Shown in pieces: positions 1 to 64,000 of a stretch of DNA of 64,000 bases. The stretch's first letter is position 1. The number at the start of each line of letters is the position of its first letter. The notes under the pieces were generated by a model that saw nothing but the letters and a program-made list of their open reading frames with translations, was not told where the DNA came from and ran no database searches. This DNA is from Thalassobaculaceae bacterium (lineage in GTDB: Bacteria; Pseudomonadota; Alphaproteobacteria; Thalassobaculales; Thalassobaculaceae). The position numbers and the translations under genes are program-made. The DNA is taken from contig OZ245843.1 in NCBI GenBank assembly GCA_965228875.1, forward strand, positions 2,152,616 through 2,216,615, given 5' to 3'.

Positions 1-1
1 C

Positions 2-148
<147 letters not shown>

Positions 149-168
149 CCGCAAGCGGGGCGTAAATC

Positions 169-1260
169 ATGGCCAGCAACGGGTTCGGCCAGATCTTCCG
201 GGTCTCGACCTGGGGGGAGAGCCACGGACCGGCGATCGGGTGTGTGATCGACGGGGTGCCGCCGCGCATCCCGCTGAGCGAGGCCGACATCCAGCACGAC
301 CTCGACCGTCGCCGGCCCGGCCAGTCGCGCCACACCACCCAGCGGCGCGAACCCGACGAGGTCGAAATCCTCTCGGGCGTGTTCGAAGGCCAGACCACCG
401 GCACTCCGGTCAGTCTGGTGATCCACAACCGGGATCAGCGCTCCAAGGATTACGGCGAGATCAAGGACCGCTACCGTCCCGGCCACGCCGACTACACTTA
501 CGACGCCAAGTACGGCATCCGCGACTATCGTGGCGGCGGCCGATCCTCGGCACGCGAGACCGCCATGCGGGTCGCCGCCGGTGCCGTCGCCAAGAAGATC
601 CTGTCGCGACGGCTCGGCAACGCCTTTTCGGTGCGCGGTGCCCTGGTCCAGGTCGGCCCGCACGCCGTCGACCGCGCGCGCTGGGACTGGGCCGAGGTCG
701 AGAACAACCCGTTCTTCTGTCCCGATCCGGTCGCCGCCGGCGAGTGGGAGAGCTTCCTGGACGGCGTCCGCAAGGCCGGCTCCTCGGCCGGTGCGGTGAT
801 CGAGACCGTGGCCACCGGTGTGCCGCCCGGACTGGGAGAGCCGGTCTACGGCAAGCTCGACACCGACCTTACGGCGGCAATGATGAGCATCAACGCGGTC
901 AAGGGCGTCGAGATCGGCGACGGTTTCGCCGCCGCCTCGATCCCCGGTCACGAGGCCTCCGACGAGATGCGGATGCAGGACGGCAAGCCGGTGTTCCTGT
1001 CGAACCACGCCGGCGGCATCCTCGGCGGCATCTCGAGCGGCCAGGACGTCGTGGTGCGTTTCGTGGTGAAGCCGACATCGTCGATTCTGACGCCGCGCGC
1101 CTCCATCGACCGCTTCGGTAACGAGGTGGAGGTGGTGACAAAGGGCCGACACGACCCCTGCGTCGGCATCCGCGCCGTTCCGGTGGGCGAAGCGATGATG
1201 GCCTGCGTGCTTCTCGATCACCTGATGCGTCACGAGGCACAGGTCGGGCCGATCGGCTGA
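169..1260 (+). CDS. aroC: Chorismate synthase
   Basis: [23 protein letters not shown] and GRHDPCV motifs. Confidence 0.98.
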
Positions 1261-1345
1261 CCGCCGCGAGCGTCCTCCGCATTCGACAGCGGCCCATGGC
1301 TGCCCGTATTGTGGCTGGGATTCCGGACCCGCCCGCCGAGGACCC

Positions 1346-3100
1346 ATGCGCCGTTTCATCGTCGGATTCTTCGCCTCTATCGGGGTGCTCGCCATCATCG
1401 CCGTCGCGGCGTTGGTCGCCGCCGGGCTGTGGTGGGCAGACACGTTCGAGCGCGACGAGCCGCTGCCGCAGCGGGTCGTCCTGAAGCTTGAATTCTCCGG
1501 CGAGGTCGAGGAGTCCCCGGCCTATCCGGCGCTGGCCGGTCTGCTCGACGACGCGGCCCCCCTGTCGGTCCTCGATTACGTGGACGCGCTGGACCGGGCG
1601 GCGGCCGACGACCGCGTGACGGCCCTGTTCGCCGACCTCTCCAACCTGTCCCTCGGCATCGCCCAGGCGCAGGAGCTCCGGGCCGCAGTGTTCCGCTTCC
1701 GCAGCGCCGGCAAGACCGCCATCGCCTTCGCCGACAGCTTCGAGACGACGGGAAACGGCCCCTACTACCTCGCCAGCGCGTTCGACCGGATCTGGCTGCA
1801 GCCATCCGGCATGCTGGCCCTCACCGGCCTGCAGATGGAGTTCCCGTTCGCCGCCGGCCTTCTCGACCGGGCGGGCCTGCGCGCCGAGTTCGAGCAGCGC
1901 TACGAGTACAAGGGTGCTGCCAGCGCCGTCACCGCGTACCGCATGCCGGCAGCACTTCGCGAGAACATGACCCGGGTGGCGGAATCGCTGTTCGGCCAGG
2001 TGCTCAGCGGCATCGCCACCGCCCGCCGGCTCGGCGGCGGATCGGTCCAGGCCGTGGTCGACCGCGGTCCGCTGCTGGCGCGCGAGGCGGTCGCCAACGG
2101 GCTGATCGACACGCTCGGCTACCGCGAGCAGGCCCGCAACACCCTCGATGGCGAGGGCGTCACTGCCGGCCGCTACCTGTCCGCCGCCGGACGACCGCAC
2201 GCGGAAGGGACGCGGATCGCGCTGGTGTATCTCGACGGCGCGATCATGCGGGGCGGCCGTTCCTTCGGCGGCCGCGACGACGCCGCATCCGGGCCGCTGG
2301 TCGAGGCACTCGACGCGGTCCGCGAGGACCCGGACGCCAAGGCGCTGATCCTGCGGATCTCCTCGCCCGGCGGCAGCTATGTCGCCTCCGACACCATCCG
2401 TCACGCCGTCGAGCGTGTGCGGGACAGCGGCCGTCCGGTGATCGTCAGTTTCGCGGACATCGCCGCATCGGGCGGTTATTTCGCCGCACTGGCCGCCGAC
2501 CACATCCTCGCTCATCCGGGAACCCTGACAGGCTCGATCGGCACCCTGGGCGGCAAGATCAGCGCCGAGAAGCTGCTGCGCGACTGGGACGTCAATGTCG
2601 GGCGGATCAGCATCGGCGAGAACGCCGGCATGTTTTCGCCTACCGAACCGTTCACGGACAGCCAGCGCGACCGCCTGCGCCGCATGCTCGACGCGGTCTA
2701 TGCCGACTTCACCGACCGGGTCGCCGAGGCCCGACGGCTGAACGACGACGAGATCGACGCCCTCGCCCGCGGCCGGGTATGGACCGGCGAGGACGCCCGC
2801 CGGGTCGGACTGGTCGATGCCGTCGGCGGCTATGCCGAGGCGATGCAACTGGCCCGCCAGTCGGTCGGCCTCGCTCCCGACGCGCCGGTCGAGCGCACGC
2901 GCTACCCTCTGGACGAGGATACCTGGGAACAGTTCCTGGATCTCATGCGCGAGGGAGACTTCGCCGCAAGCGTCCGGACCCTTGCAACACTGATGCGCTA
3001 TGCGCACATCCTGGAGCGAGGGTTGGACCTTCTCGGCGCCGGACAGGATGCGGCCGCCGGCCGGTTGCAGACCCGCGCCCCGCCGGTCGTGATACAATGA
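1346..3100 (+). CDS. sppA: Signal peptide peptidase SppA (S49, long form)
   Basis: N-terminal TM anchor; YYLASAFD, YKGA, RISSPGGS, AASGGY, TGSIG and GRVWTG motifs. Confidence 0.93.
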   Translation: MRRFIVGFFASIGVLAIIAVAALVAAGLWWADTFERDEPLPQRVVLKLEFSGEVEESPAYPALAGLLDDAAPLSVLDYVDALDRAAADDRVTALFADLSNLSLGIAQAQELRAAVFRFRSAGKTAIAFADSFETTGNGPYYLASAFDRIWLQPSGMLALTGLQMEFPFAAGLLDRAGLRAEFEQRYEYKGAASAVTAYRMPAALRENMTRVAESLFGQVLSGIATARRLGGGSVQAVVDRGPLLAREAVANGLIDTLGYREQARNTLDGEGVTAGRYLSAAGRPHAEGTRIALVYLDGAIMRGGRSFGGRDDAASGPLVEALDAVREDPDAKALILRISSPGGSYVASDTIRHAVERVRDSGRPVIVSFADIAASGGYFAALAADHILAHPGTLTGSIGTLGGKISAEKLLRDWDVNVGRISIGENAGMFSPTEPFTDSQRDRLRRMLDAVYADFTDRVAEARRLNDDEIDALARGRVWTGEDARRVGLVDAVGGYAEAMQLARQSVGLAPDAPVERTRYPLDEDTWEQFLDLMREGDFAASVRTLATLMRYAHILERGLDLLGAGQDAAAGRLQTRAPPVVIQ

Positions 3101-3146
3101 TGCCGTCCGGCCGCCGTCGGAGTCGGCCGTTCACCAGGAGACTGCC

Positions 3147-3632
3147 ATGTCCCGATCCCCGGTTTCCGCGTTTCTGCTCGCCGCGCTGATGGTCGCCCAG
3201 ACCGCGGCGGCGACGCCCCCCGCTCTGGCCGCCGCCGCGGACGAGACGAGTTCGACGAAGGAACGCAAGGAGGAGGAGAAGCAGCGCCGCAAAGAGCACA
3301 AGCAGTTCAATCGCGAGATCCAGTACCGCCGGGTCGTCGGCCCGAAGGTGCTACCCATCGGACCGTTCTCGATCTCGCTGTTCGTGAACGGCCAGCCGAT
3401 GGAGGCGCGGATCCGCGTCGCCGTCCAGGCGATGACCGAACAAGACAAGATCACCCTCGACGGTCAGAAATGGGCGGTCAACGGCATCGTCTATCCGCTG
3501 GCGGTCCGACTGTTCGAGAAAGGCCGCCCGGACCGCGAGCAGATCGAACTGTTCAAGATGGAATCACGAACCCAGCTCTCGCAGCGCTACCCCGACATGA
3601 TCGAGGAAGTGTTCATCGAGTCGCTGTTCTAG
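3147..3632 (+). CDS. Hypothetical exported protein (weak resemblance to FliL-like proteins)
   Basis: AGGAG RBS, signal peptide, charged linker, then LPIGPFSISL beta-rich segment. Confidence 0.6.
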   Translation: MSRSPVSAFLLAALMVAQTAAATPPALAAAADETSSTKERKEEEKQRRKEHKQFNREIQYRRVVGPKVLPIGPFSISLFVNGQPMEARIRVAVQAMTEQDKITLDGQKWAVNGIVYPLAVRLFEKGRPDREQIELFKMESRTQLSQRYPDMIEEVFIESLF

Positions 3633-3672
3633 AACGTGAAATCACCTTCTAAAATAGCACCTTCAATCCATT

Positions 3673-4320
3673 TCACATGCCTATCCGCGATCGCGGGTTA
3701 GCCGGGGCGCGAGACGAGCACTCTCTCCCGTCTGAACGCAGCAGGACGGCGGGGATCGTCCGGCGCAGTGTCTCGCCGACCCGCGGCGCGTCCCAATGCC
3801 GGTCGCCGGTCAACAGGTCCCACATCTGAACCGACGACGCGGCCCAGAGATAGTCGGCCGCCTCGTCCACGCTCCACTCGGCGCGCAGGGCGCCCTCCCG
3901 CTCGACGGTGACGATCATCTCCCGCAGCCAGGAGCGCAGGTCCGTCATCCGGTCCTCCCAGGCGGAAGCGGCATCCACGTCGGTCGAGCGCAACCGGATC
4001 AGATCCCGCGCCACCGGCTGAATCCGGCTGACGAAGGCGAACCACGCCGCCAGCCAGGCATCCAGCCGCTCCTCCGCCGTCGGCTGACCCAGGGCCTCAG
4101 CGAAGCTCTCGCGGATCCGGAAACGATCGTCGGCGCGCTTGACCAGGGCCATCAGCAACCCACTCCGCGTCCCGAAATGCAGATAGACGGCCTGCCGGCT
4201 GATCCCTGCGGCGCGGGCGATCTCCGCCATCGAAACCTCCGCCCCCCGCGCGGCGATCAGTTCCCAGGCACGGTCGAGAACCTCCCGCCGGGTGAGGGTG
4301 GATCGCTTGTTTGTTGACAT
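3673..4320 (-). CDS. TetR/AcrR family transcriptional regulator
   Basis: HTH SMAEIARAAGISRQAVYLHFGTR; start chosen at MSTNKRS (ATG 4320). Confidence 0.92.
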   Translation of the reverse strand: MSTNKRSTLTRREVLDRAWELIAARGAEVSMAEIARAAGISRQAVYLHFGTRSGLLMALVKRADDRFRIRESFAEALGQPTAEERLDAWLAAWFAFVSRIQPVARDLIRLRSTDVDAASAWEDRMTDLRSWLREMIVTVEREGALRAEWSVDEAADYLWAASSVQMWDLLTGDRHWDAPRVGETLRRTIPAVLLRSDGRECSSRAPANPRSRIGM

Positions 4321-4353
4321 GTGTAAAGATCTCTTTAACTTGACGCGCGTCAA
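4314..4353. promoter_or_regulatory. Paired palindromic operators in divergent TetR promoter
   Basis: TTGAC-ATGT-GTAAA (4314-4327) and perfect palindrome TTGAC-GCGC-GTCAA (4340-4353). Confidence 0.65.
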
Positions 4354-4369
4354 CAAAGGAGATCCCGCC

Positions 4370-4822
4370 ATGACCGTCAAGCCCGCGACGCGCCCGTCCG
4401 CCGATCAGTTTCTGTCCTGGTACGGCGACGGCAGCGACGGGTCGGCGCCGACCCCGGCCCTGTGGATGCGACTGGTCGACTGGCCGGCGGACACGCCGAT
4501 CACCCTGATCAATCTGTTCAAGCTCCGCGACGCCGCCGAGTATGGAAACGGCGACGAGGGCGGCTCGGGCCAGGAGGCATTCTCGCGCTATGCCGCGGTC
4601 AGCATGCCGACCATGGAGCGCGTCGGCGGGAAATTCCTGCTGGTCGGCCCGTATCAGGGCATGTTCCTCGGCGCGGACGAGGATTGGGACCTGATCGCCA
4701 TCGGCCAGTATCCGACGGTCGAGGCCTGCCTCGCCCTGTACGGCGACCCGGCGTACCGCGCCGCTTTCCAGCACCGCACGGCGGCCTGCGCGCGCCAGAA
4801 GGTGATGATCTGCGGCAGCTAA
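4370..4822 (+). CDS. DUF1330-like small alpha/beta protein
   Basis: AAGGAG RBS; INLFKLRD..Y, VGGK, EDWDLIAIGQYP and DPAY..AFQHRTAA patterns. Confidence 0.75.
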   Translation: MTVKPATRPSADQFLSWYGDGSDGSAPTPALWMRLVDWPADTPITLINLFKLRDAAEYGNGDEGGSGQEAFSRYAAVSMPTMERVGGKFLLVGPYQGMFLGADEDWDLIAIGQYPTVEACLALYGDPAYRAAFQHRTAACARQKVMICGS

Positions 4823-5793
4823 CGGCTGAGCGCAACGATCTCGCAGAACGGCGAGTGCTTCGAGACCACCTGGTCGTCGGACCGCTCCAGGATGTCGGCC
4901 TGGGCCGTGTGGAAGCCCTGGCGCTGCAGCAGCCGGACAACCTCGACGATGTAGTCGGTGTCGGCCCGCACCTCGCCCTCGTCGAAAAGCGCCCGGGCCA
5001 GCACCGTGCCGAATTCGGTCAGCCGGTAGCAGGACAGCACCAGTTGCTTGTCCGCCTGATCGTGAGTGATGCGCAGCGCCTTGTCGGCATAGAGCAGGTT
5101 GGTCGAGAACCGGTCGTCGCGCTGGCTCTGGAACACCCGGTTGAGGTCCCGGTTGGTGCGCACCAGCCCGTATTCCTCGAGCAGAAGAATGTCGTCCGAG
5201 GTCAGGTCCTTGCCGTCGAAGAAGGTCTGTTCGAGACGGACCACGAAGTTGTTCACGGCGAAGGCGGCGAACCGGCGGAACAGGGCGAGCCCGGCCTTCG
5301 ACACCCCCGGCAGTCGGGCCGGCACACTCCGCGGCACGGCCCCAGGGCGCCGAACCTCCTGAACCAGAAGACGGGCCCATAACCGGCTGAACTCCGGGTC
5401 GGCGGTGTCGGCGGCGTGGCTGAAGAAAGCCGCCGCCCAGTCCGGGTCGGGCGAGCCGTCGGCGACCGCATCCGGCAAGATGCGCAGAGCCCGCTGCAGG
5501 ATCGCCTCAATGTTGCGCTGGCGGCGGCTCTCCACATGATCCAGGCGCTCGGAGGCACGAGTCGCCACGCCGCCATCCTCGAGCGGCACGGCGCGATTGA
5601 GCTGCAGGCCGCGGACCCAGTCGCGCTGGGCGGAGCCGAGTGCGACGACCACCATCTCGTTCAGCCGGGCAAGGGCGGCACCGATGGTCGGGGTGGCCGG
5701 TTTGGGCAGGCCCAGCCGCGGCGTCTCCGGCTCCGGCGCACTCGGTCCGGCCACGGTGCCGACCGGAGGCGGATCTCCACCGAGCGTGTTCAT
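4819..5793 (-). CDS. DUF2806-family protein
   Basis: RRQRNIEAI and DPDWAAAFFSHAADTADPEFSRLWARLLVQEVRRPG match the DUF2806 pattern. Confidence 0.75.
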   Translation of the reverse strand: MNTLGGDPPPVGTVAGPSAPEPETPRLGLPKPATPTIGAALARLNEMVVVALGSAQRDWVRGLQLNRAVPLEDGGVATRASERLDHVESRRQRNIEAILQRALRILPDAVADGSPDPDWAAAFFSHAADTADPEFSRLWARLLVQEVRRPGAVPRSVPARLPGVSKAGLALFRRFAAFAVNNFVVRLEQTFFDGKDLTSDDILLLEEYGLVRTNRDLNRVFQSQRDDRFSTNLLYADKALRITHDQADKQLVLSCYRLTEFGTVLARALFDEGEVRADTDYIVEVVRLLQRQGFHTAQADILERSDDQVVSKHSPFCEIVALSR

Positions 5794-5839
5794 GCCACCT
5801 CTCCCGCCTGTGGACCGTCAGCCCCCATCGACGAAAAGC

Positions 5840-6577
5840 CTAACACAAGCGACTCGCCGCGATCAGGAATTCGACATTGCCTTCGGGTCCGGTGATCGGC
5901 GACGGCACGATGCCGTCGACCCTCCAGCCGTCCAGGGCGTCGAGCCAGGAGCGGGTATCCTTGCAGACGGCCTCGTGAACCGCCGGGTCGCGGACCACGC
6001 CGCCCTTGCCGACCTGCCCACGTCCGGCCTCGAACTGCGGTTTGATCAGCGCGACCAGCCGGCCGCCCGACCGCACCATGGCGAGCGCCGCCGGCAGCAC
6101 CGTCTTCAGCGAGATGAAGCTGGCATCGCAGACGACGATGTCGACCGGGCCGGGTACATGCTCGCGCGACAGGTGGCGAGCGTTGGTCTTCTCGAGCACC
6201 ACCACCCGGTCGTCGCTGCGCAGCTTCCAGGCGAGCTGGCCATGGCCGACGTCGACGGCGAACACCCGCTCCGCCCCTCCCTGTAGCAGCACGTCGGTGA
6301 AGCCGCCCGTGGAGGCGCCGACGTCGATCGCCGTCATCCCGGACGGATCGATCGCGAAATGTTCCAGCGCATGCGCCAGCTTCAGACCGCCACGCGAAAC
6401 CCAGGGATGGTCCTGGCCGCGCACTTCGAGCGCGATGTCCTCGGCGACCTGCTGACCGGCCTTCTCGAGCTTACGCTCGCCGGAGAAGACTTTGCCGGCC
6501 ATCACGAGAGCCTGGGCGCGCGTGCGCGATTCCACGAGGCCCCGGTCGACGAGGAGCTGGTCGAGACGGCGCTTCAT
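5840..6577 (-). CDS. tlyA: TlyA family rRNA 2'-O-methyltransferase
   Basis: S4 domain RLDQLLV; VSRGGLKL, DVGASTGGFTD, DASFISL, LIKPQFE and SPITG.EGN.EF motifs. Confidence 0.95.
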   Translation of the reverse strand: MKRRLDQLLVDRGLVESRTRAQALVMAGKVFSGERKLEKAGQQVAEDIALEVRGQDHPWVSRGGLKLAHALEHFAIDPSGMTAIDVGASTGGFTDVLLQGGAERVFAVDVGHGQLAWKLRSDDRVVVLEKTNARHLSREHVPGPVDIVVCDASFISLKTVLPAALAMVRSGGRLVALIKPQFEAGRGQVGKGGVVRDPAVHEAVCKDTRSWLDALDGWRVDGIVPSPITGPEGNVEFLIAASRLC

Positions 6578-6770
6578 CGGCGGCCCGCTGAAAGGGAGGT
6601 GACGGATATCATGCCGCCACCATACAACGCGGCCCCCGCACCGGCACACCCGCGACCCTCGGACGCAGACCCTCTCAGGCGATTGTTTGCATCCGGTCCA
6701 TCGGTGATGCTCTGAGGGAAGCCGCCGCAAAGACGGTGCCCGCCAGAACGATCGCCGGAGGAAACCGCCC

Positions 6771-8075
6771 ATGCTGCAGGACCGCTACGGGAACACGCTC
6801 TCCACCCGCTCGACCGCCGCCCGCGATGCCTATGTCGACGGCGTCGACCGCTTCCTTGCCGCGCAGTCCGGCGCCGAGGAAGCGTTCGAGGCCGCCGTGG
6901 CCGCCGATCCGGACTTCGCCCTCGGCCAGATCGGCCTTGCCCGGGTGCGCCAGGTCATGGGCCAGAGCCATGACTTCGCCGGTCCCCGCGACGCCGCGAT
7001 CCGGCTGGCGGAACGGCTCGACGGCCGGGAGGCGGCGCATGTGGAAGCGCTCGGCCTGCTCCTGACCGGCAAGATCCCGGCCGGCTACAAACTGGTCCGC
7101 GCCCATGTGCTCGAGCATCCGCGCGATGCCATGATCGCGCAGACCTGCACCGGCGTTTTCGGCCTGATCGGTTTCAGCGGGCAGCCCGGCCGCGAGGCCG
7201 AACAGCTCGCCTTCACCTCCGCGCTCACGCCGCACTATGGCGAGGACTGGTGGTTCCTGTCCCAGCATGCCTTCTCCCAGGTCGAGGCGGGACAGACCGG
7301 GCCGGCGACCGAAACCATCGAGCGGGCCATGGCGCTGTATCCGAAGAACGCCCACGGCGCCCACATTCGCGCCCATGTCTACTACGAAGCCGGCGAGACC
7401 CAGGCCGGTGCCGACTACATGAACGCATGGCGGCGTGACTACGACAGGTCGGCGCTGCTGCACTGCCACATCGCCTGGCATGTCGCCCTCTGGGCGCTGG
7501 AACAGGGCGATCCCGAAACGATGTGGCGGGTCTACGACGCCGACGTCGCACCCGAGAGCGCCGGCGGGGGCACAGGCAAAGGCGCCTGGGGGCCGCCGAT
7601 CAACGTGCTGACCGATGCCGCCGCCCTGCTTTACCGGGCCGAGCTCGCAGGTGTGGAGGTGTCCCCGTCACGCTGGAAGGCGATCAGCGACTACGCCATC
7701 GCGTGCTTCCCCCGCCCGTCCATCGGCTTCGTCGACGTCCATGCCGCCCTCGCCCATGCCATGGCCGGGAACGGCGAGGCGCTGGCCGGGATCATCTCCG
7801 GCGCCAAAGGGCCGGCCGCCGACGTGGTGAAGGAGCTGGCCGAGGGGTTCGGCGCCATCGCTGCCGGCAACTGGACCGAGGCGACGGCGCATCTGGCCGC
7901 GGCATCGACGGACCACGCGCGCATCGGCGGCAGCCGCGCCCAGCGCGATCTGGTCGAGTACGCCCTGCTGAACGCGCTGCTCAAGCAGGGCAAGGCCGAG
8001 GAGGCCCGCCTGCTGCTCGCCACCCGCCGGCCGATGAAGGTGGCGGCGCATGCGGTAAAAGGGATGGCCGCGTAG
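6771..8075 (+). CDS. Tetratricopeptide repeat protein (TTC38-like)
   Basis: Helical repeats; HGAHIRAHVYYE, HCHIAWHVAL and IGGSRAQRD motifs. Confidence 0.75.
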   Translation: MLQDRYGNTLSTRSTAARDAYVDGVDRFLAAQSGAEEAFEAAVAADPDFALGQIGLARVRQVMGQSHDFAGPRDAAIRLAERLDGREAAHVEALGLLLTGKIPAGYKLVRAHVLEHPRDAMIAQTCTGVFGLIGFSGQPGREAEQLAFTSALTPHYGEDWWFLSQHAFSQVEAGQTGPATETIERAMALYPKNAHGAHIRAHVYYEAGETQAGADYMNAWRRDYDRSALLHCHIAWHVALWALEQGDPETMWRVYDADVAPESAGGGTGKGAWGPPINVLTDAAALLYRAELAGVEVSPSRWKAISDYAIACFPRPSIGFVDVHAALAHAMAGNGEALAGIISGAKGPAADVVKELAEGFGAIAAGNWTEATAHLAAASTDHARIGGSRAQRDLVEYALLNALLKQGKAEEARLLLATRRPMKVAAHAVKGMAA

Positions 8076-8111
8076 CCTGCCCCTGTTCCGCCTGTCGGTC
8101 CGCTAAGAACC

Positions 8112-8146
8112 AAAAAAAGCCGGAGAGCGTCAGAGCGCCCTCCGGC
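8112..8146 (-). terminator. Rho-independent terminator after the carbamoylase gene
   Basis: Minus strand GCCGGAGGGCG-loop-CGCUCUCCGGC followed by U7. Confidence 0.75.
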
Positions 8147-8192
8147 CATCCGGTGCCGCCCCCAAGCCTGGGCCGGGGAGAAACGGAGCGGT

Positions 8193-9140
8193 CTACTCCG
8201 CCGCGGCGTCCATCGGCGGTTCAATGACGCCGGTCTGCTCGGTGATGATGCCGTAGTGCTCGATCCGGCGGTGCTTGGCGTAGTTGAACACCGTCTCCTT
8301 GCCCATCTTCGCCAGATCCAGGTCGCAGGCGTAGGTGATGAGCTCGTCGCCGAGGCTGGAGGCCTGGGCCACCATCTCGCCCGAGGGCTGGATGATGCAG
8401 GAGCCGCCGATCAGCATGCAGCCGTCCTCGATGCCGGCCTTGGCCGTGCCGATGACGAAGCAGGAGTTCTGATAGGCGCTGGCCTGCATGACCAGGTGAT
8501 TGTGGAACATCCGCAGGTGGTTCGGCTCCGGCGCGGAGGTATTCACGTCCGGCGTGTTGTAGCCGAGCATGATGACCTCGGCCCCCTTCAGGGACATCAC
8601 CCGGTAGGTCTCCGGCCAGCGGCGGTCGTTGCAGATCGCCATGCCCATGATCCCGCCCATGGTGCGCCAGACCGGGAAGCCGAGATCGCCCGGCTCGAAG
8701 TAGCGCTTCTCCAGGTGCTGCCACGGGCGCTTGGCGTCGTACTCGGAATGGCCCGGCAGGTGCACCTTGCGGTACTTGCCGACGATCTTGCCGGTATCGT
8801 CCACCAGGATGGCGGTGTTGAAGCGGTGGCCGTCCTCGGTCAGCTCGGCATAACCGAGATAGAAGCCGATCCCGAACTCCTTGGCCTTGTCGAACAGCGG
8901 CCGGCACTCCGGCGTCGGCATTTCGCCGCGCTCGTAGTGCATGTCCATCTTGGAGATGTCCTCCTCGTAGTAGCGCGGGAAGAACGTCGTCAGCGCCAGT
9001 TCTGGGAAGACCACCAGGTTGGCTCCGCGCTCCTTGGCCTGCTTGAGCAGATCGATCATCCGGTTGACCGCGCTGACCCGCGATTCGTCGGGGGCGATCG
9101 GGCCCATCTGGGCGGCGGCGATGTTTACGATCCGGCTCAT
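8193..9140 (-). CDS. N-carbamoyl-D-amino acid amidohydrolase (nitrilase superfamily)
   Basis: Glu-Lys-Cys triad in FPELALTTFFPR, KYRKVHLPGH and ICNDRRWPE. Confidence 0.9.
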   Translation of the reverse strand: MSRIVNIAAAQMGPIAPDESRVSAVNRMIDLLKQAKERGANLVVFPELALTTFFPRYYEEDISKMDMHYERGEMPTPECRPLFDKAKEFGIGFYLGYAELTEDGHRFNTAILVDDTGKIVGKYRKVHLPGHSEYDAKRPWQHLEKRYFEPGDLGFPVWRTMGGIMGMAICNDRRWPETYRVMSLKGAEVIMLGYNTPDVNTSAPEPNHLRMFHNHLVMQASAYQNSCFVIGTAKAGIEDGCMLIGGSCIIQPSGEMVAQASSLGDELITYACDLDLAKMGKETVFNYAKHRRIEHYGIITEQTGVIEPPMDAAAE

Positions 9141-9314
9141 GGCGGTGCGGTCCTCGAAAGGTGATACGGTTGGAGCGATACTTTAAGACTACGACGCACC
9201 TGCGAAAAGAGGCGCAAAGCGGGTGACGGCCGGCGGGGCCGGGCTGCCCGCCACCGCACCGAATTTGCGCCGAGATCGCGCCGAGACTGCACCGAGACTG
9301 GGAGGCGACGAGCC

Positions 9315-10349
9315 GTGACGACCCCCGATATCCGCCTGGCCCTGGGTGCCGCCGTCGCCAATCCGGGCCATCCGATGGCGCTTGCCGCGTTGCTGCAATT
9401 CGCCGCCTCGCGCCACGAAATCCGACGCTCGCTCGCCGTGCTGAACTGGCTTGGCGTTCTCGGCGTGCCGACCGAGTCCGTCGCCCGTCAGCGCAGCATG
9501 CTGTCGCGGGTCGACCGGACCTTCCGCCACCGCGACGCGGTCGCCGAACAGACCGGACCATTCGAGACGCGGGAGGTGCCTGGGCTCGGCGCGTTGCGCT
9601 TCAGCACGGCAACCGACGCCGCGCGCGCCTTTCTCGCCCTGCTCGACCGAGAGGGGGATGGCTATGAACCCGGCGTCCTGCGCTACCTGATCGCCGCGGG
9701 GCGGCGCGGCGAGTTCGTCGCCGATATCGGTGCGCATGTCGGCTACTACACCACGGTCCTCGGAGCGGCGGGCGCGAAGGTCGTCGCCTGCGAGATGCAT
9801 CCCGACCTACTGCTGGAGGTGAAGCGCAACCTCTGGGCCAACGAGTTGGACCGCGCCCACGTCATCAACGCCGCCGTCGGCAACTACGACGGTCTGATCT
9901 TCAACGTCCGCTTCAACCCGACACCGGGCCTGCGGGTCGAGGATCCGATCGCCACCGCGCCGCCGAACGCGTTGGACAAAGCACTGTACGACCCGGTGCC
10001 CTGCCTGAGACTCGACACTCTGTTCGCCCGCGAGGGCGCGATCCCGGACCTGGTGAAGATCGACATCGAAGGCTACGAGTTCGAGGCGTTGAAGGGCGCC
10101 GCCGGACTGATCGCCGGGGGCCGCACGCGGTTCCTGATCGAGTTTCACCCCCACGTCGTCGCCGATTTCGGCCACAAGCCGGTAGAGATCCTCGCGATGG
10201 TTCCCGACGGCTGGCGGCGCGAGGTGCTGGAGGATGACGGGACCCGTCGTCCGATCGACCCCTCGGGGCGGGACTTCGTACACGATCCGTCGGTGGAGAA
10301 CGTGAAGCTGCTGTTCTGCCCGCCCGGCTACACCGAACCGTCCGGATAG
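9315..10349 (+). CDS. FkbM family SAM-dependent methyltransferase (paralog 1)
   Basis: DIGAHVGY, LVKIDIEGYE and IEFHP motifs; GGAGG RBS before GTG. Confidence 0.88.
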   Translation: MTTPDIRLALGAAVANPGHPMALAALLQFAASRHEIRRSLAVLNWLGVLGVPTESVARQRSMLSRVDRTFRHRDAVAEQTGPFETREVPGLGALRFSTATDAARAFLALLDREGDGYEPGVLRYLIAAGRRGEFVADIGAHVGYYTTVLGAAGAKVVACEMHPDLLLEVKRNLWANELDRAHVINAAVGNYDGLIFNVRFNPTPGLRVEDPIATAPPNALDKALYDPVPCLRLDTLFAREGAIPDLVKIDIEGYEFEALKGAAGLIAGGRTRFLIEFHPHVVADFGHKPVEILAMVPDGWRREVLEDDGTRRPIDPSGRDFVHDPSVENVKLLFCPPGYTEPSG

Positions 10350-11833
10350 TGGCGGTCGAGGAACCAGTCGGGAATCTGCGGCCGCGTCGCCAGAGCCGCC
10401 CGCGCACGTGAGAACAGGGTGTCGGGAAACGCGACCCGACCGGTCCGCCGATCGAAGTGCGCGACCATCATCTCCGCCGCCTGCGCCAGGTCCTCCGCCG
10501 TGTTGTCGGCGAGGACGAGGTCGTGCAGGACCGCGTTGGACGCCTCGAGGATGTCGGCGTGCTCGCGGGAGAACACCTCGAACGGCACCGTCTCGCCCGA
10601 CACCGCCTTCAGCACCTTTGGCAAGGCCACCGTCGTTGGCGTGCAGACCAGATGCGCCAGGGTCGGAAAGTTGGTGAACAGGACCGGCCGGCCGAACATC
10701 AGCGGAATGAAGGACATCCCCGAGGACGTCCCGATGTGGAAGCTGCACCGACTGGCCAGGTAGACATCCATCCGGTCCGACTTCGCGGCGGTGAACGGAT
10801 AGTCGACCAGTCCGTCGATCGCTGGCGCCGGCGCCATCGAGGAATCGCCCAACCGAACCACCCTGAAACCAGCCGCCACTAGCCGGCGGACCGCCGCGCC
10901 GTAGGTGTCGAACCGGGCATCGCGCAGCCGCATCATCGACCCGAGATTGTCGTTATATCCGCCCTCCCGAACGTGGACCGTGACGATGGGATCGTTCGGC
11001 CCGATGCCGAGACCGGCGAGCGCCTCCACGCCGTGCGCCGCGAGGTCGGGATCCGGCGTCAGGAACGGCGACGCGCCCGTCCAGCGCCGCGCCGCCTCGG
11101 AGACCAGCTCGCTCATGGTCGCGCTGCCGCCCGCCGCCAGAGCGTAGCGTTTGCGCGCGCTGATCATCTCGGCGTAGGCGATGCCCGGCGGCATCTCGTC
11201 GATCATGCGCGGCTCGAACCGCTCCCACAGGGCGGGGTTTCGGGTACTGCCCTTGAGCATCGCGATCGCAGGCGCCTGGATGTATCCGGCGTCCCGCAGG
11301 GTGAGCAGCGTGGCGGCATAGGCGAAATGGCCGACATTGCTGCTGAAGGTCGAGGACAGGATCCACCGGTCCCCCTGGGCACGCCAGACCTCGTCGATCT
11401 GACGGCGCAGTTCCGACACCCGCAACGCCTCGTCCGCCGCCCGCAGACTGAGCAGATGGGACTCCGCGCCGTCCAGCATGGTGCCGACGAACACCATGCC
11501 CTGGGTCTCGTTGACCGGCGGCATCGACAACTCGCCGTCGACCAGGCACTCCTTGAGCCAGACCGCGAAGGGCGGATACAGCGCCCGGGCCCTCGGCGAG
11601 TTCGTCAGCGTCTCCGGATCGGGCAGTCGGCCGCGCGTGGCGATCAGAAAGACCGCGAGATACTCGAAGACGGTGACGAAATAGGCGAACCGAAACACGT
11701 ACTTCAGCAGCCCGGCGGCCTCGTCCGCCGTCACCTCGCCCCGGTACAGGGCCAGGAGAATGCGCCGGGCGATCATGCGCTCGTCGCCGGCGTGCTGGAT
11801 GATGAACTTTCGCAGGGTGTCGATCGGAAGCAT
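10328..11833 (-). CDS. TIGR04372-type putative glycosyltransferase (paralog 1)
   Basis: VTVHVREGGY, VVRLGD, DYPFT..KSDRMDVYL, HIGTSSG..FIP.MFGRP.LFTN motifs. Confidence 0.82.
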   Translation of the reverse strand: MLPIDTLRKFIIQHAGDERMIARRILLALYRGEVTADEAAGLLKYVFRFAYFVTVFEYLAVFLIATRGRLPDPETLTNSPRARALYPPFAVWLKECLVDGELSMPPVNETQGMVFVGTMLDGAESHLLSLRAADEALRVSELRRQIDEVWRAQGDRWILSSTFSSNVGHFAYAATLLTLRDAGYIQAPAIAMLKGSTRNPALWERFEPRMIDEMPPGIAYAEMISARKRYALAAGGSATMSELVSEAARRWTGASPFLTPDPDLAAHGVEALAGLGIGPNDPIVTVHVREGGYNDNLGSMMRLRDARFDTYGAAVRRLVAAGFRVVRLGDSSMAPAPAIDGLVDYPFTAAKSDRMDVYLASRCSFHIGTSSGMSFIPLMFGRPVLFTNFPTLAHLVCTPTTVALPKVLKAVSGETVPFEVFSREHADILEASNAVLHDLVLADNTAEDLAQAAEMMVAHFDRRTGRVAFPDTLFSRARAALATRPQIPDWFLDRHYPDGSV

Positions 11834-11921
11834 CAGTCTCGAAGCCGGGCGGAAGCGTCGCCTCGACGATACGCGTATGCTAGGATTCTACCTAATGTGA
11901 AGAGTCTTCCGGATCCGGGAC

Positions 11922-12953
11922 ATGACTGATTTCAAAACGAAGATGCAGGCACGCCGGATCGCGGTTGAGGATCCGACTGACGTCTCGGCCCTCGCCGGCG
12001 GCTACTGGCCGCCCTTCGACCGGGCCGAAATGATGAGAGTGCCACTCGCGCTGAGGCGAATCGCGGCCCTGGGCATGTGCGTCGGACGAATGCCCGAGCA
12101 GGTTCTTTCCCCGCGGTTCCTGCTTTGGCGGTTGCAGGAACTGGCGAAAGTCTTCACGGAGCGCACGGGTCGGTATCGGAGCGCGAAGGAGTGGTCGCTG
12201 ACGCTGTCGAACGGCAAGACCGTCCGATTCCCGCTCGACGATCCGTCGGCCGTCGTCTTCAAGGAGATGGCCGGGAACTATGCGCCATACTACGAGAAGG
12301 CGATGGCGGACTATCTCATCGACCATCTCGAACCGGGCGACGTCTTCGTCGACGTCGGCGCCAATGTCGGATACGTCAGCGCCGTGGCCGCCACGACCGG
12401 AGCGGCGGTGTTCGCCGTGGAGATTCAGCGCGAACTGATCTCGCAGATCGAAGCGATGGCGACCCTCAACGAATTCGATCTGGTACGCGCCTTGCATATG
12501 GGAATGTCGTCGGCAAACGGGCTGTCCTCGATGTGGCGGACCGGGATCAACTTCGGCGCCGGGCTGGAGGGCGAGACCGTTCGCGCCATGCAGGACGAAC
12601 CGCGTTCGATTGCCGACGACTTCGTGCCGATGATGGTGCTGGACGACGTGTTTGTAGGCGAGGCGATGCGACCGAAGATCGTCAAGATCGATGTTGAAGG
12701 ACACGAGATCGACGTCCTCGCCGGCGCGCGACGTCTGATCGAGGAACACAGGACGACCTTCATCGTCGAGTATCACGCCCACCTGATCCCTCTCTTCAAC
12801 CGGAGTGCGGATGAACTAACCGCGTCCTTCGGAACCGATGGGTGGGCCTGGTCCCAGTTGACCGATGACGGGCTGATCCGCATCAGCGGCATGGAAGATG
12901 TGAAGCCGGACGAGCGCGATCCCAATCCAAAGCTCGTCTTCGAACCCATCTGA
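11922..12953 (+). CDS. FkbM family methyltransferase (paralog 2)
   Basis: FVDVGANVGY, IVKIDVEGHE and VEYH motifs. Confidence 0.9.
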   Translation: MTDFKTKMQARRIAVEDPTDVSALAGGYWPPFDRAEMMRVPLALRRIAALGMCVGRMPEQVLSPRFLLWRLQELAKVFTERTGRYRSAKEWSLTLSNGKTVRFPLDDPSAVVFKEMAGNYAPYYEKAMADYLIDHLEPGDVFVDVGANVGYVSAVAATTGAAVFAVEIQRELISQIEAMATLNEFDLVRALHMGMSSANGLSSMWRTGINFGAGLEGETVRAMQDEPRSIADDFVPMMVLDDVFVGEAMRPKIVKIDVEGHEIDVLAGARRLIEEHRTTFIVEYHAHLIPLFNRSADELTASFGTDGWAWSQLTDDGLIRISGMEDVKPDERDPNPKLVFEPI

Positions 12954-13063
12954 GGCGCCATGCCAGAACCCAACCTCACCTCTACTGCAACCGATCAGGC
13001 GATGCCCGGTCCCCCGGTCTCCGGGGCGCGGCGCATTCCCCTGCCCCGCGGGAGGAGCGCGCG

Positions 13064-14239
13064 GTGACCCCCGGGAGCCTCGACGTCGCCATGATCAACC
13101 GCCCGTTCCTCAATTTCTATACGAGCCACGGGATCTCACCGGTACGCCAGGACATCTCCGACCTGACCGCTCATTTCAGGCGGCGTGGCGCGCTGTATCA
13201 CAGCCTCGGCCTGCCACCGATCGCGGTACGCGGCCGCCAGGTGCTGGAACTCGGACCGGGGACCGGACAGAACGCCCTGGCGACCCTGTCGTACGACCCC
13301 GCCAGCTTGACCCTGGTCGACGGCAACCCGAGCAGTCTGGACGCCTGCCAGCGCAATCTGTCACCACACATCGACGGCCGGACCGATATCCGCTTCATCC
13401 AGTCGCTGATCGAGAACTTCCAGAACGACACCACCTACGACATCGTCCTGTGCGAAGGCGTCATCCCGTTCCAGGTCGATCCGGTCACCTTCGCGCGGTC
13501 GCTGTCCCGCTACGTGGCGCCCGGCGGTGTCCTGGTGATCACCTGCATCGACGGCGTCCAGTTCATGGGAGAGACCACCCGTCGGCTGATCGCCGACAGC
13601 CTGATCCCGTTCGACACGCTGGCGCGTCAGCGTCACGACGCCCTACGGGCGGTCTTCGCGCCGCATCTGAACAGCCTGCGCGGCATGACCCGATCGCATA
13701 CCGATTGGATCTACGACAATCTGCTGATCCCCTATACCGGGCGCCTGTTTGGTATTTCGGACGCCATCGCCGCCCTCGGTGACGAGTTCGACATTCTTGG
13801 CGCCTCTCCCGATTTCGCGGTGGACTGGCGCTGGTACAAGACGATGACGAACGGAGATCCGGGCTTCAATGCCGTGTTCCTGGATCAGTATCGTCGCAAC
13901 ATCATGAACTTCCTGGATTATCGGGTTGTCCTCCCGGCGCAGGACGAGACCGTCGGTTCGCGTCTGCTGACCCTGGCGGACAGCCTGTTCGACATCACCG
14001 TCGACATGGAAACACGGGCCGCGAACGATCGCCTGCCGGAGGTCCTGGGAATCCTGGACGAGATCGTCGGCCTCATACCGCCGGACAATACGGTTACACG
14101 CACCAGCCTTCGGGAACTCCGCGCATTCCTCACGAACCCGTCGCTTGGCGCTGCGATCGGCGGGCTGAATTCGTTCTCGAGCTTTTTCGGCAGGGGCCAG
14201 CAGTACCTGAGCTTCGCACGCCGCACCGATCACCCCTGA
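13064..14239 (+). CDS. Class I SAM-dependent methyltransferase
   Basis: VLELGPGTGQN, YDIVLCEG and VAPGGVL motifs; GGAGGAG RBS. Confidence 0.85.
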   Translation: MTPGSLDVAMINRPFLNFYTSHGISPVRQDISDLTAHFRRRGALYHSLGLPPIAVRGRQVLELGPGTGQNALATLSYDPASLTLVDGNPSSLDACQRNLSPHIDGRTDIRFIQSLIENFQNDTTYDIVLCEGVIPFQVDPVTFARSLSRYVAPGGVLVITCIDGVQFMGETTRRLIADSLIPFDTLARQRHDALRAVFAPHLNSLRGMTRSHTDWIYDNLLIPYTGRLFGISDAIAALGDEFDILGASPDFAVDWRWYKTMTNGDPGFNAVFLDQYRRNIMNFLDYRVVLPAQDETVGSRLLTLADSLFDITVDMETRAANDRLPEVLGILDEIVGLIPPDNTVTRTSLRELRAFLTNPSLGAAIGGLNSFSSFFGRGQQYLSFARRTDHP

Positions 14240-14298
14240 AGTCGGGTAGGGGAGACGCGATCACAGGCCGCTTGCAGCAAATCGGCCGGGGGGCCTGT

Positions 14299-15798
14299 CT
14301 ACCGTACCGGGGCGATCGCCGGAGCGATCTTGAGGATCGAATTGGCGAACACCGAGCGGGTCTCCGCGACCTCGGCCTCCGGAACGGCGAGCCGACCGGT
14401 GGCCGGATCCATGCTGTTATCCATGAACATGGCTGCGTCCAGCAGTTCCTCCGGCGTGTTGTTCACGTAACTCGCATTGAGGAAATCGGCGTCGCACCGT
14501 TCGAAGATCCAGCCGTAGCGGTTGCAGTACTCCGGCATCGTAACCCTTTCGCCATCCGCTCCTAGCAGTCCTTTTGGCAAGGTCACCACATTCGGGGCGC
14601 ACACCACATGCGCCATTGCCGACCAGTTGGAGAACAGGACCGGTCGCCCGAACATCAGTGGGATGAACGACATGCCCGACGACGTCCCGATGTGGAACCA
14701 GCACCGCGACGCCAGGTATACGTCCATCCAGTCCGATTTCCGGTCCGTGAAGGGATAATCGATCACACCGGGCCAGTCCGGCAGCGGCTTCATCGTCTCG
14801 TCGCCAAGCCGCACGACCGCGTAACCGCGCTCGACCAGATAGCGCGTCGCCAGTTCATAGCTCGCGATGTCGGCGTCCCGTGGAGCCATACGATCGGCAA
14901 CCTCGGAATAGTAGCCCGACTCACGGACATGCAGGGTGACGACCGGAGTGCCGTCGGCGATACCCAGCTCCGCAAGGCCCGCCTCTCCCCGCTCCCGGGT
15001 CTGAGAGTCTATGGTCAAGAATGGCCGTTCGTTCGCCCAGTAGGTGGCGGCCGCACTCACCACCTCGCTCATCCGCATGCTGGAGCCGTCCGCCAACCGG
15101 TGCCGCTTGAACCCGCTGATCTGCTCGATGAACTGTGTTTCCGGCGGGGCACTGTCGACGATGTATTCGGCGAAGGCCCGGTACATGAACGCGTTCATCG
15201 TCTGACCGCTCAAAGCCTTGATCGGCTGTCCGGTAAGGTGCCCCCGGCGGTTCATTTCGATGATGCTGGCGAAGTACGCGAAATGGCCGATGTTGTGCAC
15301 GTAGCTGGACGAGAATATCCAGTCGGCCGACTGCGTCTGATAGAAGCGGTCGATTGTCGAGTGGAGTTGAGAGGCCGCTTCCGCGACATCGAACTCGCAC
15401 AGGCTGGAGAAGTGGCGAACCACGCCCTCCAGAATCTGCGACACCAGCTTCGATGCCTGCAGCCCCCCGAACGGCGGCAGCGACGGCTTGCTGCGGACCA
15501 GGCAGTTGAACAGCCACTCCGAGACCGCCGGATACAACCGGTCGACCAGTTCGAGACGACCGAACTCGGCGCGGTCGGGGGTCCGGCCGTTGGTTACGAT
15601 GGCGTAGACGCAGGCGTACTCGAACACCTCTACACAGTTAGACAGCTTGAAGACGAAACGCAGGTAGCGGGCTTGCCCGGCGGCATTGAGCTCGCCGTCG
15701 CGCAGCGCCAGCAGGACCCGGCGGGCCACGGCCTGCCGGTCGTTGAGATGACGAAGGATGTAGCGATCCAGGTCGGCGATCCGCTCGCGTGGCGCCAT
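14299..15798 (-). CDS. TIGR04372-type putative glycosyltransferase (paralog 2)
   Basis: VTLHVRESGY, VVRLGD, KSDWMDVYLASRC and HIGTSSGMSFIPLMFGRP; colinear with 10328-11833. Confidence 0.82.
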   Translation of the reverse strand: MAPRERIADLDRYILRHLNDRQAVARRVLLALRDGELNAAGQARYLRFVFKLSNCVEVFEYACVYAIVTNGRTPDRAEFGRLELVDRLYPAVSEWLFNCLVRSKPSLPPFGGLQASKLVSQILEGVVRHFSSLCEFDVAEAASQLHSTIDRFYQTQSADWIFSSSYVHNIGHFAYFASIIEMNRRGHLTGQPIKALSGQTMNAFMYRAFAEYIVDSAPPETQFIEQISGFKRHRLADGSSMRMSEVVSAAATYWANERPFLTIDSQTRERGEAGLAELGIADGTPVVTLHVRESGYYSEVADRMAPRDADIASYELATRYLVERGYAVVRLGDETMKPLPDWPGVIDYPFTDRKSDWMDVYLASRCWFHIGTSSGMSFIPLMFGRPVLFSNWSAMAHVVCAPNVVTLPKGLLGADGERVTMPEYCNRYGWIFERCDADFLNASYVNNTPEELLDAAMFMDNSMDPATGRLAVPEAEVAETRSVFANSILKIAPAIAPVR

Positions 15799-15841
15799 GG
15801 TCAGAACGTCTCCCCTCTACCCGCGTTCCGCCGCAGCAGAC

Positions 15842-17305
15842 CTAGCCTTCGATCTTTCCGGTGATGGGGTTGAACGGGGTCGGGAAGCGGCCGGACGGCT
15901 TGATGTAGTCGTACGGCGCGCGGGCCAGGAACCGGCCCCAGCCGGCCTCGCAGCCGACCTCGCCCTCGCTCCAGACCACCTTGCCCCGCGACAGGGTCAC
16001 CGACGGCCAGCCGGTCACCGCCATGCCTTCGTAGGGGGTGTAGTCGGTGTCGTGGTGCAGCATGTCCTGGCTGATGGTGACCTGCTTCTCGGCGTCCCAG
16101 ATCACGATGTCGGCGTCGGCGCCGATTCCGATCCGGCCCTTCTGCGGATACAGGCCGAACAGCTTGGCCGCATTGGTCGAGGTGATGGCGACGAAGGTCT
16201 GCAGGTCGATCCGGCCCTTCACGACGCCCTCGGAGAAGGCGATGGGCATGCGCGTCTCCAGCCCGGGCACACCGTTGGCGATCTGACTGAACGGCGCGTT
16301 GTCGCCGGCCCAGAACTTGCCGTCCGGCGTGTCGATGTTGTACGGCGCGTGGTCGGACGTGACATTGCCGATCGTGCCGAGACGGACGTGGTTCCAGAGC
16401 GCCTCCTGATCGGCGACCGAGCGCGGCGCCGGGGAGCAGAGGACCCGGGCCCCGACCCGCTGGTCGTCGCCGTCCAGGTCGTCGGCGGTCAGCACGAAAT
16501 ACTGCGGACAGGTCTCGGCGAAGACCTTCACGCCGCGGGCCTGGGCGCGACGGATCTCCTCGGCCGCCTCCTCGCAGGTGACGTGGAAGATCTGAATTGG
16601 CAGATCCATCAGCTCCGACAGCATGATGACCCGCTGGCACGCCTCGCGCTCGACCAGGGGCGGCTTGCACCAGGCGTGGTACTTGGTCTGACCGAAGCCG
16701 TTTCCGATCAGCTTCTCGGTCATGTACATGATCGCGTCGTGGTTTTCGGCATGCACGCAGACCAGCGCCTGGTGGCGGCGCGCGGTCTCGAAGATCCGCA
16801 GGATCTCCCGGTCGTCGACCCGGTTCTTCGGATACGTCATGAACAGCTTGAGCGAGCGGTGGCCGGCCTCGATCAGGGCCGGGATCTCGTCGTTCATCAC
16901 CGCATCCGAGGGATCGTTGATGATGATGTGGAAGCTGTAGTCGATGCAGGCTTGCTTCGCCTTCTCGTGATAATCCTCGACCATGTGGGTGACGCCCTTG
17001 CCCTTTTCCTGGGCGGCGAAGGCGATCACGGTCGTCGTGCCACCGCAGGCGGCCGAGCGGGTGCCGCTCTCCCAGGTCTCGGCGTTCTGCCCGCCGCCGG
17101 AGGACGGTTGCTCGATATGGCAGTGGCTGTCGACGCCGCCGGGCAGGACATAGCGGCCACCGGCATCGATCGTGCGGGAGGCCGAACCGGAAAGGTCCTC
17201 GGCGAGCGCGACGATGCGCCCGTCCCTGATGCCCACGTCGGCCTTCTGCGTGTCGGCCGCGTTGACCACGGTTCCGTCCTTGATGATGACGTCGAAATCG
17301 CTCAC
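15842..17305 (-). CDS. hydA: Dihydropyrimidinase / D-hydantoinase
   Basis: GGVDSHCH, SLKLFMTY (carbamylated Lys), VHAEN, FHVT and SDHAPY; GTG start with GGGAG RBS. Confidence 0.92.
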   Translation of the reverse strand: MSDFDVIIKDGTVVNAADTQKADVGIRDGRIVALAEDLSGSASRTIDAGGRYVLPGGVDSHCHIEQPSSGGGQNAETWESGTRSAACGGTTTVIAFAAQEKGKGVTHMVEDYHEKAKQACIDYSFHIIINDPSDAVMNDEIPALIEAGHRSLKLFMTYPKNRVDDREILRIFETARRHQALVCVHAENHDAIMYMTEKLIGNGFGQTKYHAWCKPPLVEREACQRVIMLSELMDLPIQIFHVTCEEAAEEIRRAQARGVKVFAETCPQYFVLTADDLDGDDQRVGARVLCSPAPRSVADQEALWNHVRLGTIGNVTSDHAPYNIDTPDGKFWAGDNAPFSQIANGVPGLETRMPIAFSEGVVKGRIDLQTFVAITSTNAAKLFGLYPQKGRIGIGADADIVIWDAEKQVTISQDMLHHDTDYTPYEGMAVTGWPSVTLSRGKVVWSEGEVGCEAGWGRFLARAPYDYIKPSGRFPTPFNPITGKIEG

Positions 17306-17407
17306 CGCTGTACTCCCGAAAATGTCTGCAGGTCGTTGCAGGAATTTAAGCACGCCGCACTGGGGCGGCCCAAGGGGCGACTTGCCGCCAAACGCCGGGT
17401 TCCGGCG

Positions 17408-18439
17408 TCACGCGCCGCGCGGCGGCTCGAACACGAGCTTGGGGTTCGGATCGCGGATGTCCGGCACGACCTCGTCCATCGAAGCGAGCGGCACCAGGGC
17501 GTCGTCGGTCAGCTGCGAAAGCCGCCATCCCGCCGGTACCAGCGCCGCCAGATCCTCCGCCGAACGGCCGTAGGAACGCACGAGATGGGGATGGAACTCC
17601 ACGACGAACGTGGTCGTCCCGCGCGCGATCAGGTTCCGCGCGCCCTCGAGTACGCCGATCTCGTGCCCCTCGACGTCGATCTTCACCAGTTTCGGCGCCA
17701 GGAGGTCGCTGTCGAACAGCAGATCCAGCGTCATGACCGGGACATAATCGTTCAGGACGGACGCGGGATCCTCGCCGAGCATCTTGCGCTCGAGGGCGGT
17801 CTCCAGCTTCTGCCCGGGCGAGAGGTGACCGCGCATGGCGACGGACAGCCCGGGCCGCTGCGAGGCCCCGACATGCAGGGCTCGCAGCAGATCGAAGCCG
17901 TTGACGGTGGCCACCTGCTCGATCAGCGGAATGAGTTCCCGCTGAAACTCGATGGCGAACACCGTAGCGCCGGTCGTCGCCGCCATGGCGGACACGTAGC
18001 CGACATGGGCGCCCACATCGACGAAGATGTCGCCGGGTCCCACCGTCCGGTCGATCAGCTCGAGCATCGGCCGCTCGTACAGGCCGGAGGATCCGTCGAT
18101 CAGTTCCTTGAAGGCGACCGCCGCCTGGGTCTCCAGCGGGAACGCGATCTCCTGGCCGTTCGGGGCCTTTGCCCGCCATGCCTTGGCGGCGCGATACCGC
18201 TGCATGCGGACCTGCAGGTTCTCCAGAAGCGCCCGGATCCGCGCGTCCATATAGACCAGGGCCGAGCTCTGCCCGGCCAGGACCTTCAGCCGGTTCAGCA
18301 ACCGCCCCGCCCGCGCCAGTTCTCCCCGCGTGCGCGGCGGCCAGACCGCCGCCCTCAGATCGTCGGCGCTGGACGGGTCCCGCAGCACCGACCGCCTGGC
18401 GGCGGCGCGCAGCGCCGCCGGGTTCAGATCCCCGCTCAC
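17408..18439 (-). CDS. FkbM family methyltransferase (paralog 3)
   Basis: FVDVGAHVGY and LVKIDVEGHE; ends DIRDPNPKLVFEP like paralog 2. Confidence 0.9.
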   Translation of the reverse strand: MSGDLNPAALRAAARRSVLRDPSSADDLRAAVWPPRTRGELARAGRLLNRLKVLAGQSSALVYMDARIRALLENLQVRMQRYRAAKAWRAKAPNGQEIAFPLETQAAVAFKELIDGSSGLYERPMLELIDRTVGPGDIFVDVGAHVGYVSAMAATTGATVFAIEFQRELIPLIEQVATVNGFDLLRALHVGASQRPGLSVAMRGHLSPGQKLETALERKMLGEDPASVLNDYVPVMTLDLLFDSDLLAPKLVKIDVEGHEIGVLEGARNLIARGTTTFVVEFHPHLVRSYGRSAEDLAALVPAGWRLSQLTDDALVPLASMDEVVPDIRDPNPKLVFEPPRGA

Positions 18440-18507
18440 GTCACCGTCACTCCCGGTGCGGCCTCGACTGGCCGGATGTTAGCACGCCCGCCCGCCGGGC
18501 CGATCCC

Positions 18508-19119
18508 TCAACCGACCGCGCGCGCCAGCAGATCCGCCGCCTCGTTCAACAGCGCCTGCTGGGCCTCGGCATAGCGGCTACGGTCTGCCTCGTCGGGAAT
18601 CGACCCGAGGTTGGCGTCGACGTTCAGCAGGATCGACCGGCAGGATGCCTCGAGCAGGTTCGCCCCGGCGAAGACGTCGCTCATGATGGTCGGACGGCAG
18701 ATCGCCCGCGCCTCGACCGCGATCTTCAGCCCCTCGATACAATGGGCCGCCGCGGCGACCGGCACGGCGGTGGAATTGACCGCCGCCCGCCCCATGGCGG
18801 CCTTGCGCGCGGCGACCTCCTCCTCCGTCCCCTTCGGCATTTTCAGCGTTGCCATATACGAGGAGAACGACTCGATATCGGCGACGAAACTCGCCTTGAG
18901 CTCGGCAATCACGGTGCGGCCGCGCTCGATGAGGGCGACGAACGCCGTCGTGTCCTCGGCCTTCTTGATCGACACCTCAAGCGCCATGACGACCAGGCCC
19001 ATTCCGGCGGCAGCGGTGTAGGCGCTGACCGAGCCGCCACCGGGAACCGGCGCGTCGCTGGCGATGGCCTCGAGAAAGGCGCCGATCGGCTGGTCGAAGG
19101 TCGTATCGTCGGTCATCAT
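18508..19119 (-). CDS. Cyclodeaminase/cyclohydrolase family protein (FchA / FTCD C-terminal-like)
   Basis: FLEAIASDAPVPGGGSVSA, TLKMPK, IMSDV and LLNVDANL motifs. Confidence 0.88.
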   Translation of the reverse strand: MMTDDTTFDQPIGAFLEAIASDAPVPGGGSVSAYTAAAGMGLVVMALEVSIKKAEDTTAFVALIERGRTVIAELKASFVADIESFSSYMATLKMPKGTEEEVAARKAAMGRAAVNSTAVPVAAAAHCIEGLKIAVEARAICRPTIMSDVFAGANLLEASCRSILLNVDANLGSIPDEADRSRYAEAQQALLNEAADLLARAVG

Positions 19120-19961
19120 TGCCCGAGCCCCTGGAGGTTCATGCATTTCAGGAGATTGGCGAAGATCAGGGCCGAGGTGACGCGACCGACGCCGCCGGGC
19201 ACCGGAGTGTAGGCATGGACCGCGTCGGCCGCGTCGGCATCGAAGTCCCCGACCAGCCTGTCATCCTTGTAGGCGATCCCGGCATCGACGACGACATGGT
19301 CCGACGTCACGTTCCCGGCGTTCAGCAGCCCCGGACGTCCGGTGGCGGCAAACACCACCCGGCACGGCGCGATCGCCGCGCCAAGGTCGGCCGTGCGGCT
19401 GTGGGCGACGGTGACGGTGGCGCTTCGGTTGATGAGCATCGCCGCCAACGGTTTGCCGACGGTCGGACCGCGCCCGACCACGGCCGCGCTGACGCCCGCC
19501 AGCGGCCCCACGGTCTCGGCCAGCCGGATACAGGCCTGAGGCGTCGCCGGGCAGATCGCCTCGGCCTCGCGGTTCTGCTGGATCAGTCCCTGGTTCAGGG
19601 TGGTCAGGCCGTCGACATCCTTGTGCGGATCGAGGATGGACAGCACCCGGTCATGGTCGAGGCCGTCGCGCACCGGAAGCTCCACCATCACGCCGTGGAT
19701 CGCCGGATCGTCGTTTGACCGACGGATCAGGTCCTCGAACGCCGCCTGATCCCGGTCGGCGCCGAATTCCACCACTTCCATCGCGATGCCGAGGGTACCG
19801 GCCTGCTTCACCTTGGAGCGGACGTAGGACAGCACCGCCGCATCGTCGGTGGCGACGATCACCCGGATGGTGGGCTCGACTCCGTTCGCCTTATGCGCCT
19901 CGACCGCGGCGGCGACCTCCGCCCTGATCCCATCGACGATGCCCTTGGCTTCGATCTTCAT
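19116..19961 (-). CDS. folD: Methylenetetrahydrofolate dehydrogenase FolD family
   Basis: YVRSK, KDVDG, PATP, VGRG..VGKP, TVAHSRT and TPVPGGVG motifs. Confidence 0.92.
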   Translation of the reverse strand: MKIEAKGIVDGIRAEVAAAVEAHKANGVEPTIRVIVATDDAAVLSYVRSKVKQAGTLGIAMEVVEFGADRDQAAFEDLIRRSNDDPAIHGVMVELPVRDGLDHDRVLSILDPHKDVDGLTTLNQGLIQQNREAEAICPATPQACIRLAETVGPLAGVSAAVVGRGPTVGKPLAAMLINRSATVTVAHSRTADLGAAIAPCRVVFAATGRPGLLNAGNVTSDHVVVDAGIAYKDDRLVGDFDADAADAVHAYTPVPGGVGRVTSALIFANLLKCMNLQGLGQ

Positions 19962-20075
19962 CGGCTTTCCCCGTCTCAGCTCGGCGATCACGCCGTCCGC
20001 ATAGCGCGCCTTTTAGCGCCGCCGTGGCGCGAGCGCGACCCCCGGTGTCGGAATGGGACCGCCGGCGTCCGACCG

Positions 20076-20576
20076 TCACCGGCCGCGGGCAAGCCGCATG
20101 ACGAGGACGAGCACGATGCCGTAGAGTACATGGCCGACCAGCGCGACCCAGGTGATGCCAGTGAAGTTCAGGAAGAACGGCAGGCCTGCAACGGCGGTGA
20201 CGCCTCCGATGGCGAAGACCCAGAGTCCGAACCCGTAGATCGCCGAGGGCAGGAACCAGCCGCCAACTCCGCCGGTCACCCGATCCCACGCGGGCTTGAA
20301 GACATAGAGCCAGCCGACCGGGTAGCCGACCAGTCCGACCAGATAGAAATGCACGAAGTAGCCAGCGAAGTCGTTCGCCGGCAGTCCCAGGGCGCCAAGC
20401 AGGCTGCGCGCCAGGCCATGAGGCGACAGGCTCGCCCATCCGATCGCGGGACTGACGAGTTGGCCCCAGATGTCGAAAGCGGTGGTCGCAGCGGCACCCG
20501 CCAGGAACATCAGGCCCAGCGTCGCGGCATCGAGCGGCGGAATACGGGAGGTTCGGGGCGATTGGGCGTCTTCCAT
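20076..20576 (-). CDS. Hypothetical membrane protein (about 4 TM)
   Basis: Several hydrophobic segments; C-terminal ALVGHVLYG. Confidence 0.7.
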   Translation of the reverse strand: MEDAQSPRTSRIPPLDAATLGLMFLAGAAATTAFDIWGQLVSPAIGWASLSPHGLARSLLGALGLPANDFAGYFVHFYLVGLVGYPVGWLYVFKPAWDRVTGGVGGWFLPSAIYGFGLWVFAIGGVTAVAGLPFFLNFTGITWVALVGHVLYGIVLVLVMRLARGR

Positions 20577-20679
20577 CGGTATAACGAGCTCCTGGCTGCA
20601 AACGTCCGGATGTGGACACTGCCCGCCAAATGGCCCGACCTCACCAATGGTTACGCGATCCTCCCGACGATCGTCTCCG

Positions 20680-23667
20680 TCACCCGGTCGACACGTCGCG
20701 CGAAGAGATCGCCCTGCGGTCGATCGCCCCGCGGTCGGTCCGACTCTGGTCGACCGCCTTGCCCAGCGCCTCGACCAGCCCGTTCACGTCGATCGGCTTG
20801 GTCAGATAGTCGAAGAACCCAGCCTCCCGCCCCCTGGCCACGTCCGAGGGCATCGCGGCCGCGGTCAGTGCGATCACGGGAATGTCGCGCGTGGTCGCAT
20901 CGGTCTTCAGGCGTCGGAGCACCTCGTAGCCGTCCATTCCAGGGAGATGCAGGTCCAGCAGGATGATGTCCGGCAGGATGCTGCGCGCCAGGTCGAGCCC
21001 CAGGGAGCCCGACGGCGCGGTATAGAGCTCGGTTTCCGGCAAGGTCCGCACGATGCTCTCCATCAGGCGGACGTTCGCCGGATTGTCCTCGACGTACAGG
21101 ACCGAGCACTGAAGCTCCGCTTTCTCGGTCGCCGGCCTGCCGAGCGCCCGGCTGGTCATCCCCTGAACGTGCTCCGTCGCCGCGGGAAGGTCGATCCAGA
21201 ATGTGCTGCCCTCGGTCGGAACACTGGAGAAGCCGATCTCGCCGCCCATCGCCTCGGCGAGCTTCCGGCACAGGGAAAGGCCGATACCGAAGCCCTCCAC
21301 CGAGGTGTATTCGGCACCGAGGCGGTTGAACGGCTCGAACATCCGCGACTGAAGCTCGTACGGAATGCCAAGGCCATCGTCCTCGACAGCGATCCTGATG
21401 TCGGCTCCGGCGCGACGACAGTGGACAGTCACCGAACCGCCGGCGTTGTTGTACTTCACGGCGTTGGACAGAAGGTTGAGCAGCACCTGGCGCAGGCGCT
21501 GGGCGTCGGCCAGGATCAGCCCGTCGAGCAGCAGGTCGCCGACGGTGATGGTGACGTCCGCCTTCGATGCGATCGGCTTCATGGTCGTCACCGCGTGACC
21601 GATGACGTCGAGCGGGCTCACAGGCTCGATGGACAGCTTCATCCGGCCACTCTCGATACCGGCGAGATCGAGCAGTTCGTTGACCAGGTTGAGCAGGTGA
21701 TCGCCACCCTTGATCACATGGTCACAGTACTCCACCTGCTCTTCGGTGAGGGTCCCGGCACTCTGGATCTTCAGCATCTGGGCGAAGCCGATGATCGCGT
21801 TCAGCGGGGTGCGCAACTCGTGGCTCATGCGCGCCAGGAAATCGGACTTCGCCCGGTTCGCGGCCTCCGCCTCGGCACTCTTCTCCCGAGCCTCGACCGC
21901 ACTGCGCTCCGCCGCTTCCCGGGCGCTCCTGAGCAGGTCCGCCTGCTCCTGCTGATGGGTGACGTCGCGCGAGACGGCAATGAACTCCCGCGCCGCCCCG
22001 GTCTCGGGATCGACGGCCAGCCGTGCCCGCTTCTCGATCCAGATCCATGCGCCGTCGCGGCGCCGGAACCGGTAGAGCGCCGTTGTCGCGCCGTCGCGCC
22101 CCAGGCCTTCCCGGTCATTGATCTTGTCGTACTCACCCAGATCGTCCGGGTGGATGCGACTGCGCACGGAGATCGCCTGCAGTTCGTCGGGTCTGTACCC
22201 GAGAATCCGTTCCGCCGCGGGTGAATCGTAGAGGCGCCGTCCATCCAGGGCGATGCGCGAGATCACGTCGCTCGCATGCTCGGCGATTAGCCGGAACAGG
22301 GCCTCCCGGTCCGCGATCTCCCGCTCCGCCGCGCGACGCGCCGTGACATCGGTATAGGTTCGCACGACTCCGCCATCGCCGATCGGCAGAGTCCTGATTT
22401 CCAAACAGCGACCCTCAGCGGTCGTGCGCTCGTAGGTGGTCAGGCGATCGCGGACGGAAGACGGCTCGGTCTTGTTTCGCTCCTCGTCGCTCAGGTTCGC
22501 GAAATCACCGCGGGCTTCCTGGAACGCCAGGACATCCCGGGCATGGGGCGGCGACTCGAACATCTCCTCCGGCAGGTCCAGAAGGTCGAGCGCCCGGGAG
22601 TTGTGGACCTGCAGGAATCCGTCGCGGTCGACCATCAGCAGGCCCTGATCCATGTTCTCGAGCGTGAGGTGCAGTAGGTCCGCGACCTGGCCATGGGCGC
22701 TCTCGGAGGCGACCGCCCGATCCTTGGCCTCCTTCAGTTCCCTTGCCATGCGTCGTTGATCCGCCAGCACCGACGAAATGGGCAGGGCCGTCAGCGTCGC
22801 CGTGGCGGCGAAGGCCTGGAGCAGCAGAACGCGCTCCTGCATCGGCGCGTCCATGAGCGCCAGCGGACCGATACCGAACAGTGTCGCCGAGAGCGCGACG
22901 GCGCCGACCGCGACAACGCAGATGGTCGCGCCGGCGAGGCCCAGGTAGAGCGCGGCGAGCGCGAGGGGAAAGGAGACCACGAAGAGCAGCGGTATCGCGC
23001 TCTGGCTGAAGACAAGGATCGCCGACAGTACGGCCAGCGCAAAGATCAGCACGGTCTTGAGAAGCGCCTCACGCGACAAGAGGCCCCTCACAGCGTCACC
23101 CTGGAGCGAACGGACGAGGGGCACGACGATCAGCAGCCCAAGAACATTGGCGGGATACCAGAGGCGCAGAACGTCGAAGAACGGCGCGCCGACCGTCGTC
23201 GAGAGCACGCCCGCCCCGAAGATTGCCGAAAGCATGGTAGGCGGCCCAACGGCGATCGCGACGAAGACGGCCAGCGACCGGGTGCCTGTCAGATCATGTT
23301 GGTTCGCGAAGAGCCGGAACAGCAAGGCGAACAGGACCGCTTCCAGAACGTTGGCGGCCGACAGGCCGAGCGACACCACGTGCGGATTCCCCGCGACCAC
23401 GTTCGAGGCAACGAACCCGGCGAACGCCCCCGCCAGCAGCCATGGCCAGCGCCTCGCCGGTTGATCGATTAGGGCGCAGGCCAGGATGGCGTTCGAGAAC
23501 CAGATGACCGCAATGAACTCGGTCTCCCGCGACAGGGAGACCCCGGCCCAGGCGGACAGGAATACCGCCGCGCCGACGGCCAGGGTGATCGCCCAGGTGG
23601 TGGCCGTCCAGGAATTGGACCGCCTCTCGCGAGAATGCGCGCTGTCGATGAGCGTGTGCTCCACCAT
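20680..23667 (-). CDS. Hybrid sensor kinase: MASE1-type membrane domain, PAS domains, HisKA, HATPase, REC
   Basis: Multi-TM N-terminus; LENMDQGL PAS; FLARMSHELRTPLN; N/G1/G2 boxes; VEDNPAN, LLDLHLP and LTKP receiver motifs. Confidence 0.92.
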   Translation of the reverse strand: MVEHTLIDSAHSRERRSNSWTATTWAITLAVGAAVFLSAWAGVSLSRETEFIAVIWFSNAILACALIDQPARRWPWLLAGAFAGFVASNVVAGNPHVVSLGLSAANVLEAVLFALLFRLFANQHDLTGTRSLAVFVAIAVGPPTMLSAIFGAGVLSTTVGAPFFDVLRLWYPANVLGLLIVVPLVRSLQGDAVRGLLSREALLKTVLIFALAVLSAILVFSQSAIPLLFVVSFPLALAALYLGLAGATICVVAVGAVALSATLFGIGPLALMDAPMQERVLLLQAFAATATLTALPISSVLADQRRMARELKEAKDRAVASESAHGQVADLLHLTLENMDQGLLMVDRDGFLQVHNSRALDLLDLPEEMFESPPHARDVLAFQEARGDFANLSDEERNKTEPSSVRDRLTTYERTTAEGRCLEIRTLPIGDGGVVRTYTDVTARRAAEREIADREALFRLIAEHASDVISRIALDGRRLYDSPAAERILGYRPDELQAISVRSRIHPDDLGEYDKINDREGLGRDGATTALYRFRRRDGAWIWIEKRARLAVDPETGAAREFIAVSRDVTHQQEQADLLRSAREAAERSAVEAREKSAEAEAANRAKSDFLARMSHELRTPLNAIIGFAQMLKIQSAGTLTEEQVEYCDHVIKGGDHLLNLVNELLDLAGIESGRMKLSIEPVSPLDVIGHAVTTMKPIASKADVTITVGDLLLDGLILADAQRLRQVLLNLLSNAVKYNNAGGSVTVHCRRAGADIRIAVEDDGLGIPYELQSRMFEPFNRLGAEYTSVEGFGIGLSLCRKLAEAMGGEIGFSSVPTEGSTFWIDLPAATEHVQGMTSRALGRPATEKAELQCSVLYVEDNPANVRLMESIVRTLPETELYTAPSGSLGLDLARSILPDIILLDLHLPGMDGYEVLRRLKTDATTRDIPVIALTAAAMPSDVARGREAGFFDYLTKPIDVNGLVEALGKAVDQSRTDRGAIDRRAISSRDVSTG

Positions 23668-23914
23668 CACCAGGTGTCCTGAACCCGAGAGTGAATCTAC
23701 GCAAAATTTAGTCCAAAACAGATTAATTAACGGTGAACGGGCGACGGGCCGCAGGCGAAGACGGGCGGCACCGAATGGCGCCGGAAAGGGGACGGCGCAT
23801 CGGCCAAACGCACGATGGGCGGCTGCGCCGCCCATCGTCGCGGTCCGGGACTCCTGCCCGGCCGACGCCCTGAAAAGACTGGAAAACCGGTCGGTCAGAC
23901 CGGCGATACGCGGA

Positions 23915-25369
23915 TCAATCCGCCGTCGGGAACACCATCGGGGTCATGGTGTCGATGTCCCGGGACGCCCAGTCGCGCTGGCGCACTCCCGAGACTGTGA
24001 TCTGCTGATACTCGTTCAGCTTGGCCGAGGCGTCGGCGACGTCGATGCGCTGCACCTCGCCCTTCGAGACCACCTTCTCGCCATGGACCCAGACGTCCTC
24101 GACGGCGCGGTCACCGGCCGAATAAATCAGGCTGCGGATCGGGTCGCGCAGCGGCTGCATATACGGGTGGCCGCAATCGACCACCACGAAGTCAGCCTTG
24201 CAGCCGGGTTCGAGCCGGCCGATGTCGTCGCGTCCGATCAGGGCGGCGCCGCCGGCCGTCGCCGCATAGAAGATCTGCTCGGTGGTCGCGTTGGTGAAAT
24301 CGCCGGCCATCAGCCGCCCGGCGATCATCGCCACCTCCATCTCGTGCAGGAAGTTGTGCGGGAAAGTGTCGGTGCCGAGGCCGAGCGGAATGCCCGCCTC
24401 CATGTACCGGCCGACGTGGTTCAGCGCGATGCCGCGGCGCCAGAACACGTTCGGACAGTGCGCAACGCCGGCTCCGGACGCCACCAGCCGGCCGAAATCG
24501 TTCGCCTGCGGCCAGTGCAGCCAGGGATGGTCGTTCAGAAAGATGCCGTGGGCGACGATGGTGCCGTCGGTCAGCACCCCGAGATCGTCCAGCCATTCGA
24601 TCGGCGTCATGCCGTGGCGATGGGTCATCTCGTTGAACTCGACCACGCTCTGGGCGGCGTGGATGTGCATGGTGATGCCGCGATCCATCGCCTCCTTGTG
24701 GGAGGCCTGGATCAGCTCTGCCGTGCAGGTGTCGATCTGCGATGGGCCCATCATGCCGGACATGCGGCCGGACGGATGCGCGTCCGCCTCGTCGATGGTC
24801 GCCATGGCACGCTCCATGGCGCGCTCGCCGGCCGCCTCGTCCCAGTCGTACACCACGGAGTGGCCGTCCTTGGTGGTCCAGGACGCGGAGCGGTACATCG
24901 GGCACAGCACGCCACGGATACCGGTCGAGGCCACATCCTCGACCCAGCCGTCGCGGGCGATCGACAGGTCGCAATAGGTCGTCACGCCGCTCTTCAGCAT
25001 CTCGTGGATGGCGAAGCGCATGGCCGGGCTCGCCCCCTCGGGCAGCATGCGGAACACCGGCATGTACTCGTAAAGCGAGGACTGTCCCAGTTTGGGCGAA
25101 CCCAGTTCCTCGTTCAGCCCCTTGTTCCCCGGCTCGGAGGCCGGGTGGCTGTGCACGTCGACGAAACCGGGAACGATCATCTTGCCCGCCCCGTCAAGGG
25201 TCACATCGGCCTCGCCGTCATATCCCTTGCCGACATGGATCAGCTCGTGGTCGCGAAAGGCGACATCCGCGCCCTTCAGGTAGACATGCCCGCCGGTCCC
25301 CTCGGCGCCGCCCTCCGGGTTCCAGCCGATCACCCAGTCGCAGTTCCTGATCACCGTCGTGCGGCCCAT
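23915..25369 (-). CDS. Atz/Trz-like metal-dependent amidohydrolase
   Basis: PGFVDVHSH, GVTT, HIHAAQS..E, AHG, HCP and LGTD motifs. Confidence 0.88.
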   Translation of the reverse strand: MGRTTVIRNCDWVIGWNPEGGAEGTGGHVYLKGADVAFRDHELIHVGKGYDGEADVTLDGAGKMIVPGFVDVHSHPASEPGNKGLNEELGSPKLGQSSLYEYMPVFRMLPEGASPAMRFAIHEMLKSGVTTYCDLSIARDGWVEDVASTGIRGVLCPMYRSASWTTKDGHSVVYDWDEAAGERAMERAMATIDEADAHPSGRMSGMMGPSQIDTCTAELIQASHKEAMDRGITMHIHAAQSVVEFNEMTHRHGMTPIEWLDDLGVLTDGTIVAHGIFLNDHPWLHWPQANDFGRLVASGAGVAHCPNVFWRRGIALNHVGRYMEAGIPLGLGTDTFPHNFLHEMEVAMIAGRLMAGDFTNATTEQIFYAATAGGAALIGRDDIGRLEPGCKADFVVVDCGHPYMQPLRDPIRSLIYSAGDRAVEDVWVHGEKVVSKGEVQRIDVADASAKLNEYQQITVSGVRQRDWASRDIDTMTPMVFPTAD

Positions 25370-25528
25370 GGTCTTCCCCGTCGCTGATTGCAGATCCGCC
25401 GAAGGAGCCCGGCGAACGGGGAGTGTGATCGTCCACCCGCGCGGCGTCAAACCGGAGAAATGCCCCCGGTCGCAGTCCGGCACACGCTATCCGCTTTCCC
25501 GCGCCGCCCTGATCGGCTATGCGGAGAA

Positions 25529-26206
25529 ATGGTGTTTCCACGTCCAATCCAGGCGGTCGTGTTCGATCTCGACGGCCTGCTGATCGACACGGAGTCCGGG
25601 TTTCGCGACTCCCTGTTCGCTGCCGCCGCCGACCGGGGCTGCGACGTCCCGCTCTCCCTGTTCCACCAGATCATCGGCGTGCCGATCACGGAGAGCGTGA
25701 AGACACTGCAGGCTCATCTCGGCCCGGACATCGACGCCGATGCCCTGTACACCGACTGCTGGCATCGGTTCCACGAGACGATCGACCTGGAGAACATCCT
25801 CAAGGCAGGGGTTCTTGAAGTGCTCGACCACCTGGACGAGCTGCGCCTGCCGCGTGCGATCGCGACATCCTCGCCCCGCGACGCCGTCGACCGGCACCTG
25901 GGCCCGAGTGGCGTCATCGCGCGGATCGATGCCATCGTCGCCAGGGGGGAATACCCACGCTCCAAGCCGGCGCCGGACCCCTATCAGATGGCCGCCGCGC
26001 GGCTGGGCATCGATCCGACCACGTGCCTGGCCCTGGAGGACTCCCACAACGGCGTCCGCGCAGCGCACGCCGCCGGTATGATGACGATCATGGTCCCCGA
26101 CCTTCTGACGCCGACCGAGGAGATGCACGAGAAGTGCATCCACATCGCGCAGACCCTCCACGAGGTTCACGATCTGCTCCGCGCGCACGGGCCGGCAAAA
26201 GGTTAA
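25529..26206 (+). CDS. HAD family phosphatase
   Basis: FDLDGLLIDTE, ATSS, KPAPD and LEDS..G motifs. Confidence 0.92.
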   Translation: MVFPRPIQAVVFDLDGLLIDTESGFRDSLFAAAADRGCDVPLSLFHQIIGVPITESVKTLQAHLGPDIDADALYTDCWHRFHETIDLENILKAGVLEVLDHLDELRLPRAIATSSPRDAVDRHLGPSGVIARIDAIVARGEYPRSKPAPDPYQMAAARLGIDPTTCLALEDSHNGVRAAHAAGMMTIMVPDLLTPTEEMHEKCIHIAQTLHEVHDLLRAHGPAKG

Positions 26207-26299
26207 CTCCGGAGGCGGGCACTCGCCCGACCGCCCCGGACGGCCGCATCAGAGCGTCCGGGGCGGAGAGTTTGGACGGCTCCTCCCGCCGCTTCGCCG

Positions 26300-27928
26300 T
26301 CAGGCCACCTGTCCCTGGCGGTCGTAGACAACGTCGCCGCCGAGAATCGTCAGATCGCACTGGGCGCCGATCCAAGCCTCGGGCTCCGTCGCGAACAGGT
26401 CGGTGTCGAACACCGCCACGTCGCCAAGCTTTCCGACCTCCAGAGTACCCTTCAGGTTCTCCTCGAACGAGCCATAGGCGCTGTTGAGCGTGTAGGCGCC
26501 GATCGCCTCCTCGACGGTGATCGCCTCCTCGGGGCCGATCACCGTACCGCGCGAGGTCTTGCGCGTGACCATGTTGTAGATGTTGCGGAACGGGTTGGTC
26601 TGCGAGACCGGCCCGTCGGAGCTGCCTGACGGATGCAGGCCGGCGTCGATCCAGCTACGCATCGGATAGCTCGCCGCCGGCCGCTCGGGACCGAGGGCGT
26701 CGAGATACAGATCTCCGAACTCGTACAGGAAGATCGACTGCGGCGCGGGCAGCACGCCGACCCGAGCCATGCGGGCGATCTGGTCCTTGGAGAGGAACCC
26801 GCAATGCTCGATCCGGTGCCGACGGTCGGTGCGGGTCTCGTTGCCGATCGCCTTCTCGTAGCCGCTCAGGACCTGCTCGATCGCCGCGTCGCCGATGGCA
26901 TGGGTGGCGATCTGGAAACCGCGGGCGTGGTAGTCGGCGATGTAGCCGTGGATCTCCTCGTCGCCGTAGATGAAGATCCCGAAATTCTCCGAATCGTCGG
27001 CATAGGGCGAGGACATCGCCGCCGTCTTGCCGCCGGCCGATCCGTCGGCGAACAGCTTCATCGGCCCCGTGCGGACCCACTCGTCGCCGTCGCCGGTCAT
27101 GAAATCCATGTCGAGGATGCGATCGGGCCAGCCGGTCGCACCGGCCAGCGGCATCAGATACATGCGCTGCGGCAAACGACCCTGACGGCGGGCGAAGAGA
27201 TAGGCCTGCCAGTCGCGGTAACCCTCCCGCAGGCCGACTCCCGGATCGGTGCAGGAGGTGAAGCCGTAGGAGAGGTTGAGTTTCGCCCCCGCTTCGATGC
27301 CGTTGACGAAATCGTCCATCCCGGCCTTCGGAAACGCCCGGTAGACGAGCTGCTGGGCGGTCTCCTGCAGCAGACCGGTCAGCTTGCCGTTCTGCGCCTC
27401 CACATGACCGCCGGCGGGCTGGGCGATGCCCTCGCGGATCTGCGCGAGTTCCATCGCCCGGGAATTGGCGACGCCCATGTGGCCGCAGGTGCGCTTGATG
27501 TAGACCGGGTTATCCGGCGCCACCAGGTCCAGTTCCTCGCGCAGCGGATGGCGCTTCTCATCCAGATTGAAGTGGTCGTAGCCGCGGCCCATGATCCACT
27601 CGCCGGGCGCCAGGGTATCGGCCCGCGCCTTGATCGCGGCCAGGACGTCGGCGATCGAGGTGATGTCCTCGCGCTTGAGGTTGACCTCCAGCGTGCCCAT
27701 ACCGACGGCCATCATGTGCTGGTGGGCGTCGTTCAGGCCCGGCACCGCCAACCTGCCCGCCAAGTCGACCTTCCTGGTGCCCGGACCGATAAGCTCGGCG
27801 ATCTCCGACACCGACCCGGTCGCCAGGACCCGCCCCTGCCAGATCGCCACCGCCTCGGCGAAGCCGAGTCCGGGACCAAGAAAGACCTTTCCGCCCGTGA
27901 GGACGGTATCAGCGGCCACCCGCGCCAT
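26300..27928 (-). CDS. Amidohydrolase_3 (YtcJ-like)
   Basis: PGLNDAHQH, KLFADGS, HAIGD, RIEHC and SSDGP motifs. Confidence 0.9.
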   Translation of the reverse strand: MARVAADTVLTGGKVFLGPGLGFAEAVAIWQGRVLATGSVSEIAELIGPGTRKVDLAGRLAVPGLNDAHQHMMAVGMGTLEVNLKREDITSIADVLAAIKARADTLAPGEWIMGRGYDHFNLDEKRHPLREELDLVAPDNPVYIKRTCGHMGVANSRAMELAQIREGIAQPAGGHVEAQNGKLTGLLQETAQQLVYRAFPKAGMDDFVNGIEAGAKLNLSYGFTSCTDPGVGLREGYRDWQAYLFARRQGRLPQRMYLMPLAGATGWPDRILDMDFMTGDGDEWVRTGPMKLFADGSAGGKTAAMSSPYADDSENFGIFIYGDEEIHGYIADYHARGFQIATHAIGDAAIEQVLSGYEKAIGNETRTDRRHRIEHCGFLSKDQIARMARVGVLPAPQSIFLYEFGDLYLDALGPERPAASYPMRSWIDAGLHPSGSSDGPVSQTNPFRNIYNMVTRKTSRGTVIGPEEAITVEEAIGAYTLNSAYGSFEENLKGTLEVGKLGDVAVFDTDLFATEPEAWIGAQCDLTILGGDVVYDRQGQVA

Positions 27929-28024
27929 GCATGCATCTCCTAGGAAAGGGGTGTCTATGTCAGTGGTCTGAATCGGTCGGCCCCGTCGCCTGGACGGGGC
28001 CGATGCCGGGACTGGCGTCTTCGT

Positions 28025-28801
28025 TCAGGCGTCGTAGCCCGGGCTGTAGCGATCCATCATGCGCCGCATCGCCGGCCAGGCGCGCTCGCCGAAGACCCGC
28101 GTGCCGTCGCCCCAGAACTGGTCGGCGGTGTGCTGGCAGACCTCGGGGGACGGCAGGATCAGGTCCTGCCCGACCTGCGCGGCGAGCTGGGCGACGCAGG
28201 CATGCTCGAGGTTCTGCAGGATCTCGAACGCCTCGCCGATGGTCCGCCCGCAGGCGAGCAGCCCGTGGTTGCGCAGGATCATGGCATAACGGCCGCCGAG
28301 ATCGGCCTGCAGGCGCTCGCGCTCGTCGAGATCCAGGGCGATGCCCTCGTAGTCGTGGTACGCGAGATGGTCGCCGTAGAACATCAGGGCGTTCTGGGTG
28401 ATCGGCAGCAGCCCCTCCTTCTGCGCCGACACCGCCATACCGGCGCGAGTATGGGTATGAGCGACGCACATCACCTCGGGGCGGGCCATATGGACGGCGG
28501 AGTGGATGGTGAAGCCGGCCTCGTTCACCTCGTAGGGCGAGTCCATGACGATCTTACCCTCGGTGTCGACCTTCACCAGGGAAGACGCCGTCACTTCCTC
28601 GAACATCAGGCCGTAGGGATTCAGCAGGAAATGATGATCGTCCCCCGGCAGTCGGGCGGACAGGTGGGTGTAGATCGAATCGGTCCAGCGGTAGTGGGCG
28701 ACCAGTCGGTACAGGCAGGCGAGATCGACGCGGATCTGCCATTCCTCATCGCTGACCTGGTCGCGCACCGAGGGGGAATCGGCTTCGTAAGCAAGGGCCA
28801 T
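28025..28801 (-). CDS. Class II aldolase/adducin family protein
   Basis: THLSAR, GFTIHSAVH, HTHT and LRNHG motifs. Confidence 0.9.
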   Translation of the reverse strand: MALAYEADSPSVRDQVSDEEWQIRVDLACLYRLVAHYRWTDSIYTHLSARLPGDDHHFLLNPYGLMFEEVTASSLVKVDTEGKIVMDSPYEVNEAGFTIHSAVHMARPEVMCVAHTHTRAGMAVSAQKEGLLPITQNALMFYGDHLAYHDYEGIALDLDERERLQADLGGRYAMILRNHGLLACGRTIGEAFEILQNLEHACVAQLAAQVGQDLILPSPEVCQHTADQFWGDGTRVFGERAWPAMRRMMDRYSPGYDA

Positions 28802-28934
28802 GGCGGCCTCCTTGGCGGGCGGAAGGGTGGCACAGGATCATCGATGAGAGTGGCGGTCCGGACGGAGAGGGTCAATCCACCAAGTTTGCCGAACTCCAGG
28901 CCGCCGGAAGAGCGGAGCGAGTCTTGCGGTTTTC

Positions 28935-28965
28935 TTGACACGACCCGCAAAATCTTGATGATTCA
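28935..28965 (+). promoter_or_regulatory. Probable sigma70 promoter of the SPOR lipoprotein gene
   Basis: Consensus TTGACA at 28935-28940 with an AT-rich -10 region; GANTC sites nearby. Confidence 0.45.
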
Positions 28966-29003
28966 AGCGATTCTGTGGACCCCGTGGCGAGAGGCCGATC
29001 CGC

Positions 29004-30176
29004 ATGGCGCAGCGCCGACCGCTCCTTCTTCTGGCATTCGCATCCGCGCTGCTGGCCGGCTGCTCCTCCATCGGCGATTTCGGCAGCCGTATCGGCGGCA
29101 CCAGCAGTCCTGAGGACCGGCTGGCCCCGGCGCCGGCACCGATCTATGCGGCCGGCGACACGTTCGTGTTCAGCGAGAACGGTCAGGCGACCCGCGAACA
29201 GGTCGTCTCGGTAGCCCCCGACAGGGTGGTGTGGACCAACGACAGCGGTCTGATCTGGACCAAGGACACCTCCCTCGTCACCCCGCAGCTTCGATGGTCG
29301 TCGCATCCCGAGCTGGGACGCGGCCAGCAGACCGTGATCGGCTCCCCCGAACAGCTGTTTCCGCTGCAGGAAGGCAACGTGATCGCCTACTCCGTGCGCG
29401 GCTCAGCCGAGAACGCGCCGGCCGGCTGGCAGGAGGAGCATCGCTGCGCCGTCTCCGGTCAGGAGGACGTGACCGTCCCCGCGGGCACCTACACGACCTA
29501 TCGCATCGACTGCCAGCGCAAGGATTTCCTCGACACCTACTTCTACTCGCCGGTGGTGCAGAACTACGTGCTCCGGGTCCGCGACTTCGGTAACGGCGAG
29601 ACGCGCAAGGAACTGCTGTCGGTGACGCTGGCCAACGACCGTACCCGCGACCTGCCGGCCACGGTCGCCACGCCGCCGAGCCCGATCCAGGGACCGACGA
29701 GCGACCAGAGCGCCCCTCCGATCACCATGGTGGGCGACGATGGCATGCCCAAGATGGAGGACGAGGCCAAAGCCGAGGACATGATGCAGGGCACCCTGAT
29801 CACCCGGCTGGAGGACGTGGTCTCCCGCTTGGAGAAGATCGCCGGCATGGACGCGATGAAGGAAGGGATGGAGAAGAAGGAGCAGCAGGCGGCGCAGTCG
29901 CCGGCGGCCGGCGGTGGCAACGGCCCCTGGGCGGTGCACCTGGCCTCCTATCGCTCCCAGCGCGGGGCCCAGAACGGCTGGCGCGTGCTGTCGAACCGGT
30001 TCCCGGCCCTCAAGGACAAGCGGATGGTCACCAGCGAGTTCGATCCCGGCAACGGCCGCGGCACCTATGTCCGCCTGATGGCTCGCGGGTTCCCGACCCG
30101 CGACGAGGCCAACCGGTTCTGTGCGCCGATCAAGGCCAACGGCCAGTTCTGCCAGGCCCGCGGCCCGCTGCCCTGA
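29004..30176 (+). CDS. Lipoprotein with C-terminal SPOR domain
   Basis: Lipobox LLAGC; C-terminal VHLASYRS..A..GW..L..RFP..L and YVRL...F....A..FC pattern. Confidence 0.82.
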   Translation: MAQRRPLLLLAFASALLAGCSSIGDFGSRIGGTSSPEDRLAPAPAPIYAAGDTFVFSENGQATREQVVSVAPDRVVWTNDSGLIWTKDTSLVTPQLRWSSHPELGRGQQTVIGSPEQLFPLQEGNVIAYSVRGSAENAPAGWQEEHRCAVSGQEDVTVPAGTYTTYRIDCQRKDFLDTYFYSPVVQNYVLRVRDFGNGETRKELLSVTLANDRTRDLPATVATPPSPIQGPTSDQSAPPITMVGDDGMPKMEDEAKAEDMMQGTLITRLEDVVSRLEKIAGMDAMKEGMEKKEQQAAQSPAAGGGNGPWAVHLASYRSQRGAQNGWRVLSNRFPALKDKRMVTSEFDPGNGRGTYVRLMARGFPTRDEANRFCAPIKANGQFCQARGPLP

Positions 30177-30221
30177 CCGACGCCGCGCGACCGCCCGAAC
30201 GGTTGGTGAGTCCCGTGGCGT

Positions 30222-31448
30222 CTACGCGCCGTGATCCTGTACCCGCATCCAGCCACGCACGAGCGTGATTGCTACGAACCCGGCGGCAATCAGCGACATG
30301 TAGGCCATCAGGCCGGTCGGCACCCAGGCCTCGATCGCCCAGCCGGACAGCGGCGGACCGATCAGATTGGCCAGCTCGAAGGTCATGACGAAAGCGGCGT
30401 TGGCGGCGACGAGTTCGCCGCCCCGATAGCGCTCACCGAGCATGGTCACGCCGACCGTATAGAGGCCGAAGCTCGCCCCGCCCCACAGGAACAGGATCGG
30501 ATACGCGGACCACGCCTGCCCCTGCGCGGCTTCCGTCCCAAGGGCGCTGACGGCGAGCCAGGGACACGCCACGCACACCGCGCCGAGGACCAGCAGCATC
30601 GCGCGTCGGTTCACCCGGTCGGCGATCCAGCCGAGCGGAATCTGCAGCATCAGGTTGCCGGCGAACACCGCGGTCAGCAGGGTGATCGCCGCATCCGACG
30701 GCATGCCGATGCGCAGGCCGTAGATCGGCAGGAAGGTGAAGAAGGCGGCGTCGACAAGCCCCACGCTGAGCACGGCGGCGAAGATCGTCGGCGCCTCGCG
30801 CGCCAGACGCCCGATGCTGCCCCGGGTCTCCAGCGCCAGCGGCGGCACGAGATTGCGGATCAGCGCCATCGGCAGCGCCGTCAAGGCGGTGACGCCGGCG
30901 ATCGCCGCGAAGGGAAGCACGCCTTCGGTGCCGATCAGGGTGAGGATGACCGGACCGATGGCGAAACCGGAGGCGATCGATGTGACGTAGAACGCCATCG
31001 CCAGGCCGCGCCGGCGCTCGCTGACGATGGCGTTCATCCAGGTCTCGCTGACCACCCAGTGGATCGACACGCCGGCCCCGATGAGGAACCGCAGCACCAG
31101 CCAGACCCACAGGCTATCGAAGAACGCCATGGCGAGGGCCGACGCCGCCGTCAGCAGCAGCCCGGCGACCATGCCGGTACTGGCACCGATCCGGCGCACC
31201 ACCGCGGTCGCGAAGGGCGCGACCATCAGGACGCCGACGGAGGTCATGGCCGAGTTGATCCCGATCAGTACCGAGTCGACCTGACGCGCCTCCAGCGTGA
31301 CCGCGATCAGCGGCACGAAACCGCCGATGGCGAGGCCGATGGCCATGGACGAGGCGTAGTGGGCGATCAGGCTCCAGAGCACCTGAGACCTCGTGAGGTC
31401 GCCGCTTTCGGGCGGACCGCCCACGGACGGCGAAACCGGCGCGGTCAT
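30222..31448 (-). CDS. MFS transporter (YcaD-like)
   Basis: About 12 TM helices; LRFLIG..SETWMN and GWIADRVNRR motifs. Confidence 0.9.
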   Translation of the reverse strand: MTAPVSPSVGGPPESGDLTRSQVLWSLIAHYASSMAIGLAIGGFVPLIAVTLEARQVDSVLIGINSAMTSVGVLMVAPFATAVVRRIGASTGMVAGLLLTAASALAMAFFDSLWVWLVLRFLIGAGVSIHWVVSETWMNAIVSERRRGLAMAFYVTSIASGFAIGPVILTLIGTEGVLPFAAIAGVTALTALPMALIRNLVPPLALETRGSIGRLAREAPTIFAAVLSVGLVDAAFFTFLPIYGLRIGMPSDAAITLLTAVFAGNLMLQIPLGWIADRVNRRAMLLVLGAVCVACPWLAVSALGTEAAQGQAWSAYPILFLWGGASFGLYTVGVTMLGERYRGGELVAANAAFVMTFELANLIGPPLSGWAIEAWVPTGLMAYMSLIAAGFVAITLVRGWMRVQDHGA

Positions 31449-31470
31449 CTCCAGGTCACCGGTGGGCTCC

Positions 31471-32190
31471 TCAAGGGTAGGCGCAGCGCTCGGCCGCCAC
31501 CTGGGCGAACCCGCGCGCGCCCGGCTTCACCAGGAAATGATGCTCGACACCGTCATGAATCACCGACTGCTGCAGCGGCAGAAGGCCGGACACCTCGGTA
31601 CGCTGGCCGTCGATCCGGGTGAACAGGAGGGTCACCGGCTTCTGCGGATCGTACCAGGCCTGGGGCAGCCCGTTGGCGGTGGTCTCGGACTCTCCGCTGC
31701 CGGTCACGGCCACCGCCTCGTTGGCGAAGGTGACGGAGGTATTGGCGCCGTCATACAGCGGCGTCCTGACCAGGAACCGCTTGGTCTCGACCTCCTCGCA
31801 GTCCCGCTTCTCCTCGGCCGCCCGGATCAGGAAAGCGAGCCGCTCCGGATCGACGCCGGCCGCCAGCCGCTCGGAGACGAGGTCGAGCAGTTCCTTGCGC
31901 CGGCCCGTGGGTACATCCGCGTCGTATCGGCGCTCCCACTCGGCGACCGCCAGCTTGGCCTTCTCGACCGCGACCCGCAGGTTGGCCGCTTCCTGCTCGC
32001 TGACGCTGCGGGCCTGTTCGAACTCCAGCAGCTGCTCCTGATGGAGACGGCGCTGCCCCTCGATATCCTCGGCACCGAACTCGTAGGCGGTCATCGCGGT
32101 CGCCAGAACGATCCCGATATAGATGATGAAGCGGATCAGTCCGCCCCACATCCGCCGCCGATACCGCCGCTCGCTGTCGTAGATGCTCAT
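31471..32190 (-). CDS. Hypothetical protein (TM, coiled coil, beta domain)
   Basis: Start MSIYDSERR with GAGGA RBS; one N-terminal TM helix. Confidence 0.7.
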   Translation of the reverse strand: MSIYDSERRYRRRMWGGLIRFIIYIGIVLATAMTAYEFGAEDIEGQRRLHQEQLLEFEQARSVSEQEAANLRVAVEKAKLAVAEWERRYDADVPTGRRKELLDLVSERLAAGVDPERLAFLIRAAEEKRDCEEVETKRFLVRTPLYDGANTSVTFANEAVAVTGSGESETTANGLPQAWYDPQKPVTLLFTRIDGQRTEVSGLLPLQQSVIHDGVEHHFLVKPGARGFAQVAAERCAYP

Positions 32191-32327
32191 GTCCAAGTGT
32201 CCTCGCCGGGGGGAGACCGAAGCGACAGTTCCCCACCCGCGACGGTGTTCTAGCCGGTCACGCGATTGGGGTGAAGGGGGGCGATCCTGCTTTCCCAATG
32301 GGGCAGCCGTATGTCACCTTCCGCCCC

Positions 32328-33254
32328 ATGTCGAGCACTATGCCCCCCTCCTCCACGACCCCGGATCCGACCGGCCGAACGCCGGACGTGTCGGAGAATG
32401 CGGTGCGGGGCATCGTCCTTCTTCTGGTCGCCGAGATGCTGTTCGCCACCATGGACACCATCGCCAAGCACCTGGGCCAGGAGATCCCGGTGCCGATGGT
32501 CGCGTGGGGCCGCTACGCCTTCCATCTCGGCTTCATGCTGATGCTGTTTCCCGGCCGGCGGCTGCTGCCGCTGCTCCGGGTCCGCCAGGTCAAGCTGACA
32601 CTGCTGCGCGGCGTCCTGCTGCTGACCGCGACCCTGAGTTTCTTCACCGCGATCCGCTACATCCCGCTGGCCGACGCGGTGGCGATCGGCTTCGTGGCCC
32701 CTCTGTTCGTCGTCGCCCTGTCGATCCCGATCCTCGGCGAGCGGGTCGGCCCCCGTCGCTGGGCCGCCGTCCTGATCGGCCTGGTCGGGGTGATGATCAT
32801 CGTGCGCCCCGGTTTGGCGGACGTGCACTGGGCCTACGGACTGATGATCTTCATGGCCTTCATCTTCGCCGCCTTCGTCATCGTCACCCGGATGCTGACC
32901 CGCACCGAAGAGACCATGTCGATCCTGTTCTACGCCGCGCTCATGGGAACCGTCGGGACGACGCTGATGCTTCCGTTCTTCTGGCAGACGCCGACCTGGG
33001 AACAGGTCGGATGGATGGCGGCGATGGGGGCGATCGGCGGAGTGTCACAGCTGCTGATGATCAACGCCTACAAGGTGGCCACCGCCTCGGCCCTTGCCCC
33101 GTTCCAGTATCTGCAGATCATCTTCGCGGCCTTCTGGGGTTACGTGATCTTCTCTGACTTCCCCGACATGTGGGTGGTCATCGGCGGCGGCATCGTCGTC
33201 GCGAGCGGACTCTACGTGATCCACCGCGAAACCATGCTGGCGAAAGCGGAATAG
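32328..33254 (+). CDS. DMT/EamA family transporter
   Basis: About 10 TM; IPLADA.AI.F.APL, LGERVG..RW and ALAPFQY motifs. Confidence 0.92.
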   Translation: MSSTMPPSSTTPDPTGRTPDVSENAVRGIVLLLVAEMLFATMDTIAKHLGQEIPVPMVAWGRYAFHLGFMLMLFPGRRLLPLLRVRQVKLTLLRGVLLLTATLSFFTAIRYIPLADAVAIGFVAPLFVVALSIPILGERVGPRRWAAVLIGLVGVMIIVRPGLADVHWAYGLMIFMAFIFAAFVIVTRMLTRTEETMSILFYAALMGTVGTTLMLPFFWQTPTWEQVGWMAAMGAIGGVSQLLMINAYKVATASALAPFQYLQIIFAAFWGYVIFSDFPDMWVVIGGGIVVASGLYVIHRETMLAKAE

Positions 33255-33303
33255 GGCGCGATCGGTTCAGATCGAATCGCTATGAACCTTGAACTGCCCT
33301 CTA
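33252..33303. repeat. Left-half copy of dispersed double-hairpin repeat
   Basis: TAGGGCGCGATCGGTTCAGATCGAATCG... aligns with 43506-43550; ends supply the stop codons of both convergent genes. Confidence 0.6.
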
Positions 33304-34527
33304 GCCGTCGGCGGTCTTCTTGCCGCCGACGGAGAACACCGTTAGCAGCGACACGATCATGAACCCGGCGATCACGTAGAAGACGAGCTTCGGCTCGCCC
33401 TGATCCAGCAGGAAGCCGAACATGAGCGGGGCGACGATGCCGCCGAGGCTGAAGCCGGTCGACACGAAGCCGAAGACCTTGCCCATGGAGCCCGGCGGCG
33501 TGACGGAGCGCACGATCATGTCGCGACTCGGCATGATGATGCCGTGCGTCAGGCCCTGCACCGTCATCAGCACCACCAGTGCCCACACCGGCAGCGCAAC
33601 CGCGCCGACGATCAGAACCGCGATCGCCGTCGCCAGGAAACAGGCGGCCGCGACCCGGTTGTGATGCCGCGTGCGGTCGGCGATCACCCCGCCCAGCAGA
33701 ATACCGAGCGAAGAGCCGACCAGATAGCCGGTCAGGCCGATCGTCGCGGAGTGCAGCGGAATGCCGTGCACGCTGTTCAGCGCCGAGACCAGGAAATTGT
33801 TGATCCCGCCGGAACTGAGCGCCAGCAGCAGGAAGAACAGCAGGCACATCAGGATCGCCGGGTTCAGCATGATCGACCGGCCGCCGGCCGCCCCGTCGCC
33901 CTTCTTGGCCCGCCGGTCGGAGCCCGGCTCGTGCTTCAGCGCGCGCCCGAAGACGACGAGGCCGAGCGCCGCCACCATGCCGGCGGCGCCACACACCGTC
34001 ACCGCCATCTGCCAGCCCAGCACGTGCTCGAGCGCGATGATCGTCGTCGGCACCGCGGCGAAGCCCGCGAAGCCTGTGAACGTGTGCAGCGAGAACGCCC
34101 GCCCCATGCGCTTGTCCGACACCGAGGCCGACAGGATCGCATAGTCGGCCGGGTGGTAGACGCCGTTGGCGGCACCCGCGATGACCATCGCCGCCAGCGC
34201 CGCCCAGTAAGTCCCGGTCACGCCGATCAGCACGAAGGCCAGTCCGTGCATCGCCAGGCCGCCGATCAGGATCCATTTCGCCCCGACCCGGTCGACCAGG
34301 AAGCCGAAGGGGATCTGACTGACCCCGGTCGCCGCGTTGGCCACGGTGAGGATCAGGCCGAGCTCGACATAGCTGACACCGAATGCCTCCTTGAGGATCG
34401 GGAACAGCGGCGCCAGCAGCAGAATATAGAAATGGCTGAAGAAGTGGGCGGTGCCGATCAGCGAGATGACCTTCATGTCATCGCGGAAGGACCCGGCGTT
34501 GTCGACGGTGGGGGCGGCTGCGGTCAT
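33301..34527 (-). CDS. MFS transporter (Fsr-like)
   Basis: GFLVDRVG, YHPADY and GVIADRT motifs; about 12 TM. Confidence 0.9.
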   Translation of the reverse strand: MTAAAPTVDNAGSFRDDMKVISLIGTAHFFSHFYILLLAPLFPILKEAFGVSYVELGLILTVANAATGVSQIPFGFLVDRVGAKWILIGGLAMHGLAFVLIGVTGTYWAALAAMVIAGAANGVYHPADYAILSASVSDKRMGRAFSLHTFTGFAGFAAVPTTIIALEHVLGWQMAVTVCGAAGMVAALGLVVFGRALKHEPGSDRRAKKGDGAAGGRSIMLNPAILMCLLFFLLLALSSGGINNFLVSALNSVHGIPLHSATIGLTGYLVGSSLGILLGGVIADRTRHHNRVAAACFLATAIAVLIVGAVALPVWALVVLMTVQGLTHGIIMPSRDMIVRSVTPPGSMGKVFGFVSTGFSLGGIVAPLMFGFLLDQGEPKLVFYVIAGFMIVSLLTVFSVGGKKTADG

Positions 34528-34635
34528 GGGAGTCGGCGGATCGTTGGCTGGGCAACGAAAGTGCGCCCGCACCGGGTCAGGGTCAAGAGGCGGCGCCCCG
34601 TGGCATGGGCTCGGGAACCGCTTTCCGACATCCGA

Positions 34636-34680
34636 GCCCTCTTGCCCCCTGCCCTCTTGCCCCCTGCCCTCTTGCCCCCT
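34636..34680. repeat. Tandem repeat, 3 x 15 bp (GCCCTCTTGCCCCCT)
   Basis: Three exact consecutive copies in a divergent intergenic region. Confidence 0.95.
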
Positions 34681-34706
34681 GCCCCCTCGCCGGCTAGGGG
34701 AAGGCC

Positions 34707-35084
34707 ATGAACCGGACCGTCGCCGTGCTGATCTTCGCTGTGCTGCTGTCGGCCGCCATCCTGTGGGCCGGCGGTGCCGGGATCGTCGCCTACCGGAACT
34801 GGCACGACACCCATGCTCGGATCGAACGCACCCGCGATACCGGCAAGAATGACTGCGGCGCGCGCTATGGCGACCTGGACGCCGTGCAGCGTTGCAAGGA
34901 CCTGATTGAGGTGCGCTACGTGACCGATCTCAACATCGCGCGCGTCACCCGCGCCGCGATCGCCCTCGGGCCGCTGATCGCGGTGGCGCTGGCGGCGTTG
35001 ACGGCATGGCGGTCGGCGTCGGAGCGCGCACGGAGACGCCGCGACAGCCTCCCCGCCCGCCGTAGCAACCGGAGCTCCGCCTAG
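34707..35084 (+). CDS. Small 2-TM membrane protein with a Cys pair
   Basis: Two hydrophobic helices flank a loop with two Cys; stop abuts the next ATG (TAGATG). Confidence 0.65.
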   Translation: MNRTVAVLIFAVLLSAAILWAGGAGIVAYRNWHDTHARIERTRDTGKNDCGARYGDLDAVQRCKDLIEVRYVTDLNIARVTRAAIALGPLIAVALAALTAWRSASERARRRRDSLPARRSNRSSA

Positions 35085-35717
35085 ATGAGCCGCACCCGTC
35101 CCGACGACCCGCCCCGCGCCTGGCAACGCATGCTGAGCGGGCGGCGCCTGGATCTCCTCGACCCTTCGCCGTTCGATGTCGAGATCGAGGACATCGCCCA
35201 CGGCCTGTCGCGGGTCGCGCGGTGGAACGGCCAGACATCGGGGTCGTGGGCCTACTCCGTCGCCCAGCACTCGGTCCTGGTCGAGCAGATCGCCACCGCC
35301 ATCGACGCCACCCTGGTCCGCAAGTGGCGGCTCGCGACCCTGCTGCACGATGGCCCGGAATACGTGATCGGCGACATGATCACCCCGTTCAAGGCGATCA
35401 TCGGCGCCGACTACAAAGCGGTGGACAAGCGCCTGGAGGCGGCGATCCACCTGCGTTTCGGCCTGCCTCCGGAACTGCCGGCCAAGGTCGTGCAACTGAT
35501 CAAGCGGGCCGACCGCATCGCCGCCTTTTTCGAGGCCACCCAGATCGCCGGCTTCGACGTCGCCGAGGCGCGGAAGATCTTCGGCGCCCCGCGCATCCGC
35601 CACGAGATCACCATCGATCCGGTCGCCCCGGACGCGGCGAAGGCCGAATTCCTCAAGCGGTTCCGCATGCTGGCGGGCGTTCCGGCCGGCGGGCATGGTG
35701 CGGTGCACGATAATTGA
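35085..35717 (+). CDS. HD-domain phosphohydrolase (YfbR/YfdR-like)
   Basis: IEDIAHGLS..ARWNGQ, SVAQHS, LLHD and KRAD motifs. Confidence 0.88.
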   Translation: MSRTRPDDPPRAWQRMLSGRRLDLLDPSPFDVEIEDIAHGLSRVARWNGQTSGSWAYSVAQHSVLVEQIATAIDATLVRKWRLATLLHDGPEYVIGDMITPFKAIIGADYKAVDKRLEAAIHLRFGLPPELPAKVVQLIKRADRIAAFFEATQIAGFDVAEARKIFGAPRIRHEITIDPVAPDAAKAEFLKRFRMLAGVPAGGHGAVHDN

Positions 35718-35787
35718 TGCGCGAAGCGGGATTTTCCGCCAAGGTCCGTCGATCCGCAGTCGATCCTAGAACAGGATCCAGAAACGC

Positions 35788-36957
35788 ATGACACAAGCGA
35801 CCAATTCATCCGCGGAGGCGGCGGCCGACGACGGCTCGCACGGCCACCTCAACACGAAGTACTGGCCCGCGACCTTCGAGGAACGGGGCGTGGTGGTTCC
35901 GTTCACCACGCCGATGCTGGCATTCGCCCGTGCCCGGTCCGACGGGAACAGCGGCCTCGAGATCATCGTGCCCGGCCTGTCCGGCGGCAGCGGCGTGTAC
36001 ATCATCGGTTGGGCTTCCGTGCGCGACGTGTTCCGGATGACCGTGCACGACCGCGCCTTCCACGACATGATCGAGACCAAGAAGGCCAAGACCCCCCGCG
36101 ACATGCGGCGCTGCGCCCATGAGATCGCGCTGACCGGCCTGTCCGGGCCCGACGCCATCGACGCCGCCGAGAAAGCGATCGCGCAGGAGGAAAACGAGCG
36201 CCTCCTGACCAACTACTATCTGGTCAACTCGGTCGTGAAGAACATGGCCAAGGTGGACGTTCAGCTCTCGGTCGCGGAACTGTCGTCGCCCGCCGGTCAG
36301 AAGAAGGTGCGCGCCATCATGGCCGGGATCGCCACCGACCTGAAGGTGTCGTCGGAACAGCTCTACGCCGACCTCGAGAAGTGGTCCGACCTGATCGCGC
36401 CGATCGGCATCGCTTCCATGCCGCACGAGTGCCGCCTGCGTCGCCTGATGACCCGGCTGAAGTCGTTCCGCATGAACATCTCCGCCTGGGGCAGGAACTC
36501 CAACGCCGATCCGGACGGCATCTCGTTCCTGGCCGCCGATGTCGCGCTGCTGACCATCGATGTCGGCGAGACCCTGATGGGCGAGATCGACGACCACGCC
36601 AACGACCTGAAGACCGCGCTGTCGAAATGGCAGACCGTCGGCCGGGAGATCGGCCAGCGGATGAACCGGATCTCCTGGCTCCTGGACGGATGGGACCACG
36701 TGCTCAGCCTCTGGGACGACGTCATCGAGGCGCCGATCCACGAGCAGGTCGACGCGCTGGAGGAGATCGTCCGCATGCTGCCGCTGGTCCCGACCAAGGA
36801 ACTCGAGGACCAGAAGGGCAAGGCCTGGGGCGGTATCGAGAACGCGATGCGGAAATTCGTGAAACCGCTGCAGAACTGGCAGTCGGGCGACACCGATATC
36901 GAGCTATCCTTGCGGATCGAACGTCGGCGCGCCGAGGCGATGCGCGAGCAGGGTTGA
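35788..36957 (+). CDS. Hypothetical protein, mostly helical
   Basis: 389-aa ORF with host-like codon usage; no family recognised. Confidence 0.8.
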   Translation: MTQATNSSAEAAADDGSHGHLNTKYWPATFEERGVVVPFTTPMLAFARARSDGNSGLEIIVPGLSGGSGVYIIGWASVRDVFRMTVHDRAFHDMIETKKAKTPRDMRRCAHEIALTGLSGPDAIDAAEKAIAQEENERLLTNYYLVNSVVKNMAKVDVQLSVAELSSPAGQKKVRAIMAGIATDLKVSSEQLYADLEKWSDLIAPIGIASMPHECRLRRLMTRLKSFRMNISAWGRNSNADPDGISFLAADVALLTIDVGETLMGEIDDHANDLKTALSKWQTVGREIGQRMNRISWLLDGWDHVLSLWDDVIEAPIHEQVDALEEIVRMLPLVPTKELEDQKGKAWGGIENAMRKFVKPLQNWQSGDTDIELSLRIERRRAEAMREQG

Positions 36958-36984
36958 CGCCGAGAACGCTTGGGGGAGAGCGGG

Positions 36985-38352
36985 ATGAGCGACACGTCCC
37001 TCGACAACATGGCAAGCAAGGTCTTCGAGATCCCGGAGGCCGAATTCGAGAAGCTGGTCACCGCGCTCGAACTGCGACGGTTGCGCCCGGCGCAGCGGGC
37101 GGCCTCGGTGGCGATGCTCGCGCCGTTGCGGCCGCGCCTGCGCCTGCTGCGTCCGCCGCGCCATTTCACGCCGATGCGACTGTTCTGCCGGCCTTTCGAG
37201 GACCTGCTCTACGATCCGAAATCGCCGCGCAAGGCCCTCGGCCGGATTCCCCGTTCCGCGCTCCCGGCGATCTGGGGACAGGCCGAGCAGCGCCTGGGCG
37301 AGGCGGCGATCGCCGGCGTCGTCGAGACGATCAAGAATGTGGATCCGCGGGACCCGGCCTCGATCGATGCCGCCGGCCAGCCGTTCTGGCGGGATGCACA
37401 TACCGTGCTGACGGACCTGCGCGCCGCCGCCGCCAAGGAGAAGGGCGGACGGGCGAAACTGCAGGAAACCCTGGGCGGACCCGAGGTTCTGGCATCGCTT
37501 GACGACGTCATCACCGCGCTGGCGATCGCCGACCCGCTGACGGCCATGCGCCGCTCCCTGCCGGCACCGCCGATCGCCGAGATCGACAAGCCCGGCCTGC
37601 AGCATGTGCTCGACGCCCTCACCAGGACGGCGACCATCGACCGCGACGGCCTGACCATCCTGGTGCTGTCGCTGATGGCCCGCCTCGCCTCCCCGGCGAT
37701 GCTGCCTGCCCTGATCGAACGGCTGATCGAGGGCGGCGCCGGCGACCTGATCCAGGCCATGGGCGGACAGATCGGCGAGGCCGTGGCGAGCCAGCAGGAA
37801 GACCGCATCATCGACGTCCGCGCCGAGGCCGAGGCGGCCAAGGACGACCCGGTCGCCGTGGCCCGGTCGCTCGGCAAGGAGCTGAAGACGCTGGAGCGGG
37901 ACGCCAAGGCGGCCGGCGGCGGCGGTCGCGGCGTTGCCCGCCAGATCGAGCGGGTCAAGGCCGAGCTCGGCCGCCTGGCGCGGGAGACCGTAGTCGCCGG
38001 CGCGGCCCCCAAAGCGGTCGCGGCGATCGACGCGCTGGATGCACCGCCGGACAATCAGACCAGCAGCCGCGACCGGTTCCGGGCGGTTGAAGATCAGATC
38101 GTGTCTCTCCGCCTGTGCCGGCAGTACGCCGGCGACGTCGGCCTGGAAGGTGAGATCGACGTCGCCATCAAGACCATCGGCGGCGAGCTCGATCAGCGCT
38201 CCACCGACCTGCTGAAGCGGCTCCAGGAAAACGATGCCACGGTGTCCTCCACCGATCTCTTCTGCACGGTGCGACTGGTCGAGCTGGTCGAGGGATCGGA
38301 GAAGGCCGACAAGCTGCGCGAGAAGGGCATGGCCGCGATGCGGGGGGCCTGA
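36985..38352 (+). CDS. Hypothetical all-helical protein
   Basis: GGAG RBS; RLFCRPFEDLL...K..GRIPR motif; no family recognised. Confidence 0.8.
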   Translation: MSDTSLDNMASKVFEIPEAEFEKLVTALELRRLRPAQRAASVAMLAPLRPRLRLLRPPRHFTPMRLFCRPFEDLLYDPKSPRKALGRIPRSALPAIWGQAEQRLGEAAIAGVVETIKNVDPRDPASIDAAGQPFWRDAHTVLTDLRAAAAKEKGGRAKLQETLGGPEVLASLDDVITALAIADPLTAMRRSLPAPPIAEIDKPGLQHVLDALTRTATIDRDGLTILVLSLMARLASPAMLPALIERLIEGGAGDLIQAMGGQIGEAVASQQEDRIIDVRAEAEAAKDDPVAVARSLGKELKTLERDAKAAGGGGRGVARQIERVKAELGRLARETVVAGAAPKAVAAIDALDAPPDNQTSSRDRFRAVEDQIVSLRLCRQYAGDVGLEGEIDVAIKTIGGELDQRSTDLLKRLQENDATVSSTDLFCTVRLVELVEGSEKADKLREKGMAAMRGA

Positions 38353-38505
38353 ACCCGGCTTGCCGCCGCCGAGAGGCGGGCCTAGATTGCGATCTCCCGC
38401 GTCGGTGCCGACCGCGACCGCCTGGACCGCCACGAGGCAACATGCCCCGATCCAGACGGAACGTCCGCGACCACACGCCCAAGACACCAATAAGGAGCCT
38501 CAATC

Positions 38506-39447
38506 ATGGCCACCCCCCAATTCGCATTCCTGGACGACCGCATCGTGCCCTGGGACGAGGGCACCGTTCACGTCGACAGCGCTGCGTTCAAGTTCGGATC
38601 GGCCGTGTTCGAGGGGCTGCGCGGCTACTGGAATGCGGACCAGGAGGAGATGTTCCTGTTTCGCATGGAGGAGCACATGGACCGCCTCGTGTTCTCCCAG
38701 CGGTTCATGCGGTACGACGAGATCATCACGCCGGCCTATGTCGCAGAGAAGACGATTGAGCTGATCCGCGCCAACGGGTTCCGCGGCGAGAACGTGCACA
38801 TCATGACCACCGCCTACATCGCCGGCCGCGGCGGACAGAACGTGACCGGGCCGATCAAGCTGGCGATCACCGCCCAGGAACGCCCGCGCACCCCGAAGAT
38901 CACCGAGGGTATCTCCGCCCAGGTCAGTTCCTGGATGCGGGTCCCCGACAACGCCATGCCGATGCGCGCGAAGGTCAACGCGAACTACCAGAACGGCCGT
39001 CTGGCCACCCTGCAGGCCAATGCCGACGGCTACGACACGGCGATCCTCCTGAACAGCCGCGGCAAGGTGTCCGAGGGGCCGGGAATGTGTTTCTTCATGG
39101 TCCGCGACGGTGTGCCGATCACACCGCACACCTCCAGCGATATTCTGGAGAGCATCACCCGCACCACCGTGCTTCAGCTCCTCGAGGAGATGGGAACGCC
39201 GGCGGTCGAGCGCGATATCGACCGCTCCGAGCTCGTCGCCGCCGACGAGGCGTTCTTCTGCGGCACCGCCTGGGAGGTCACGCCGATCACGGCGATCGAC
39301 AAGCTGGCGGTCGGCAGCGGTTCGGTCGGCCCGCTGACCAAGAACCTTCAGGAGCGGTATTTCGACGTCTGCCACGGCACGACCGGCGCGCACTCGGAAT
39401 GGCGCCTGCCGGTCTACGGCGCGGCGAAGGCAAACGCGGCCGAGTAG
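38506..39447 (+). CDS. ilvE: Class IV PLP aminotransferase (branched-chain type)
   Basis: AVFEGLRGY, RAKVNANY, SEGPG, ILESITR and EAFFCGT motifs; AAGGAG RBS. Confidence 0.85.
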   Translation: MATPQFAFLDDRIVPWDEGTVHVDSAAFKFGSAVFEGLRGYWNADQEEMFLFRMEEHMDRLVFSQRFMRYDEIITPAYVAEKTIELIRANGFRGENVHIMTTAYIAGRGGQNVTGPIKLAITAQERPRTPKITEGISAQVSSWMRVPDNAMPMRAKVNANYQNGRLATLQANADGYDTAILLNSRGKVSEGPGMCFFMVRDGVPITPHTSSDILESITRTTVLQLLEEMGTPAVERDIDRSELVAADEAFFCGTAWEVTPITAIDKLAVGSGSVGPLTKNLQERYFDVCHGTTGAHSEWRLPVYGAAKANAAE

Positions 39448-39554
39448 AACCGGACGGCCGGGGCGGGACGGCTCGGTTACGAGTTTTTTAATCGATTTGC
39501 GGTATCTGTCTCTCCCACGTGCCATTCTTGCCGTCGGCAAACGGAGGGGGTCGG

Positions 39555-41039
39555 GTGAGGTTCCGCAAGGCCGGGCTGTCGAGCAACCATCTGTCATTGA
39601 CGGGGTGGTTCCTGCTTGTTTGCCTGCCAGTGGTGGTCATCGCATCGACGGCGCTGGTCCTCGCCTACCGGGATGCGGAGCGGAGCACCGTCGTCGCGAC
39701 CGCCGAGGAGATGGCGCGCACGGAACTGAAGCTTCTCGCCAACGCGGTGTGGCCTGAATTCGGCGCCTTCCTGCTGGGGCCGGCCGCCGGCCAGACGCCG
39801 GACGCCATCGACCAGCGTACCCACGACATCTGGGCGCGGGTCGAGGCGCTCGCCCGCGATTCCAACCTGCTCAAGGTCAAGGTCTACAACCTCGACGGCA
39901 TCACCGTCTTCTCGACCGCGTTCGACGAAATCGGCCGAGACTATGCGAAGGACGCGGGGTTCCTGTCGGCCCGGAGCGGGGACCGTTACAGTGAACATAC
40001 GCAGCGCGACCGTGTGCAGACGCTCCAGGGCCGGCGGCAGGACGTGGAGATGCTCGGTGTCTACGCTCCGATCCGGGCCGGCGGCCCGGAGTCGGAGATC
40101 GTTGCCGTCATCGAGCTCTATATCGACATGAACCGGCTGGCCGGCGCGGTCGAGGGAGACCTGCGCTCGCAGATCGTCTACGGCATGATCCCGCTAGTCC
40201 TGATGCTAACGGTCTTGATCTGTCTGGCGGTCCTGCGAACCGCCGAGAAGCGGACCCGGCGGGAATTCTACAAGCGCATGCGCGTGCTCCAGCAGGCCCG
40301 AGACGCCCGCGACGCCGATCGCAGCAAATCCGAGTTCCTGGCCAACATGAGCCACGAGTTGCGCACGCCGCTCAACGCCATCATGGGCTATGCCGAGGCC
40401 ATTGCCCTGCAGCAGTTCGGCCCGAACGCAACCGAGCGCTACCGCGACTACGCCGACACGATCCTCTCCGCTGGCCGCCATCTGCTGTCGATCGTCAACG
40501 ACATCCTCGACCTGTCACGGGTCGAGGCCGGGAAGATGCCGGTGCGCACCGGCACCTGCAGCGTCGCGGAGGTGGTGAACCAGGTCAGCGCCATGCTGAT
40601 GCACCTGGCGGCCAGCCACAACGTAAAGCTCACGGCCGACGTTCCCTACACGCTGCCGACCATCGAAACCGACACCGACAAGCTCCGTCAGTGCCTGATC
40701 AACATCATCTCGAACTCCATCAAGTTCAGCGACGAGGAAGGGGCCGTGCGGATCAGCGCCACGGCCGGAGATGACGGCTCGGTCACCCTGGTCTGCAGGG
40801 ACGACGGCGTCGGCATGTCCATGGACCAGATCGCCATCGCGCTGAAACCGTTCGGCCAGGTGTCCGACGTCTATGCCCGCAAGATCCACGGAGCCGGCCT
40901 CGGCCTGCCCCTGACCAAACGCTTCGTCGAACTGATCGGCGGCGTGTTCGAGATCGAGAGCCAACCCGGCGCCGGCACGACCGTGCGCCTGCACCTCCCT
41001 GCCCGCTGCGTCGTCCAAGACATCGACGAAGCCGCCTGA
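39555..41039 (+). CDS. Membrane sensor histidine kinase (PleC/DivJ-like HisKA)
   Basis: Two TM flanking a periplasmic domain; FLANMSHELRTPLNAIMGY, PFGQV and GAGLGLPL motifs. Confidence 0.9.
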   Translation: MRFRKAGLSSNHLSLTGWFLLVCLPVVVIASTALVLAYRDAERSTVVATAEEMARTELKLLANAVWPEFGAFLLGPAAGQTPDAIDQRTHDIWARVEALARDSNLLKVKVYNLDGITVFSTAFDEIGRDYAKDAGFLSARSGDRYSEHTQRDRVQTLQGRRQDVEMLGVYAPIRAGGPESEIVAVIELYIDMNRLAGAVEGDLRSQIVYGMIPLVLMLTVLICLAVLRTAEKRTRREFYKRMRVLQQARDARDADRSKSEFLANMSHELRTPLNAIMGYAEAIALQQFGPNATERYRDYADTILSAGRHLLSIVNDILDLSRVEAGKMPVRTGTCSVAEVVNQVSAMLMHLAASHNVKLTADVPYTLPTIETDTDKLRQCLINIISNSIKFSDEEGAVRISATAGDDGSVTLVCRDDGVGMSMDQIAIALKPFGQVSDVYARKIHGAGLGLPLTKRFVELIGGVFEIESQPGAGTTVRLHLPARCVVQDIDEAA

Positions 41040-41153
41040 TCGGCCCACGCCGACACCCGCCGACGACCGATATCGGACCCCGGGGCATCCCGATGCGATC
41101 GTCTCGTCAGCCGATTTCGCCAAACGGGCATCTGCACTACAATGCCGCGCATC

Positions 41154-41224
41154 GCCCTCTAAGCCATTAAAGACAGAACGAGTTCATACGACCGGGTGCC
41201 TCCATCCGATCGCGATCTGCTCAA
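41154..41224. repeat. Right-half copy of dispersed double-hairpin repeat
   Basis: AAGCCATTAAAGACAGAACGAGTTCATACGACCGGGTGCCTCCATCCGATCG aligns with 43556-43606. Confidence 0.7.
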
Positions 41225-42058
41225 ATGGCCAAATCGACCACTCAGGGAGTATCCGGCGTGAGAAGACTCGGCAAGTCCGTCGCCATGCTCGGCAAGGCGC
41301 GCCTGCACACCACCATCAGCGTCGAGGCCGAACACGACCGTCGGCGCCCGGTCCTGCTGGTTCACGGCGGCTATCACGGCGCGTGGTGCTGGGAGCGATG
41401 GATCCAGCGTCTCTCCGAGGACGGCCGCAAGGTCCATGCCCTGGATCTGCGCGGCCATGGCGGGCTCGAACCGGACGATGACTTCGTCACCGCCGGCGTG
41501 GCCGAGATGGTCGAGGACGTCGTGATGGCGATCGACACGCTGCCGAGCCGACCGGTACTGGTCGGACACTCGCTCGGCGGGCTGATCGTCGTGCTGGCGG
41601 CGCTGCAGCGCGACGTGGCCGGCCTGCTGCTGCTCTGCCCCTCGCCCCCCGGGAACCTGCCCGGTGCGGCCCGGGTGCCGCTGGTCGATGAAGGCGCTCC
41701 CTGTCCGCCGCTGGACGCAGCGGGCCTGAGAGAACGCTATGCGCCGCATCTCGACGAGGCCGAAGCCGAAGCGGTCGCCGCCCAGCTCTGCGCCGAGAGT
41801 CCGAGGCTGCTGAACGAGCGATACGACCTGCGCATCCCGGTCGATCCGCAGGCGCTCGACAGCGACCTGCCGATCCTGGTGGTCGAGGGCGGCCGCGACG
41901 ATCCGGCCCGTCACCCCGCCGGCCAGGATGCGGCGATCGCCGCGTTCTACCGTGGCGAGCATCTGCGCCTGGACGACGCGCCGCACGACCTGATGCTCGG
42001 TCCCGGCTGGCGCGGCTGGTTCAAGTCGATCTGGAAGCGCTTCGACGACCTGCTCTAG
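41225..42058 (+). CDS. Alpha/beta hydrolase
   Basis: LLVHGG, DLRGHG, GHSLGG nucleophile elbow and PHDLM; the start may be GTG 41258. Confidence 0.88.
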   Translation: MAKSTTQGVSGVRRLGKSVAMLGKARLHTTISVEAEHDRRRPVLLVHGGYHGAWCWERWIQRLSEDGRKVHALDLRGHGGLEPDDDFVTAGVAEMVEDVVMAIDTLPSRPVLVGHSLGGLIVVLAALQRDVAGLLLLCPSPPGNLPGAARVPLVDEGAPCPPLDAAGLRERYAPHLDEAEAEAVAAQLCAESPRLLNERYDLRIPVDPQALDSDLPILVVEGGRDDPARHPAGQDAAIAAFYRGEHLRLDDAPHDLMLGPGWRGWFKSIWKRFDDLL

Positions 42059-42160
42059 ACACCCGTCCGCGCCGCGCCAAAGACGCAGACGGCATCCGCC
42101 GGTTTTCGCGGCTCGAGGGATGGCGGAGCCCAACGCGCTTGGGTAGTATCGCGTCCGTGT

Positions 42161-42471
42161 GCGGGCGTGGTGAAATCGGTAGACACAACAGACTTCACGT
42201 GGAGTGCCCAGGGGGAAACCCCCGGAGTAGAACCGCTCAAACTCGGGGAAAGCTGACGGATAGCGCCGCTGCCAATCCCGAGCCAAGCCCTCCCCTGGTG
42301 GAGGGAAGGTGTAGAGACTAGACGGGCGACACCTAAGGCCAGGCGGCTAAGGTGAAGGGATAGTCCAGACCACGAACGGAAGCCGCGCGGCCTCCGGCGG
42401 CGAAAGTCGAAGTGGTACGAAAATCTGTATCCCGTATGGGAGTGGGGGTTCGAGTCCCCCCGCCCGCACCA
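42161..42471 (+). tRNA. trnL-UAA: tRNA-Leu(UAA), intron-containing (exons 42161-42195 and 42420-42471)
   Basis: Acceptor stem GCGGGCG/CGCCCGC, A discriminator and CCA. Spliced anticodon arm ACAGA-CTT^AAAA-TCTGT. Long variable arm TCCC-GTAT-GGGA. T arm GGGGG-TTCGAGT-CCCCC. Confidence 0.96.
42196..42419 (+). ncRNA. Group I self-splicing intron (IC3, Azoarcus-like), 224 nt, no ORF
   Basis: P1 ACUUC/GGAGU with U.G at the splice site; P3 CGCUC/GGGCG; P4 CUCGGG/CCCGAG; P7 GACUA/UAGUC; P8 CACCU/AGGUG; GAAA loops in P2 and P9; terminal G at 42419. Confidence 0.95.
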
Positions 42472-42590
42472 CATTTCCCCTACAGGACCGTTCCGGCCGG
42501 TCGACGCGACATTCATGCACCGGGATACGAGGTCGCTATTGCTCGAGGGGACCGCTATCCCTACCTGTACATCCGCATCGGAGGGACCCC

Positions 42591-43508
42591 ATGGCCAACG
42601 CATACCTGCACGTGTTCGAAGATCGCGGCGTCATTCGCCTGTCGGGCGAGGATCGGGTGACGTTCCTGCAGGGGCTGGTGTCCAACGACGTCACGAAGGT
42701 GTCACCCGAACAGGCGGGCTACGGCGCATTTCTGACGGCGCAGGGGAAGTTCCTGTATGACTTCTTCCTGATCGCGTTGGACGACAGCCTCCTGATCGAG
42801 ACCACCGCCGATCGGATCGACGAGTTCCTCCGCAAGCTGCGCATGTACAAGCTGCGCTCCAAGATCGAGTTGAGCGATGCCAGCGAAGCCTGGACCGTCG
42901 CCGCCGTCTTCGGCGACGGCGCGCTTTCGGCGCTCGGGCTGCCGGCGGAGAGAGGCAGCAGCATCCCTCTCGGCGGCGGCATTGCGTTCGTCGATCCGCG
43001 CCATGCCGAGGCCGGCGCCCGCCTGGTGCTCCCGGCCGGCGACGGTGCGACGGACGCGCTCGGCCTCAGGCCCGTGGACCGCGACGCCTACGATCGGCGC
43101 CGGGTCGCGCTCGGCCTGCCGGACGGCGCGCGCGACATGGCCGTCGAGAAGACCGTATTGCTGGAGGCCGGCTTCGAGGAGCTTGGCGGGGTCGACTTCG
43201 ACAAGGGCTGCTATATGGGACAGGAACTGACCGCCCGCACGAAGTATCGCGGTCTGGTCAAGCGTCGGCTGATGCCGATCGCGATCGACGGCCCGCTGCC
43301 GACCCCTGGCACCGAGATCACCCTGGACGGCCGGGAAGCCGGCGAGGTCCGCACGGTGGTCGCCAACGGCGACGGCCAGGAGGGCGGCGGTTCCGGCCTG
43401 GCGATGATCCGTCTGAATAGGCTCGACGAGGCCCTGCGCTCCGGCGCGCCGCTGACCGCCGGCGAGGCGACCGTCATCCCGCACAAGCCGGACTGGGCCA
43501 GCTTCTAG
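42591..43508 (+). CDS. ygfZ: Folate-binding YgfZ/IBA57 family protein
   Basis: FLQGLVSND and KGCYMGQE motifs. Confidence 0.93.
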   Translation: MANAYLHVFEDRGVIRLSGEDRVTFLQGLVSNDVTKVSPEQAGYGAFLTAQGKFLYDFFLIALDDSLLIETTADRIDEFLRKLRMYKLRSKIELSDASEAWTVAAVFGDGALSALGLPAERGSSIPLGGGIAFVDPRHAEAGARLVLPAGDGATDALGLRPVDRDAYDRRRVALGLPDGARDMAVEKTVLLEAGFEELGGVDFDKGCYMGQELTARTKYRGLVKRRLMPIAIDGPLPTPGTEITLDGREAGEVRTVVANGDGQEGGGSGLAMIRLNRLDEALRSGAPLTAGEATVIPHKPDWASF

Positions 43509-43618
43509 AACGCGATCGGTTCGGATTGGGTCGATCTGAGCCGTGGAGCCCCCCCAAGCCGCTAGGACAGATCGAGGTCATACGATCAGGTGTATCCATC
43601 TGATCGTGGTTGGCCCTC
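43506..43618. repeat. Full-length (~113 bp) double-hairpin intergenic repeat
   Basis: Hairpin 1 CGGTTCGGATTG/CGATCTGAGCCG; hairpin 2 ACGATCAGGTG/CATCTGATCGT; halves recur at 33252 and 41154. Confidence 0.7.
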
Positions 43619-43767
43619 GCCGCGCACTGCGCTGCGGCCGGCTGCGACCGAAGGTCCCGCCCCCATCCCCCCGAAACCGACGCTTCCCGTCGCCATCGGG
43701 AAAACCGCGGCGGCCGCGCGCGATATTGTTCGCTCGGATCCATACACCGCCTCTCGGGGGATGTCGC

Positions 43768-45057
43768 ATGGCCGTGCGCGCCGGTCGGCCGGGGCCGACC
43801 ACCAAGCAACGCTATTCCATCTTCGCGCTGGCGCGGAACGCGCTGAGCTACCACGAGGGCTGGCAGCAGGCCTGGCGCTCGCCGGAACCGAAGAAGGCCT
43901 ACGACGCGATTATCGTCGGCGGCGGGGGTCACGGGCTGACCACCGCCTACTACCTCGCCAAGCTGCACGGCGTGCGCAACGTCGCGGTGCTGGAGAAGGG
44001 CTGGATCGGTGGCGGCAACACCGGGCGCAACACGACGATCATCCGCTCGGGTTATCTCTGGGACGAGTCGATCAAGCTGTACGAGCACGCGCTCAAGCTC
44101 TGGGAGGGCATGAGCCGGGAGCTGAATTTCAACGTCATGTTCAGCCAGCGTGGCGTCATCAACCTGGCCCACAGCGAGCACGAGTGGCGCGAGATGCGTC
44201 GACGCTACGAGGCGATCCGCCTGAACGGCGTCGACATCGAACTGGTCCTGCCGCACGAAATCCAGAAGATGGTGCCGATCATCAACATCGACCCGGATAT
44301 CCGGTACCCGGTGAAGGGCGGAATCCTGCAGAGACGGGGCGGCACCGCCCGCCACGACGCGGTTGCCTGGGGCTATGCCCGGGCGGCCGACGACCTTGGC
44401 GTCGACATCATCCAGAACTGCGAGGTCACCGGTTTCGAGCGCGCGCCGGAAGGCCACATCATCGGCGTGCAGACCACGCGGGGCTTCATCGCCGCCAACA
44501 AGGTCGGCTGCGTGCCGGCCGGACACTCGGCGGTGCTGGCGGAGATGGCGGGCTTCCGGCTCCCGGTGCAGGCCCGGCCGCTGCAGGCGCTGGTGTCGGA
44601 GCCGATCAAGCCCTGCATCGACAAGGTCGTCATGTCGAACGCCGTCCACATGTACATCAGTCAGTCGGACAAGGGCGAACTGGTCCTCGGCGCCGGGACC
44701 GACAGCTACAACTCCTACGCCCAGCGCGGCTCGCCGCACATCCCGGAACACCTGATGGCGGCGACGGTGGAGCTGTATCCGATCACGTCGCGCCTGCGCA
44801 TGCTGCGCCAGTGGGGCGGGATCGTCGACACCTGCCCCGACGCCTCGCCGATCATCTCCCGGACGCCGGTTCCGGGGCTGTACTTCAACTGCGGCTGGGG
44901 CACCGGCGGTTTCAAGGCGACGCCGGGATCCGGGCACGTGTTCGCCGACCTGATCGCCCACGACCGCCCGAACGCGCTGGCCGCGCCCTTCGCCCTGGAC
45001 CGGTTCCGCACCGGCTACCTGGTCGATGAACACGGCGCCGCCGGCGTCGCCCACTGA
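43768..45057 (+). CDS. soxB: Sarcosine oxidase subunit beta
   Basis: [35 protein letters not shown] and [10 protein letters not shown] motifs. Confidence 0.96.
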
Positions 45058-45075
45058 GCGGGAGGAGAGGAAGAG

Positions 45076-45366
45076 ATGCAGCTGATCCCCTGCCCCTGGT
45101 GCGGGCCCCGCGACGACTCGGAGTTCGCCTACGGCAGCGAGGCGCATGTCGCCCGCCCCACCGACCCCTCGACGTGTAGCGACGCCGAGTGGGAGGCGTA
45201 TCTCTACCTGCGGCGCAATACCAAGGGACCGTTCGCCGAGCGTTGGATGCACGCCCATGGCTGCCGACGCTGGTTCAACGTGATCCGCGACACCGTCACC
45301 CACGAGGTCCTCGCCGCCTACAGGCCAGGCGAGCCCAGGCCCGATCTCGCGAAGAAGGACGACTGA
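45076..45366 (+). CDS. soxD: Sarcosine oxidase subunit delta
   Basis: CPWCGPR and ERW.H.HGC..WF..RDT.T zinc motifs. Confidence 0.96.
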   Translation: MQLIPCPWCGPRDDSEFAYGSEAHVARPTDPSTCSDAEWEAYLYLRRNTKGPFAERWMHAHGCRRWFNVIRDTVTHEVLAAYRPGEPRPDLAKKDD

Positions 45367-45367
45367 C

Positions 45368-48300
45368 GTGAACCGGCAGTCCAACCGCTATGCCTCCGGC
45401 GGCCGCGTCGATCGCGCCCGGCCGCTGTCCTTCCGCTTCGATGGCCGCGCGTACGCCGGCTATGCCGGCGACACCCTGGCCTCGGCGCTGCTGGCCAACG
45501 ACGTCCACCTGGTCGGGCGCAGCTTCAAGTACCACCGGCCGCGCGGGATCGTCGGGCTGGGCGCGGAGGAGCCGAACGCCCTGGTCCAGCTCGCCCGCGG
45601 CAACCGCAGCGAGCCGAACCTGCGCGCGACCCAGATCGAACTGTTCGATGGGCTCGACGCCGACAGCCAGAACCGCTGGCCGTCGCTGAGATACGATGTC
45701 GGCGCGGTGAACTCGGCGCTGCATCGCCTGTTCCCTGCGGGCTTCTACTACAAGACCTTCATGTGGCCGGCCTCCCTGTGGATGACCTACGAGGAGGTGA
45801 TCCGCCACGCCGCCGGGCTCGGCAAAGCGCCGGAGGGCCCGGACCCGGACCGTTACGAGCATATGCACGCCCATTGCGACGTGCTGGTGGTCGGCGCCGG
45901 CCCCGCCGGGCTCTGCGCCGCCCTTGCCGCCGGGCGAACCGGCGCGCGCGTGATCCTGGCGGATGAGCAGGCCGAGTTCGGCGGCTCCCTCCTGTCCGAC
46001 GACGACGTCGCCCTCGACGGCGGGCCGGCCGCCGACTGGATCGCCGGGACTGTCGTCGAACTGCAATCCATGCAGGAGGTCACCCTGCTGCCGCGGACCT
46101 GCGTGAACGGCTATTTCGACCACAACTACCTCACCGCCGCCGAGCGGGTGACCGACCATGTCGGCGCCGTGGTTCCGAACACGCCGCGCCAGCGCCTGTG
46201 GAAGATCCGCGCCCGGCAGGTGGTGCTGGCGACCGGCGCCATCGAGCGGCCGCTTGTGTTCCGCGACAACGACCGGCCGGGCATCATGCTGTCGACCGCC
46301 GCACGGGGATACGCCGTGCGATACGGCGTGGCCGCCGGGCGCCGGCCGCTGGTGGTGACGGGGCACGACGACGGCTACCGGACCGCGCTGGCCTACGCGT
46401 CGCGTGGCGCCCAGGTGGCCGGGATCGTCGACCTGCGCCCGGAACCCTCGGGCGCCCTGGTCGAGGCGGCTCGCGCGCGCGGCATCGACGTGATGGCCGG
46501 TCACACGGTGACCGCCACCCACGGCGGACGCCGGGTCGAGGCGGCGGACGTGGCGCGCATGACCGACGACGGAACGGCGCTGGCCACCGTCGGCCGCCGT
46601 ATCGACTGCGACCTGATCGCCATGTGCGGCGGCTTCAACCCGACGGTCCACCTGTTCAGCCAGAGCCGGGGGAAGCTGCGCTGGGACGACGGGCTCGACG
46701 CCTTCGTCCCCGGCCCGGTCCACGACATGGCGCACGCGCCGCAGCATTCGGTCGGCGGCTGTGCCGGAACGCCATCGCTCGGCCAGACGGTCAAGGACGG
46801 GATCCGGGCCGGTCTCGACGCGGCGCGTGCCACCGGCCACACGACGCGTCAGCCGGCGGCTCCGAAGGTCGACGAGCCGGCGATGGGCGCGCCCCGCACC
46901 CTCTGGGTCCTGCCGTCCGACAAGCCCGTGGGACACAAGGGCAAGCACTTCGTTGATTTCCAGAACGACGTGACCGCCGCCGACCTGTCGCTGGCCGCGC
47001 GTGAGGGGTACCGCTCGATCGAGCACGTGAAGCGCTACACGACGACCGGAATGGGCACAGACCAGGGGAAGACGTCGAACGTCAACGCCCTGGCTATCGT
47101 CGCCGCCACGCTCGGCAGCGACATTCCAGCGGTCGGCACCACCACCTTCCGCCCGCCCTACACGCCCACCACCCTCGGCACCTATGGCGGACGCAATATC
47201 GGCAAGCTGTTCGACCCGGTCCGGACCACGGCGATGGACGCCTGGCACCGGGCGAACGGCGCGACGTTCGAGCATGTCGGCCAGTGGATGCGCGCCTGGT
47301 ACTACCCCCAGGCGGGCGAGACCATGCGCCAGGCGGTCGACCGCGAGTGCCTGGCGGCACGCAATGGCATCGGGATCCTCGACGCCTCCACGCTTGGCAA
47401 GATCGATGTGCGCGGCAGGGACGCCGCCGAGTTCCTCAACCGGGTCTACTCCAACGCCTGGATGAAGCTCGGCGTCGGCAAGTGCCGCTACGGTCTGATG
47501 CTGAAGGATGACGGATTCGTCATGGACGATGGCGTCACCACCCGCCTGGCCGACGACCACTTCCACATGACCACCACGACCGGCGGCGCCGCCGGCGTGC
47601 TCGCCCATCTGGAGGAGCACCTTCAGACCGAGTGGCCGGATCTGGACGTCTACCTGACCTCGGTGACCGAACAGTGGGCGGTGGCTTCGATCTGCGGCCC
47701 GAAGTGCCGCGAGCTGCTGGCCGCACTCTGCCAGGACGTCGACCTCGCGAACGACGCGTTCCCGTTCATGAGCATGCGGGAGGGAACCGTCGCCGGCATT
47801 CGGGCCAGGATCTTCCGCATCTCCTTCACCGGCGAGCTGTCCTTCGAGATCAACGTCCCGCGGCGCTATGGCGCGGCGCTGTGGGAGGCGCTGATGGCGG
47901 CGGGGAAGAAGTTCGGCATCACGCCCTACGGCACCGAGGCGATGCACGTTCTGCGGGCCGAGCGGGGGTTCGTCATCGTCGGCCAGGAGACCGACGGTTC
48001 GGTCACGCCCATCGACCTCGGCATGGACTGGATCGTCTCGAAGACGAAGCCGGACTTCATCGGCAAGCGCGGCCTCGCCCGCCCCGACCTGCAGCTCGCC
48101 GACCGCAAGCAGCTGGTCGGCCTGCTCACCGAGTCGCCCGGCGAAGTCCTGCCGGAAGGCGCGCAGATCGTCGAACACGTGAAGCCCGAGCCGCCGATGA
48201 CCATGCTCGGCCATGTCACCTCGTCCTACTATTCCGCCAATTGCGGCTGTTCGATCGCCATGGCCCTGGTCAAGGGCGGCCACGGCCGCAAGGGAGAAAC

Positions 48301-48391
48301 CCTGTCGGTGCCACTGGCCGGAAAGACGGTTAAGGTGACGGTGACCGATCCCGTTTTCTTCGATGCCGAGGGGAGCCGCCGCGATGGTTGA
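45368..48391 (+). CDS. soxA: Sarcosine oxidase subunit alpha
   Basis: RSFKYHRPRG, GAGPAG, KRYTT.GMGTDQGK and a C-terminal GcvT-like domain. Confidence 0.96.
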   Translation: MNRQSNRYASGGRVDRARPLSFRFDGRAYAGYAGDTLASALLANDVHLVGRSFKYHRPRGIVGLGAEEPNALVQLARGNRSEPNLRATQIELFDGLDADSQNRWPSLRYDVGAVNSALHRLFPAGFYYKTFMWPASLWMTYEEVIRHAAGLGKAPEGPDPDRYEHMHAHCDVLVVGAGPAGLCAALAAGRTGARVILADEQAEFGGSLLSDDDVALDGGPAADWIAGTVVELQSMQEVTLLPRTCVNGYFDHNYLTAAERVTDHVGAVVPNTPRQRLWKIRARQVVLATGAIERPLVFRDNDRPGIMLSTAARGYAVRYGVAAGRRPLVVTGHDDGYRTALAYASRGAQVAGIVDLRPEPSGALVEAARARGIDVMAGHTVTATHGGRRVEAADVARMTDDGTALATVGRRIDCDLIAMCGGFNPTVHLFSQSRGKLRWDDGLDAFVPGPVHDMAHAPQHSVGGCAGTPSLGQTVKDGIRAGLDAARATGHTTRQPAAPKVDEPAMGAPRTLWVLPSDKPVGHKGKHFVDFQNDVTAADLSLAAREGYRSIEHVKRYTTTGMGTDQGKTSNVNALAIVAATLGSDIPAVGTTTFRPPYTPTTLGTYGGRNIGKLFDPVRTTAMDAWHRANGATFEHVGQWMRAWYYPQAGETMRQAVDRECLAARNGIGILDASTLGKIDVRGRDAAEFLNRVYSNAWMKLGVGKCRYGLMLKDDGFVMDDGVTTRLADDHFHMTTTTGGAAGVLAHLEEHLQTEWPDLDVYLTSVTEQWAVASICGPKCRELLAALCQDVDLANDAFPFMSMREGTVAGIRARIFRISFTGELSFEINVPRRYGAALWEALMAAGKKFGITPYGTEAMHVLRAERGFVIVGQETDGSVTPIDLGMDWIVSKTKPDFIGKRGLARPDLQLADRKQLVGLLTESPGEVLPEGAQIVEHVKPEPPMTMLGHVTSSYYSANCGCSIAMALVKGGHGRKGETLSVPLAGKTVKVTVTDPVFFDAEGSRRDG

Positions 48392-48986
48392 CGCAGCACC
48401 GCACGCCCTGACGCCGCTCGCCGGCCGCACCGGTCCGGCCGGCGGTCCGCACCATGCGGGTATAGTCCTCGGCGAAGCGGCGGGTCTGATCCTGATCGGC
48501 CTGCGTGGCGACGCGGCGGATCCGGCCTTCGCCGCCGCGGCGGAGCAGGTGCTCGGCATCGCCCCACCGTCCGTCGCGAACACGGTGGCGGTGACGGAAG
48601 GAGCCTCGATCCTCTGGCTCGGGCCGGACGAATGGCTCGCAATCGCAAAAGATCAGGACGGGACCGCGCTCTGCGGGCGGCTCGAAGAGGCGATGGCCGG
48701 GCTCCGTCATGCGGTGGTCGATCTCTCCGACAACTACACGGTCATCGACCTCTCCGGTCACGCTTCGCGCTGGGTCCTCGCCAAGGGATGGGCGCAGGAT
48801 CTGCACCCATCCGTCTTCGCGCCGGGCCGGTGCTCGCAGGGCATGCTCGCACATGCGCAGATCATTCTGGAGCGGACCGGCGACGAGGCGTATCGCCTGA
48901 TCGTGCGGCCGTCCTTCGCCGCCTACCTCTGGGACTGGCTGGTCGATGCGGCGGCGGATGTCGGCCATCGGGTGGTCGCGGCTTGA
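48384..48986 (+). CDS. soxG: Sarcosine oxidase subunit gamma
   Basis: WLGPDEWL, DLHP..F and SFA.YLW.WL motifs; overlaps the soxA stop. Confidence 0.93.
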   Translation: MVDAAPHALTPLAGRTGPAGGPHHAGIVLGEAAGLILIGLRGDAADPAFAAAAEQVLGIAPPSVANTVAVTEGASILWLGPDEWLAIAKDQDGTALCGRLEEAMAGLRHAVVDLSDNYTVIDLSGHASRWVLAKGWAQDLHPSVFAPGRCSQGMLAHAQIILERTGDEAYRLIVRPSFAAYLWDWLVDAAADVGHRVVAA

Positions 48987-50224
48987 GGCTGCTGGGGGCG
49001 GTCGCTCCGCTTCTCCTGGCGACCGGCGCCATCCTTGCGACCGTCTACAGGCTGCCTGAGCTCCTCGCCGACCCCCGGTTCTGGGCCGAAGAGGGGCGTG
49101 TCTACTTCGTCCACGCGCTGGGCGCTCCGCCGCTGCCGGCGCTGCTCGCCCCGCACCAGGGCTACTACTCGCTGATCCCGAACGCCGCCACATGGTTCGC
49201 GACGCTGATCCCGCTGGAACGCGCGCCGGTCGTGACCGTGGCGATCGCCCTGGCGGTCCAGATATTGCCGGCGGTTGTGACGGCGACCGGCCACGGTCCC
49301 TGGGTCGACACGCCGCTGAAGCGGACCACGGCGGTTCTCACGGTCCTGCTGGTCGGTGCGGCGGGAGAGCTGCACGCGACGACGATCTGCAGCCAGTTCC
49401 ATCTCGCCGTGCTCGCCGCCGTGATCTACCTGGACACGGAAACCCGGCCTAGCCCGGGCCGCCAGACCCTCTATGCGCTGCTGCTGCTGATTGCCGGCCT
49501 CACCGGGGTCCAGGCGGTGATGCTTCTGCCGCTGTTCGCCTGGCGCTGGTGGCTCTGGGGGCGGCGTTTCGACACCATCGCCCTCGTCATCCTGACAAGC
49601 GGACTGGCGGTCCAGGCGGCAGCCGTCATGACCGGTCCGAGCGAGGCCGACCGCTTCGCTCTCGGCGGGGATCCCGGCGCCCTGATCGCCAACGCCCTGG
49701 AGAATCTCGCCAAAGGAATGCTCGTCCACCCGGTGGCCGGCGACCTCGGCCCGCGCAGCCTCGACCGGCCGTACGGTGCTGCCGTCGTCGCGGTGTCGGC
49801 CCTCGGTATCGCCATGGCGGCACTGGCTCAAGTGATTATCCTGTGCCGTGGACCGGACAGGGTTCTGATCCTGGCGGCCTGGGGCGTGGCGATCCTGTCC
49901 TTCGCCGCGTCCCGGCGCATGGCCGGTGGCGAGCGATACCTGGAGGTCTCATCGGTGCTGATCGTCCTGGCCCTGGCCCGGCTCGCCTTCGCGGCCGACC
50001 GGCACCGCGCGGCGCGGACGATCGCCGGCACGGCCACCGCCTGCGCCCTGCTGGTCAACGCCTGGCTCTACCTGCCGCGGGCCGCAGCGGTGCACGATCC
50101 GTCCTGGCCCGTCTGGACCGAGGAGGTCGCCCGCTGGCGCGCCGGCGACATCGCGGAGCCGCACATCCACCCGCATTGGAACGGCGTGGCATGGACGGTT
50201 CCGCTGCCGGACGGCGCGCGGTAG
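48983..50224 (+). CDS. Polytopic membrane protein, possible GT-C-type glycosyltransferase
   Basis: About 10 TM; first loop PRFWAEEG...PHQGY; TTG start overlaps the soxG TGA. Confidence 0.6.
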   Translation: MRLLGAVAPLLLATGAILATVYRLPELLADPRFWAEEGRVYFVHALGAPPLPALLAPHQGYYSLIPNAATWFATLIPLERAPVVTVAIALAVQILPAVVTATGHGPWVDTPLKRTTAVLTVLLVGAAGELHATTICSQFHLAVLAAVIYLDTETRPSPGRQTLYALLLLIAGLTGVQAVMLLPLFAWRWWLWGRRFDTIALVILTSGLAVQAAAVMTGPSEADRFALGGDPGALIANALENLAKGMLVHPVAGDLGPRSLDRPYGAAVVAVSALGIAMAALAQVIILCRGPDRVLILAAWGVAILSFAASRRMAGGERYLEVSSVLIVLALARLAFAADRHRAARTIAGTATACALLVNAWLYLPRAAAVHDPSWPVWTEEVARWRAGDIAEPHIHPHWNGVAWTVPLPDGAR

Positions 50225-50227
50225 CGC

Positions 50228-51244
50228 TCAACCCCGAGCCAGCAGCCTCGCCGCGCGCTGCTTGGTCCGCTCCCAGGCGTCCGGGTTGCGGATGTTGGCC
50301 GGCTGCTCGGCGTTGAACACCGTCAGCATGGTGCGGGCCACCGTCATCGCGCTTTCCTTCATGAAACCACGGGTCAGACCGCCCACATGCGGGGAGAGGA
50401 TGATGTTGTCGAGCTGGCACAGCGGGTTGTCAGCCCCCACCGGTTCGACCTCGAACACGTCCAGCGCCGCCGCCCGGATCGTTCGGGCGCTCAGCGCCCT
50501 GTGCAGCGCGTCCTGGCTGACGATCTTGCCGCGCGCGGTGTTGATGAGACAGGCATGCGGCTGCATCGCCGCGAAGGCGGCGTCGTTGAACATGTGGTGG
50601 GTTTCGTCGTTCAACTCTGCATGAACCGAGACGTAGTCCGCCCGCGCCAGCAGGTCGGTCAGGTCGGAGACCATCTCGATGCCGAGGTCGTTGGCCGTAC
50701 CCGCGTCGACATAGGGGTCGTAGGCGATCACGTCCATGTCGAAGGCGCCCATGCACTTGCGCGCCATCTCGGTGCCGATCTGCCCCAGGCCGACGATGCC
50801 GAGGGTCGAGCGGTCGAGATCCTTGATCGTGTTGGTGTCGCTCAGCCGGTCGGACCAGCCCTTGCCGGAGCGGACCATGGTGTCATGCTCGAAACCGTGG
50901 CGCGACAGGCTCATCATCATGAAGAGTGCGTGCTCCGAGACCGGGACCTTTCCGAAACCCGGATTGTTCACGACGATCACGCCCGCCTCGGTCGCGGCCC
51001 CGATGTCGATGGCGTCCGTGCCGCGACCGGACGAGCAGATGACCAGCAGGTCCTCCGCCGCCGCGATGACCTCCGCGTCCACCTTGTTGGGATAACGCCC
51101 GCAGATGCCGTGGGCGCCCTGGGCTGCCGCCAGCAGCGCGTCGCGCTCCGGGCGGATCAGCAGTTCCACATCCACATGGGCACGCAGGTGCTCTTCGCCG
51201 CCCGGATGGTAGAGCGGATCGATCAGTAAGGCCTTATGACGCAC
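50228..51244 (-). CDS. D-isomer-specific 2-hydroxyacid dehydrogenase (SerA-like)
   Basis: GLGQIG, YDPY, INTARG, LDVFE.EP and SPHVGG motifs. Confidence 0.92.
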   Translation of the reverse strand: MRHKALLIDPLYHPGGEEHLRAHVDVELLIRPERDALLAAAQGAHGICGRYPNKVDAEVIAAAEDLLVICSSGRGTDAIDIGAATEAGVIVVNNPGFGKVPVSEHALFMMMSLSRHGFEHDTMVRSGKGWSDRLSDTNTIKDLDRSTLGIVGLGQIGTEMARKCMGAFDMDVIAYDPYVDAGTANDLGIEMVSDLTDLLARADYVSVHAELNDETHHMFNDAAFAAMQPHACLINTARGKIVSQDALHRALSARTIRAAALDVFEVEPVGADNPLCQLDNIILSPHVGGLTRGFMKESAMTVARTMLTVFNAEQPANIRNPDAWERTKQRAARLLARG

Positions 51245-51255
51245 GGGAATTCCCT

Positions 51256-52425
51256 TCAGTCGATTGTTCCCTCCAGGGCATTCCGCAGCACCGCCGCCAT
51301 GTCCGAGGCCGTCATCGGCTTCGGGTTGCTGCCCGTGGACGGGTCTTTCTCGGCGGCGGCTGCGATTTCATCGACCCTGTCCGGATCGACGCCCAGTTCC
51401 TTGGCAGTATGGGGGATATCGAACTGCTTGCGCAGATCGAGGATCCACTCCATCACGCCGTCGACGCCCGGCGTGCCCAACCCGAGATAGGCCGACAGCC
51501 GCTCGCACTTCTCGGCGATGGAGGCCCGATTATGGGCGATGACGTAGGGGAAGAACACGGCATTGGTCAGGCCGTGGTGGGTGTCGAACCTGGCGCCGAC
51601 GGGATGGCTCAGCGAATGGATGGCTCCGAGCCCCTTCTGGAACGCGGTCGATCCCATTGACGCCGCGGCCAGCATCATGCCGCGCGCCTCCATGTCGCGT
51701 CCGTCGGCATAGGCCCGGGGCAGGTACTCCTTGATGAGCCGCATACCCTCGACCGCCACCCCGTCCGAGAAGGGATGCAGTTCCGGCGAACAGAAGCCCT
51801 CGAAGCAGTGGGCCAACGCGTCCATCCCGGTCCACGCCGTCAGGTTCGCGGGCAGGCCCGCGGTAAGCTGCGGATCCTCGATCACGATCGTCGGCATCAT
51901 CCGGGCGTGCAGGAAGATCCGCTTCTCGCCCGCCGCCTCCTCGGTGACGATCGCCGCCCGTCCGGTCTCCGATCCGGTGCCGGCCGTGGTTGGCACGGCG
52001 ATGATCGGCGCGACCAGATCGCCGTCGATCAGAGCGGGTCCGCCGGAGGACACATGCAGGTCGAACAGCGGCCGTTCCTGACGCGCCGCCATGGCGACCG
52101 CCTTGGCAACGTCCAGGGCGGACCCGCCGCCGAAGCCGACGACGCCGTCGAAATCGCCGTCGCGAAACATCTCGCAACCTTCGAGAACGTTCGCCCCTAT
52201 CGGATTGCCACGAACGCGCGAAAACACTTCCGCCGCCATTCCGGCATCCTGAAGGTCGTCGCGGGCACCGGTGATCATCGAGTTCCGCACCAGGCCGGCA
52301 TCGGTCACGATCAACGGCCGGCGAATGCCGGCATCCTGACAGGCATCCGCCAAGTTATTGATTTCGCCCACACCGAACCGAATCTCGGTCGGATAGCGCC
52401 ACACACCGCTCGGGAAGTCAGCCAT
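51256..52425 (-). CDS. Iron-containing alcohol dehydrogenase
   Basis: GGGSALD, PTTAGTGSE, DALAH and IHSLSH...HHG motifs. Confidence 0.93.
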   Translation of the reverse strand: MADFPSGVWRYPTEIRFGVGEINNLADACQDAGIRRPLIVTDAGLVRNSMITGARDDLQDAGMAAEVFSRVRGNPIGANVLEGCEMFRDGDFDGVVGFGGGSALDVAKAVAMAARQERPLFDLHVSSGGPALIDGDLVAPIIAVPTTAGTGSETGRAAIVTEEAAGEKRIFLHARMMPTIVIEDPQLTAGLPANLTAWTGMDALAHCFEGFCSPELHPFSDGVAVEGMRLIKEYLPRAYADGRDMEARGMMLAAASMGSTAFQKGLGAIHSLSHPVGARFDTHHGLTNAVFFPYVIAHNRASIAEKCERLSAYLGLGTPGVDGVMEWILDLRKQFDIPHTAKELGVDPDRVDEIAAAAEKDPSTGSNPKPMTASDMAAVLRNALEGTID

Positions 52426-52733
52426 GGCGGTTCCTCCGTCCATTCTGTTGTCGGTTCGCGATCGTTTCGGCTGACCGTAGCCTCCACCCGCGACCGCCAC
52501 AAGCGCCCAAGAGACCCGCGGCGAACGGCGCAGAAACCGGCCGGCAGCAAGCTATGCGGCAGGCGCTTATCAGCCCTGCGGCGCGGTCGGGTCCGTTAAC
52601 CCAAAATCTCGCTTGATGTTCTGAATGCGCACGTTAAATGGCGGATGGTGACGGGAAACACGAGTGCCAGCGTGTCACTGTCCACCCTACAGGCGGTCCG
52701 ATGGGGACCGCCGCAGCCCCAGAGGAGGCGGAA

Positions 52734-52853
52734 ATGACGAAGGATGACATGATCCGGGCCTATAATCGAAACGCCGCCTCCTGGCCGGCGCTCGCGTTCG
52801 TCTACAGCATCCTGCTCGGAACCATGGTGCTGTCGGCGTCGGCGATCTCCTGA
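52734..52853 (+). CDS. Small 39-aa single-TM protein
   Basis: GAGGAGG RBS; MTKDDMIRAYNRNAASWPALAFVYSILLGTMVLSASAIS; lies in its own intergenic gap. Confidence 0.55.
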   Translation: MTKDDMIRAYNRNAASWPALAFVYSILLGTMVLSASAIS

Positions 52854-52940
52854 CCGCACGCACAACGGGCGGCAGCCCGACCGTTCCCTACAGAACCGTG
52901 CCAACGACGACAGTGGCGCCCGCTCCACCGCGAACGGGCG

Positions 52941-53684
52941 CTACTCGTTTGTGCGCCCCACCCGCCCGAACCCCGGCAGCCGCAGCGCGGGATCGGCGAT
53001 GTCGACGCCGAACCCCAGCCCCAGCAGGTTGATCTCCACCCCCTCCTCCGGCGCGACGATGAGGCCGGCAAGGCCGAGCAGGCTGATCTGTAGACCGCCA
53101 CCGCTGGGCGCGGCGCCGAGGGGATCGGAGAGCGAACGGAAATCCTTGCCGATCGCGGTCGGCGGCAGGTCGAGACCCAGCGCGGGCACGCGACGGGCGA
53201 TGAAGGCGATGAAGGTATTGCTGTTGGGGCCGGGATAGCTGCGGTACCGCTCGGCCCAGGGATAGGCGGCGATGGCCTCGCGGATTGCCGGTATCAGCGC
53301 CTCGGCCTCGGCGCCGCGCAGATCCAGCAGCAGTTCCGGCATGCGTCCGAACCACTTGTCGTCCGGCCCGTCGTAGTTCCGCCTGACCGTACGTCCACCG
53401 CCCCAACCGACGACGTCCCATCGCTCGTAATGCGACGCTCCCTCCGGCTTGACCGCAATCCAGGTGTGGACCGCGAACACCCCGCGCCAGCCGTAGGTCG
53501 GCGCGGCATAGACCTGGATGACAGCGCCCGGCGTGGTCGCCGGATCCGGCGCCAGGCCGGTCGGTCCCCGATCGGTGCGGTACCATGGCGCGGCGGCCCA
53601 GGAGTGGCTCGCCCCCTTGAGCAGCAGCGGCGCGACCAGCGCCAGCGCGGCGACGGAGAGGGCGACCTTGGCGAGGGCGCTCAT
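52941..53684 (-). CDS. DUF3750-like protein
   Basis: AVIQVYAA..GWRG.FAVHTW, YPGPNSNTF and PTAIGKD motifs. Confidence 0.8.
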   Translation of the reverse strand: MSALAKVALSVAALALVAPLLLKGASHSWAAAPWYRTDRGPTGLAPDPATTPGAVIQVYAAPTYGWRGVFAVHTWIAVKPEGASHYERWDVVGWGGGRTVRRNYDGPDDKWFGRMPELLLDLRGAEAEALIPAIREAIAAYPWAERYRSYPGPNSNTFIAFIARRVPALGLDLPPTAIGKDFRSLSDPLGAAPSGGGLQISLLGLAGLIVAPEEGVEINLLGLGFGVDIADPALRLPGFGRVGRTNE

Positions 53685-54139
53685 GCGCCCCGCCCTCCGG
53701 TATCCGCCGTCAGCCCCGCCGACTCGATGCCCGCGACGGCGCAGTCCTCGTCCCGATCGGACGCATCTCCGGAAATGCCGACCGCGGCGATGATCCGCCC
53801 CGCCCCGTCCCTGACCAGCACGCCGCCCGGAACCGGCACCAGCCGTCCGCCCAGCATGCCGTTGACCGCATCCAGAAACACCGCGCCACGCTCCTTCACC
53901 CGATCTGCCAGGGACCGGCTGCCGAGCCCCATGGCAAGCGCGCCATATGCCTTGCCCATGGCGATCTCCGGCCGATGGATGCTCGCGCCGTCCTGACGCT
54001 CGATCGCACGGATATGGCCCCCGGCATCGAGCACTACAACGGCCAGCGGGTTCAGACCCAGTTCGGCCGCCCTGGCGAAGGCGCCGGCGATGATGGACCG
54101 GGCCTCGTCGAGGGAGAGTTCCGCGCTGGGGATCGGCAT
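53681..54139 (-). CDS. GlcG/HbpS family heme-binding protein
   Basis: VVLDAGG, A.GKA..A, GGV and AVGISG...DE motifs. Confidence 0.88.
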   Translation of the reverse strand: MPIPSAELSLDEARSIIAGAFARAAELGLNPLAVVVLDAGGHIRAIERQDGASIHRPEIAMGKAYGALAMGLGSRSLADRVKERGAVFLDAVNGMLGGRLVPVPGGVLVRDGAGRIIAAVGISGDASDRDEDCAVAGIESAGLTADTGGRGA

Positions 54140-54147
54140 GGTCGACC

Positions 54148-55557
54148 TCAGTTCATCCGGAACAGCTTGCCCGGGTTCATGATGCCGTCCGGGTCCAGCG
54201 CCTGCTTGACCGCGCGCATCACCGGGATCGCGTCGGGCAGTTCCGCGGCGAGGAAGTCCATCTTGCCGTAGCCGACACCATGTTCACCGGTGCACGTCCC
54301 GTCCATGGAAAGCGCGCGCAGCACCATGCGGTCGCTGTGCTCCTTGGCGCGCCGCATCTCCTCCTCGCTTTCGGTGTCGATCAGGTAGACCAGGTGGAAA
54401 TTGCCGTCGCCGACATGACCGACCAGCGGCGCCATCAGCCCGGTCTCCGCCAGGTCCTTCTTGGTCTCGGCGATGCACTCCGCCAGACGGGAGATCGGCA
54501 CGCAGACATCGGTCGGCCAGCCCTTGCATCCGGGCCGCAGCGCCAGCGCGGCGTAGAACGCGTTGTGCCGCGCCTCCCACAGCTTGTTGCGATCCTCGGC
54601 CTTGGTTGCCCACTTGAAATCGGTGCCACCGAAATCGCCGGCGATGGCCTGCACCGTCTCGGCCTGCTCGACCACGCCGGTCTCGGAGCCGTGGAACTCA
54701 AAGAACAGGGTCGGGCGTGCGGTGTAGCCCTCCAGCTTCGAGTGCTCGATGCAGGCGCCCATCTGCACGTCATCCAGCAGTTCCATGCGGGCCACCGGCA
54801 CACCGGACTGGATGGTCAGGACGCAGGTGTTCACCGCGCTGTCCAGGTCGTCGAACTGAACCACGGCGGAGGAGATCGCCTCGGGAATGCCGTACACCTT
54901 GAGCTGGATCTCGGTGATGACGCCGAGCGTTCCCTCGGACCCGACGAAGAGGCGCGTGAGGTCGTAGCCGGCCGCGGATTTCTTGGCCCGGCGCGCGGTC
55001 TTGACCACCCGGCCGTCGGCCATGACCACGGTCAGGCTCAGCACGTTGTCGCGCATGGTGCCGTAGCGCACGGCGTTGGTGCCCGACGCGCGGGTCGCGC
55101 ACATGCCGCCGATGGTGGCGTCCGCGCCCGGATCGATCGGGAACATCAGCCCGGTGTCACGCAGGTATTCGTTCAACTGCTTGCGGGTCACCCCGGCCTG
55201 CACCCGCACGTCCAGATCCTCGGCGTTGACCGCCAGGATCTCGTTCATCTCGGAGACGTCGACCGACAGCCCGCCGCGCAGGGCCGCCACGCCGCCCTCA
55301 AGCGAGGTGCCGACGCCGAACGGAACCACCGGCCACTTGTGCCTGGCGCAGATCGTGACGACCTCCGACACCTCTTCGGTGCTGCGCGCGAAGAACACGG
55401 CGTCGGGAGCCACGGTCGGGTGGTAGCTCTCGTCGGTGCCATGGCGCGCCCGGATGTCTTTTCCGGTCACGATCCTCTCGGCACCGAACCGCGCGGTCAG
55501 GTCGGCCAGCGCGGCATCGCGGGCAGTGGCGTCGGACGGTTGGGCATCGACCTGCAT
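54148..55557 (-). CDS. FAD-linked oxidase, D-lactate dehydrogenase/GlcD family
   Basis: GTSLEG, DPGA.ATIGG, GYDL..LFVGSEGTLG, GHVGDGNFH and GEHGVG motifs. Confidence 0.92.
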   Translation of the reverse strand: MQVDAQPSDATARDAALADLTARFGAERIVTGKDIRARHGTDESYHPTVAPDAVFFARSTEEVSEVVTICARHKWPVVPFGVGTSLEGGVAALRGGLSVDVSEMNEILAVNAEDLDVRVQAGVTRKQLNEYLRDTGLMFPIDPGADATIGGMCATRASGTNAVRYGTMRDNVLSLTVVMADGRVVKTARRAKKSAAGYDLTRLFVGSEGTLGVITEIQLKVYGIPEAISSAVVQFDDLDSAVNTCVLTIQSGVPVARMELLDDVQMGACIEHSKLEGYTARPTLFFEFHGSETGVVEQAETVQAIAGDFGGTDFKWATKAEDRNKLWEARHNAFYAALALRPGCKGWPTDVCVPISRLAECIAETKKDLAETGLMAPLVGHVGDGNFHLVYLIDTESEEEMRRAKEHSDRMVLRALSMDGTCTGEHGVGYGKMDFLAAELPDAIPVMRAVKQALDPDGIMNPGKLFRMN

Positions 55558-55646
55558 TGTCAGCTCCTAGGGCTCGGGGCACGCTCGGGCTAGCTCTAGC
55601 GGCTGGCGGTTCCCCGGACAAGCGTGCGCCGTCCCCGAAGCATCGT

Positions 55647-56687
55647 TCAGGACCGGACGGGGACGGGGTCGAACAGCAGGCTCGGATTGGACTTGCGCGC
55701 CGCCACCGGGTCGAGCAGCGCATGCAACTGTTCACCGTCGAGCGGCCGCAGGCCATTGTCCTCGATCTGATAGACCCGCCAGTGCTCCGGTGGAAAGATC
55801 GCCGGAAGGTCCTCTCGCCGACCGCCGAACTCGGCGACCAGGGAGACGTGGAACTCCAGGACGAAGCGGGTGGCGCGGCGGGTGATAAGGTCGCGCGCGC
55901 CCTCCAGGATCTGCAGCTCGGAGCCTTCGCCGTCGATCTTGATCAGCCTGGGCGGCTTCGGCAGGTCGCCTGCCAGCGTATCGAGCCGCATGACCGGGAC
56001 CCAGTCCAGGCCGGGATTTCCCAGTTCCGCCGAAGCCTTGGCGTCGCTCTCGCCGAACGCCCGACCGCTCAGGGTCGGCTGGTAGCGCAGGACCGACGTC
56101 ACCCCGTCGCGCGCGCCGGCGGCGGCGGTGAAGACGTGGACCTGGTCGAGGCCGTTGATAAGCGCATTGCGGCGGATGATCGGCCCGATCGCCGGCTGCA
56201 GCTCGAAGGCGAAGACGATCGCCCCGCAGACGCCGGCCAGGCAGCTCAGGTATCCTGTATGGGCGCCGACATCGACGAAGATGTCGCCCGGCTCCAGGGT
56301 GCGGATCAGCAGCTTCACCACGCCGAGTTCGTGGATCCGGCCGTCCTGCATCAACGCGTCGAAGAACGCGCGGCTGGCGTAGTCGTCTTCCGCGTATCGC
56401 ACCTTGATGTCGCCGAACTCGACCTGGCGGACCGCCGACGGCACCCCCACGAGGCGGGCATTCTCCCGCGTCCCCCGGTCGAGCTGCTCAAAGTGGCGCT
56501 CGACACTACGGGCCGCCCGCAGGCCGAGATCGCCGAACAGACGCAGGCGCACCAGCACTTCCTCCGCCTCGGCCCGGCGCAACCCACCAAGGCGGGCCTG
56601 CACGGCGTCGTACAGCGCCCCCACACTGCCGGGGTCGCGGATCAGCCTCGCCTTGTCGGAATCGGTGAACATCGCGCTGCCCCTCAT
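55647..56687 (-). CDS. FkbM family methyltransferase (paralog 4)
   Basis: FVDVGAHTGY, LIKIDGEGSE and LEFH; the start may be ATG 56672. Confidence 0.88.
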   Translation of the reverse strand: MRGSAMFTDSDKARLIRDPGSVGALYDAVQARLGGLRRAEAEEVLVRLRLFGDLGLRAARSVERHFEQLDRGTRENARLVGVPSAVRQVEFGDIKVRYAEDDYASRAFFDALMQDGRIHELGVVKLLIRTLEPGDIFVDVGAHTGYLSCLAGVCGAIVFAFELQPAIGPIIRRNALINGLDQVHVFTAAAGARDGVTSVLRYQPTLSGRAFGESDAKASAELGNPGLDWVPVMRLDTLAGDLPKPPRLIKIDGEGSELQILEGARDLITRRATRFVLEFHVSLVAEFGGRREDLPAIFPPEHWRVYQIEDNGLRPLDGEQLHALLDPVAARKSNPSLLFDPVPVRS

Positions 56688-57727
56688 GCGTTTCCGTCGG
56701 TCGGTCGCGCAATCGGCCTGAACAGGAGGCTGGGGTTCTCACCATCGTGCGACACCGGGTCAAGCAGAGCGTGCAGCCGGGCCTGATCGAGTGGACGCAG
56801 CCCCCGGTCCTCGATCTGGAAGGCGGCCCATCGCGCGGGCGGGAAGAAATCGTAGAGGTCCTCGCGTCGACCGCCGAACTCTTTGACAAGGGAGACATGG
56901 AACTCCAGAACAAAAGCCGTTTCACCCCGGTCAATCAGACCCCGCGCACCAGCGAGGATCTGGAGTTCGGACCCCTCGCCGTCGATCTTCACCAGCCTAG
57001 GCGGCCTGGGCAGATCCGCCGCCAGGGTGTCGAGACGAATCACCGGGAGCCAGTCCAGCATCCGGCTCCCGAGCTTAGCCGAGGTCTGGGACTCGCCCTC
57101 TCCGAATGCGCGCCCGCTGAGTGTCGGCTGATAGCGCAGCACGGAGGTCAATCCGTCTCGCGCTCCAGCGGCGGCGGTGATGACGTGAACGCGGTCGAGA
57201 CCGTTGATCATGGCATTGCGGCGGATGATCGGAACGATGGACTGCTGCAACTCCAGCGCAAGGACGATCGCTCCCTTGGCGCCGGCCAGGCAGCTGAGGT
57301 AGCCGGTGTGAGCGCCGACATCGATGAAGATGTCGTCCTCCCTCAACGTCGCGAGCATCAGTCGGACGACGCCCAGCTCATGGACTCGGCCGTCCCGCAT
57401 CAGGCTGTCGAAGAACGTTCTGCTCGCAAAGTCGTCGTCACAGAACCTGAGCTCGACGCCCTCGAGGTCCAGCACCCGGACCGATGCGGGCGAACCCAGC
57501 GTGTCGGCGATGAAGTCCTGGCCTTTCCTCAGTCTGTCGAAGTGCCGTTCAAGGTTCCGGATTCCCCGATCGCCATTGGCGCCGAACAGCCGCATGCGCT
57601 CCAGAAACGGAACGATCTCGTCACGTGTCGCGGACCCGAGTCGACGCCAAAGCGCCCGGTAGAGCAGCGCGATGTTCTCCGGGGTGCGGATCATCTCCGC
57701 CTTTTCCTGGTCGCTGAACGAAATCAC
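56684..57727 (-). CDS. FkbM family methyltransferase (paralog 5)
   Basis: FIDVGAHTGY and LVKIDGEGSE; GTG start overlaps the upstream GT2 stop. Confidence 0.88.
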   Translation of the reverse strand: MISFSDQEKAEMIRTPENIALLYRALWRRLGSATRDEIVPFLERMRLFGANGDRGIRNLERHFDRLRKGQDFIADTLGSPASVRVLDLEGVELRFCDDDFASRTFFDSLMRDGRVHELGVVRLMLATLREDDIFIDVGAHTGYLSCLAGAKGAIVLALELQQSIVPIIRRNAMINGLDRVHVITAAAGARDGLTSVLRYQPTLSGRAFGEGESQTSAKLGSRMLDWLPVIRLDTLAADLPRPPRLVKIDGEGSELQILAGARGLIDRGETAFVLEFHVSLVKEFGGRREDLYDFFPPARWAAFQIEDRGLRPLDQARLHALLDPVSHDGENPSLLFRPIARPTDGNA

Positions 57728-60213
57728 TGCTGCGGTCCCTGTTGAACGGCGCGGCGCGGCGGGAACGCGAGATCGAAGGTCTCGGTGCCCGGTTCCACCG
57801 CGAGATTGACGTTGTAGTACGGGTCCCGCTCGAGCGCATCGCCCCACCGGCGGGCGAACGCCGCCTGCTCCCGCTCGAACCGCGCGCGCTTGTCAGCCGA
57901 CAGATGCGTCCCGCGCGACGCGGACTCATGATGCAGCAGCCTGGCGAACGGAGTCCAAAGCGTGCGGTACCCGGCACGCGCCGCCCGCAGGCAGAGATCC
58001 GTATCGGCGAAGTCGATGGCGAAAGCCTCGGTGTCGAAACCGCCGACCTCGTCGAACACCCGACGCCGCACCGCCAGGCAGGCGCCGGTCACCGCCGACA
58101 GCGTCTGCACCACCCGGGCGCGGGACAGGTAGCTGGGGCTGCGGTCCGACCGGCCGACGTCCAGGTGACGGCTGCCGTGCCGGCCCGCGAGAATCACGCC
58201 GCCATGCTGCACCGCCATGGTCGGGTACAGGAGCTTCGCCCCGACGGGACCGACATCCGGTCGCACGGCCTGGGACACCATCTCGCGCAGCCAGTCCGCA
58301 TGGATCACTTCCACGTCGTCGTTCAGGAACAGCAGGACCTCGCGCCCCGCCACCGCGGCCCCGGCATTCATCAGGGCAGAGAAATTGAACGGTCCCGGAC
58401 GATCCAGCACGACGACCCGCGGATCCTCAGCAACCTTCGCCAGCACCGCGCGGGTCTCGGCCTCGACACTGCCGTTGTCGAGAACTGTAAGCGAAAGGTC
58501 AGGGTAGTCGGTGCGGTCGAGCAGCCCGGCGACGCACCTCTCGAGCAGATCCGGCTGATCGCGCGTGGCGACCACGACGCCCACGCCCGGCGCCGGCTCG
58601 GGCAGGCTCCAGACAACGCGGTGGCCGTATGTGTCCTCCAGCACCCTCGCGGGGTGCCCCCGTCGGGCCAGATGGTCGCGGACCGCCTTGTGCGTCGCAG
58701 CGACCGCGTAGGGCTTGGCCGCGATCGACACGCTGGTCGAGCCCGCGATCGCACGCCAGTGGTAGAGTACGCGCGGGATATGCCGGATCCGGGCCGGATC
58801 GCTCACCTCCGACACCCGAAGCACCAGATCGTGGTCCTGACTGCCCTCGACCCCAACCCGCAGGCCGCCGACCCGATCGACCAGCGCCCGGCGGTACACC
58901 GCCAGATGGGTGACCACGTTCTGGTACATCATCCGGTCCGGGTCCCAGTCCGGCTTGAAGAACGCATGGAAGCGCTGTCCGGCCGCGTCGATCTTGTCCT
59001 CGTCCGTGTACAGAATGTCGGCCTCGCCCTCCGCCAGCGTGAGGACCACATGGGCCAGCGCGTCCGGCGCAAGCTCGTCGTCATGGTCGAGGAACGTGAC
59101 ATAGTCGCCGGTGGCCACGGCAAGCGCGTCATTGCTCGCGCGCGAGATATGTCCGTTCTCCTTCCGCCGGACGAGGCAGATACGCGCATCCCGCCGGGCC
59201 GCGGCGTCAAGGGTGGCGACGACCTCCGGATCGCTCGACGCGTCGTCGCATATACAGAACTCCCAATGGCGGTAGCTCTGCCCCTCGACCGAGGCGATCG
59301 CCGACCGCAGGATGTCCGCCGGCGGGTTGTGCACCGGCATGATCACGCTGATCAGCGGTCCCTCGGACGGCACCTCCGCCTCGGGATCCAACCGGCATTC
59401 GTAAGCCGCCAGCCACTGCTCGTAGCGGGTTCGGCGGCCGGCGGCGACGGGCGACCCGATCAGACGGGCGAGGCGGACGGCGCGGTCGGGTATCTCGTCG
59501 CGCCCGTCGAAAGCGGTCAACAGGGTCGCCGCCGACGTCTCGTCGCCTTCCGCCCAGCGCGCCTCGGCGAGATCCACGCGCGCCACATCGTCCTGCGGGT
59601 CGATCGCCAGCAGCCGAGCAAACACTCTGGCCGACGGGGCGCCACGGGCGGCATCGCGCCAGAACTCCGGGTCCGCCGGGTCGAGGCAGAGGGCGCGGCG
59701 CAGCGCAGCCGCCGCCAGGTCGGCAACACCGTGGGCAGCGGCGGTTCGCGAAAGCCGGTTCCAGATGCGCGCGCCGTCCGGGGCCAGAACGGCGCCGCGT
59801 CGCATCCAGCGCAGGCCGGCCGCCCGCGGTCCGATCAGCGGCAGCACCAGCGCCAGATTGTAGACGGGGTCGGGACCTGCCGGGTTCAGAACGATCTGCC
59901 GACGGGTCGCCGCCGCGGCGCGGCGGATATCCCCCGCCTCGTAGGCGGCGGTCGCCAGCGCCTCGTGCCGATTCTCCTCGCCCGGGGCCAGGCTGGCGGC
60001 GCGGTCGAACGATGCGACCGCATCGACCAGTCGCCCCGCCCGCTTTTGCAGGACACCGAGGTTGGCCCACCCCAGCGCCACGTCGGGCCAGCGCGCGACG
60101 AGATCGTCGAACGCCGTCAGCGCCGCCTCGGGTTCGGGTGCCTGCGCCAGCGCGACCGCGCGGTTGAACGCGGTGACGAGATCGCCCGGTGGTGAGGATG
60201 GGGACTTCGGCAT
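57724..60213 (-). CDS. TPR-containing glycosyltransferase with two GT2 domains
   Basis: N-terminal TPRs; ISVIMPVHN, CDDAS and FLDHDD, then a second domain with FNFS, LNDD and VTGACL. Confidence 0.9.
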   Translation of the reverse strand: MPKSPSSPPGDLVTAFNRAVALAQAPEPEAALTAFDDLVARWPDVALGWANLGVLQKRAGRLVDAVASFDRAASLAPGEENRHEALATAAYEAGDIRRAAAATRRQIVLNPAGPDPVYNLALVLPLIGPRAAGLRWMRRGAVLAPDGARIWNRLSRTAAAHGVADLAAAALRRALCLDPADPEFWRDAARGAPSARVFARLLAIDPQDDVARVDLAEARWAEGDETSAATLLTAFDGRDEIPDRAVRLARLIGSPVAAGRRTRYEQWLAAYECRLDPEAEVPSEGPLISVIMPVHNPPADILRSAIASVEGQSYRHWEFCICDDASSDPEVVATLDAAARRDARICLVRRKENGHISRASNDALAVATGDYVTFLDHDDELAPDALAHVVLTLAEGEADILYTDEDKIDAAGQRFHAFFKPDWDPDRMMYQNVVTHLAVYRRALVDRVGGLRVGVEGSQDHDLVLRVSEVSDPARIRHIPRVLYHWRAIAGSTSVSIAAKPYAVAATHKAVRDHLARRGHPARVLEDTYGHRVVWSLPEPAPGVGVVVATRDQPDLLERCVAGLLDRTDYPDLSLTVLDNGSVEAETRAVLAKVAEDPRVVVLDRPGPFNFSALMNAGAAVAGREVLLFLNDDVEVIHADWLREMVSQAVRPDVGPVGAKLLYPTMAVQHGGVILAGRHGSRHLDVGRSDRSPSYLSRARVVQTLSAVTGACLAVRRRVFDEVGGFDTEAFAIDFADTDLCLRAARAGYRTLWTPFARLLHHESASRGTHLSADKRARFEREQAAFARRWGDALERDPYYNVNLAVEPGTETFDLAFPPRRAVQQGPQQ

Positions 60214-60294
60214 GTCGGTCCGGCCAGGAGACGGAAAGCGAGGGCCAGTACCACAACCGAGGTCGTTCCGGCCAGCGACGCGGCCCCGCCTGCG

Positions 60295-60309
60295 TTAACC
60301 AAATCTTCA
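60295..60309. promoter_or_regulatory. CtrA-like box (TTAA-N7-TTCA)
   Basis: One mismatch to TTAA-N7-TTAA, upstream of the PilZ gene. Confidence 0.4.
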
Positions 60310-60364
60310 GCCGGGGCTGGCAAAGAATGCACCCAATGGTTCAAAACACGCGTTAGGATATCCC

Positions 60365-60709
60365 ATGTGGTCCGCCATCAAATCCGCTTTCACCGGCGCA
60401 GATGACCGACGGGTCGCGCCCCGCGTCACGGCGGTCGGCAAGGTGACGATCGACAGGCGCGCTTATGCCCTCGAGAACTGGAGCACCTCCGGGATCCTGA
60501 TCTCCGGGCATGACGGTCGCCTCGCCAAGGGTCAGAAGTTCAAGCTCTCCGTGGAGGTGCAGGACGACCAGCGCCTGATCGGCTTCAACGCCGAGGCGGT
60601 CGTCGTGCGACTCGCCGGCGACAAGCTCGCCGCCCAGTTCTATCGGATCGACCGGCACAAGAAGCAGGCGATCCTGGAGTACTTCGCCCGCAAGACCGCT
60701 ACCCGCTGA
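60365..60709 (+). CDS. PilZ domain protein
   Basis: RRVAPR (RxxxR) and NWSTSG (D/NxSxxG) motifs. Confidence 0.8.
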   Translation: MWSAIKSAFTGADDRRVAPRVTAVGKVTIDRRAYALENWSTSGILISGHDGRLAKGQKFKLSVEVQDDQRLIGFNAEAVVVRLAGDKLAAQFYRIDRHKKQAILEYFARKTATR

Positions 60710-60812
60710 GGGGCAAGCCGCCACCGACGCCGCCACCGACATTGACCGCGGTGGCCGCCGACGCCAAACTCCGCCCGCTCTACCGAATGCGAGGATACGG
60801 GTCGGGGACGGC

Positions 60813-61544
60813 GTGAGCATCTGGGGAAAAATCATTGGTGGCGCCGCGGGCTTCGCGCTTGGCGGCCCGATCGGCGCGCTTCTCGGCGTGGTCGGCGGCC
60901 ATGCGATCGACCGCTATGCGGACGATCAGCCGATCGACGAGGAGGCAGCCACAAAGAAGATCGCCTTCACCATCGGCGTCATCGCGCTCGGGGCCAAGAT
61001 GGCCAAGGCCGACGGGGTGGTCACGCGCGACGAGATCTCCGCCTTCCGCGACGTGTTCCGCGTGCCGGCGGAGGAGGTGAAGAACGTCGGCCGGGTCTGG
61101 GACATGGCCCGACGCACCGCCGACGGATTCGAGGCCTATGCCCAGCAGATCGCGCGACTCTTCAACCCCGGCTCTCCGGTGCTCGAGGAACTGATCGGCA
61201 GCCTGTTCCACATAGCCAAGGCCGACGGGGTGCTGCACGAGAACGAGGTTGCCTATCTGAAGCGGGTCGCTGAGATCTTCGGATTCGACGAACTCGCCTT
61301 CGAGCGGATGCGCGCCACCTATGTCGGCGACAACGGCAACGACCCCTACTCCGTGCTCGGCGTCGACCCGACCGCCTCCGACGAGGAGGCGCGGACCGCC
61401 TATCGACGGCTGATCCGCGAGCATCACCCCGACCGGCTGATCGCCCAGGGTCTGCCGGACGAACTGGTGTCCGCCGCGACCGAACGCATGGCGGCGGTCA
61501 ATGCCGCCTGGGACCGGATCAAGAAGGCCCGTAACCTCCCCTGA
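60813..61544 (+). CDS. djlA: DjlA-like co-chaperone (TerB-like plus C-terminal J domain)
   Basis: IWGKIIG..GF.LGGPIGA, AKADG and HHPD motifs. Confidence 0.88.
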   Translation: MSIWGKIIGGAAGFALGGPIGALLGVVGGHAIDRYADDQPIDEEAATKKIAFTIGVIALGAKMAKADGVVTRDEISAFRDVFRVPAEEVKNVGRVWDMARRTADGFEAYAQQIARLFNPGSPVLEELIGSLFHIAKADGVLHENEVAYLKRVAEIFGFDELAFERMRATYVGDNGNDPYSVLGVDPTASDEEARTAYRRLIREHHPDRLIAQGLPDELVSAATERMAAVNAAWDRIKKARNLP

Positions 61545-61608
61545 ACGCCACCTGACCCTGAACACCACCTGACCCTGAACACCACCTGACCCTGAACACC
61601 ACCTGACC
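61539..61608. repeat. Tandem repeat, 4 x 17 bp (CCCTGAACACCACCTGA)
   Basis: Units at 61539, 61556, 61573 and 61590; the first has one mismatch and contains the djlA stop. Confidence 0.95.
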
Positions 61609-61623
61609 GGGAAAGCCAGATCC

Positions 61624-63480
61624 ATGGCGACTGCGACCGACCGTGCGGCCCCTCCGGCCGTCGCCCTGCGCAATGCCGGCCTCGGCTTCGGCGGCCGACC
61701 GCTCTTCTCCGGTATCGATCTGCCGGTGGCCAAGGGCGACCGGATCTGCCTGGTCGGCCGCAACGGCTCCGGCAAATCGACGCTGATGAAGGCACTCGCC
61801 GCCGAGATCGACGTCGACAGCGGCGACCGCTTCGTCAAGCCGGGCGCGCGGGTCGTCTACCTGCCCCAGGATCCGCGCCCGCCGCGTGACATGACCGTGT
61901 TCGAATATGTCGAGGGCGGTTTGCCGCCGGCCACCGACAACGCACCACGCGACCATCTGGTGGACGCCGCGATCTCCGGCCTGTCGCTCGACGGCGGGCG
62001 GACCATGGGCGGACTGTCCGGCGGCGAGGCCCGGCGCGGCGCGCTGGCCCGGGCCCTGGTCTCGGAACCCGACGTCCTCCTGCTGGACGAGCCGACCAAC
62101 CATCTCGACCTGCCAACCATCGAGTGGCTGGAGGACATGCTGGAGGGATTGGACGCCGGCCTGCTCATCATCAGCCACGACCGCGCCTTCCTGCGCCGCC
62201 TCGCCAAGCGCACGCTGTGGCTCGAGCGCGGCCAGCTTCACAGGCTGAACGACGGAATCGACGCCTTCCCCGATTGGGCCGAGAAGCTGGTCGCCGACGA
62301 GGAGGTCCAGGCACATAAGTTGAACCGACAGATCGCGGAGGAGACGCGCTGGCTGCGCGAGGGGCTGACAGCCCGGCGCAAGCGCAACATGGGCCGGGTG
62401 CGCGGGCTGCTCGACCTGCGCCGGGAGCGGGCCGAACGGATCAAGCGCCCCGAGGGCATGAAGCTCGACGCCGGCGAAGCGAGCCGCAGCGGCAGCCTTG
62501 TGATGGAGGCGATCGGGCTCTCCAAGAGCTTCACCGACGAGCGCGGCGTCGAAAAGACAGTCGCCGACCAGGTCTCCTTCACGGTGCGGCGCAAGGACCG
62601 GATCGGCATCATCGGCCCGAACGGTGCCGGCAAGACAACGTTGCTGCGCATGCTGCTCGGACAGGAGACACCGGACTCGGGCCGGGTGAAGACCGGGTTC
62701 GGGGTCGAAGCGATCTATTTCGATCAGAAACGCGAGCAGCTGAATCCGGCGGACACGCTGTGGTCCACGCTCTGCCCCGGCGGCGGCGACAGCGTCGAGG
62801 TGCACGGTAAGAAGAAACACGTGGTGTCCTACCTCCGGGACTTCCTATTCGCCGACCGCCAGGCGACGGCCAAGGTATCGACCCTGTCGGGCGGCGAGCG
62901 CAACCGGCTGCTGCTGGCGAAGCTGTTCGCCCAGAGCCACAACCTGATGATTCTCGACGAACCGACCAACGACCTGGACGTCGAGACCCTGGACCTGTTG
63001 CAGGAGGAGGTGTCGGATTACGATGGCACGGTCCTGCTGGTCAGCCACGACCGCGACTTCCTGGACCGCACGGTCACCTCGATCATCGCCGTCGAGGGCG
63101 AAGGCCGGATCCGCGAGTATGTCGGCGGCTATCAGGACTATCTCGCCGAACGAAGACGCACCGAACGCCCCGCCGAGCCGGTCGCCGCCAAGACCGCGAA
63201 GCCGAAACCGGCCGGCGAAAAGCCGCGCAGCCGGTCGACAAAGATGTCCTACAAGGACGGTCGCGAGCTGCAGCTTCTTCCCGGGCGGATTGCCGATCTC
63301 GAGGCCGAGATCTCGACGCTGGGCGACGCTCTGGCGGACGCCGACCTGTTCGCGCGCGATCCTAAAACCTTCGAGACCAAGAGCGCCCGCCTCGCCGCCG
63401 CCACCGAGGAACTCGCCGCCGCCGAGGACCGCTGGCTGGAACTGGAGGCGCTGAAGGAGGAACTGGAAGGGGCGGGGTAG
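61624..63480 (+). CDS. uup: ABC-F family ATPase Uup
   Basis: Two ABC domains (GRNGSGKST, GPNGAGKTT, LSGGE, LDEPTN), RRKRN linker and C-terminal coiled coil ending RWLELE. Confidence 0.92.
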   Translation: MATATDRAAPPAVALRNAGLGFGGRPLFSGIDLPVAKGDRICLVGRNGSGKSTLMKALAAEIDVDSGDRFVKPGARVVYLPQDPRPPRDMTVFEYVEGGLPPATDNAPRDHLVDAAISGLSLDGGRTMGGLSGGEARRGALARALVSEPDVLLLDEPTNHLDLPTIEWLEDMLEGLDAGLLIISHDRAFLRRLAKRTLWLERGQLHRLNDGIDAFPDWAEKLVADEEVQAHKLNRQIAEETRWLREGLTARRKRNMGRVRGLLDLRRERAERIKRPEGMKLDAGEASRSGSLVMEAIGLSKSFTDERGVEKTVADQVSFTVRRKDRIGIIGPNGAGKTTLLRMLLGQETPDSGRVKTGFGVEAIYFDQKREQLNPADTLWSTLCPGGGDSVEVHGKKKHVVSYLRDFLFADRQATAKVSTLSGGERNRLLLAKLFAQSHNLMILDEPTNDLDVETLDLLQEEVSDYDGTVLLVSHDRDFLDRTVTSIIAVEGEGRIREYVGGYQDYLAERRRTERPAEPVAAKTAKPKPAGEKPRSRSTKMSYKDGRELQLLPGRIADLEAEISTLGDALADADLFARDPKTFETKSARLAAATEELAAAEDRWLELEALKEELEGAG

Positions 63481-63500
63481 ACGCTAAGATCGCCGCGGCC

Positions 63501-63968
63501 TCAGTCTTCCTTGAACTCCCGGTGACAGGCCTTGCAGGTGTCCGTCAGGGCGGCGAAGGCGCGTTTCGCCTGACGCGTACCGAGACCGGCCGCCGCCGCC
63601 AGGGCCGATGCCCTAGCGCCCATTTCATCGGCCCCCGCCTGGAACTCGGCCCAGCGCCCCCAGATCTCCTCGCTGGCCTCGCTCGGGTCGTCGAGCGAGC
63701 CTTGCGGAAACAGGCGGGTGAGGTGTCCCCCAGCATAGGCTTCGATCCTTCCGGCTGCCGCCTCGACCACGGCCGGATCATAGGCAACCTCGCCCCTGAA
63801 CACGCGGCCCAGTCCCTTCATCTCACCGGCGAGCGTCTTCATCGACTCCATGCGCTTCTTGACCACGCCGGTCGCGCCATCATGGGCCAGCGCCGTCGGC
63901 GCACCGGCCGGATCCGCGGTCAGGGCGGCAGCCACAAGAACAGCCAAAGCGATCGGATGTCGGGACAT
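63501..63968 (-). CDS. Class II cytochrome c (c'/c556)
   Basis: Signal peptide, helical body and C-terminal CKACH. Confidence 0.9.
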   Translation of the reverse strand: MSRHPIALAVLVAAALTADPAGAPTALAHDGATGVVKKRMESMKTLAGEMKGLGRVFRGEVAYDPAVVEAAAGRIEAYAGGHLTRLFPQGSLDDPSEASEEIWGRWAEFQAGADEMGARASALAAAAGLGTRQAKRAFAALTDTCKACHREFKED

Positions 63969-64000
63969 CTGCGCCTCCTCGGTTTCGAGATAACGACAGT

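Follow-up and report, generated by a model that had tools for sequence, protein, structure and literature searches.

A gene for tRNA-Leu(UAA) occupies positions 42161 to 42471 on the forward strand of the window, i.e., the whole 64-kb stretch of DNA that was analysed, and is interrupted directly 3′ of U34 (position 42195) by an intron of 224 nt (42196-42419) whose last nucleotide is a G (42419). The 5′ exon (42161-42195) comprises the 5′ strand of the acceptor stem, the D arm, the 5′ strand of the anticodon stem and C32, U33 and U34; the 3′ exon (42420-42471) starts with A35, A36, A37 and A38 and continues through the 3′ strand of the anticodon stem, a long variable arm, the T arm, the 3′ strand of the acceptor stem and an encoded CCA. 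Joined in silico, the exons are recognized by ARAGORN as an 87-nt class II tRNA-Leu(UAA) with the anticodon loop CUUAAAA, and the sequence-only reading, which had proposed that excision of 42196-42419 restores a leucine tRNA, was exact in its coordinates. The exon junction predicted on removal of the intron is GACUU^AAAAUCUGU, in a product of 87 nt vs. 311 nt for the unspliced form. The exon anatomy places the insertion between nucleotides 34 and 35 (CUU/intron/AAAA), the classical site of tRNA-Leu(UAA) that had been named from the sequence, and 224 nt leave no room for a homing endonuclease gene, again as that reading had it. The flanking ORFs encode a histidine kinase, a hydrolase (41225-42058, with its stop at 42058, upstream), a YgfZ/CAF17-like protein (start at 42591) and an oxidoreductase. 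A scan for promoter and terminator consensus sequences near the split gene found none.

The gene escapes routine annotation, as had been anticipated: default ARAGORN reports no tRNA across the 64-kb window, and Rfam with gathering thresholds gives no match there. With E-value thresholds, and with the split-gene stretch searched alone, the Rfam model RF00028 (Intron_gpI) matches 42186-42380 over its full length with 48.1 bits (E 2.4e-11), i.e., 1.9 bits under the curated cut-off of 50, and this is the sole match to the model in the 4.96-Mb, single-contig genome. The low score is explained by the seeds of the model, none of which is bacterial, and thresholds of 18-20 bits have been used (Williams 2020). 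By its own statement, tRNAscan-SE 2.0 is not designed to detect such introns. When introns are allowed, ARAGORN does detect the split gene, but sets the intron one nucleotide too far left and labels the product Phe(GAA), in a mode that is unspecific (143 genes called in the host genome vs. 52 without introns); we assign the gene to Leu(UAA) in view of its class II body, a U ahead of the splice site and a G at the end of the intron.

We drew the P1-P9 fold of the intron by hand on the sequence of the window (69 pairs in 14 helices, all on the forward strand), where 66 of the 69 pairs are standard and the remaining three are an A.C in P2, a C.A at the end of P3 and an A.C in P9a. In P1 (42192-42205) the exon nucleotides ACUU (42192-42195) pair with the guide GAGU (42202-42205), U34 facing G 42202 as a U.G pair at the 5′ splice site, and C42196 with G42201 closes a 4-nt loop. 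P2 (42208-42225) is capped by a GAAA tetraloop (42215-42218) and contains the one A.C mismatch already mentioned. The 5′ strand of P3 (42234-42238) finds its partner at 42324-42328, in a helix of 5 to 6 pairs, and P4 (42243-42248 with 42276-42281) encloses P5 (42252-42272), which has an internal loop. The P6/P6a hairpin (42282-42310) is followed by the 5′ strand of P7 (42314-42320; G119 and G121-A125, with A120 bulged), paired with 42361-42366, and by P8 (42330-42354), whose CCUAAG...UAAGG we take to be a one-base variant of the 11-nt tetraloop receptor. The P9 region (42369-42416) is a three-way junction, in which a closing helix (42369-42373 with 42412-42416) holds the hairpins P9a (42377-42396) and P9b (42398-42409; GGC-GAAA-GUC, with the GAAA loop at 42402-42405).

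For the covariation test, the structure was mapped by hand onto a MAFFT alignment of 47 related introns. The fold, including the P3/P7 pseudoknot, is 91.1% paired over these introns vs. 30-45% in controls with the 3′ partners slid by 1-3 columns, a comparison that favors the drawn version since it derives from one of the aligned sequences (that of the window). Changes on both sides occur at 49 of the 69 pairs, none of 500 shuffles attains the observed values, and the compensatory changes are plain even though the structure came from the window sequence. P4 and P7 are 100% paired and P3 is 99.6% paired, the latter with compensatory changes at four of six pairs (CG, GC and UA across the family), while all seven pairs of P2 show double-sided changes. 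The outer pair of P5 is GC in 25 introns, CG in 20 and UA in 2, the P7 pair 125:166 is AU in 25, GC in 13 and UA in 9, and covariation likewise covers P6/P6a (helices 7 and 8) and P9 with its hairpins (helices 12-14). The P1 splice-site pair is U.G in 43 of the 47 sequences, the other four being Leu(CAA) introns, which are placed one base upstream; the 3′ strand of P8 varies within the family (UAUGG, UAAGG, UAGGG). Minimum free energy folding of the single sequence, a method that cannot show the P3/P7 pseudoknot, yields P1, P2, P4, P5, P6a, P8 and P9 with a z-score of -1.8. The helices expected of a group I intron are thus present and covary, and the elements listed by the sequence-only reading (P1 with its U.G, P2-GAAA, P3, P4, P6a, P7, P8 and P9) are all supported; only its description of the hairpin at 42377-42396 as “extra” has to be dropped, as this hairpin occurs family-wide.

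The host genome contains 52 intronless tRNAs, in which leucine is represented by the anticodons GAG, UAG, CAG (two) and CAA only, and the split gene is its sole tRNA-Leu(UAA). UUA is used sparingly: of 3065 crude ORFs, 234 contain it, with 266 TTA codons in all (0.20 per 1000), and given that there is no other tRNA-Leu(UAA), the reading of these codons would depend on splicing. On present evidence, drawn from sequence comparison, we consider it highly likely that a self-splicing IC3 group I intron resides here in a functional tRNA-Leu(UAA) gene. By analogy with characterized members of the family, the primary transcript would fold into P1-P9, and an external guanosine bound in P7 would attack the phosphodiester bond after U34, which would be held as U.G with the guide GAGU. 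The terminal G (42419) would then occupy the guanosine site, and the freed 3′ OH of U34 would attack the 3′ splice site, joining the exons and forming the loop CUUAAAA. The receptor-like loops of P8 and P5 would probably serve as docking sites for the GAAA loops of P2 and P9b. The analogy includes a related Arg(CCU) intron, BbgpI of Bartonella bacilliformis, which lies in an unannotated tRNA gene, is self-splicing, and splices both in vivo and in vitro (PMC7717549).

Could the gene instead be a decaying relic, with an intron that has lost its splicing and with UUA decoded poorly, if at all? The three non-standard pairs, the rarity of UUA and an Rfam score under the cut-off might be read in this way. 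However, at each of the 51 invariant columns of the alignment the window has the residue common to all 47 sequences, all other pairs of the fold are intact, UUA persists in more than two hundred ORFs, and a low Rfam score is what a model with non-bacterial seeds would be expected to give. Moreover, a copy at 99% identity is present on a contig from a different sample, and of its two differences within the intron one converts the C.A at the end of P3 to C-G. We thus regard decay as highly improbable. A second such contig has the stretch from the tRNA end through the trailer to the downstream gene in common with the host, at ca. 95%; together with the 99% identical intron this indicates that the arrangement is not private to one assembly. 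Contigs of three sequencing runs, none of them of RNA, contained no joint across the intron site; one contig (X1), where a similar 5′ exon is joined directly to AAAATCTGT, is another organism's intronless gene and no spliced product, as a different variable arm follows.

The intron belongs to a known and common class. A survey of 80,413 bacterial genomes yielded 5292 split tRNA genes, in 21 settings, with “Leu.3Ug” as one of the four classical IC3 types (Williams 2020, bioRxiv), and the site between nucleotides 34 and 35 described here is that of Leu.3Ug. An intron-split tRNA-Leu(UAA) has been noted in Burkholderia in the description of tRNADB-CE (Abe 2008, PMC2686568), and two reviews (PMC3984707, PMC4033280) assign tRNA group I introns in cyanobacteria to Leu UAA and fMet, in alphaproteobacteria to Arg CCU and in betaproteobacteria to Ile CAU. 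The kind of intron, its occurrence in proteobacteria and the fact that annotation overlooks it have thus all been published (Williams 2020, Abe 2008, tRNAscan-SE 2.0), and the split gene as such opens no new question. Our search of the openly accessible literature found no paper naming tRNA-Leu(UAA) introns specifically in Alphaproteobacteria, and the phylum table of Williams 2020 may well list them. The Agrobacterium-type tRNA-Arg(CCU) intron was reportedly described by Paquin et al. in 1999, and a 2002 report by Vepritskiy is said to concern a gammaproteobacterial tRNA-Leu(UAA) intron.

Surveys with the core motif of the intron gave the same impression. In a scan of species representatives at least 120 stretches matched, 80 loci were examined and 57 could be typed for their host tRNA (ARAGORN combined with the rule of U at -1 and G at omega); among the matches listed, Leu(UAA) accounts for 31 of the 57, and named cyanobacteria for only 5 of these 31. 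Seven of the 31, among the same listed matches, are alphaproteobacteria by title (Phenylobacterium with two, Rhodovulum, Stellaceae, Pacificimonas, Hoeflea and Paracoccaceae), and the other hosts of Leu(UAA) introns listed there include Burkholderia, Acidobacteriota, Eremiobacterota, Bacteroidota and more. In an even sample of the host's taxonomic class, the exact motif, which undercounts, occurs in 39 of 401 genomes (the host included) and 34 of 294 genera, with no match to the reversed pattern used as a control. Of 40 matches in this class sample 30 were examined, and 20 of the 30 are Leu(UAA); the remainder are five Arg(CCU) and a likely sixth (L217), single cases of Thr(GGU), Lys(CUU) and Leu(CAA), and an untyped locus. 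The U34/A35 setting in Leu(UAA) is thereby shared with 50 other typed loci among the matches listed, one of which (G033) was found by both scans. The rarity that the sequence-only reading had implied therefore does not hold, tRNA-Leu(UAA) being the commonest host among the typed loci of the class sample, and this class of introns being already catalogued (Williams 2020; Abe 2008).

The nearest introns, at ca. 80% identity, are those of alphaproteobacterial tRNA-Leu(UAA) genes; G135, the closest relative among the introns compared, shows 81% identity over the intron and 90% over the exons. Identity to the intron of the window is 80-81% in Phenylobacterium and 77-80% in Rhodovulum, Stellaceae and G033, 65-74% for Arg(CCU) introns, and 55-56% for the betaproteobacterial introns inserted after nucleotide 36 of CAU tRNAs. 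The intron can be aligned over its full length with cyanobacterial Leu and alphaproteobacterial Arg introns, the label IC3 itself being taken from the literature rather than from a subgroup-specific model. A tree of 67 introns (232 columns) places it in a poorly resolved group of 40 rows together with alphaproteobacterial Leu and Arg introns, outside the cyanobacterial and CAU clades, each with 100/100 support; none of the well-supported clades contains the intron of the window. AU tests did not reject a sister relation to either the cyanobacterial Leu clade (p 0.319) or the betaproteobacterial CAU clade (p 0.376), and statements on origin consequently rest on pairwise identity and on the architecture of P9. 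The three-way P9 junction is common to the intron of the window, alphaproteobacterial Leu and Arg introns and cyanobacterial Leu introns, whereas betaproteobacterial CAU introns have a single P9 hairpin.

These comparisons also delimit the likeness to known introns. With the Azoarcus tRNA-Ile(CAU) intron, that of the window shares the IC3 core GGUGUAGAGACUAGACGG ... AGUCCAG, GAAA loops in P2 and P9 and a receptor-like motif in P8, but the Azoarcus intron sits in a different tRNA and at a different site, the one after nucleotide 36 of the CAU tRNA. The CAU introns of Polynucleobacter and Comamonadaceae served as stand-ins for Azoarcus in the comparison; the earlier epithet “Azoarcus-like” is accordingly true of the generic IC3 core only, because these introns differ in their P9 architecture, as they do in their low identity. 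Cyanobacterial and plastid trnL introns share the host tRNA, the site CUU/AAAA, the U at -1 and the G at omega, and the cyanobacterial ones also the IC3 fold with its three-way P9 junction, but the five named cyanobacterial copies are just 50-61% identical to the window's intron, are longer (254-312 nt vs. 224) and form a 100/100 clade of their own. In Burkholderia, too, the only tRNA-Leu(TAA) is intron-split and missed by tRNA finders (Abe 2008, PMC2686568), but the three sampled introns of Burkholderia/Paraburkholderia are betaproteobacterial, 55-69% identical and in a separate 100/100 clade. Alphaproteobacterial Arg(CCU) introns share the IC3 architecture, the size range (222-252 nt), the P9 junction and the region of the tree, and differ in the tRNA, in the site (after nucleotide 36) and in a guide sequence that is retargeted.

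The host's 16S rRNA shows 86-87% identity to its counterparts in Sphingomonas, Rhodovulum and two Bradyrhizobium genomes, which is consistent with an alphaproteobacterium of another order, and agrees with the host group named from the sequence; an order-level check of five metagenome-assembled genomes returned no 16S match. A sample of 41 relatives was searched for full-length matches to the intron: 7 of 14 genomes outside the genus but within the family have one, as does 1 of 16 from other families, whereas none of the 10 other members of the genus does. The related introns in this sample are hosted by Leu(UAA), Leu(CAA) (after U33), Lys(UUU) and Thr(GGU). Each of these ten congeners has an intronless tRNA-Leu(UAA), almost invariant in sequence among them, and in the four relatives that could be aligned with a GC-rich flank this native tRNA follows 25-35 nt after the stop of the orthologous hydrolase gene, which is conserved in the genus. 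The native tRNA is 69% identical to the spliced tRNA of the window, with differences in the acceptor, anticodon and variable arms, while the intronless tRNA-Leu(UAA) of three other genera of the family and of one genome from another family of the class are 84-88% identical to that spliced tRNA. Similarity between the host and its genus ends at ca. 42062 and returns ca. 30 nt before the YgfZ/CAF17-like gene at 42591, leaving a segment of ca. 500 bp (42063-42560, boundaries approximate) that is unique to this genome and consists of leader, split gene and trailer. The leader (ca. 100 nt) and the trailer (ca. 90 nt) are unique within the genus, and against the loci compared they gave only a 13-nt match at chance level (L003, E 0.32) and the last ca. 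30 nt of the trailer.

The split gene is positioned exactly at the breakpoint of a chromosomal rearrangement. In the relatives the YgfZ/CAF17-like gene lies 19-57 kb from the tRNA, and the 19-kb stretch separating the two in G006 and G009 lies inverted in the host, at G000:2066892-2088899, 106-128 kb away. As ten of ten genus genomes have an intronless tRNA that is 69% identical, the whole gene, and not the intron alone, looks foreign. We consider it quite probable that the whole split gene replaced the native, intronless tRNA-Leu(UAA) behind the hydrolase gene, at the point of rearrangement. Another alphaproteobacterial lineage is the most likely source of the whole gene, although no donor was found among the sampled loci; since even the nearest relative (G135) reaches no more than the identities given above, the transfer would either date far back or involve a lineage outside the sample. 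For the direction of the replacement we rely on parsimony over 11 genomes, not on a rooted species tree. The two most divergent members of the genus (59-60% identity in the neighboring protein vs. 77-81% in the remaining eight) also carry the genus-type tRNA, which makes this type ancestral for the genus. The lateral acquisition suggested by the sequence-only reading is therefore upheld, in that relatives have a different, intronless tRNA behind the same upstream flank, but its other suggestion, of an intron transposed into the resident gene, is not, as the exons are foreign too.

The latter scenario, in which the intron invaded a resident tRNA-Leu(UAA) by homing or reverse splicing, or was transposed from another tRNA, deserves a word, as the occurrence of related introns in Leu(CAA) after U33, Lys(UUU), Thr(GGU) and Arg(CCU) implies that movement between tRNAs and sites has occurred in the family. 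In this genome, however, the two exons are unlike the genus-native gene from end to end, and leader and trailer are unique as well; invasion by the intron alone would have left the native exons in place, and we find it hardly credible here. It might also be supposed that the split gene is ancestral in the host lineage and that the other members of the genus replaced theirs. The spliced tRNA is indeed of a type common in the family and class (84-88%), and half of the sampled family members from other genera have a split tRNA-Leu, but with ten of ten genus genomes, the two most divergent included, sharing a near-identical intronless tRNA, the host would have to branch outside all ten, or several independent replacements would be needed, and we judge this very unlikely.

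As to the route by which the gene arrived, it could be what is left of an integrative island that brought along an intron-split replacement tRNA-Leu(UAA); having integrated into the native gene, the island would later have disappeared or been scrambled by rearrangement. This concerns the manner of acquisition and is no rival to the intron call. Of 24 alphaproteobacterial loci with a split tRNA-Leu(UAA), 7 have an adjoining ORF of ca. 400 aa whose similarity to tyrosine-integrase domains is weak but spans the full length, and the location of the host's gene at a breakpoint with an inverted 19-kb block would also suit an island. Nevertheless, the integrase matches at these seven loci fall below the Pfam cut-off, no integrase-like ORF lies within 1.5 kb in the four nearest relatives examined (L003, L189, L194, L218), and the ORFs directly flanking the gene of the window are ordinary, with no integrase. 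Neither pieces nor halves of the native tRNA occur anywhere in the host genome, nor are there repeated copies of exon, leader or trailer that would mark the ends of an island. An island origin is thus unlikely. Rather improbable, too, is its more specific form, with the gene as the last trace of a mobile replacement-tRNA module whose integrase was unable to cut its own split copy, the island then being lost. If that were true, a high-GC host would read its 266 rare UUA codons via a ribozyme, and the supply of this tRNA could be coupled to GTP and Mg levels, in a manner comparable to the limit that bldA sets on UUA decoding in Streptomyces.

In sum, the only tRNA-Leu(UAA) of this genome holds an IC3 group I intron that is real and, judged from comparative sequence data, very probably functional. 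The intron call, the function and the whole-gene replacement are, taken together, probable. For annotation, this means that the host genome would be scored as lacking a UUA tRNA unless split genes were searched for, and the same gap would concern about one in ten of the sampled species of the host's class, i.e., those with the intron core. The displacement of a native gene by a foreign whole gene is well supported and is the point of local interest. The case indicates that these introns need not rely on homing alone for their spread and can travel with a whole split gene that displaces the native one, which fits the sporadic distribution of these introns that has been seen since the 1990s.

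The region G000:C1:2066892-2088899 of the source genome (G000), which lies outside the window and about 64 kb ahead of its start, is the inverted counterpart of a 19-kb block that, in the congeneric genomes G006 and G009, is flanked by the native, intronless tRNA-Leu(UAA) and a ygfZ-like gene. Given that this block is inverted and placed elsewhere in the source genome, the split tRNA-Leu(UAA) gene (42161-42471, forward strand) is located at a rearrangement breakpoint. Within the window itself, a segment at ~39456-41296 spans about 1.84 kb, compared with only about 120-180 bp in two relatives (G006 and G001), and carries a histidine kinase ORF (39519-41039) recognized by its HisKA and HATPase_c domains. 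This segment looks to have been either inserted in the window's genome or deleted from the relatives.

A divergent tyrosine-integrase-like ORF of about 400 aa immediately adjoins the split tRNA-Leu(UAA) in 7 of 24 alphaproteobacterial loci (L195, L196, L199, L201, L212, L215, and L216). Pfam matches of these ORFs cover the full domain, but they are weak and below the cut-off. ArdA, HipA, HsdM, Prim-Pol, and phage lysozyme are also found as neighbours at these split-gene loci.

Two genomes assigned to the genus of the source genome (G002 and G010) are only about 1.5 Mb in size, their genus-type tRNA-Leu(UAA) genes (loci L172 and L173) are set in very AT-rich flanks, and the protein neighbouring the tRNA reaches an identity of only 59-60%; both look like reduced genomes. 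Another, G007, contains three extra tRNA-Leu(UAA) copies unlike the genus type, and in its locus L184 (G007:C15) 12 tRNA genes, among them one of these copies, are packed into about 1 kb. The extra tRNA arrays of this genome may be phage-borne or contaminant.

A variant of the window's intron (42196-42419) was recovered on a 297-nt contig from another sample, with A>G changes at both 42329 and 42350. The former converts the C.A mismatch ending helix P3 to C-G, and the latter turns the receptor strand of P8 from UAAGG to UAGGG, a form that also occurs in other members of the family.

Related introns also split tRNA-Leu(CAA) in family members G022, G015, G021, and G017 (loci L004, L007, L008, and L028), inserted after U33, i.e., one base earlier than in tRNA-Leu(UAA). 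Both split genes co-occur in G017, and in G021 and G022 Leu(CAA) is split while Leu(UAA) is still intronless.
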